Assembly: GCF_001194135.2 (NCBI RefSeq)
Contig: NC_068998.1
Coordinates: 5,841,102-5,884,760 of the forward strand
From: Octopus bimaculoides
Lineage: Eukaryota
DNA length: 43,659 nt
Direction of reading: 5' to 3'
The notes below the pieces were generated by a model. It worked only from the letters and a program-made list of their open reading frames with translations, was not told where the DNA came from and did not search any database. Positions 1 to 43,659 of the stretch are shown here, in pieces. The first letter of the stretch is position 1. Each line of letters opens with the position of its first letter. A program made the translations under genes and the position numbers.

Positions 1-36
<36 letters not shown>

Positions 37-979
37 TCGAACATATATATTTACAAATATACAAACAGACACACACAGACAGTTGTTATGCAATTCTGTT
101 TAAAAAAAAAAGAGAAAAAGGAAAGAAAAACATTGCTCGATTACGAAGGTATGGCAGAAGAAAAAAAAACCCATCTTCCCAGTATACCGTACAGTTGGAT
201 CGAAACCAGAAAAGCAAGACTGTGAAGCGAACCTCTTAACGACATGGCCAAACCTAAAACCGTTTGTTTACAAGTTAAACAACTTGAAAACCTTACAAAT
301 ATACATGGTTTGTAGGCTATAATAACATAAACACGATATTTCTGTTTTTGTACTCCGCTAAAATTTGCTTTTATTTCAGATACGTTTTTCTAAGAAAAAC
401 AACGGAATTTTGTTTATTATTCACAGTAACTGTTCTGCTGGTATTATTTTATCTTATTTATATTATTTTTTGTCTAATTATTATTATTTTTGTTTTGCTT
501 TTATTGTTTCAGTCATTTGACTGCAGCCATGCTGGAGCACCACCTTTAGTCCAGCAAATCGACCCCAGAACTTATTCTTTGTAAGCCTAGCACTTATTCT
601 ATCGGTCTCTTTGCCAAACTGCTAAGTTACGAGGACATAAACACACCAGCATCGGTTGTCAAGCGATGGTGGAGAGACAAACACAGACACAAACATACAC
701 ACACACACACATGCATATATGGATACAGGACATCACCAAACGGTAAACAACATGAAATGCGAAAGCAAATGAGTTCAATGCGCAAACAAAGAAAGGAAAC
801 AAATGGAAAACAGGACAAGTAACATAAAGAACGACCCTTCGTCAGTTGTCGGCTGTCTATCTACTCCTCATTTCGAGCGTTTATATTATACATATATACA
901 TACGTGTGTGTGTGAGTGAGTTCAATTTTATTTGTTGCGGTTATTAGACGGACACTGCCTTGAAACGTTATATTATCTT

Positions 980-1367
980 TTACTTCTTTCAGTGATTGAA
1001 CTGTGGCCATGCTGGAGCACCACCTTGAAGGAAGTAGTCGAACAAGTCTATCCCAGTGCTCATGCTTTAAGACTGGTACTTAATTCTATCGGTAACCTTT
1101 GCCGAACCGCTACGTTACCGGGGACGTAAACAAACCAACACCGCTCGTCAAGCGGTAGTGGGGACAAACAGAAGGGCACACACACACACATGCAACGGGT
1201 TTCCACAGAGTCTCCACCTATGAAATTCGCTCACCAGATATCGATCGGTTCGGATGGGGGGGGGTACTAAATAAAAGACGCCTGGCTAACGTGGCCTGCA
1301 GTGGGATTGAAGTCAAAACCATACGGTTACAAAACGAGCTTCTTAACAAAATAACCATTCCTGCGCC
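980..1367 (-). mobile_element. SINE family A, diverged copy (a 3' fragment also at about 500-700)
   Basis: Reverse complement matches the 3170 copy from tail to head (ends CCTGCGCC). Confidence 0.7.
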
Positions 1368-2249
1368 AATAAGATTTTAACTAGATTCCCTCATTGCAGG
1401 CAACGGGTAGGATTGAATTCAGGTCAAGATTATGTGTAATTGTCAACGTACACGGGGCAGTCGGTTTGTCTGCCTTGTTTCTCTGAATGTAATCAAACTT
1501 GTTTTCTTAGAAACTCATCTGAGTTTTTTAAAGAGAATTTTACTTTTAATTCCTTTCTGTCCTTCTCTTTCTTTCTTTCTATCCTTCTCTTTCTTTCTTT
1601 CTATTCTTCTCTTTCTTCCTTTCTATCCTCTTCTCTGCCTTTCTTTCTATCCTTCTTCTTTCCTTCGTTTCTTTCTATCCTCTTTCTTCCTTTTCTTTCT
1701 TTCTTGACACAATGAGGTTTCAGAAATTTGCAAATAAGGAGTGTACCTATCAATAATGTGTGTGTGTGTGCGTGACTGTGCGCGCACGCAGCGTGTGTGT
1801 GTGTGTTGTGTGTGTGTGTGCGTGAATCACTGTCTCCTTGCTTTGATTTCATGGTCCAGTTGTAAAACGAATGCCACCGTAATACAAGCAGTATCCTTTG
1901 TTTCCAATTCTCCCTTGAAAAACACGTCTGGTCATAAAATATTAACCTTACTTGGAAACAAGGTAAGAGTTGACAACAGGAAGGGCATCCGGCTGTAGAA
2001 TACCTGCCTCCTGCCTCAACAGACTCCATCCGTCCCATGCAAGCATGGAGAAGTAACGTTGATGATGATAGGTGTGTGTGTGTGAAGACGCGTGACTCAC
2101 TGGTTAGGTGATTGCACTCACGATCTAATGATTTAAATAGCTATACTCTAACAACCCTTTGTCTTTAGACAAAAATACTTAGATGAAAGTGTCTTTAGAC
2201 GAAAATGCTTTTAGACCAAAGTGTTTTAGACCAAAGTTAACCCCCCCCA

Positions 2250-2550
2250 TATCATCATCGTTTAACGTCCGCTTTCGATGCTAGCATGAGTTGGACAATT
2301 TGACTGAGGACTGGCAAGCCAGAAGGCTACACCAGGCTCCAATCTGATCTGGCAGAGTTTCTACAGCTGGATGCCCTTCCTAACGCCAACCACTCCGAGA
2401 GTGTAGTGGGTGCTTTTACGTGCCACCGGCACGAAGGCCAGTCAGGCGGCACTGGCAACGGCCACGCTCAAAATGGTGCATTTTATGTGCCACCTGCACA
2501 GGAGCCAGTCCAGCGGCACTGGCAACGACCTCGCTCGAATGTCTTTTCAC
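2250..2550 (-). mobile_element. Retroposon with RTE-type 3' tail (family B)
   Basis: Minus strand carries GTTGGCGTTAGGAAGGGCATCCAGCTGTAGAAAC and ends GCATCGAAAGCGGACGTTAAACGATGATGAT. Related copies at about 1970-2070, 13832-14221, 28760-28890, 37370-37529, 40737-40860 and 42895-42995. Confidence 0.75.
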
Positions 2551-3169
2551 GTGCTTGTATGTATATATATATGTGTGTATATATACACACAGACACAGAC
2601 ATTTTTCTTATTTTTACGTTGTTTTTTACTAGTCTCCACTATCTCTCTGTATCTATCGCCTTATGTAACATTCATTCTCGTAAGCGTGGTTACGTATCCT
2701 AGATATAGATCCCATGACACTGATATATCAGTTACATAATAGCATTAAAACATATGCTCTATGTGACAGCATTTTACACATTTACCTTATCATGGGACCT
2801 TATCATGAAAGTCGTTTACATATGTGCGAAGTGTATGTGTGAGAGCGCACGGTGTGTTGATGTGTTTATATATATATATATATATATATNNNNNNNNNNN
2901 NNNNNNNNNNNNNNNNNNNNNNNNNNNNNNNNNNNNNNNNNNNNNNNNNNNNNNNNNNNNNNNNNNNNNNNNNNNNNNNNNNNNNNNNNNNNNNNNNNNN
3001 NNNNNNNNNNNNNNNNNNNNNNNNNNNNNNNNNNNNNNNNNNNNNNNNNNNNNNNNNNNNNNNNNNNNNNNNNNNNNNNNNNNNNNNNNNNNNNNNNNNN
3101 NNNNNNNNNNNNNNNNNNNNNNNNNNNNNNNNNNNNNNNNNNATATATATATATATATATATATATATA

Positions 3170-3543
3170 GGCGCAGGAGTGGCTGTGTGGTAAGTAGCTT
3201 GCTTAACAACCACATGGTTCCGGGTTCAGTCCTACTGCGTGGCACCTTGGGCAAGTGTCTTCTACTATAGCCTCGGGCCTTGTGAGTGGATTTGGTAGAC
3301 GGAAACAGAAACAAGCCCATCATATGTATATATGTTTTTGTGCCTGTGTTTGTCCCCTCCTCATCCCCAACATCACTTGACAACCAATGCTGATGTGCTT
3401 ATGTCCCCGTCAATTAGCGGTTCGGCAAGAGAGACTGATCGAATAAGTACTAGGCTTACAAAGAGTAAGTCGTGGGGTCGATTTGCTTGACTATAGGTGG
3501 TGCTCCAACATGGCCGCAATCAAATGACTGAAACAAATAAAAG
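3170..3543 (+). mobile_element. tRNA-derived SINE family A, near full length
   Basis: Head GGCGCAGGAGTGGCTGTGTGGTAAG (A box) ... GGTTCAGTCC (B box), internal TA/TG microsatellite, tail GGTGCTCCAGCATGGCC..AATGACTGAAACAA.TAAAAG. The same sequence recurs many times in the window. Confidence 0.85.
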
Positions 3544-3574
<31 letters not shown>

Positions 3575-4534
3575 TATTTATGAGGGTAGAAATTGATATT
3601 AATCAATTTGAACCAGTGGTCTAGCTTATTAAAAAAATCCGAAGATTAAAATTATATTACATACAAAAATAAGAGGGATTACCAGCAAAAGTGGACTCCT
3701 TCATGCTAGAAATAGATGCCGAATCATCTAACCACGAAAAAAACATATGTTCTCAGTAAAAATTCAGCGACACAACAGACTGTAAAAGAGCAAGACAAAT
3801 GAAAAAATACTAAATAAAAACGATTAACCTACGTACCATGGCTTCACCTGTTAAAATTTACGTAAGTAAATATCTGCAGGATCGTCAGCGTAGTCNNNNN
3901 NNNNNNNNNNNNNNNNNNNNNNNNNNNNNNNNNNNNNNNNNNNNNNNNNNNNNNNNNNNNNNNNNNNNNNNNNNNNNNNNNNNNNNNNNNNNNNNNNNNN
4001 NNNNNNNNNNNNNNNNNNNNNNNNNNNNNNNNNNNNNNNNNNNNNATATATATATATATATATATATATAAAAACAAAAGTAAATGAGTATATGCATATA
4101 TACGTACAGGTATGTGCATACCGACATCCACCTGTATGTATAGGTGCATATCTGGGTACAGGACATTGCAAACAAACGTAGACGAGAACACACGAGCCAC
4201 ATATATATATATTCTTTTACTTGTTTCAGTTATTTGACTGCGGCCATGCTGGAGCAGCACCGCCTTTACCGTCGATTTACTTGACTAAAGGCGGTGCTCC
4301 AGCAATGTTGTTGTTGATGTTTCAACAAAGATAACCGCAACGGTCACCACCCTGTACAAGTGCACTGATATAGGTGACCTCTCGCTGTATGATATGGTTC
4401 TCCCAAATGTAAACATTTTGTCTTATAAAACAGATGTTAAGTTGACACGTACTTCACGTTTACAAGGTTGTGTGATAAACCCACTCGCTTCGCAACTATG
4501 ATGCTTCGAGTTCAATCTTCTCTTGCGTGGCACC

Positions 4535-4995
4535 ACCTTTTGTTACCTTATTTTTTTGAGATGCTCTGTGTTTCTTCCAATTAATTTTAAATATAACAAA
4601 GCATTTAGTAAAATAACTTAGTTATCATTAAGCTAGTATTTGGGAGATAAATTGTGACTAAGATTTTAATTCAAAACTTATGAAAATAAGGCATTTGTAC
4701 TACAGATCCAGAGGTGGTTTCAGCCAGGTTGGTATCAAAAGGGTTAAGAATTGTTTCTCTATTACATATTTTAACCCTTTCATTACCATATTTCTGTTGA
4801 GATGCTCTGTGTTTCTTTCAATTAATTTTAAATATAACAAAGAATTTAGTAAAATAACTTAGTTATCATTAAGCTAGTGTTAGGAACATAAATTGTGACT
4901 AAGGTTTGGTGGAAAATTTTAATTCAGAACTTATGAAACCAAGACGTTTGTACTACAGAGCCAGAGGCGGCTTGAGCTGGGTTGGTATCAAAAGG
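4535..4995 (+). mobile_element. Two tandem copies of a ~220-bp piggyBac-like MITE (about 4535-4747 and 4771-4995)
   Basis: Direct duplication of GAGATGCTCTGTGTTTCTT-CAATTAATTTTAAATATAACAAAG... Ends TTAACCCTTT (4771) and AAAAGGGTTAA (4737-4747) are inverted and TTAA-bounded. Confidence 0.7.
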
Positions 4996-5324
4996 ATCTT
5001 TTATCAGATTTGTTTTTTTTAAGACCACCTGAGTCCAGTGAGGGAAATTTAAGGGGGGGGGGNNNNNNNNNNNNNNNNNNNNNNNNNNNNNNNNNNNNNN
5101 NNNNNNNNNNNNNNNNNNNNNNNNNNNNNNNNNNNNNNNNNNNNNNNNNNNNNNNNNNNNNNNNNNNNNNNNNNNNNNNNNNNNNNNNNNNNNNNNNNNN
5201 NNNNGAAGAGGAACGCATTAAGGACGCTATCAAAGTAATGAATATGGAGAGAAAGGATACTTTGCGTAAGGAAAGAAAAAAGAAAGATAGGTGACGGAAT
5301 ATGTGTAACAAACGCACGCAAAAT

Positions 5325-5369
<45 letters not shown>

Positions 5370-5998
5370 AAAGTGTATATTAATATATAAATACATATAT
5401 AAGATCACGTATATAAATATATGGAAATATGCACGTAAATACACATCCTCTTCTCCCTCCTCTCTCACTCTTGCTCTCCTACTTTCATTCTAGCTACGTA
5501 CCTATATATCAACACATACATTGATTACATATATATATAGCACCTACCCTCCCTAATCTATCAGGGTAACTGTATCTTCACAAATCACACATACATACAC
5601 TCCCTCTCTATCTCTCTCTGTTTCCATCCCTCTTTCTCCCCACACACATATTGCTTTCCATTAGATATTAGGCAGAGATAAAAGGAAACGAAAAGTAGCT
5701 CAACGGTTACAATTCGGTTAAACTTCTTGAATGCTTTATCACTGAAACATTACATTCAGGAACAAGAGTTTAGTACAAACGACAACACGAACAAAAGCAA
5801 TAAAAGCTTCAACAACAACAACAACAACAGCCACAATCACAACTGCCAACTACTAGATGTAACACCTAGTGATATCAATAGCAATCTATACCAACGACAG
5901 CAGGTTTATAACACTTCGCGTCCCAAAAGCGAAGGTAACAACACCTCCGACAACAACGTGGGAAGAATACCACAACAAACAGCAACAAACCAACCAGT

Positions 5999-6426
5999 AT
6001 GACAACAGCTAACAGTCATCTTCTCAAGTCCTCTTGTACATCATATAAGAACATACAAGATGATAGTATGCAAAACCATTCCTTCAGGAACTTTGACAAA
6101 TGCGATTCCGATTCGCAGGTGTACAACACCTACAAGCAAATGCACATGTTTCAAACTGTCGACTTTGTGAAAGAATCCCACGGACGATGGACCAGATTCG
6201 ATCAAGCTGAAATGTCCATAATGGAAGCTCTGGAAATGTTAAACAACTTGGTGGATGAATCCGACCCGGACATCGATCTCAGTAACTCTTTCCATGCGTT
6301 TCAAACGGCAGAAGGAATACGTAAAGAGTACCCCGACGAAGACTGGTTTCAGTTGACGGGACTCATACACGACCTGGGTAAAGTTATGGCCCTCTGGGGT
6401 GCACCGCAGTGGTCGGTGGTCGGCGA
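5999..6426 (+). CDS. MIOX: Myo-inositol oxygenase, N-terminal half (rest falls in N-gap 6427-6843)
   Basis: Translation contains the MIOX hallmarks YKQMHMFQTVDFV, LVDESDPDIDLSNSFHAFQTAEGIR and LIHDLGK (HD di-iron motif) and ends PQWSVVG-GA(n), matching the conserved PQW-VVGD. No intron in the 428 visible nt. Residues after the gap in the ORF track are not MIOX. Confidence 0.95.
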
Positions 6427-6853
6427 NNNNNNNNNNNNNNNNNNNNNNNNNNNNNNNNNNNNNNNNNNNNNNNNNNNNNNNNNNNNNNNNNNNNNNNNNN
6501 NNNNNNNNNNNNNNNNNNNNNNNNNNNNNNNNNNNNNNNNNNNNNNNNNNNNNNNNNNNNNNNNNNNNNNNNNNNNNNNNNNNNNNNNNNNNNNNNNNNN
6601 NNNNNNNNNNNNNNNNNNNNNNNNNNNNNNNNNNNNNNNNNNNNNNNNNNNNNNNNNNNNNNNNNNNNNNNNNNNNNNNNNNNNNNNNNNNNNNNNNNNN
6701 NNNNNNNNNNNNNNNNNNNNNNNNNNNNNNNNNNNNNNNNNNNNNNNNNNNNNNNNNNNNNNNNNNNNNNNNNNNNNNNNNNNNNNNNNNNNNNNNNNNN
6801 NNNNNNNNNNNNNNNNNNNNNNNNNNNNNNNNNNNNNNNNNNNATTTATGTAC

Positions 6854-6859
6854 AATAAA
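6854..6859 (+). terminator. Candidate polyadenylation signal for MIOX
   Basis: AATAAA 10 nt after the gap, followed by T-rich sequence. Confidence 0.4.
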
Positions 6860-7058
6860 TTGGATTTATTTCTACAATGCACAAAACTATTTTAACAATT
6901 TTTTTTAATACAATTCCTCGTAATACTTAATTATAGAAATTCCGCCGACGTCTACTTAGCCTTTCATCCTTTCGGGGTCGATATAATCGACGCCTTTTCC
7001 CTAAAAAGAATATTTAATTATAAAAAATATAATAGGACTTGTTTAAAGTATTGAATGG

Positions 7059-7094
<36 letters not shown>

Positions 7095-7645
7095 AAAAAA
7101 AAGCAGACGACTTCTGGAAACTGAGAGTAGACTCTCGTCAGTTGGAATGCCCAGCTAGAAGAAAAATTTGAAGAAAAAGATAAAATAATTTGGGTACATT
7201 ACATTTGTGATGATTATATTGATATGTGATTTTCAAGCGAAAGTCGATTTGATCAATTTTATTTCATTCATATTTCTTTTTAAGTTACTAGGCTGATCTC
7301 ATTCGTGAATTTAATGGTGTGCCTGCACGCATGTCTGTGCATCAGTCTGACGTGGTGGGTAGGGGCATGGCTGTATGTGCCGAGTATGATAGAAACTGCA
7401 TTCGTATAAAACTATCTACCAATCTTTTATTCGGATGCAATCTCCATCATGTAGACATACATATAACACACACATGTATAAATCATATAAACATGTGTAT
7501 ATGTATGTACATACATGCATTCACATATATACTTGTATGTGCACATACATGTATGCACAGAGACGTATATTTACATATACAAATATATACACATGTATGT
7601 ATATATATGTACACATACACACACTTGTATTTCTGGCGATAAATG

Positions 7646-7679
<34 letters not shown>

Positions 7680-7765
7680 ATATCTAATGGTTAATAGAAC
7701 AAATGGTTTACACCTGGTAGCTTACTGGTAAAGCAGTCACTTTCACAGTGATCGTTAGGTATATG

Positions 7766-8086
7766 GCAAATGAAAGACGGCATTTTTAATACTTTTCTCG
7801 CTTGATTGCGTGTTCGTTTCTCTTTTTGTCATCCGTGATTTTATTTTTGATCTTCTATATAAATGAAGGCATTTCTTCCCTACAAAATGGAAAATTAACA
7901 TTACGGAACAGTCGTTTTAACGAGTTGCATTTATTTATCACCCGACGAGATACATCTGCACCACCGGATGCTCCCGAACCAGTTGTTGAGTGTCCCAGCC
8001 ATGAGGAATCGAAGCTAGATGAGTCGAAACAATTGTCGTGATTAATAATAAATTCTCGTATATTCCATCTGCCGTCTTTCATTTGC
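7766..8086. mobile_element. Candidate 321-bp non-autonomous element with 17-bp perfect TIRs
   Basis: GCAAATGAAAGACGGCA (7766-7782) and its exact reverse complement (8070-8086), each flanked externally by ATG. Confidence 0.5.
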
Positions 8087-9279
8087 ATGCATATATATAN
8101 NNNNNNNNNNNNNNNNNNNNNNNNNNNNNNNNNNNNNNNNNNNNNNNNNNNNNNNNNNNNNNNNNNNNNNNNNNNNNNNNNNNNNNNNNNNNNNNNNNNN
8201 NNNNNNNNNNNNNNNNNNNNNNNNNNNNNNNNNNNNNNNNNNNNNNNNNNNNNNNNNNNNNNNNNNNNNNNNNNNNNNNNNNNNNNNNNNNNNNNNNNNN
8301 NNNNNNNNNNNNNNNNNNNNNNNNNNNNNNNNNNNNNNNNNNNNNNNNNNNNNNNNNNNNNNNNNNNNNNNNNNNNNNNNNNNNNNNNNNNNNNNNNNNN
8401 NNNNNNNNNNNNNNNNNNNNNNNNNNNNNNNNNNNNNNNNNNNNNNNNNNNNNNNNNNNNNNNNNNNNNNNNNNNNNNNNNNNNNNNNNNNNNNNNNNNN
8501 NNNNNNNNNNNNNNNNNNNNNNNNNNNNNNNNNNNNNNNNNNNNNNNNNNNNNNGGGGGGGGATATTATATATATAATAATATTAGGGATAAAATCAATT
8601 TATATATATATATATATATATCGGGTAAACTAAAATGATTGTCACTGTCACACAAGCATATTCATTCATTTCCGATATTCTGCAAGAACATATCTGGCCA
8701 TGGGGAAATATAACCTTTCTTGAAAACAGATGATTGGCGAAATGAAGGCTATCTGGCTGTAGAAGATCTGCTTTGTTGACCCATGCAAGCATTGAAAAGT
8801 GGACATTAAAAAGATATACACACTAATGAGTTCTATTGAAGAAGATTCCATTTTAGCGAACTGGAGGGAACTTCCCCCTCTCTTTAATTTTATCCATGCA
8901 TTATGTCTCCGTGACACAAAAGCACCCGATTTTAGAATGCTGTTCATCCTATCTAACGGAACTTTATACGCATTAAGCACACACACATTTATAGAGTATG
9001 TAGGGGAGATAATACAGAACCAAAAGTTATGTCCCTTAAGTATGATGCGCACACGTCTTAATCTTTTATTTGTTTCAATTATTAAACTGAGCCAATGCTA
9101 AGACATTGCCCTTGAAGAATTTTAGTCGAACAAATCAACCCGAGTACTTGCTATTTCTTTAAGAGCCCGATATATTTTTTTTATCGGCGTCTGTTGCCAA
9201 ACCGCTAAGTCACGAGTGCGTAAACACACCAACACCGGTTGTCGTGCGGTGGTGGAAGTGGGGAGAAAAACACACGCAC

Positions 9280-9330
<51 letters not shown>

Positions 9331-9734
9331 CAGAGAGTTTCTCCTGTCGGTCAGCTTCAACTTATGACTGGAAACGAACGACTTCGCTTGTATAACGATG
9401 ATGCTCATTTACAAAGGTACACACTAACACATCGCTTTACATCACCAAACATTAGAACACAAAAAATAGCTTTATNNNNNNNNNNNNNNNNNNNNNNNNN
9501 NNNNNNNNNNNNNNNNNNNNNNNNNNNNNNNNNNNNNNNNNNNNNNNNNNNNNNNNNNNNNNNNNNNNNNNNNNNNNNNNNNNNNNNNNNNNNNNNNNNN
9601 NNNNNNNNNNNNNNNNNNNNNNNNNNNNNNNNNNNNNNNNNNNNNNNNNNNNNNNNNNNNNNNNNNNNNNNNNNNNNNNNNNNNNNNNNNNNNNNNNNNN
9701 NNNNNNNNNNNNNNNNNNNNNNNNNNNNNNNNNA

Positions 9735-11700
9735 AATCGACTACATCAACTCTAGTTCATGACTGGTACTTTATTTTAGCAACTCCGTGTGGATAAAAGG
9801 CCAAGTTGATCTCGGTGGGATTTGAACTCAGAATGTAAAGAGCTGGAACTAATACTGCAAAGCATTTTTTCCACCCCAACGCTCTAATGAATCTGTTAAT
9901 CTACCCCCAACTCACAATAATAATGATTCAAATTTTGCCATAAGGACAGCAATCTTGGGGAGGGGACTAGTCGATTACATCGCCCTCAGTGCGCATCTGG
10001 TACTTAATTTACAGACCCAAAAGGATGAAAGGCAAAATCGACCTCGGTGGAATTTGAACTCAGAACGTAAAAACGAACGAAATACTGCTAAGCATTTCGT
10101 CCAGCTCGCTGCCTTAATAACAATGCTTTCTACTATAGGCAAAAGGCCTGAAACTTTGGGGGAGGGGGTCTACTCGATTACATAAGCCCCAGTACTCAAC
10201 TGGTACTTATTTTATCGACCCTGAAAGGATGAAAGACAAAGTCTACCTCGGCAGAATTTGAACTCAGAACATAATGGTGGAAGGAATGCTCAACATTTCT
10301 TTTGGCGTGCAGGTTTCTAATTTTGGCACAAGGCCTGTAATTCTGAGGGGGGGGGGGTGCAAACCAGTTGGTAGTATTTCACTAGAATGATGATTATCAT
10401 TACTATTAAAGTTGAACAAAGAAAAATCAAAGTAAATACGAGACGAGAGAGACCAAATGAGTGCAACAGTTCCAACAGTGTCAGAGTTTTGGTTTGAGAG
10501 AAAGTTGTACTTCACACCCTGGCCAAAAGTGAGGCAGCAGAGAGGAGCATTGCACTTTAAATGGAATGAAATGAATGCTAATTTTGGACGAATCAATGTC
10601 TTAGGAAAAAAAAAAAAGTCTTTAGATTCTTTACAGCATCAAATGGTGCTAATCAGGAATGTCTATACTAACCACCACAAAGGACTGGCTATCAGTTTGT
10701 CACAAGTAAAATCCCAAAATGACCGGCTGCATGTCTGACCTGTCTCTTAACAAGCGTGAACTGGAGTGTATATATGGATGATGACGATGATGGGTTTCAC
10801 AGAGGGCAATCAATTAGTTCTGCCTCAGTAGATGGAGAATATTCCATTGATACCGGAAAGATAGCAGGCAAAGTAAATCCTGGAATAATTTGAACTCAGC
10901 GCACAAAAGGGACGTAACTAAATAACAAACAATTGTTTCTAGCAACCCATCCCACCCCGCTGGGCACTGCATCATCTGTAATGGTGTTAGTCTGACAAGG
11001 CATGAGCACTCACAGACTACTCTGAGGCAGATTTTCTACAGCTGGATGCCACTCCTGTCACCAAACCTCACTCGTTTTCACGTGACTGGACATGTTTTCA
11101 GGGAGGAATGGAAATAGAGGAGACATCACTTCCATGCAAATGGCAGCGTACCTTGTTCCTAGTCAGCCATGAAAATGGGTCCAGCTACGATAATTAACTT
11201 TGGCACAAAGCCAGCAATTTTAAAGGAAAGGGCAAGTTGATTACAATGACTCCCCACCCCCACCCCAATACATGACTTGTAATTTATTTTATCGAACCAC
11301 GAAAGAATGAAAGGCAAAGCTGACCTTGGCAGGATTTGAGCCCAGAATGTAAAAAGCCAGAACAAATGCTACTTAGCATTTTGTCCGATGCTCTAACGAT
11401 TCTACCAGCATGGCCTTAATTCTTTCTACCATAGACATATGGCCAAATGTTTTAAAGGGGAGGGGTATCACTGCCATAATAATAATCCTTCCTATTTTCG
11501 GCGCACAAGGCCTGAAATTTGGGGAGAGGGTGCTAGTCGATTACATCGAGCCCAGTGCTAAACTGGTAGTTGTTTTGAAAGGATGAAAGGCTAAGTTAAC
11601 CTTGGCAGAATTTGAGCTTAGAATATAAGGGAGGGTGAAATGCCGCTAAACATTTTGCCCGGTGAACTAACGACTCTGCCAGCTCGTTACAATAATAGCA
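9735..11700 (-). mobile_element. Cluster of at least six co-oriented SINE family E copies and fragments
   Basis: The motif GGATGAAAGGCAAAG..GACCTCGG..GAATTTGAACTCAGAA recurs near 9800, 10030, 10230, 10870, 11310 and 11590. Confidence 0.8.
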
Positions 11701-11961
11701 ATATGAAGAGCATGAGATGGTTTGTGATAAAAGTTAATCTATTACGAAACCGAGTTCTTATTGCTTATTTACAGTCATGAAAGAGTTACATTAATTTTCA
11801 CAAATAAATAATAATAAACTCTAGCATTCTGTTATGGGCAACCAGGGAGCACTGAACTCATGACCTGTGTTGCAGCAGGTAACCCAATACTCTGATCTAT
11901 AATCAATTTGCCTCAACGGTGAACAAGTGAGCAAATGAACAAAGCTAATTAACAGCATTTG

Positions 11962-12759
11962 TCAGACAGTTGGTGGCATGTTTCTAATAAGATTCTGAAT
12001 CCTCGACAGGATTATCTCATTGGTGCTACAACAGTTGCCGGGGCCATACGGTGGTAGAATGGTCACAGCGCCAGCCACACACAGACACTTCTCTTTGCCG
12101 TCATCCTGACCCTTTTGTTCTTGCACAGGCAAGCGATTCTTCAGCAGCCATGACTTCAGCTTGTCCTTGTGTTCCGAGAGGGCTTCCTCACTCAGATGGT
12201 TGGTTTCAATGCCGATGTTGCCGCTGTCGCCAAAACCAAGGTGACTGTTCTTGCTGTTGAGGAACAGAGCATCAAGCCTGGCCTTAATTTCTTCATGATC
12301 ACTATCTTTTGGGCCATCGCCACTCCTACTGTCACCACCATTATTTTCATCTTCCTGCAACACAACCACATCGACAACAGCATGTCCTGGAATAACACAG
12401 ACCTCTACACTGGTCTTGGGGGTAGATGCAGGACTAGTAGTATTAGCAGAAATGTCAGAAGCCTTAACTTCAGTAGCAGCAGTAGTGTCACTCGCAGTGG
12501 TTGTGTTTGGAGTGGTGGCAGAGCTACTAGAAGTTCCAGTCTCATTAGCAACCGTGGAGGTAGCGGTATCGGAAACAGCTGTAGGAGGGAAGCGAACAAG
12601 GATGAAGCTGGAAGTGACCGGGTCGACTGTATAGACGTGACCCACATGCTCTTGGTTGGGGCCGGTGTGTACACGGACCTTCTTGTAGATGTACTGCATC
12701 CAGTGAGCAGGGTCTTGGGTGAAAATCGGGTGACAGCTTTCCTCAACCATGGTGGTCAT
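11962..12759 (-). CDS. GEMIN6: Gem-associated protein 6 (SMN complex), single coding exon, 265 aa (262 aa from second ATG)
   Basis: Motifs W-QYIYKKVRV, G-VYTVDPV-SS-ILV-F, VIPGHAV, LKSWL-KN-LP and LCVAGAVTILPPYGPGNCCSTNEIILSRIQNLI match the Gemin6 Sm-like N domain and C-terminal domain. The second ATG (12750) sits in a near-perfect Kozak context, ACCACCATGG. Confidence 0.93.
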   Translation of the reverse strand: MTTMVEESCHPIFTQDPAHWMQYIYKKVRVHTGPNQEHVGHVYTVDPVTSSFILVRFPPTAVSDTATSTVANETGTSSSSATTPNTTTASDTTAATEVKASDISANTTSPASTPKTSVEVCVIPGHAVVDVVVLQEDENNGGDSRSGDGPKDSDHEEIKARLDALFLNSKNSHLGFGDSGNIGIETNHLSEEALSEHKDKLKSWLLKNRLPVQEQKGQDDGKEKCLCVAGAVTILPPYGPGNCCSTNEIILSRIQNLIRNMPPTV

Positions 12760-13185
12760 TTAAGAATCAAACAAGACAAAAAGAGAAATGGAAAGAGGAG
12801 CAATAATAAAAAAAAAGGATAACAGCAAAACTTGGAAAAAGTAACTACTACAACTAATAGGTAACTTGGGCACAAGGCCAGCAATTTTGAGGGAAAGGGG
12901 CAAGTCACTATAATTTTCTATTTTGCTTTTTTTCCTTCAAATTCACAAATTTTCTTTAGAGTTGACAAATATGTTCATACAATTACCAGAATATGAGTCA
13001 AGAGATAAAATCTGCTCATGTGTCTGTATAAGTTAACTTATAAAAAGAAACTGTGTTTGTAGCTGTGAAACTGAATGTATACAAGTGCACACCCTTGCTG
13101 TGAGTCCGTATGTAGGTGAGTAAGTTCAAAGTATCTATAAAAAGCTATGTATGAGTGTGTATGTCTAAGTGGTTTTTATCTGTAA

Positions 13186-13217
<32 letters not shown>

Positions 13218-13497
13218 GTATCTATGAAAAGCTATATTTGTGTTTTTATGGCGTTTATAAGAGAGAATGTATGCATGGTGTATGTTTCCATACAAAGGTG
13301 TACTTGAGTCTGCAAAAGTTTTATATATCTTTGTTAGTGCATATGTATGCACTAGAGATTAAAAAAAAACACACCGCTAAAAGGTAAAACCCCCAAAATG
13401 CTCCAATTGGTTGTTTGGTTAATCCAGTTGCTATGGTTTGATGAGGTTAGAAACAGGATGACAGCAGAGCGTCCTCTGCACAACAGTGGGGAACCGG

Positions 13498-13711
13498 TTA
13501 CCGAGACAAGTTGAAAGTGTGGAAGTTCTTGTATTTCTTTATCAAGTCGCATTTGGTGATGAGCTGTTTACGAAGCACCTCGATGTGTTTCATCTGCTCC
13601 TCCCGTGTGTGCTGGATGCCCGGCATTTTGTCCACAATCTCGCGACCCCGTTGAAGCCGGTTCTTCAAGTCTGTCACTTTCTGGTGCACATCGTGGGAGT
13701 CTTTTTCAATA
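13498..13711 (-). CDS. MED9: Mediator subunit 9, coding exon 2 (terminal)
   Basis: Acceptor ctctttgtcttcag|T ATT GAA; encodes IEKDSHDVHQKVTDLKNRLQRGREIVDKMPGIQHTREEQMKHIEVLRKQLITKCDLIKKYKNFHTFNLSR*, matching the Med9 pattern DKDS-DV---L--LK------R------MPGI----EEQ---L--LR-Q---K--LL-KYK. Confidence 0.93.
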
Positions 13712-15559
13712 CTGAAGACAAAGAGAAAGTATAAAAGACAGAGAGAGAAATGGAAAGAAAAAAATCGGACACTCCTATTTTTTAATAACGAGAGCTTCAA
13801 AACAATTGCTTTCTTCATTATAGTGTAAGAAATCATCATCATCATCCTCATTCAACGTTTGCTTTCCATGCTGGCATGGGTTGGACGGTCTGACTGAGAA
13901 CTGGCAAATCAGAAGACTGCATCAGGCTCCAATCTAATCTGGCAATGTTTCTACAGCTGGATGCCCTCCCTAGCACCAACCACTCCAAAAGTAAAGGGGG
14001 TGCTTTTTACGTGCGACCAGCACGGGAGCCAGTCAGGGGATACTGGCATCGACCACTTTTGGATCGTGCATTTTACGTACCACCAGCATGGAAGCCATGC
14101 TTTCAAGTAGGAAAGCAAACAAACCAAATAAAAACAGCCTATAATTACCCTGACAAGATTGTTATAGCTCGTCAACCCATGCTAGCATGGAAAGCGGACG
14201 TTAAACGATGATAATGATGATCTCCTTATTAATCCATTAGCATATAAACTGGCCAGATACAGCCCCTCACACCTATCCTACAATGGCATTAAAAAAAATA
14301 AAGAAGATCTTGAAGGTATGAGATAATGAATGATTAATTGAAAACATGGAGAATGAATAAGCATTACATTCGACCGAATAATTTCAATATTAAAAAAATG
14401 TAAAATCCCCCTTTGGTTATGAATGACCATGGGATTGCACCTAGAAAGTTACCTTCCAAGGAACAAGTCCAGGCAAAGTTGCTTTATGGAAGACCAGCTG
14501 TTGCCGATGCATACCAGCCTCCCCTTTACATGCCACTGATGTTGTCCAAGGGAAAACAAAGGCAAAAGCCGACAGAACTTGGCACCAGTGACATCACAAC
14601 TCATTTCTACAGCTGAGTGAACTGGACCAACGTGAAAACAAAGTGTCTTGCTCAAGAACACAACATACAGTCTGGTCTGGGAATCGAACTCGCTACCTCA
14701 GGATTGTGAGTCTGACTCCCTAGCCACTGAATCATGCAACTTCAGTCAATGCTAAATAAACAGTTAATAAATATGTTGACAACATAATACATGTTTTCAG
14801 GGATTCTCAAGCCTGTACACACCTGTTAGCTGTCGTTTATATAGGTCAGAGCAGATGCAGTAAAGGTAAAAAAAATAAAATTTAAAAAAAAAGGTGGGAC
14901 AAAAAAGGGAAAAAAGAATTTAAAAAAACAACTTGGGGTGGGACAGCATCTTGAAAAATGTAGCAAGCACTGTCACTTATCAAACAGTCTTGTAACACTG
15001 AGACCATCTCGTCTATATGAAATCTACAGTATACTTAAAATTGTTTCTATGTCAACTGCATGTTGGTGAGGAAATCGTGGATTATTGGGGATGGAGTAAA
15101 TAAATAAATCAAGGGAGATTTACATACTTACAAAAAAAAAAAAAAAAAATCTTAGCCATACAAATACAGAATTGGAATGTAGACGGATTCAATGCCATTG
15201 TCGTTTGAGTTTATCTGTGGAAGTAACTTACATGTGAAGGGAGAGAATTCGATAAAACCAAGTTATGTGATTAATCAGTGGCTTAATTTCACCTCCCAGT
15301 TTCGCTTCACGGTTGTGGCCACTCCCCACTGAAGGGGCCACAAATAGTCTTAAATGAAAATTAAAGATAAACGCTGCCAGATTTCAATTTCTTCTACTTT
15401 GCTACCATAATTTCATTTTAAACAACTTCGTATAAAAACAAACTGTGGTTTAGGTCAGAGTCAGACCCAATAAAAGAAACTTATGAACCAAAAAAAATGT
15501 TCTTTTATAGAAATAGTACATTTCTAAATCTCTCAGAGATTTATGCAGTAGCGATACGA

Positions 15560-15733
15560 TGAAGTAGTTGTATGCTGTCAACTTAATGTGACAGTCCCAT
15601 GAAAGGAATAATAAGGACACAGGAAATGTGTCAAGGCCGACAGGAAGCGGTGCAGCTTCCTAGGTCTAACCAACAGCGGTATTATTCCCTTCAGGGGACG
15701 GTCACATTAAGTTGACAGCATACAACTACTTCA
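15560..15733. mobile_element. 174-bp foldback element with 54-bp terminal inverted repeats
   Basis: Arms 15560-15613 and 15680-15733 are reverse complements (first 33 bp perfect, 3 mismatches in total) with a 66-bp spacer. Confidence 0.75.
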
Positions 15734-16624
15734 AAAAAATGTTCTGTCCATAAGCAGTCTATTCTTTTTTTTCAGTCACAGTGTATCTAGGACTACATTA
15801 TTGAATGTATTTCTCCTCATGAAGACAATAGAATGTGATTTGAGGCAACAAATTTAGGAGGTGCTTTCTTTTCTAACCGACAGAGATTTCTTTGAGCAGT
15901 TTGCCAATTGCTTATCTACATTGGTGAGGATTTCTCCATGGAACAATCGATATCCTGGAGTTAAAACCCCAAAAGGGAAAATTTCCGAAATAGAAAATAA
16001 ACTCGCCAATAGTCTCAATCTCTTGAGTCTGTATCTAAAACATTTCGTTAAAAAAAAAAAAAAAATGGACAATTTTTCTTCTTTGAAAACTAAGAGTTAA
16101 ATTACATGTGCGTCTTGAATTAGATGTTTTTGAGTTCTTATTGGTTGTGTGATTCGAGTTGTATAATATAACCACATGTGGTTAGAGTTCTATTATAATT
16201 TGTATAAAACGAGTTATCTACATGAAATAAAACACAACAGAATGAAATACAAGTTTAAAAGCGCAGAAATTATAAATCAATATATAATAACACATTAACA
16301 AAAGAAAACTAAATTTATCTAAGTGAATTACACAAAATAACTCAGACAAAACATAAATAGAAGTATATAAATTTCTACCGGTCGTTTATATATGTGTATT
16401 TCTTTTTATAAAAGCAAACATTTAATTTTAAAAGTAATTCATAATTACAAAATAAATTAATTAATGGAAGAAATTAAATGAACAAAATCAAAAAAAAATC
16501 AACAAACCGTTAAATAAACAAGAAATAGGTTTTTGTTCGTTTTTTTTTTTGTTAGTGATTATGTTAAGAAAGTAGAAAGGTTAATGTTTGAAAAAAACGG
16601 ACAAAATATTTCTGTTGGTCTTAC

Positions 16625-16686
16625 CTTCGAATTATTTCATAAATTATTTGAAGGAAACTCAGGTCGTTTTCGACATTTTTCGCCAT
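16625..16686 (-). CDS. MED9: Mediator subunit 9, coding exon 1
   Basis: ATG GCG AAA ... ATT CGA AG|gtaag encodes MAKNVENDLSFLQIIYEIIR. The phase-2 donor joins exon 2 (AG+T = Ser); total 276 nt = 91 aa + stop. FL-II-EII fits the Med9 FLP---I motif. Confidence 0.9.
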
Positions 16687-16723
16687 GTTAGACACCAACA
16701 GGAAGTTCCGTTAAGCACGTGAC
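16681..16723 (-). promoter_or_regulatory. MED9 core promoter motifs: YY1-like AACATGGCG over the start codon, ETS-like CAGGAAGT (16699-16706), E-box CACGTGAC (16716-16723)
   Basis: Three housekeeping-type motifs within about 40 bp of the MED9 ATG. The motif matches are seen in the sequence; function is inferred. Confidence 0.5.
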
Positions 16724-16739
16724 CTGGTTGACTGAGATT

Positions 16740-17260
16740 GACGGAATGGGAGGAGGAGTGATGAGATAGAGGGGGAGGAGGTGAGTGTTAAGAGTGACGG
16801 ATATTGGAATGAGGAGATGGGGATATGTAAATGTGTTTAGGGAGAAGGAAAGAAAGAGAGAAGTAATGGAGGAAGGCTGGCAATGATTGGGGAAAGGAGG
16901 AGGAGTGCAAATAATGAGAGAGGAAGAAGAAACAGAGAGAGAGAGAGTAAGGTTGATAGAAAGAGAGCGAGAAATGAGTGGCAATTACAGAAAGAAGGGA
17001 AGGGGAGGAATGTTGATAGCGACAAGAGAGAAGAGAAGAGAAGAGAGAGAGAGAGCGGAAAGAGACAATGAAGAGAGAGAAAGATAGAGAGGGAAGAGAA
17101 AGATAGAAAGCGAAGTAACAGAGCGGAGAATAAGAGATAGAACGAGACAAAGGGGAAAGATAGAGAGGGAGAGATAGAGAGAAAAAAGACAGAGAAAGAG
17201 TGGTGTATTAACAGTAACAAAGCTAAGAGAGAGAGAGAGAGAGAATGAATGAATAATGCC
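16740..17260. repeat. Purine-rich (GA)n/(GAGA-AAG)n low-complexity tract upstream of MED9
   Basis: Almost purely A/G on +. A mirror-type CT tract occurs at 1550-1705. Confidence 0.9.
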
Positions 17261-18314
17261 GAATGGATTAAGGAGGAGAAAAGGGGAGTAAATGAGTCGT
17301 GATTTAGGAAAGTAATTTTTTTTTTTTTCACTAAACGTACTTTATCTGGTTTTTATTTGATATTAATTCTTCAATGCATATCAGTTCGATTTTTGTTTTT
17401 GTCAAACAAAAAGTTACCAGTCTGTGGCGCAACACTGAAAAATAACAATAGGAAAGACTGAACGTTTGAACTTAGAAAATGATTGGAAACAACAAATATA
17501 TGGAAAAAATAAATTGATTAAAAGAAATTAAAAGTTTCATGGATTTAATTATCGAAAAATTCTTTCACTTCAGAAAAAATATAAATGAAATCAGAAATCA
17601 ACCACCGAAACTGCAATCCCCAGAATTACTTCAACAAGGAAACAACGAACAGGGGCGGGAGGAATGGTAGGGTAAGAAACGAAAGATAGGGGAGAGGAGT
17701 AACAGATTGTACACCTTAGTCCGGGTGGCGTGTTCGGCTGTGCACTTCGGATATAATTGTAAAAGCATTGTCATGAAGAATGGTTAACGATACTCGTTGC
17801 AACAATTATTTCGCGTAAAATAATCGTAAGCACGCCGGGCAAAACGTTTAGCGGCATTTCGTCGGTCTTTATGTCCTGAGTTCAAATTCCGTTGTGGTCG
17901 ACTTTAATTTTCATCCTTTTGAGGTTGATAAAATAAGTACGGGTAGAGCACTGGGGCCGAACTGATTGAGTTACCCCTCTCCTGAAATTGCAGGTCTTGT
18001 ACTTTACAACACTTGAGACGGCGTGCTGGCAGTTACCGCAGCGGACAAAATGCTTAACGGCATTTTTTCTGACTCTTTACGTTATATGTTCAAATCTCGC
18101 CAAAGCCGACGTGGCCTTTCACCCCTTTCAGGATCGATGAAATGAAGTAATGGGGTCGTTGCAATCGACTAACCTCATAGCCTTCAAATTGCCGGCCTTG
18201 CGCCAAAATCTGAAAGAGTAGAGAGATGGGGGATCAGCGGGATAAAATGAGTAATTTCTGATTTTTTTGTTATTGTTTTACTATCTGTTTGAAATTGTTA
18301 CATTCCATCCCCCA

Positions 18315-18915
18315 TGAACTACGTTTAATCCGGTATTTAGGTTAGACTGCCCCCCTCCTACACGGGCTTCCTTTAATCCAGTACTTAACAGCCCCTTCCT
18401 CCATGGACTATGTTTAGTCCGACACTTTCGCGAGACTGATTCTCACCATGGTCTTCTTGTAATCCGGCACTCAGTTTAGACTGCCCCATTGTCCACGGCC
18501 TACGTTTAGCCCGGCACTTAGCCTAGACTCCTGTCCTCCACGGCCCACGTTTAATCCGGTAATTAGGCTTGACTGTCGCATCCTCCATGGCCTACGTTTA
18601 ATCCGGCACTTAGACCAGACTGTTCCATCCTTCATGGCGTACGTTTCATCTGGCACTTAGGCTTGACTGCCTCCTTCTTCCTGGTCTACTTTTAATCCGG
18701 CACTTAGCCTAGACTCCGATCCTCCATGGCCCACGTCCAATCCGGGACATCGGCTACACTGCCTTTATCCTCTACGGACTACTTCTCTAGGCCTACGTGT
18801 AATCCGGCACATAGGCTACACTGCCACCATCCCCCACGGCCTACGTTTAATCCGGCACTTTAGCTAGACTGTCCCATCCATCTTGGCCTACGTTTAATCC
18901 AGCAGTTAGGGTAGA
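18315..18915. repeat. Diverged ~47-bp tandem array, about 13 units
   Basis: Unit approximately GGCCTACGTTTAATCCGGCACTTAGCCTAGACTGCCCCATCCTCCAT. Anchors at 18547, 18594, 18641 and 18688 are 47 bp apart. The array runs up to the gap at 18930. Confidence 0.9.
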
Positions 18916-20570
18916 ATGTGGCTATATATNNNNNNNNNNNNNNNNNNNNNNNNNNNNNNNNNNNNNNNNNNNNNNNNNNNNNNNNNNNNNNNNNNNNNNN
19001 NNNNNNNNNNNNNNNNNNNNNNNNNNNNNNNNNNNNNNNNNNNNNNNNNNNNNNNNNNNNNNNNNNNNNNNNNNNNNNNNNNNNNNNNNNNNNNNNNNNN
19101 NNNNNNNNNNNNNNNNNNNNNNNNNNNNNNNNNNNNNNNNNNNNNNNNNNNNNNNNNNNNNNNNNNNNNNNNNNNNNNNNNNNGCGGTAACGTCTCTGTG
19201 GACGAGGGCGCGACCGCGCGGTCTCCGAGAAAGGCGAGAGAGCGAGCGCGGAGGCTGCTGGCGAAATCCCCTCTCGTTGAAGATTCATTCCTCCCGTTCA
19301 TCTCTCAAATCCCCTCTGCGTTAACAATCCTGTCAGTTCGTCATCTTTAAATTTTAGAAGGAAGGGAGTTAGTTGATTACGTTGACCTCAGTACTTTGAC
19401 TGTACTTTAGTTTATCGACCTTGGAAGGTAGGAAAAAGACCAAAGTTGACCTCTGTGGTGTCTGAATTCAGAATGTATATAACTGGAAGAAATGCTGTTA
19501 TGCATTTTATCCGACGTTCTACCATCTCACCGCCTTCAACGATAATAAAAATAACGAAAGTAAAGTGTGAAGAAGCAGTGAGTGTATTTAAAAATTAATC
19601 GGAACCGTTGAGCACAAAGGGAATCATTAAAATGGATTGTAGAAGAAAAATGATTATAAATTAAACAAGTTATAAGCAAACATAATTTCTCCAGCGAAAT
19701 TTCACGTTCAATATATTTCTTTCTCTTCATAAGATACAATGACATGCTTAAGGATGACAGAAAAAAGAACAATGAAAATTAATTTCCTTTTCTTATAGAT
19801 AAACCAGCGGTGGTAACCATGAGATACGAACTTATTACCTTTCGGTACCGGTTCCTTAAAGCTGTACAAGCATGAATCCTATCATACTATTTTCCGAATA
19901 TCACAGCATCCATGCCTATATTTTAGATACGACGCCTTCCACCTTAATTTTTGTAAAACATTAAGTGAAAACAAGGATTATTGCAGCAAAACAAAATTAA
20001 ACATATAACAACATATAAATAACGGATCTTGTTAAATTTCATCTGACTAGTTGAAGTTTTCAACTTCTCACTTAATTATTTCCCCAAAATGTAGTTCTGT
20101 CGTAGTTTTGTATACTGATGGCGAAAAACGCATTCAATTATTCTAGAAATTAACAATAAAGAAGTTATAAGCAACTAAAGTTAAGTAATTTGATCCTAAT
20201 TACTATTTTAAAAATAATATTTGTGCTATAAAAAAAATATTTATTAAATTCTCTTGAAAGTCACATTATCGAATCCGAGCTACAAAAATTTTTCTTCACG
20301 GAATGCAAAGATTCTTTCGAACCTATTTCAAGAAAGTAAGAAAAGTAATTTATGGGAAGAAGTAAGAGTGATCTCCCCTAGAAACAAGGCCTATAACTAT
20401 TTGGAAATCAATTTATCTACAAGAGGAATGTTTGACCATATTACAGATTTATGTGGCTTGATGTCTTCTCTTATAATTGGGGTTTATATCGCCTAAGATG
20501 CATCATTTCTCAGTTTCAAAAGTAATTTAATTTTCAGAGGAACATATAAATACTTTTTCATTCTTTTACC

Positions 20571-20646
20571 AAGAGAGGTATACCAGTGACTTCGCAGTTT
20601 CGGCTTTCTAGCAGACCGAAACTTCGCAGCCACTGTCACCTCTCTT
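20571..20646. ncRNA. pri-miRNA-like hairpin (candidate only)
   Basis: 26 Watson-Crick pairs by manual folding: 9-bp basal stem, small internal loop, 20-position upper stem with 3 symmetric mismatches, 12-nt loop. Confidence 0.35.
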
Positions 20647-20994
20647 AAAATATGTTCTCGACAAAATGTAACGAGTAATTCTGCAGCTTAATATCAAATT
20701 GTTTTTACCTTAATTGGGCATAAAAATTAATATATTTATGTATTGATGAACTTTTAATTATGTATAATTTTAACACTTGAAATTTGTAAATTCCATACAA
20801 GAAAATTCTATGTCAATGGTTTTATTACTTAGAATTATAAAGAAATTATAAAAGCTTTAATTAAATGGAGTAAATATTTGACTTTTTTCCTTTGTGATTG
20901 AGCAAGAATGAAAACAACACTGACATCTCATTTTAACAGATATATTAACCAAAATTATTTTAAAATATCTTGAAATATTAAAGACTAAGTTTAT

Positions 20995-21372
20995 TCAATA
21001 AAAATTGCCATTGGCTTCAACTACAGCTTCCAGACGACTTTGGAATCTCCTGCAACTCTTCTGGACGGTCTCCTTGTTTAAGTCTGTGAATGCTGCCATA
21101 ATCCTTGCCTTCAGTGTTCCTTTGGTGTTACAAGGAGCTTTGTTGGTCTCTCGCTCAACTGTTCCCCACACATAATAATCAAGGGGGTTGTGGTCTGGAG
21201 AGTTAGGTGGCCAGATGTTAGGGGTGATGTGGTCGCAGAAATTGTCTGACAGACATGACTGGGTTCTCCTGCTTGTGTGGTATGGTGCAGAATCCTGTTG
21301 CCAGACATAGGGTCTTCCAGCAGCCACCCTCTTCACCCAGGGCAACACTACCTCCTCCAGGCACTTGATATA
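20995..21372 (-). mobile_element. Tc1/mariner-superfamily transposase C-terminal fragment, DD37D (maT) type
   Basis: YIKCLEEVVLPW...WQQD-(37 aa)-D in SPDHNPLDYYVW, then C-terminal CRRFQSRLEAVVEANG. The 5' end is replaced by unrelated repeat sequence at about 21375-21500. Confidence 0.9.
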
Positions 21373-21554
21373 AAGGTGCTTTTCATGTGCCACTGGCATG
21401 GGTGCCAGTAACACAACTCCGACATCGGCCACATTACCTCTGTGAAGTCCAATGCACAGCAGGTGCTTTTTACATACCACTGGCACAGGTGCCACATGCC
21501 TAGAAAAGGGGACATTAAATGATGTTCATCAAGATTATATATATATATATATAT

Positions 21555-21938
21555 ATTCTTTTATTTGTTTCAGCCATCTCACTGTGGCCACGCTGGAGCA
21601 CCACCTTTAGTTGAGCAAATCGACCCCAGGACTTATTCTTTGTAAGCCTAGTATCTATTCTATCGGTCTCTTTTGCTGAACCGCTAAGTTACAGGATGGT
21701 AAACACAGCAACGTTGGTTGTAAAGCAATGGGGGAGGACAAGCACACACACACACACTCATATATATATATATATATGACAGGCTTCTTTCAGTTTCTGT
21801 CTACCAAATCCACTCACAAGGCTTTGGTTGACCTGAGGCTATAGTAGAAGACACTTGCCCAAGGTTCCACACATTGGGACTGAACCCGAAACCATGTGGT
21901 TGGTAAGCAAGCTACTTACCACACAGCCACTCCTGTGC
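21555..21938 (-). mobile_element. SINE family A, full length
   Basis: Reverse complement of the 3170/27713 copies along its whole length. Confidence 0.85.
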
Positions 21939-22339
21939 ATATGTATATATATATATATATAAAACAATATATAATATATATAACATAGATGTTATACGAA
22001 AATATATTAACATATATATTATATATGTGTGTAAATGATCTATTTAGATATAAATACTTATATATATTTAAAAATATGTGTGTGTGTGCACATAACTATA
22101 ATTCTCTCTATATATGTATATCTCTGTATACACACACACACATATATATGTATGTATGTATGTAAGTTGGTATGTATGTATGTATGTATCTAATTCTTAA
22201 AGTTTTGTCATGACTCTTAGACATGAAGCAACATGCATGTCTGTTTTATTTGTGGTTTATTTTATTCCCTCCATTATATGAAATATAAATAACAATATGT
22301 TGGCTGCAAGGCACGAACTTTCTTTTGTTAATACGTCAA

Positions 22340-22960
22340 ATGGAATGCTGTCAAAGTCATGAAAGTGGTATCGACGGTGGTGATGGGCACTGGTTGTAAT
22401 GGTAGCGGTGGGGGGATGATATTCATAGTCTTGATAATGGTAAACGCAGTGATGGTAGCGGTGATGATGATGATGATATGGTGTTGTCAATGGTGGTGAG
22501 ATCTTTATGTTGGTGATGATGATGGTGATAGTGACACTGTTTACGTTGGTGGTGGTGGTAGGTGAATGTTGCTATTTGTGATGGTGATGATTGATATTGA
22601 CGTTGGTGATGGTAGTGGTGGGAATATTGATGGTGATGATGACAATGAAGCTGATGTGCTCTGGGGGTACATACACTATAATCAGGAGAAGTTGGTGATC
22701 CTGCAACCTGGCATCTGGATCCATCATCATCGTCATCATCATTATAAAGGCAGTGAGCTGGCAGAATCATTAGCACATTGGGCAAAATGCTTAGTAGCAT
22801 TTCATTCATCCTTATCTTCCGAGTTCAAATTCTGCCGAGGTCGACTTTGCCCTTCATCCTTCCAGGGTCAATAAAACAAGTGCCAGCGAAACACTGGGGT
22901 CAATGTAATCGACTAGTCCCCTCCCCCAAAATTTCAGACCTTATGCTTATAGTAGAAAGG

Positions 22961-22992
<32 letters not shown>

Positions 22993-23045
22993 AATCATTA
23001 TTATTATTATTATTATCATTATTATTGTTATTATTATTATCCTCA
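22340..23045. repeat. Cryptic (GAT/GGT)n and (ATC)n(ATT)n trinucleotide repeats
   Basis: Directly visible. Further (ATC)n at 23645-23720 and (AAT)n at 25168-25225 and 25450-25530. Confidence 0.9.
22747..22962 (+). mobile_element. tRNA-derived SINE family E, full copy
   Basis: Head AAGGCAGTGAGCTGGCAGAATCATTAG, B-box-like GAGTTCAAATTC, core GAGGTCGACTTTGCC-TTCATCCTT--GGGTC-ATAAAA, and an (ATC/ATT)n tail. Other copies at about 17815-18215, 19350-19540, 24225-24480, 25200-25650, 34700-34810, 35770-35900 and 37760-37960. Confidence 0.8.
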
Positions 23046-23668
23046 GCACTATCTTATAATAGACCTCTCTGAGTATAAAATTTATGGCTTTTATCAATGT
23101 AACAAACCATTTATTTGTTTATTTTGTGATTTTCATTTCCTGGTTTCCAAACCACCAACCAAGTCCAGCAGTGGTTTATTCGTTTATTTTATTTATTTTT
23201 ATATTTTGTAATTTGTCCTCATAATACACCATTCTGTAATAAAAGAACTCATCATCATCATCATCACAATTACCATTAAATTTAATTATAGTTGTTTGCT
23301 ATATTTGGTAAAACTATTCCATAGTACTTATTGTGTGTGTATGTGTGTATGTGTAGATATGTGAGTGAGAGTGTGTGTATGTGTGTATTTATATCTGTGT
23401 CCATACATTAATGTATGCAGTGTGTGTGTGTGTGTGTGTGTGTGTTTCCACTCTACACTTCCAAATGTCTCCTGCTTACAGTCTTGAAACAAGACAGAGT
23501 TTCTGCTGCTCTCAAACAACCCAAATGGATTTCGGTTATATATACCTGTCAGGTAGAAACAGGGTACTCAGAGATTCTGTCCCATGTCATGAAGGGTCAA
23601 ACAAACTTCCAACATTCAAAGTAAGTATAATATAATTTTAAGAAATCATCATCATCATCATCAACATC

Positions 23669-23718
<50 letters not shown>

Positions 23719-23779
23719 TTGTTCCGTCATTCTTCCCTTCTGTTCTTGTGATACTTTTCAGACTTATTTTGGATATTTC

Positions 23780-24180
23780 TGGTTGCCGATTGTAGCTATA
23801 CTTCATTGCATACAGTATAGTTTTTTCAACTCCAGTATCGCAGTCCTACTGGTGTCTTCTGCATTTAAAAATAGAACCCCTGCCTCCTTCCCTTCTTGGT
23901 AAGTAAATATTACTTTTAGGGTGATACACACAGTGTGCATTGTGAGCAAATTTCTAGTTTTTTTCATCTAATTCCTGCAGCCCTGTCTTTGTCCCTTTTA
24001 GAATAGGAGCAGAGCATCTCAACTTTGGCATGGCCCACATACTGATTGTCTTAGTAACATTCCATTGATTTAATTTTGTTTCTAAGCACCTTCCTAATCC
24101 TTCACTTGTACTCTTTGGAGACATTCTCTTTCATTCCTCCTTCCATAACCTTATTCACGTGCAACATTCTTAGGCACTTG
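23780..24180 (-). mobile_element. Decayed non-LTR retrotransposon fragment (R4/Dong-like, region C-terminal to RT)
   Basis: Across a stop and frameshifts the minus strand reads MKENVSKEYK*RIRKVL / ETKLNQWNVTKTISMWAMPKLRCSAPILKGTKTGLQELDEK / TRNLLTMH / HPKSNIYLPRREGGRG. This fits the KEY-RR-RK-L--KL...IN-WA-P--RYS...ELD--TR...HPKSD--RLYLPR--GGRG pattern. Confidence 0.7.
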
Positions 24181-24878
24181 TTTCCTTCATTATTATCATT
24201 ATTATTATTATTTTTATTACTAAGGCAGCAATCTGCCAGAACCGTTAGCAAAGGACAAAATGCTGAGTGGTATATTGCCTGTGTTTACGTTCAAAGTTCA
24301 AATTCTACCGAAGTCAGCTTTACCTTTCATCCTTTTGGGGATCGATAAAATAAGCGCCAGTTGAACTCTGGGGTCAATATAATTGATTCATGCCCTCCCC
24401 ACCAAAATTGCTGCCCTTGTAGCAAAATTTGAAACCATTATTATTATTATCATTATTATCATCATCATTATTATTATTATTATTATTATTGCCAGTGCCC
24501 CTGGACTGGCTTGTGCGGGTGGCACATAAAAGACNNNNNNNNNNNNNNNNNNNNNNNNNNNNNNNNNNNNNNNNNNNNNNNNNNNNNNNNNNNNNNNNNN
24601 NNNNNNNNNNNNNNNNNNNNNNNNNNNNNNNNNNNNNNNNNNNNNNNNNNNNNNNNNNNNNNNNNNNNNNNNNNNNNNNNNNNNNNNNNNNNNNNNNNNN
24701 NNNNNNNNNNNNNNNNNNNNNNNNNNNNNNNNNNNNNNNNNNNNTATATATATATATATATATATATATATGGAGAGAGAGAGAGAGATTCATTGATTGA
24801 TCGATAGATAATAACGGTATACAAAATAATAAATTTTAACTGAAACCAATGTAATTGTTCTATTTCTAGGCTTTCAAC

Positions 24879-25139
24879 ATGGCAACTGGGTGTTCAGAAC
24901 CTTTTATTAAAGGTCCATGCTGTATAAATGATAAATGGAATGACAGACCAGTAATTCCTCATGCTCAAAGGAAATGTCACTATTGGAGAAGTTGCAGCAT
25001 GACTGGGGGATCACACCACGCCCAGCACAATTTCAGATGTGAACCTAAACCAAAATATTGGACACAAAAAGATGGAGTGAAATTCAAACCAAAGTTGATA
25101 TGGATTCCGCATTTGAAACGTTGGATCCCACATCACAAG
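24879..25139 (+). CDS. Exon-like ORF, 87 codons, Cys/His/Trp-rich, unknown protein
   Basis: Acceptor ttctatttctag| at 24869, aacATGG start, complex non-repetitive peptide (MATGCSEPFIKGPCC...WIPHLKRWIPHHK), phase-0 donor AAG|gtgaga. Family not recognised. Confidence 0.55.
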
Positions 25140-25163
25140 GTGAGAACTCGAGAAAAAAAAATA

Positions 25164-25204
<41 letters not shown>

Positions 25205-25448
25205 TAATAATGATAATAATAATGGTTTCAGATTTTGCCTCAAGGGCAGCAATTTGGAGGGGTGGGTGGGGATTGAGTCAATCACATCGACGCCAGTGTT
25301 CAACTGGTACTTATTTTATTGACCCCGAAAGGATGAAAGGCAAAATTGACCTAGGTGGTATTTGAACTCAGAACGTAGTGATGGGTGAAATACCACTAGG
25401 CATTTCGTCCAGTGAAATGCTTAGCGGTATTTTGCCCAGCTCACTGCC

Positions 25449-25509
<61 letters not shown>

Positions 25510-26302
25510 TGATGATGATGATAATAATAGTTGTTACAAATTTTGGCACAAGGCCAGCAAGTTAGGGGGAGGGGGTAATTTGATTACATTGACCCCCCCA
25601 TTGTTCAACTGGTCCTTATTTTATTGACTCCAAAAGAATGAAAGGAGTAGGTGCAAGTGTGGCTGTGTGGTAAGAAGTTTGCTTCCCAACCATATGGTTC
25701 CAGGTTCAGTCCCACTGAAGAGCACCTTGGGCAACTGTCCTGGGTCAGCAAAAGCCTTGTGAGTGGATTTGGAAAATGCCAACATAGAAAATGGACATTA
25801 AATGATGAGGATGATGATTATTTTTATTATTAAGAAGTTGATGAAATAAGTACCACTTGTGCCTAAAGAAGAAAGAATTATTATTATTATTATCATTATT
25901 ATTATTATTGTTATAGGTTTTTGCTATTATTAAAAAAGATTCATATTTATGGGTATGAATCTCATCAGGGAAATACTTGCAGTCTATTCTAGAATTTAAC
26001 AATCCTCACATGTAATTTTGTCTAATTTTGTCAAATATTTCCCTGATGAGATTTATTACCCATAAATATGAACAGACCGAATCACAATGGGTCGAAACGG
26101 TCAGAGTGATTAAAAAAGAATCTCATGAATTCCATTTTCTTTCTCCCATGTGTTACACACACACACACACACACACGCATGTATATATGTATGTGTACAA
26201 AGCCAAGTATTGTGCATATGTGTGTAAGAACATAATGTACTGATGAAGTGGGGTACATTTAAATAAAAGGTAGCAATTAATATTGTATACATTTTTCAAA
26301 AG

Positions 26303-26333
<31 letters not shown>

Positions 26334-27084
26334 CATAAACACACTCATGGATATACACTGGCTCACACATACACTCAGAGAATTGTTCTGTATCTTCTAA
26401 TCTCACCTCACCTTGTGGTCTGAGTTCATTTTCATTCATTTTCTCTAGAGTGTTGTCAAACAGGATTACTGATTGCCAAACTATTAAGTCACCTACTCAA
26501 AATTCAAAACAGTCATATTTACAAAAAAAGAAAAATAAATAAAATCAAAAAAGAAAAGAAAAAGCAAAACTTGCTTTGCAGATAATATTTAGAAATCTTT
26601 CTAATCTTTTGACTAATCCTGCTTTTCACAATGTCAGTTTTTCATTTGAGATTTTACCATTCTCATATCTCACTGCCTTGGTGATAGTCAATGAGAACCT
26701 ACTTTGAAAGAAAATATCTACCGACCTCTTCAGAGAAATATTTCTCCTGCCTTGTCTACTGAGAGAAATGTACTTAATTCCATTGTTTCTTGTGATAACA
26801 AGGAAATTCTAGTACTTTTGTCTCCACCATTAATATTGCTTTCAATTGTCTGCAGATAGGGCCAATTTACTTTTTACTTAGCGTGTATTCACTGGCGTCA
26901 CCGAAATGACACTTTTCAATCAGTTTTTAATTCTGAAATCTTACATATCAGATTATTTCTAAAAATCAAAATAAGGAGAAATAACGTAGTTAGATGAATC
27001 ATCAAGCAAATATTTTGGATTTGGGCATTGTTAGCCAACCTACTTATAGCTTATTTATTTATTTTTTTTCTGCTTACTTTCAAG

Positions 27085-27336
27085 AAGAGAGATTTTCAAA
27101 ATAATATTTTAGTATAAATGAATTCTCCCAGCATTCAGAGAAAGTGGCATTTCCAGCCAGGATTGCAAAGATTAAACAAGACAGTTTGTTCTACGGAATA
27201 CACTCCCCTCAGTCTTGTTGCAGTTATGGGAACCAAAATGAAGACTACTAAAGACCTGCACTCTTATATTTCAACTCCTAACCCAAAACAAACAAAGAAA
27301 TTACTCCATGTTGAAAATCACCATAGTTCGTCACAG
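27085..27336 (+). CDS. Exon-like segment containing a TAA-ATG junction and a 73-codon ORF
   Basis: Acceptor ttttctgcttactttcaag| at 27084, ATG at 27118 directly after an in-frame TAA, phase-0 donor CAG|gttagt at 27336. Confidence 0.4.
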
Positions 27337-27712
27337 GTTAGTGATGGCTCTATCTTTTGATTTTCCCAGCCATTTATTTTTCTTTGTCTTGTAGCAGCTT
27401 TTGTCTTTCTTCCAGTTGGCAGCACTCTAAATTGTCTTTGTAGTATTTCTGTATTGCTGAGGCGGAAAAAAATTTTAATTTTAACTTTTGCCTGTTAAAA
27501 GAATTTTCTTGAGTTTGCCTTAACTCTTTATCATTTAAACTAGCCATTGCTGGCCCAAAAATGTTTTGGGCCAGATATGGTAGTTTAAATAATTTTATGT
27601 TCAAACTGGCTAGATCTGGCTTCTCACACATACTCTACAATGTCATTCAAATCCTAAACGATCACATCATTGAAAATGTTTTACCTGTCTTTATGTTCAA
27701 ACTGGCTTTATA

Positions 27713-28116
27713 GGCATAGGAGTGGCTGTGTGGTAAGTAGCTTACTTACCAACCACATGGTTCTGGGTTCGGCCCCACTGCATAGCACCTTGAGCAAGTG
27801 TTTTTTACTATAGCCTTGGGCCGACCAGAGCCTTGTGAGTGGATTTGCTAGACGGAAACTGAAAAAACATGTTGTGTATATATAATATATATATGTATGT
27901 ATATATGTATGTGCTTGTGTGTCTGCGTTTGTTCCCCCAACATCGCTTGACAACCGATATTGGTGTGTTTACGTCCCCGAAAATTAGCGGTTTGGCAAAA
28001 GAGACCGATAGGATAAGTACTAGGCTTACAAAGAATAAGTCCTAGGGTCGATTTGTTTGAATAAAGGTGGTGCTCCAGCATGGCCACAGTCAAATGACTG
28101 AAACAAATAAAAGAAT
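27713..28116 (+). mobile_element. SINE family A, full length
   Basis: Same head, body and tail as the 3170 copy. Partial copies at about 9130-9250, 25650-25780, 29060-29285, 33370-33545 and 38871-39020. Confidence 0.85.
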
Positions 28117-28567
28117 GGAAATCTAANNNNNNNNNNNNNNNNNNNNNNNNNNNNNNNNNNNNNNNNNNNNNNNNNNNNNNNNNNNNNNNNNNNNNNNNNN
28201 NNNNNNNNNNNNNNNNNNNNNNNNNNNNNNNNNNNNNNNNNNNNNNNNNNNNNNNNNNNNNNNNNNNNNNNNNNNNNNNNNNNNNNNNNNNNNNNNNNNN
28301 NNNNNNNNNNNNNNNNNNNNNNNNNNNNNNNNNNNNNNNNNNNNNNNNNNNNNNNNNNNNNNNNNNNNNNNNNNNNNNNNNNNNNNNNNNNNNNNNNNNN
28401 NNNNNNNNNNNNNNNNNNNNNNNNNNNNNNNNNNNNNNNNNNNNNNNNNNNNNNNNNNNNNNNNNNNNNNNNNNNNNNNNNNNNNNNNNNNTATATATAT
28501 ATATATATATATCCCTCTCTCTCTCTTTCGGAGAGAGGCACAAGCACATACACAGACATATATATAT

Positions 28568-28606
<39 letters not shown>

Positions 28607-29869
28607 CATTATTTTATCAATATGCTGTGCATGGGAAGACTCGTCATGCCAAGGGAAATCAGTCGTGGCTGATGCTGGTGTCATGTAAATGGCATGCATG
28701 CTAGTTGTGCATAAAAGCATTTGTGCTGGAGGTGCATAAAAACCACCCATTACACTCTTGGAGTGATTGGCATTAGGAAGGGCATCCAGATGTAGAAACT
28801 ATGCCAAATCAGACTGGAACCTAGCTCTCTGCTTTACCAGTTTCAATTAAATCGTCTAACCCATGCCAGCATGAAAAGCGAACATCAAATGGCGACAATG
28901 GTGATTTTTTTTTTTATCAATGATACTTGAACAAAGCAAAATTAAGGTGTAAAATGTTTTTCAAGGTGATCAAGCATTGATATAAATTTTGTAAAGCCTT
29001 AAATTACATTTTTAAATATTCACAATACCCCAAGACCACTGCAGTCAGGTGAGGTTTGTGTGTCTGTATGTCTGTGGTTGTGTGTCTGTGGTTGTTCTCC
29101 CATCATTGCTTGATAACTGATGTTGGTGTGTTTATGTCCCTGTAACTTAGCAGTTCGGCAAAGAGATTGATAGAATAAATACCAAGCTTACAAAGAATAA
29201 GTCCCGGGGTTGATTTGTTCAACTAAAAGGTTGGGCTCCAGCATGGCCACAGTCAAATGGCTGAAACAAGTAAAAGAATTAAAAGAACATAAGCTCTTAC
29301 ACACAAACATGCGTGCACACACACACACACATACAAACACACACACACATACACATGCATGCACGTTGAGAGGAGAAATTGTTAACCAGATATCCATGAC
29401 TGCCAATTAATGGACTACACTTGATTGGGGTGGTCAGGGTGACAAATCTAAATTTATTTCCTCCTGTCAATTTTCTTAGAAATGGTAAATTCCAAACAAG
29501 GGTATTTGTAAATGAATTCTAAGTCCAACCAATAAATCAATAATTTAGTGTAATATTTTGTTCTTATTGTTGTTGTTGTCAGTGTTTATGGTACCCTCTA
29601 AGCAGCTCACAAGATAGCATTTAAACAATCAACAAGTACATAATACATAGTTGGAGGGCATAATACCAAACAGATTGGTTTAGCCGACCTCACAGGGTGA
29701 TAATAAATCAGTCGGTAACCCAGAAAAGTGTGAGTTGGCTTGCTGTGGGGGATAATCTCACGCTCATCCACACATATCCACACACACACTTATATATATA
29801 CATACATACTTAAATGTTTCTATAGATACATACACATGTGTATATGTGTGTGTGTGTGTGTGTGTATAC

Positions 29870-30390
29870 CTTGTTTCAGTCACCAGACAGTGGCCATGCT
29901 AGGGCACCACCTTGAAGAAATACAGTTGCACCAATCAACCCCAATTCTTATTGTATTCTGTAAAGCCTTGTACTTATTGTATCGGTCTCTTTTGTTACGG
30001 TGATGTGAACACACCAGCATCAGTTGTCAACCAGTGGAGGCGGGGGCAAACATATACACAAAGACACACACATACAATGAGCTTCTTTCAGTTTCCTTCT
30101 ACCAAATCTACTTGCAAGGCTTTGGTCAGCTCAAGACTATAAGATGGAAACTGAAAGAAGCCTGTCATGCATGCATAGATATATGTGTGTGGTGTGTTTC
30201 TGTGTTTGTCCCCCACTACCACTTGACAACTGGTGTTGGTGCATTTATGTCCCCTTAACTTAGAAGTCCAGCAAAAGTGCCAGGTTTTAAAAAAATAAAT
30301 ACTGGTGGTCAATTCAGTCAACTAAAACTTTATCAAGGAGTTGCCCCAGCATGGTCACAGTCTAATGACTGAAACAAGTAAAGGATAAAA
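29870..30390. mobile_element. Two SINE family A partial copies in inverted, head-to-head orientation
   Basis: Minus copy about 29870-30122 abuts plus copy about 30145-30390. Confidence 0.75.
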
Positions 30391-30461
30391 GAAGTTGTAA
30401 ATTCTAAATCTTTTCCTGATGAAGACTGCATCACTCAGCAAAGTTGAATGATTAACGACTT

Positions 30462-31331
30462 ATGAGTAAAAGGTCATCAAACTCTGAAGACAATATGAAA
30501 ATGAAGCACCTCCTGTAAGTCCTAAGTCCACCTTTACAAATATGCAATTTTGTTTCCATGCTAAAAATATTTCTTTTTTTTTCATTCATTTCACAGCCAA
30601 AAGATGTTGATTTTTTCCAGTTTGTTGTTGTTCCACCAAAAGTTACCAAAATAATTTCCCTTGGTTCCTCAACGACAGTAAGTTTTACATTCAATGTTCT
30701 GTTTTTTTAAATTCCCTCACTTTCTTGTTTGTCTTTATCTTTCCTTTCTCTCTCAGTTTGCTTCATCTGCATTTAATCCATCTTTCTCACTCTGTCTCTC
30801 TATCTTCTGCTTTGCCAGCAACGTATTCAGTTTAAATGTAAATGCACATTGTGTGTGTGTATGTATATTGCAACTTTGTATAGGCCTCTGAGCAGGTATC
30901 GCCATGACAACTTTCTCTGTCATGGGCAATGCAGTGATCACACGCTACACACCTTCCTTCCAAGCACTGCCGTAAACAGCGGAAGTGAGCTAGAATATTA
31001 AAACTTAGTGCACATGTACAGCAGGGTTCAAGGTCAATCTGTGCTGAGCAGCTTCACTCTGCGTGCTGTAGCTTTGTTACTATGGCAACAGCCCAGATAC
31101 TTATTGATCAGACCTCGTACTAACACATATATGCATGCTCACACACACACACACGTTTCTTTCATTCAATTAGTTAAATGTTTCCCAGAAATTCAATTTC
31201 ATCACATTTTCTTCGTCTCCCCTTTTTCCTTCTCCTCGTTTAAGTTGGCTTGTCAGAACGGCTGCCATGGTCATCCAGTCTGCGAGAGATACGAGTCTCA
31301 CCTTTCCAACCAATTGCGAAGGTGCCAGTCG
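30462..31331 (+). CDS. Provisional 5' coding exons of the EF-hand gene (30462-30514, 30884-30984, 31245-31331)
   Basis: ATG 30462 MSKRSSNSEDNMKMKHL-CT|gtaagt (phase 2), then tatag|G ... GGA A|gtgagc (2 to 1), then ctcctcgtttaag|TT ... GTC G|gtgagt (1 to 1). These join exon 32805 in frame, giving 1881 nt = 626 aa + stop. Alternatives exist and gaps could hide exons. Confidence 0.5.
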
Positions 31332-32804
31332 GTGAGTAACAGTATTCTTCCCCCTTTGCCATACACTGTCTCTTGTCCCATACAATTGATTGACAGATGT
31401 CAGATTTAGGATCAGGTAATAGGGGCCACACAGGTTCAAGTTATAGAGTTATAATGTGACTTTGTGTGTGTGCGTGTGGCTTTGTATGTGTGTGTGCGTG
31501 CATGTGGCTTTGTGTGTATGTGCGTGTGGCTTTGTATGTGTGTATGCATGTGGCTTTGTGTGTGTGTGTGTGTGTGTGTGTGGCTTTATGTGTGTGTGTG
31601 TAGCTTTATGTGTGTGTGTGTGTGTGTNNNNNNNNNNNNNNNNNNNNNNNNNNNNNNNNNNNNNNNNNNNNNNNNNNNNNNNNNNNNNNNNNNNNNNNNN
31701 NNNNNNNNNNNNNNNNNNNNNNNNNNNNNNNNNNNNNNNNNNNNNNNNNNNNNNNNNNNNNNNNNNNNNNNNNNNNNNNNNNNNNNNNNNNNNNNNNNNN
31801 NNNNNNNNNNNNNNNNNNNNNNNNNNNNNNNNNNNNNNNNNNNNNNNNNNNNNNNNNNNNNNNNNNNNNNNNNNNNNNNNNNNNNNNNNNNNNNNNNNNN
31901 NNNNNNNNNNNNNNNNNNNNNNNNNNNNNNNNNNNNNNNNNNNNNNNNNNNNNNNNNNNNNNNNNNNNNNNNNNNNNNNNNNNNNNNNNNNNNNNNNNNN
32001 NNNNNNNNNNNNNNNNNNNNNNNNNNNNNNNNNNNNNNNNNNNNNNNNNNNNNNNNNNNNNNNNNNNNNNNNNNNNNNNNNNNNNNNNNNNNNNNNNNNN
32101 NNNNNNNNNNNNNNNNNNNNNNNNNNNNNNNNNNNNNNNNNNNNNNNNNNNNNNNNNNNNNNNNNNNNNNNNNNNNNNNNNNNNNNNNNNNNNNNNNNNN
32201 NNNGTTGCTATTGCTATTTAGTCCCTGCTTATATAATACCAGAGTATTATCCCCTGCTGTGGTGGCTTATAGTCAAATCCATGATTATCCCATCTTTTTT
32301 CATCCATCTTTACCAATTCATTGGTGGTGGGCCAATCGGTGGATATGTGCATATGTAATGATATTGCATATGTTTTTGTGTATGGATGGATTGATATGTG
32401 TATGTATGTGTGTATGTGTGTGTAAGTATGGATGGATGTGTATGTATGCAGTATAGATGTGTTTATGGATGAATGGATGTGTGTATGTGTGTATTGGTGT
32501 ATGGCTGCGAGTGTGTTTGTAATATGGAAAGATAATGTGTATGTTTGTGTGCATATGAATGGATGTATGCGGATGTCTGTATGTCCGTGTGTGTGTGTGT
32601 GTGTGTTTATTCAACTGAATCTGAATGTGTGTTTATCTTGAGAAACCCTTTTGTGTCAGATGAAAGAACTTCCTGAAATTTTTGAAATTTGGGCAACAAA
32701 ATTAATGCACAAACAAGAAAAAAAAACACAAAAAATCTTCTAATGATTTTGTATTTGTTTTGCATATTTTTTTTTGTTTTTACCTTTCTGTTTTCTCCTT
32801 TGAG

Positions 32805-35800
32805 GTATCAATGGCCGAGCCATGAAAAAAACCACATCTTGGAACAGTTTCCAGGGTCTGTTAAGAAATTCCATGCCAGAAAGCAATCACGTGGTCCAAA
32901 ACCATGCAGTTCCACCTACGTCACCATCTAATGCTGAAAACGCTGTTCTAAATATTCTTGAAGCTTTAGACATGGAATCTCCAGAGAAGTTACCAGTACG
33001 TTCTGGTCAGTATTTTGGTTCTAATTGTTTCTGATCGATCAGTGTCCCCACTCCTGTTGACCTTGTGCTTTTAGAAGACATCTGGACTTGCACCTCTTAT
33101 TGGTCATCCTCATTCTCTTGTAATGTTGTGCTCAATGTTGATGGTGAATAAAAATGTATTTCTAGGGCTGAGTATAGAAGTAATTAACAACACTTACGAA
33201 CAATTAACAGAAGCTTTATTCACTGCACATGGGTGTTTTCTGTGTTGGTCTTTTGACAAAATCTAACAGCAGTAAGTAATTATGCACAGTGAAAGACTGG
33301 GATTCTACAACAGTTTAACTGGTATAGCAATTATGGCTGGCCCATCACAACTGGAAAATAATTGCGCTACGTTCATGATGGAACCATTTAGTCGAACAAA
33401 TCGAAGCTTATTCTTTGTAAGCTTAGTACTTATTATTAGTACTTATTCTGTCGGTCTCTTTTGCCGAACCACTACGTTACGGGGACGCAAACATACCAGC
33501 ATCAGTTGTCAGGCAATGGAGGGGGGACAAACACAGACACAAAATCATATATATATATTTATATATATATATATATACAAGAATAAGGGCAGGGAATCGT
33601 CAATTAATAATAGAATTAATAATTAACAATTTTGCCAAGTAGTTCAGTATGAAAAAACCTTTATCGGTATATATATATATATATATATATATATCCCATG
33701 TTATATAATTTGATGTAACAGAAGCAGTCTCAGTTGGGTTGATATCAAAAAGGTTGAGATGAAAGTTGAGAATATAAAAACTAGATTTTCAACTTTTATT
33801 TTGTATTTTGAATTATCATTTCATTAAAAAGCTTTTGTTTATTTTTTTAATTTCCAAACTAATTAGGCAAACAAAAATCAAAATCATCTCTTCTGACTGA
33901 AACATCATCGAGTAATTCTTCGAAAGAGAAACAAACTTCAAAGAATTCTAAAAAGATTGAGAATCACACAGATGAAGGGAAGCTGAATTTGACAAAGAAT
34001 ACTGGTACTATCACAGACATGAACAATACAATTCAGGATCTGGAAATTCAATTTGATAAGGACGTTGAAAACCTATCAAAGGACATCACTGGATATTTAG
34101 AAGGTAGAGACATATTTTATTCTGAGGAAGTGTGATATGATTTTGAAAAACAATGTCTGGGACACATTATCTACATTTGACAGATATTTGTCCTCATCTT
34201 GTATGTTGTTAACACAACATTTCAACTGATATAACCTCCAGCTTTCATTAGGTGTCTCGGGGAAATTTCGAACCTGGGTTCTCATTCCTAAGGTATTTTT
34301 CGATATTATTATTATTATTATTTGAAATGGAAAAGCTAAAAGAGATGTAAAATGAACGAGCTATGTTCAAAATCTTTAATTAAATGTTATTTACTTGAAT
34401 AAATTTAATTTATAAATAAATTCCACTCCCTGCTTTTTTTTTTTAATATTTTTTTTACAATTTCTTTTCCCATAGAATATTCTGGGGGTAATAACAGAAC
34501 TGAAATGGAAAAAAACTCTTCTCTTTCAAAACCAATCTCTGAAAAATCCTTAGAAGAAAATAATGCGGAGAATTTGTCTTCAAGAAGAACTGGAATAAAT
34601 ATTAAAGCTGGAAGACAGGAACCAAGAGAAAATGGAATAATTGAGAATTCTTTGGTACATAAGAATGTTTTTTTTTTTCCTCTTTTAAGATTAAAAGGTG
34701 GCAGACTAGCAGAATCGTTTGCATACCAAGCAAAATGCTATGTGGCATTCTGCTCACCTTTACATTCAAAGTTCAAATGTCACCGAGATCGGCTTCACAG
34801 CCAAGGTTGACTTTATTAGATGTACAGTAATCCCTTGCCACATCACGGTTCACCTGTCGTGGTTCACCTGTCGTGGTTCACCTGTCGTGGTTCACCTGTC
34901 GTGGTTCACCTATCGTGGTTTATTATTTAAGCTTATGCCGATTCCTCCATGGTGTTGTTTTGCATTTATAATGAAATAAATAGATACAAATTATGAAAAT
35001 AATAAAATAAAAATATACAGTTCTATATTTATTAGATGAGGAATTATGTACATTATTTACATTTGACAGATATTTGTCCTCATCTTGTTTGTGTTAACAA
35101 CAAACAAGATGAGGACATAATGTAAAAAATATACAGTACAGTACTGTTTCTACTTCGTGGTGGTGGTAGTGGTGGGTTGTTTCTAAATCATGGGGAGTTT
35201 TGGAGCATAACACTTGCGATAGTCGAGGGATTACTGTATGGTAATGATATAATAAGATTACAGTAATCTCAGGCAATCATAACTGCCTCTACTGAAAAAA
35301 TCTTAAAATTTCTGGAATGCATCTCATCCGCATATAGACCCACACTGACTTTTATAGTTTGAAATGTTAAAGAGTTTTCTTGCTAAAAACAAAAATAAGC
35401 AAAAATGTAAAATCCCACCCAGAATTGATATTATGACATAAATTTTTCATTTCAGAGCCCTTCCAAAGGATTGAGCCGTAAAACAGGCGTATTGAACCAA
35501 TTGCCCAGATCTGGAAAGGAGGCAGTCAAACAGTTGGTGCCTGTGACCGAAAGTGAAGTCACAGCAGACAACGTCCCTGATGATGTTGTCATTTCTTCAA
35601 ACAACAGTTTGTAATAATTATAAGAATAATGATGATGATGATGACAATGATAATAATTATAATAAATTCAAATTACGACAAATGTAAACAAACAAACGAA
35701 GTTTGCTTTTAGAGGCGTTGAAATGTCTTAGAAAGTTAAAGAAGTGATTTTTAAAAAATTCTCTATCACTTTTCTTCTCGGGCACAAAGCCAGCCATCTT

Positions 35801-38800
35801 TTTGAGGGAAAGGGATTAATCAATAACATCAACCCCAAGTAGTGAAAGCCAACAGTGACATCAGCAGTATTTGAGGTCAGAACATAAAGGGCCAAGAGAA
35901 ATGCACTGACTCTACATTATTCATCTTTGTAGTTCATCCATTTCATAAAGATTTCTTTCCTGTATAATAATCTTAATACTTAACCCTTTAGCCTTTAAAC
36001 CTGCCATATCCTGCTCAAATACTTTACATGTTTTATATTCAAACTGGCTAGATCTGGTCCCTCACACCTACCCTTCAATGTCATTCTAAAAATAAACAAT
36101 CCTATTATAGAAATCTCAAAGCTACAAGATAATTTGTGGCTAATTCAAAATAATGTGAATAAATAAGCATTAAATTTGACAGTAATCTGAATGCTAAAGA
36201 GTTTAAATTAATTATTTTTATCTATGTATTTATTTAATCATTTATTTATTTATGTTTACAGTAATTTCGGAAGAAGAAAACCAAGAGTTAAGTGTGCCTC
36301 CATCAGATAGCAACCCTGCTGTAGGTGCCAATGGGAAATTGGAAAATTCTAAGAGAAAAACAAGCAAGGTGTCACTCATAAAGCCTGTAACAATAGTTGA
36401 GCAGCAACCCTCGAAATATGGCAAACCTAGGGGCCACATGCAATATTATGATCCTTTAGAAGCAGCAGAAAGAAGGCGGAAAAAGTTATTGGATAAAATG
36501 AACCAAAAGAGACAATTGCAGCTGGCAAAGAAAGAAACTCGAGGGCCACATTTTGAGGACTGTAAGTTTATTTTACGGGTTTATATTTCGTTTTTGTATT
36601 TGGTTTGCATGATTCTTTCTGTGAATTCATGTGTCTAGGGAGAATCATTACACCAATATTAATAACACACACACTGGTTTGGTTCAATTCCACTCCTTTA
36701 TTACTAGTCAGAGAGATGACTGACTGACTAATGATAAAGAAGTGGAATTGAACCAGTGTGTGTGTGTTCGTAATATTGGCAAAATGACCAGACATAACAA
36801 AGTTTATATTTCAGTTTTTGTTAACATCTTAATGGTTGTAGTTTAGCCCCAGCTCAGTCCTGATGTTGTAGCCATGATGATCCTGTCTTTTTGTACACTA
36901 GCTTAAAACCCACATTCCACATGGACTTTTGAGCTAGCTCCTGTAGAATGTATGTATGTATGTTGTCAAGTATAAAACTGTTACTACACTATCTATCTGT
37001 ATGTCTAGTTAGCTACACACAGACATACACACACACGATTATATATTGGGATGATTTTAAACCTCAAGAGAAACTAGTCTTTTAAGTGTTAATGTCAGAT
37101 TTTTAAATGAATATCGACTTACATGTATTCATATGTAAATATATACACACACACATCCATAGTTGGGGATGGATTATGGAGAGAGGTAAAATAAATTAAT
37201 GTTTCCAAAATATTCTTGTATTTCATAAAGTCTGACAGTTTGCCATTAAGATGCGATATATATTTTATCAGATCTTTAGTGAATTATAATCATTTGTCTG
37301 TTATCTGTGCTGAAAATGTTACCAGATACAGAAACGAATACAATGTGATATCAAATGTGTATTCTCTGAGTGGTTGGCGTTAGGAAGGGCATCCAGCTGT
37401 AGAAACTCTGCCAAATCAGACTGGAGCCTGGTGTTGCCATCCGGTTTCACCAGTCCTCAGTCAAATCGTCCAACCCATGCTAGCATGGAAAGCGGACGTT
37501 AAACGATGATGATGATGATGATGATGATTACCAATTTTATTGATTTCAATTAATCATTTCTAAATGATTTTTTTTTTGTTTGCTTTTATTTGTTTTTATA
37601 TTTGTTGTTGTTGTTGTTTTCTTTTTCATTGCCGTTGTTGTCTCTAATCCAAGATGGCTTTCTTGCCAAGTATTGTATCTTTAACAAGGAGAGCTGGGAT
37701 GTGTACAGAAGAATATTTGAAATGGTTCGTATTGCTTTCTCAATCACAATATCTTACATAAGCACAAGGCCATAATGATTATACTTCACCCCCGCCTCCT
37801 GTGTATTCAACTGTTGTTTAACTTACTGACCTTAGAAAAATAAGAAGCAAAGTTGACTCCAGTTAGATTTGAACTAAGAACTCAGAGGACCCAGTATGTT
37901 GTGACAGAGAAATGTGAAATGCTTTGTGATGTTCTGCAAATTCTTACGATTCTCATAATAATAATAAGTTTAATCTTTACTGCTATAAGTGGAGGTGCGT
38001 GGCTTAGTGGTTAGGGTGTCAGCATCATGATTGTAAGATTGTGGTTTCGGTTCCTGGACTGGGCGACGCGTTGTGTTCTTGAGCAAAACACTTCATTTCA
38101 CGTTGCTCCAGTCCACTCAGCTGGCAAAAATGAGTAACGCTGCGATGGACTGGCGTCCCGTCCAGCTGGAGAACACATACGCCATAGAAACCGGGAAACC
38201 GGGCCCATGAGCCTGGCTAGGCTTTAAAAGGGCGCATTTATTTATTATTTACTATAAGTAGAAAGCCTGAAATTTTGGGGTTGGGGTTTTGTTGATTACA
38301 GTGAGCCCCGGCATCAACTGGTATTTATTTCATTGATACTGAAAGAATGAAAATAATAATAATAATATAGAACAACTGAGGAAGGAATATTTCTGAAGAC
38401 TAAGATTGGTATTGTGTTCAAAATTGACTGGATGGAATAAAACCCAAGCAGTAAATACAAGGGCAATAGCACCACTTTGGTATAGAACCGGAATCATAAA
38501 CTGGCAGAAGAAAGAACTGATGAGCTTGGAAAGTATTGACAGTGTATGGAACTTTCTATTCCAAGAGTGATACTTATCTTTAAACAACACACCCATACTT
38601 TCTCTCATTAAAACCAATGATATTTAAATAAGCTATGAGTAAGTGACTCCTTTTCTGTTTGCTTTATAGGGAGATGCTGATAAAAAAGGTTGGTTGACAA
38701 CAGATGAAATGCTGTTGGGATTAAGGTCCATAAACAGTCAATTAACAGCCCCTAAAGAAGAATATCTATGTAGGGTAAGTAATTCTAAAGAAGTGTTCAA

Positions 38801-40570
38801 AATGGTTTAAAATTCAGGCTGTGTCTTTGTGAAGCACATCTGTAAGTTCCAGTAATCAAATGTATGTACATAGGAGTGGCTGTGTGGTAAGTAGCTTGCT
38901 TCCCAGCCACATGGTTCCGGGTTCAGTCCCACTGCAAGTGTCTTCTACTGTAGCCTCGGGCCGACCAAAGCCTTGTGACTGGATTTGGTAGACAGAAATT
39001 GAAAGAAACCCTTTGCGTGTATGTATGTATATATATATATATGAATGGATATGTTTTTGTTTCAATTATTGTTATCCTGTGTGCACCTCATTAAATTTTG
39101 TTATATATTCTCTTTCTTTGTAGATAATTGAAATGACAGGCTACAGCAGAGAGGATGGTGCAGACTTCCAATTGTTTGCCATCTTAGCTGCTTTATCAAA
39201 CCGTATAACATCTCTCGAGTAAGTAGACACACATATATATATTTGGAAGTATATGTGCACATACTTTTCTCACCACATATACGTTTCTTAAGAACGTAGT
39301 TCCATTTATCAACCTACAAAACTTCTTCCATCATCATCATATTACTATCAATCTTCCATGCTGGCATTTGTTGAACAGCTTGACAGGATCCGAAGATTCT
39401 AAAGATCGAGTTGTGCTGCAGTATTTGCTTACAGCATAAAAGGAGATAACTTTTTAAAAGGGACATAACTCAATGCATAACCATGATCATATAAAGCGAG
39501 CAAATATGTACCTAACTACTAAGGCTGAAATAATCGATTCGAACTCATAACAGCAATGCCCAAGCATGGTCGTGCACTGATGACCACTAAAAGAATAATT
39601 GAATATAGAATTCATTGTCTGTTGAGATTCAGATCTCTTTTACTTGGTTTCATAACAGAATTTTAAATAACATCACCTTAGTTGTTTCGATGTCTTATAA
39701 AAATGGTTCAATATTCTTTGATGGAGAAACGTCAGTACAAGGTATTCTCCAGAAATAACATTTAGAAAATCCTCAGTTATTGCTTTATTGACCTTTGACC
39801 AGCAAACTGAACATGGATCACCTGTAATTTACATAAATTCATGATGTGCTGGAACCATGTAGTGTTGAAATGATTATAACGGAGGAAATTGTGTCATACA
39901 ATTACCTTCGTTGTTGATCTTGCTGGACATAATTTAACTATTTCTAAAGGTTTATTTATTTATTTATTTAGTGATTGGATGAAAAACATTGTGGACCGTT
40001 TTGATTACCAGTTTCTAGATATGAAGACATTTAAGTGCAAGGTAAACTAAGGGATCATTTTATTATTGTTCCTACCATTGTTTTTAATGACACAAGTAGT
40101 AGACGTTCTAGCAAGCCATGATTAGAGGTTGGAAAGATGGTTGTCAGAGTAGAGGTAACAGTGTCAGTATGATGTGTCTTAACATGAGAATGTCAGAGCA
40201 GAAGTAAGATATTAGTATGACGGGTCTAAATGTTGTGTCACAGAATAGAAGTAGGATGTTAGTATGATATGTTGTGAATGTCATAGCTTACCACCTCAAT
40301 AAAAATAATGAAATATCTAATCATTTAATTTTTTTGCAGACATTATGGGAGTGTAATGTTGACCCAGACACACACAAGATCTCTCTCGACCAACTTTGTG
40401 TGGATTTAAAGGCAGGTGGAGTCAGTTTGTCTCATGAAGAGGAAGTCCGCTCAAAACTGCAACATCTGAATGCACTGGACCTTCTGGATTTTTTGACTTA
40501 TGTCCCTCTGTTTATAATGGTTCATAATTCTGTAGTGGACAACCCACTAGACTCCACATGGGGAAAGTGA
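32805..40570 (+). CDS. Uncharacterised EF-hand domain protein, 10 phase-consistent coding exons
   Basis: Exons 32805-33005, 33867-34103, 34476-34654, 35456-35606, 36262-36561, 37654-37724, 38670-38774, 39124-39218, 39972-40041, 40340-40570 all have AG/GT boundaries, and their phases chain (1-1,1-1,1-0,0-1,1-1,1-0,0-0,0-2,2-0,0-stop) into one open frame of 1640 nt. The C-terminal part has an EF-hand loop DADKKGWLTTDE flanked by helices (WDVYRRIFEM / MLLGLRSIN) and ends LDLLDFLTYVPLFIMVHNSVVDNPL. The first acceptor is an uncommon GAG. Confidence 0.85.
34823..35238. mobile_element. pogo/Tigger-like MITE, 412 bp, TA target duplication
   Basis: TA|CAGTAATCCCT (34825-34835) and AGGGATTACTG|TA (35226-35236) form perfect 11-bp TIRs. 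Confidence 0.7.
34847..34920. repeat. 14-bp minisatellite (GGTTCACCTGTCGT) x5
   Basis: Four perfect copies plus one with a single mismatch, inside the pogo-like MITE. Confidence 0.95.
35980..36206 (+). mobile_element. Second piggyBac-like MITE family
   Basis: TTAACCCTTTAGC ... GCTAAAGAGTTTAA termini. Partial copies at about 14230-14385 and 27520-27705. Confidence 0.7.
37370..37529 (+). mobile_element. Family B 3' tail, well preserved, ending in (GAT)n
   Basis: Nearly identical to the reverse complement of 2250-2400. Confidence 0.8.
37990..38250 (+). mobile_element. tRNA-derived SINE with V-SINE-like central core (family C)
   Basis: A box TGGCTTAGTGGTTAG, B-box-like GGTTTCGGTTCC, core CTTGAGCAAAACACTT...CTCCAGTCCACTCAGCTG and GCGATGGACTGGCGTCCCGTCCAG, then a (TTTA)n tail. 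CpG-rich. A relative with the same head and a different tail is on - at about 14400-14745. Confidence 0.7.
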
Positions 40571-41233
40571 TGGAATGACCAAATTGATAAAGATTTATTT
40601 AAAAGGTTGTGGTTTCTTCTATCAGGCTCTTCTAACATCAGATGATTTTTATTACTGGACATTTATAAATTTGACGATTTGTCTAACTGCAAACTACCAC
40701 TACATCTATCCTCACTTATCACAGAAGTACCATCATCATTTAACGTCCATTTACCATGCTGGCAAGATCAAGAACTGCACCGGGTTCCATAGTCTGTTTT
40801 GGCATGGTTAGTAAGGCTGGATGCCCTTCCTAACACCAACCCCTTTACAGCGTTGTGTCGGTGTTTTTTACATAGCGATAAACAAGTCATCTCCACACAC
40901 TTTGTAAATGGAACACGAGGGATTCATCGACATCAAACTCACAGGCATGCCTTAAATCACAAGAGGCTTAGGGTTAAATATTATAGCAAAATGAATAAAT
41001 AAAAGACAACCAGAAAATATGTAACAATGGTTTTTTTGTTTTTAAATTTATGATATCCAATTTGTGTGATGAAAAATAATGATTTCTTTTAATAATAATC
41101 ATAAAAATAATAATAATAAAAATGACAGCTTGATGATGGATCATTAAATAAACAATTACAAAAAAAAGTTATGCCCTCCCCCCTCCAAATGATGCTATTT
41201 CTATAAGTTCAGAGTTTTTAATATTTTCGGTTT

Positions 41234-41411
41234 TTAGTCCCAGAACTTGATGATGCCATCCCAGCCAGCTGTTGCAACTTTGGATGTCTCATGTGGGTGC
41301 CACAAAGTAGCCACACAAACATCATCATGAGCCTTGAACTGGCAGTAGAGCTTTGTCGTTTTCCAGTCCCAGATGTAAAGTTTGCCGTCAGCATCTCCAC
41401 ATATGATGTAG
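41234..41411 (-). CDS. CDC40: Pre-mRNA processing factor 17 (WD40), terminal coding exon; upstream exons lie outside the window
   Basis: Acceptor ttcctttctctcttcag|C then YIICGDADGKLYIWDWKTTKLYCQFKAHDDVCVATLWHPHETSKVATAGWDGIIKFWD*. This closely matches the CDC40/PRP17 C-terminus (GKL-IWDWKTTKLY--FKAHD-VC----WHPHETSKV-T-GWDG-IK-WD). Not in the supplied ORF track. Confidence 0.95.
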
Positions 41412-41454
41412 CTGAAGAGAGAAAGGAAGAAATAAATGAATCAGTTAATTAGCC

Positions 41455-41592
41455 GAGCAAATCGACCCTGGGACTTATTCTTTGTAAGCCTAGTACTTAT
41501 TCGATCAGTCTCTTTTGCCGAACCGTTAAATTACGGGGACATAAACACACTAGCATCAGTTGTCAAGCAATGTTGGGGGGGGGGGGGAACAA

Positions 41593-41623
<31 letters not shown>

Positions 41624-41794
41624 TATACATATATACGACGGGCTTCTTTCAGTTTCTGTCTACCAAATCCACTCAAAAGGCTTCAATTGGCCCAAGGCTA
41701 TAGCAGAAGACACTTGCCCAAGATGCCACGCAGTGGGACTGAACCCGGAACCATGTCGTTGGTAAGCAAGCTACTTATCACACAGCCACTCCTG
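41455..41794 (-). mobile_element. SINE family A in the last CDC40 intron
   Basis: Reverse complement matches family A head and body. Confidence 0.8.
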
Positions 41795-42058
41795 TTTTTA
41801 AATGTGTATAGAGTGTTTTGGAGATCCACACAAAAATCTTATTTGACTGGTTTATTGTTGTCTGACTTCTAACAAAAAGTGTTTTGTCACTTGGTTACGG
41901 ACAGGCAGATCACTCTACTGAAAATTCTTCACAGAGATAATGTATGCCCCCCCCCCCACACAGAGTAACCATTTACAAACACATGTCACCCCATCTGATA
42001 ATCATACATATACTGCATATACATACACACAAACAGTTATAAAAGAAAAAACAGAAGT

Positions 42059-42112
<54 letters not shown>

Positions 42113-43339
42113 GATAGATACAAATATTTATAAAAATACATACTCGTGTGTGTGTGTGTGTATGCATATATATATATATATATATATCTTGAATACCCCT
42201 ACACAAACACACACACATTTAGATTCACATACAGAACTGGTTAAGTAAACACCCACACATAAACAAAGACAAATACATAGTGTGTGTATACAGAAGGCTA
42301 GCATATACTCATAAACAGATCGAGTTACACACACGCAAAACATGTTATGTATGTACATATACATCATACAACTGCAATATATATATATATATAAATATAT
42401 GTATATATACCAGGCCTATCGAGTTATTTTATGTATTTAACTTCTGTTTGTAAGGTTGTGATGTTTTGTACTGGAGTGTAACCTAGAAAGTTTCAGTCAT
42501 AGATTGGTAGACGGGACAAGCAACAAGATGAGAGCTCGCAACATTACATATATGTGGTCCCCAAACCCCCAACAAAATACAGGGTTGTCAAGGCTGAAAA
42601 GCCCTTAATCACAAGTCTGCTTAATCGGGGTTGAACTGGTGATAAACTACAGCAAAATCACAATCACTCAAACAGTCAGAGATAGCAGCCTAAACGCCCT
42701 CAAATCCCCACCTGACACCTTAAGTAAAGAACAATAAATACATTGACAATGTAGCCCATGGTATACTTGAAAAGATGGGATAGTCATATCTGGAATGTTC
42801 TGGAATTTAAGTCTACTCAATTAAGGCTGATCTGGATTAGACAACAACATCAAGAATGATTATTATTATTATAATTAAAGAAATTATTCGTCATCATTAT
42901 CATTATCGTCATTTAATGTCCGTTGTCTATGCTGGCATGGGTTGGACAGTTTGATCAGGGCTGGCAAGGCTGGAGGGCTGCACCAGACTCCTTGCCACAC
43001 ACAATGAAAGAGAGAGGTAAACAGAGACTGACAATTAAGAAAACTGAATGATGTATTTCAAGTAAAACCTCATTCACCCAATATGTATCTCATGCCCCAA
43101 CCAACCCCTTCCACAAACTTCTCAGCCCCCAACTCACCCCTGCCTCTTCCCCGTGTTGTCCATCCCACCTGTTCCCCCACCATAACTGATGTCGTTGTCT
43201 CCAAAATAGAAATGGATTTATCAAATTTCTCTGCAATTTCAGTCTGGAACAAAGTTCTTTGTTCTCTGCACTATCACTGCCAACAACTTTGCTTATGTAA
43301 CCATGACAACATTAACGAAAAATAAACAACCCAGATAAG

Positions 43340-43659
43340 ATTATACACACACACACACAAACACATATACACATACATATAAATATAATGTACATACAAA
43401 AACACACAAATATATATATATGTATGTACACAGATACACACACATATACATATGTACATACATACACACACATACATATGTACATATATATACATACACA
43501 GACTCATATGTACATACATAAACACACACACCCAGATATATACATATGTACATATATATGTATATACATACATATGTACATATATATATATATACATACA
43601 TATGTACATATATATATATATACATACATATGTACATATATATATATATACATACATAT
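43340..43659. repeat. Compound (CA)/(TA)/(TACA)n microsatellite
   Basis: Directly visible. Similar tracts at 7455-7680, 31455-31627, 32380-32610 and 42040-42400. Confidence 0.95.

What the first reader, a model, noticed from the sequence alone, without database searches (positions are those of the whole stretch)
11962..16686. MED9 and GEMIN6 may be one transcription unit (bicistronic or alternative terminal exon)
Seen: the MED9 stop (13498) and GEMIN6 ATG (12759) are on the same strand, 738 bp apart. On that strand I find no AATAAA or ATTAAA between them, only weak variants (TATAAA, CATAAA, GATAAA). There is also no motif cluster like the one at the MED9 start; the spacer is mostly a (CA)n tract and a SINE fragment. 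GEMIN6 has no coding intron and is preceded by a pyrimidine-rich, AG-free stretch (12830 to about 12745) resembling a 3' splice region. Its second ATG has a near-perfect Kozak context. Also seen: the MED9 exon-1 donor (phase 2, AG|) would join in frame to AAG|C at 12737/12736, recreating GEMIN6 Ser8. Inference: GEMIN6 is translated from a MED9 read-through mRNA, or is an alternative last exon sharing the MED9 promoter. Either would couple a Mediator subunit to an snRNP-assembly factor. I do not know of this arrangement being described, but cannot check.
Basis: partly seen in the sequence, partly recalled or inferred. Interest (0 to 1): 0.8.

Follow-up and report, generated by a model that had tools for sequence, protein, structure and literature searches.

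The report
Ancient MED9–GEMIN6 two-gene messenger RNA

Summary
The window is Octopus bimaculoides chromosome CM046618.1. The gene identities and coordinates are right. MED9 has two coding exons (16686-16625 and 13711-13498, minus strand). An intronless GEMIN6 ORF follows on the same strand (12759/12750-11962).

- The lack of AATAAA/ATTAAA in the 738-nt gap is what chance gives (P about 0.4).
- The (CA)n tract and SINE piece cover only about 10% of the gap.
- The in-frame splice join is a 1-in-3 event and is not conserved.

The core idea is nevertheless strongly supported by comparison.
- Assembled cDNA contigs from Sepia pharaonis RNA-seq, three further cephalopod runs, an oyster and an unidentified spiralian have the MED9 intron spliced out. 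They run through a 41-134 nt gap free of poly(A) signals straight into GEMIN6.
- In genomic DNA the gap is 57 nt in a gastropod and 47 nt in an oyster. In the polychaete Paralvinella it is -1 or 11 nt, with a UGAUG stop/start overlap.

So this is an old lophotrochozoan dicistronic gene, and I found no description of it in the searchable literature. Octopods inflated the gap to 660-750 nt. Whether they still co-transcribe the pair is inferred (about 0.6), not shown. The alternative-terminal-exon idea has no support.

The parts
16701..16721 (-). MED9 core promoter motifs: E-box CACGTG (16721-16716) and ETS-like ACTTCC (16706-16701), 15-35 nt upstream of the ATG
   Evidence: Conserved in O. sinensis and in Argonauta (CACATG / ACTTCCGG). 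Sepia cDNA contigs begin at GAGACTTCCGG, 19-22 nt before the ATG. No such motifs occur in the MED9-GEMIN6 gap.
16625..16686 (-). MED9 coding exon 1 (ATG at 16686, 20 codons plus 2 nt, donor AAG|GTAAGA)
   Evidence: The junction position is identical to the exon1|exon2 junction seen in spliced cDNA contigs L004-L007, L015 and L048.
13712..16624 (-). MED9 intron (2913 nt, phase 2). It contains an optional 117-nt in-frame cassette exon (15348-15232) used in an older gene model.
13498..13711 (-). MED9 coding exon 2, ending in stop TAA (13500-13498). The complete product is 91 aa.
   Evidence: Pfam Med9 3.7e-19. Identical to XP_014771492.1.
12760..13497 (-). Intercistronic gap (738 nt to the first ATG, 747 nt to the conserved second ATG). 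It has no AATAAA/ATTAAA and 5 short uORFs of 2-19 codons. It includes (CA)13 at 13193-13219 and a 44-nt SINE-like fragment at 12862-12905.
   Evidence: About 88-90% identical to O. sinensis, which is roughly the neutral level. The homologous gap is 41-134 nt in cDNA contigs of relatives.
12760..12830 (-). Pyrimidine-rich, AG-free tract directly upstream of GEMIN6 (77% C+T in the last 60 nt)
   Evidence: The last ~30 nt are nearly identical in a third octopod (L002). C/T-rich sense-strand tracts are also present before GEMIN6 in Argonauta and in decapodiform cDNAs. No unusual RNA structure (z -0.12).
11962..12759 (-). GEMIN6 ORF, intronless. It is 265 aa from the ATG at 12759 and 262 aa from the conserved Kozak-context ATG at 12750. 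An S/T-rich insert of roughly 90 aa lies at about 12588-12310.
   Evidence: Pfam Gemin6 5.9e-09 and Gemin6_C 2.9e-22. Under purifying selection (dN/dS 0.18-0.37 against two other octopods).
11283..11288 (-). First canonical AATAAA downstream of GEMIN6 (674 nt after the stop), a candidate shared poly(A) signal
   Evidence: Function not tested.

Best explanation
The window holds the octopus copy of an old lophotrochozoan dicistronic gene.

Ancestral state, shown in relatives:
- One promoter lies next to the MED9 start codon.
- One pre-mRNA is made, whose only intron lies in MED9.
- A short gap free of poly(A) signals follows MED9.
- An intronless GEMIN6 ORF comes next.
- AATAAA/ATTAAA hexamers, the presumed poly(A) signals, follow shortly after GEMIN6 in the Sepia-like and oyster contigs.
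- The mature mRNA therefore carries both reading frames.

Translation (inferred): GEMIN6, the second cistron, is most likely translated by ribosomes that finish the 91-codon MED9 frame, stay on the mRNA and re-initiate (termination-reinitiation).

Octopods: the gap was inflated to 660-750 nt by microsatellites, a SINE piece and other sequence. It kept its orientation, has no canonical poly(A) hexamer (as chance would give), has no more AUGs than shuffles give (all opening uORFs of 19 codons or fewer), and gained none of the E-box or ETS motifs seen at the MED9 start. The most likely reading is that octopus GEMIN6 is still made from the MED9-promoted transcript. This last step is inferred, not shown.
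For: Shown:
- Gene identities. The window is O. bimaculoides CM046618.1.
- Contigs L004, L005, L006 and L007 come from four sequencing runs. L005 is from SRR3011300, a Sepia pharaonis whole-animal transcriptome (PMC5541922). All four contain MED9 with the intron removed exactly at the octopus exon boundary, then 123-134 nt, then a 178-180 aa GEMIN6. AATAAA lies 73 nt after the GEMIN6 stop in L004.
- Contig L008, which still carries the intron, shows the same exon 2-gap-GEMIN6 order, so the contigs are not chimeras.
- Oyster contig L015 has spliced MED9, a 41-nt gap, GEMIN6 and then ATTAAA/AATAAA.
- L048, an unidentified spiralian whose closest relatives are Owenia and oysters, has spliced MED9, a 56-nt gap and GEMIN6.
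- Genomic gaps: Gigantopelta 57 nt and Saccostrea 47 nt. Paralvinella palmiformis -1 or 11 nt, with cUGAUGg. Two further metagenome contigs 31-32 nt.
- None of the gaps of 134 nt or less has AATAAA/ATTAAA. All have 0 or 1 ATG.
- Octopods: O. sinensis and Argonauta have the same order and strand, with gaps of 700 and 661 nt, 0 canonical hexamers and 6 and 1 ATG. Shuffles give 8.6 and 3.8 ATG.
- In contrast, contig L071 has a 718-nt gap with 2 AATAAA and 21 ATG, which is what an uncoupled pair looks like.
- GEMIN6 is under purifying selection in octopods.

Inferred:
- Reinitiation, because MED9 starts in a strong context (A/G at -3, G at +4).
- MED9 also contains many internal AUGs, which excludes leaky scanning (sequence).
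- The short gaps are almost ATG-free, and one species has a stop/start overlap.
Against: - No octopus transcript spanning 13497-12760 was obtained.
- The only octopod contig with GEMIN6 (L002, library type unknown) starts 63 nt upstream of the ATG, at the edge of the SINE-like fragment, and says nothing either way.
- A 738-nt gap with five uORFs would make reinitiation at GEMIN6 inefficient.
- The gap is no better conserved between two Octopus species than neutral sequence and shows no unusual RNA structure, so no IRES-like element is evident.
- Absence of canonical poly(A) hexamers is not significant. Weak variants are present.
- The cDNA contigs prove that dicistronic RNA exists in relatives, not that it is the only or the translated form.
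Confidence: 0.62

Rival explanations
1. Octopods have uncoupled the pair. MED9 mRNA ends inside the enlarged gap at a non-canonical poly(A) signal. GEMIN6 is transcribed from a newly acquired promoter in the gap, for example a pyrimidine (TCT-type) initiator in the C/T-rich tract, or the TATA-like ATATATAAAAC at 13327. The tandem order would then be only a relic of the ancestral dicistronic gene.
For: - The gap grew about 6- to 15-fold relative to other molluscs.
- It contains TATAAA, CATAAA and GATAAA variants.
- It has five uORFs that would hinder reinitiation.
- CTCTTTCC, about 35 nt before the ATG, fits the TCT initiator consensus as I recall it. This was not tested.
- Another lineage (L071) with a 718-nt gap looks uncoupled.
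Against: - No E-box, ETS or YY1-type motifs occur in the gap.
- In Argonauta the gap is almost wholly microsatellite up to 25 nt before the ATG.
- There are no canonical poly(A) hexamers in any of three octopods, and ATG counts are at or below shuffle expectation.
- The gap shows no conservation above the neutral level that would mark a promoter.
Confidence: 0.3
2. GEMIN6 is an alternative last exon of MED9. The exon-1 donor (after 16625) splices to an acceptor inside the GEMIN6 5' end (AAG|C at 12737/12736), giving a MED9(1-20)-GEMIN6 fusion protein.
For: The join is in frame, and an 88-nt AG-free pyrimidine tract precedes it. A 24-nt stretch of that tract resembles the real 3' end of the MED9 intron (12773-12796 against 13735-13758, 92%).
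Against: - None of the spliced contigs from cuttlefish, the other cephalopod, oyster or L048 shows such a junction. All include MED9 exon 2.
- The first AG after the tract is at 12743/12742 and would be out of frame.
- The frame match is a 1/3 chance and fails in Argonauta and Sepia (sequences).
- Both ATGs and a Kozak-context start are kept, which a pure acceptor exon would not need.
Confidence: 0.04
3. The pair is an operon of the nematode or tunicate type. A polycistronic precursor is resolved by spliced-leader trans-splicing at an acceptor in front of GEMIN6, so that mature mRNAs are monocistronic.
For: There are short same-strand gaps and a pyrimidine tract before GEMIN6. In Sepia, TTTCTTCAG lies 8 nt before the ATG.
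Against: - The contigs carry both cistrons with the MED9 intron already removed, so they are processed RNAs that remain dicistronic.
- No contig shows a foreign leader in front of GEMIN6.
- The AG before the ATG is not conserved: it is absent in L006/L007 and in Octopus.
- Spliced-leader trans-splicing is not known in molluscs or annelids, to my knowledge.
Confidence: 0.03

Closest known systems
Dicistronic protein-coding genes of Drosophila (e.g. stoned A/B, Adh/Adhr). Drosophila MED9 itself appears paired with CG42518.
   Same: Two unrelated, non-overlapping ORFs lie on one capped, spliced, polyadenylated mRNA with a short gap, and the downstream ORF depends on non-canonical initiation. One P-element insertion is named as an allele of both MED9 and CG42518 (PMC4978919). 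That fits my recollection that fly MED9 is the first cistron of a dicistronic gene.
   Different: The downstream partner is different. Gemin6 is reported as lost from drosophilids (PMC6385987). The pair found here is lophotrochozoan and conserved across phyla. The fly examples are from my own knowledge and were not tested here.
Mammalian SNURF-SNRPN bicistronic mRNA
   Same: A short upstream ORF is followed on the same mRNA by an snRNP-related protein (from my own knowledge). In both cases the downstream product belongs to the Sm / Sm-like world.
   Different: SNURF-SNRPN is imprinted and multi-exonic, and its ORFs are spread over ten exons. Here the second cistron is intronless and the upstream one is a Mediator subunit. 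There is no sequence relationship.
Termination-reinitiation in caliciviruses and influenza B segment 7 (overlapping UAAUG / AUGA stop-start)
   Same: Tight or overlapping stop/start (UGAUG in Paralvinella), very short ATG-free gaps, and an upstream ORF that is fully translated.
   Different: The viral cases need an upstream 18S-complementary element (TURBS). I did not find a conserved UGGGA-type motif by eye and could not test 18S pairing. The mollusc gaps are 31-134 nt, longer than in the viral cases.
Spliced-leader operons of nematodes and tunicates
   Same: Same-strand genes with gaps of about 100 nt or less transcribed from one promoter.
   Different: There the precursor is cut into monocistronic mRNAs by trans-splicing. 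Here spliced contigs stay dicistronic.
Read-through / conjoined genes of vertebrates
   Same: Transcription from an upstream gene continues into the downstream neighbour.
   Different: Conjoined transcripts usually skip the upstream terminal exon and make fusion proteins, and few are conserved. Here the upstream stop codon is retained and the arrangement is conserved between phyla.

Membership tests
Eukaryotic dicistronic (bicistronic) mRNA gene | Two complete, non-overlapping ORFs for unrelated proteins, same strand, adjacent | tested here: met
   MED9 (Pfam Med9) and GEMIN6 (Pfam Gemin6 plus Gemin6_C) lie on the minus strand 738 nt apart.
Eukaryotic dicistronic (bicistronic) mRNA gene | Both ORFs present on one processed (spliced) RNA molecule | tested here: inconclusive
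   Met in relatives: L004-L007 (cephalopods, including Sepia pharaonis RNA-seq), L015 (oyster) and L048 have the MED9 intron removed and both ORFs present. Not testable for the octopus window itself, because no octopus transcript across the gap was available.
Eukaryotic dicistronic (bicistronic) mRNA gene | No polyadenylation site or promoter between the cistrons | tested here: inconclusive
   There is no AATAAA/ATTAAA in any gap of 134 nt or less, nor in three octopod gaps. In octopus this is what chance gives (P 0.41), and weak variants exist. No MED9-type promoter motifs are present. Real 3' and 5' ends were not mapped.
Eukaryotic dicistronic (bicistronic) mRNA gene | Downstream ORF translated from the dicistronic mRNA | not testable with these tools
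   Needs ribosome profiling, reporters or proteomics. Indirect evidence only: GEMIN6 is under purifying selection (dN/dS 0.18-0.37), and the arrangement is conserved across molluscs and an annelid.
Eukaryotic dicistronic (bicistronic) mRNA gene | Arrangement conserved in evolution (not a one-off read-through) | tested here: met
   Found in cephalopods (Octopus x2, Argonauta, Sepia and others), a gastropod, oysters, the polychaete Paralvinella and unidentified spiralians. Not detected upstream of Gemin6 in 29 closely related JGI metagenome contigs (L018-L046, taxon not determined) or in 10 insect-like contigs (L063-L069, L073-L074) with up to 3 kb of flank. Priapulus MED9 has a different downstream neighbour.
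Spliced-leader-resolved operon | Mature mRNAs monocistronic, with the downstream one carrying a trans-spliced leader | tested here: not met
   Spliced contigs remain dicistronic, and no foreign leader is seen before GEMIN6.
Conjoined gene / alternative terminal exon | Splice junction from an upstream-gene exon into the downstream gene, skipping the upstream terminal exon | tested here: not met
   No such junction appears in any of six spliced contigs from relatives. The in-frame property is not conserved. Octopus RNA was not available, so a minor isoform cannot be excluded.
Termination-reinitiation (coupled translation) | Stop of ORF1 close to or overlapping the start of ORF2, with no intervening AUG | tested here: inconclusive
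   Met in Paralvinella (UGAUG, or 11 nt) and in gaps of 31-57 nt with 0-1 ATG in oysters, the gastropod and others. Not met in the octopus window (738 nt, five uORFs).
Termination-reinitiation (coupled translation) | Dependence of ORF2 translation on ORF1 termination, or an rRNA-tethering element | not testable with these tools
   Needs reporter assays with moved or removed stop codons. 18S complementarity was not examined.

The most novel reading that the evidence does not exclude
MED9-GEMIN6 is a translationally coupled dicistronic mRNA that has been kept since before molluscs and annelids split. It ties the dosage of a Mediator middle-module subunit to that of an SMN-complex subunit. Octopods still use it despite a 700-nt gap, which would require an unusually processive reinitiation or a pyrimidine-tract-dependent internal entry mechanism on a cellular mRNA.
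Probability: 0.3. Interest if true: 0.7.

Novelty: new member of a known kind. Interest (0 to 1): 0.55.

Why it matters
Conserved dicistronic nuclear mRNAs are rare in animals outside lineages with spliced-leader operons. None has been described for molluscs or annelids in the literature I could search.

- **A model for reinitiation.** The pair has been kept for roughly half a billion years, with gaps ranging from a stop/start overlap to about 130 nt. That makes it a ready-made natural model for how ribosomes re-initiate after a 91-codon reading frame. The octopod 700-nt version is a built-in natural 'spacer-length experiment'.
- **Annotation.** The Argonauta annotation used here has no GEMIN6 gene call although the ORF is present, so second cistrons can go unannotated.
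- **Biology.** Any link between Mediator and snRNP assembly is unproven. The pairing may be a frozen accident.

Tried and rejected
1. Direct octopus transcript evidence. Exact-protein look-ups found only genomic records for O. bimaculoides and O. sinensis, plus one 1073-nt octopod contig (L002) of unknown library type that starts 63 nt before the ATG at a repeat edge. This is uninformative.
2. Poly(A)-signal absence as evidence. Rejected as non-significant. It also holds for GEMIN6's own 3' flank.
3. ATG depletion in octopod gaps. There is only a trend (P 0.08-0.19).
4. Conservation of the gap between two Octopus species. It is about neutral, so no functional element can be inferred.
5. Structured RNA or known RNA families in the gap. 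None found (Rfam; folding z +0.73 and -0.12).
6. The bacterial-type promoter/terminator scan is irrelevant to this eukaryotic locus.
7. The gap as an intron, or a MED9-GEMIN6 fusion through the GGTAAC at the MED9 stop. The frame fits only in Octopus, not in Argonauta. Sepia has no GT there. Rejected as chance.
8. My recollection that a Drosophila Gemin is encoded dicistronically was not borne out by PMC6385987 and is dropped.
9. Literature searches for MED9 or Gemin6 with bicistronic/dicistronic, and for cephalopod or mollusc dicistronic genes, found only expression-vector uses.
10. Leaky scanning as the mechanism. Rejected because MED9 has a strong start context and many internal AUGs.

Full report
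**What is in the window**

The window matches Octopus bimaculoides assembly GCA_001194135.2, chromosome record CM046618.1.

On the minus strand, a 91-aa MED9 is encoded by two exons: 16686-16625 and 13711-13498. They are separated by a 2913-nt phase-2 intron. The product hits Pfam Med9 at E 3.7e-19 and equals XP_014771492.1.

An uninterrupted ORF starts 738 nt after the MED9 stop and runs from 12759 to 11962. It carries the Gemin6 Sm-like domain and the Gemin6 C-terminal domain.

The second ATG (12750, ACCACCATGG) is the likely start. It is the one shared with Argonauta, and the 262-aa database version of the protein begins there.

The ORF is under purifying selection against two other octopods (dN/dS 0.18-0.37), so it is a working gene.

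The coordinates and most details hold:
- No AATAAA or ATTAAA lies between the genes, only TATAAA, CATAAA and GATAAA.
- The tract 12830-12745 is AG-free and pyrimidine-rich.
- The exon-1 donor joined to 12737/12736 is in frame.
- The E-box and ETS-like motifs conserved next to the MED9 start (16721-16701) have no counterpart in the gap.

Three points are weaker than stated:
- Zero canonical hexamers in 747 nt is expected by chance (0.86 expected, P(0)=0.41). GEMIN6's own 3' flank also lacks AATAAA for 674 nt.
- The (CA)n tract is 27 nt and the SINE-like piece about 44 nt. Together they are about a tenth of the gap, not most of it.
- The frame match is a one-in-three event. The first AG after the tract (12743/12742) would be out of frame.

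**Transcript-level evidence from relatives**

A search with the octopus MED9 protein returned 91-aa proteins found on short contigs assembled from public sequencing runs. Looking up those contigs gave four from four runs: L004, L005, L006 and L007.

In each, MED9 is contiguous. The intron is removed exactly at the octopus exon boundary (...ATTCGAAG|TATAGAAAAGGA...). MED9 is followed after 123-134 nt by a 178-180 aa GEMIN6 ORF on the same molecule.

The run behind L005, SRR3011300, is a Sepia pharaonis whole-animal transcriptome (PMC5541922). L004 is 96% identical to L005. L006 and L007 belong to a second, more distant cephalopod (Gemin6 73% identical to the Sepia-like one).

A contig from another run (L008) still contains intron sequence and shows the same exon 2-gap-GEMIN6 order. 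The dicistronic contigs are therefore not assembly chimeras.

In L004, AATAAA lies 73 nt after the GEMIN6 stop. No such signal lies between the cistrons.

**Depth of conservation**

| Taxon or contig | Type | Gap (nt) |
|---|---|---|
| Paralvinella palmiformis (polychaete) | genomic | -1 (cUGAUGg overlap), or 11 to the annotated start |
| L049, L050 (unidentified) | metagenome contigs | 31-32 |
| L015 (oyster) | spliced cDNA contig | 41 |
| Saccostrea cucullata (oyster) | genomic | 47 |
| L048 (unidentified spiralian) | spliced contig | 56 |
| Gigantopelta aegis (gastropod) | genomic | 57 |
| Sepia-like and second cephalopod | spliced cDNA contigs | 123-134 |
| L053 (unidentified) | metagenome contig | 255 |
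| Argonauta, O. sinensis, O. bimaculoides | genomic | 661, 700, 747 (to the conserved second ATG) |
| L071 (unidentified) | metagenome contig | 718 |

- The oyster locus is hemmed in by VPS35L upstream (divergent) and a helicase gene downstream (convergent).
- The oyster contig L015 goes on to ATTAAA/AATAAA after GEMIN6.
- L048 is closest to Owenia and oysters.
- All gaps of 134 nt or less lack canonical poly(A) hexamers and have 0 or 1 ATG.

The linkage is not universal:
- Twenty-nine closely related Gemin6 contigs from JGI metagenomes (L018-L046, taxon not determined) show no MED9 exon in up to 3 kb upstream. The same holds for ten insect-like contigs (L063-L069, L073-L074).
- Contig L071 has a 718-nt gap with two AATAAA and 21 ATG, and looks uncoupled.
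- In Priapulus, MED9 is followed by a UQCC2/CBP6-family ORF instead.

**The octopod state**

O. sinensis and Argonauta hians have the same order and strand, with gaps of 700 and 661 nt. The enlargement is therefore shared by Octopus and Argonauta.

The Argonauta gap is almost entirely (CA)n, (CT)n and (TA)n. All three octopod gaps lack canonical poly(A) hexamers.

Their ATG counts are 6, 6 and 1, against 9.9, 8.6 and 3.8 in shuffles. This is a trend only (P 0.08-0.19).

In the window, the five upstream ATGs open uORFs of 2-19 codons. All of them end well before GEMIN6.

The gap is about as diverged between the two Octopus species as synonymous sites and the intron. It has no unusual predicted structure and no Rfam match. 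Only the last ~30 nt before the ATG stand out as nearly identical in a third octopod (L002).

**Most likely mechanism**

*Shown in relatives:* one processed RNA carries both frames. AATAAA/ATTAAA hexamers follow GEMIN6 in the Sepia-like and oyster contigs, and none lies between the frames. No poly(A) tail was seen on any contig.

*Inferred:* a single promoter next to the MED9 ATG. Contigs start 6-26 nt upstream of that ATG, and E-box and ETS-type motifs are conserved there.

*Inferred:* translation of GEMIN6 by termination-reinitiation.
- Leaky scanning is unlikely, because MED9 starts in a strong context and holds many internal AUGs.
- A trans-spliced operon is unlikely, because the spliced contigs stay dicistronic.

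For the octopus window I put co-transcription at about 0.6. The main rival, at about 0.3, is that the enlarged gap now holds a MED9 3' end and a new GEMIN6 promoter. The alternative-last-exon or fusion idea gets about 0.04.

**Comparison with known systems, and novelty**

In kind, this is a eukaryotic dicistronic gene of the sort catalogued in Drosophila and exemplified in mammals by SNURF-SNRPN (both from my own knowledge).

Keyword searches of the held literature returned only recombinant co-expression work. They covered MED9 or Gemin6 together with bicistronic or dicistronic, and dicistronic genes in cephalopods and molluscs.

I therefore rate it a new member of a known kind. It is notable for its age and for the natural series of gap lengths.

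**Limits**

- The species behind several runs and metagenome contigs are unknown.
- Contigs show that dicistronic RNA exists, not how abundant it is or whether it is translated.
- No experiment-level data for the octopus were accessible.

Noticed in passing
L051:851-868 (Paralvinella palmiformis host contig in a JGI metagenome): The MED9 stop and a GEMIN6-frame ATG overlap as cUGAUGg. The annotated GEMIN6 start (KAK2169425.1) is 11 nt further on. This is the tightest coupling seen in any taxon.
   Followed up: partly
L013:10001-14625 (Priapulus caudatus): An intronless MED9 is followed on the same strand by a UQCC2/CBP6-family ORF after 134 nt and by TFIIE-alpha after a further 238 nt. MED9 may therefore be a recurrent first cistron with different partners. 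In Drosophila, one P-element insertion is named as an allele of both MED9 and CG42518 (PMC4978919).
   Followed up: partly
window 15232-15348 (minus strand, inside the MED9 intron): An older O. bimaculoides MED9 model (130 aa, P0082) includes an in-frame 117-nt cassette exon here, with acceptor tttaag| and donor |gtaagt. It would insert 39 residues into the Med9 domain. Whether it is really used is unknown.
   Followed up: partly
window 12310-12588 (minus strand): Octopod GEMIN6 carries an insert of roughly 90 aa, rich in Ser/Thr/Ala, between the Sm-like and C-terminal domains. This makes it 262-272 aa (longer still in Argonauta) against 171-197 aa in other molluscs. The insert evolves faster (dN/dS 0.27-0.50) than the domains. 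An unrelated metagenome contig (L057) has an insert at the same place.
   Followed up: partly
L010:12614-13555 (Argonauta hians): A clear GEMIN6 ORF lies 661 nt after MED9, but the gene calls listed for this locus contain no GEMIN6. The second cistron was missed by annotation.
   Followed up: partly
window 12773-12796 and 13735-13758: The pyrimidine tract just upstream of GEMIN6 shares a 24-nt, 92% identical stretch (CTTTCCATTTCTCT...) with the polypyrimidine tract at the 3' end of the MED9 intron. This may be chance between two low-complexity tracts.
   Followed up: no
window 6077-6424 (+ strand): An exon of a MIOX (myo-inositol oxygenase) gene, 86% identical to Argonauta MIOX residues 34-149. 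MIOX is also the neighbour beyond GEMIN6 in O. sinensis and Argonauta. VPS35L is the divergent neighbour of MED9 in Argonauta and in the oyster.
   Followed up: partly
L071:1068-1787 (unidentified metagenome contig): This MED9-GEMIN6 pair has a 718-nt gap containing two AATAAA and 21 ATG, and GEMIN6 is split by introns. It appears to be a lineage in which the pair has become two ordinary genes, and is a useful contrast to octopods.
   Followed up: no
window 16681-16690; L004:1-30; L015:1-12: The MED9 start codon sits in AACATGGCG / ATCATGGCG / GTATGGCGG, which resembles the YY1/TISU element of genes with very short 5' leaders. This is a recollection and was not tested. The cDNA contigs begin only 6-26 nt upstream of the ATG.
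   Followed up: no
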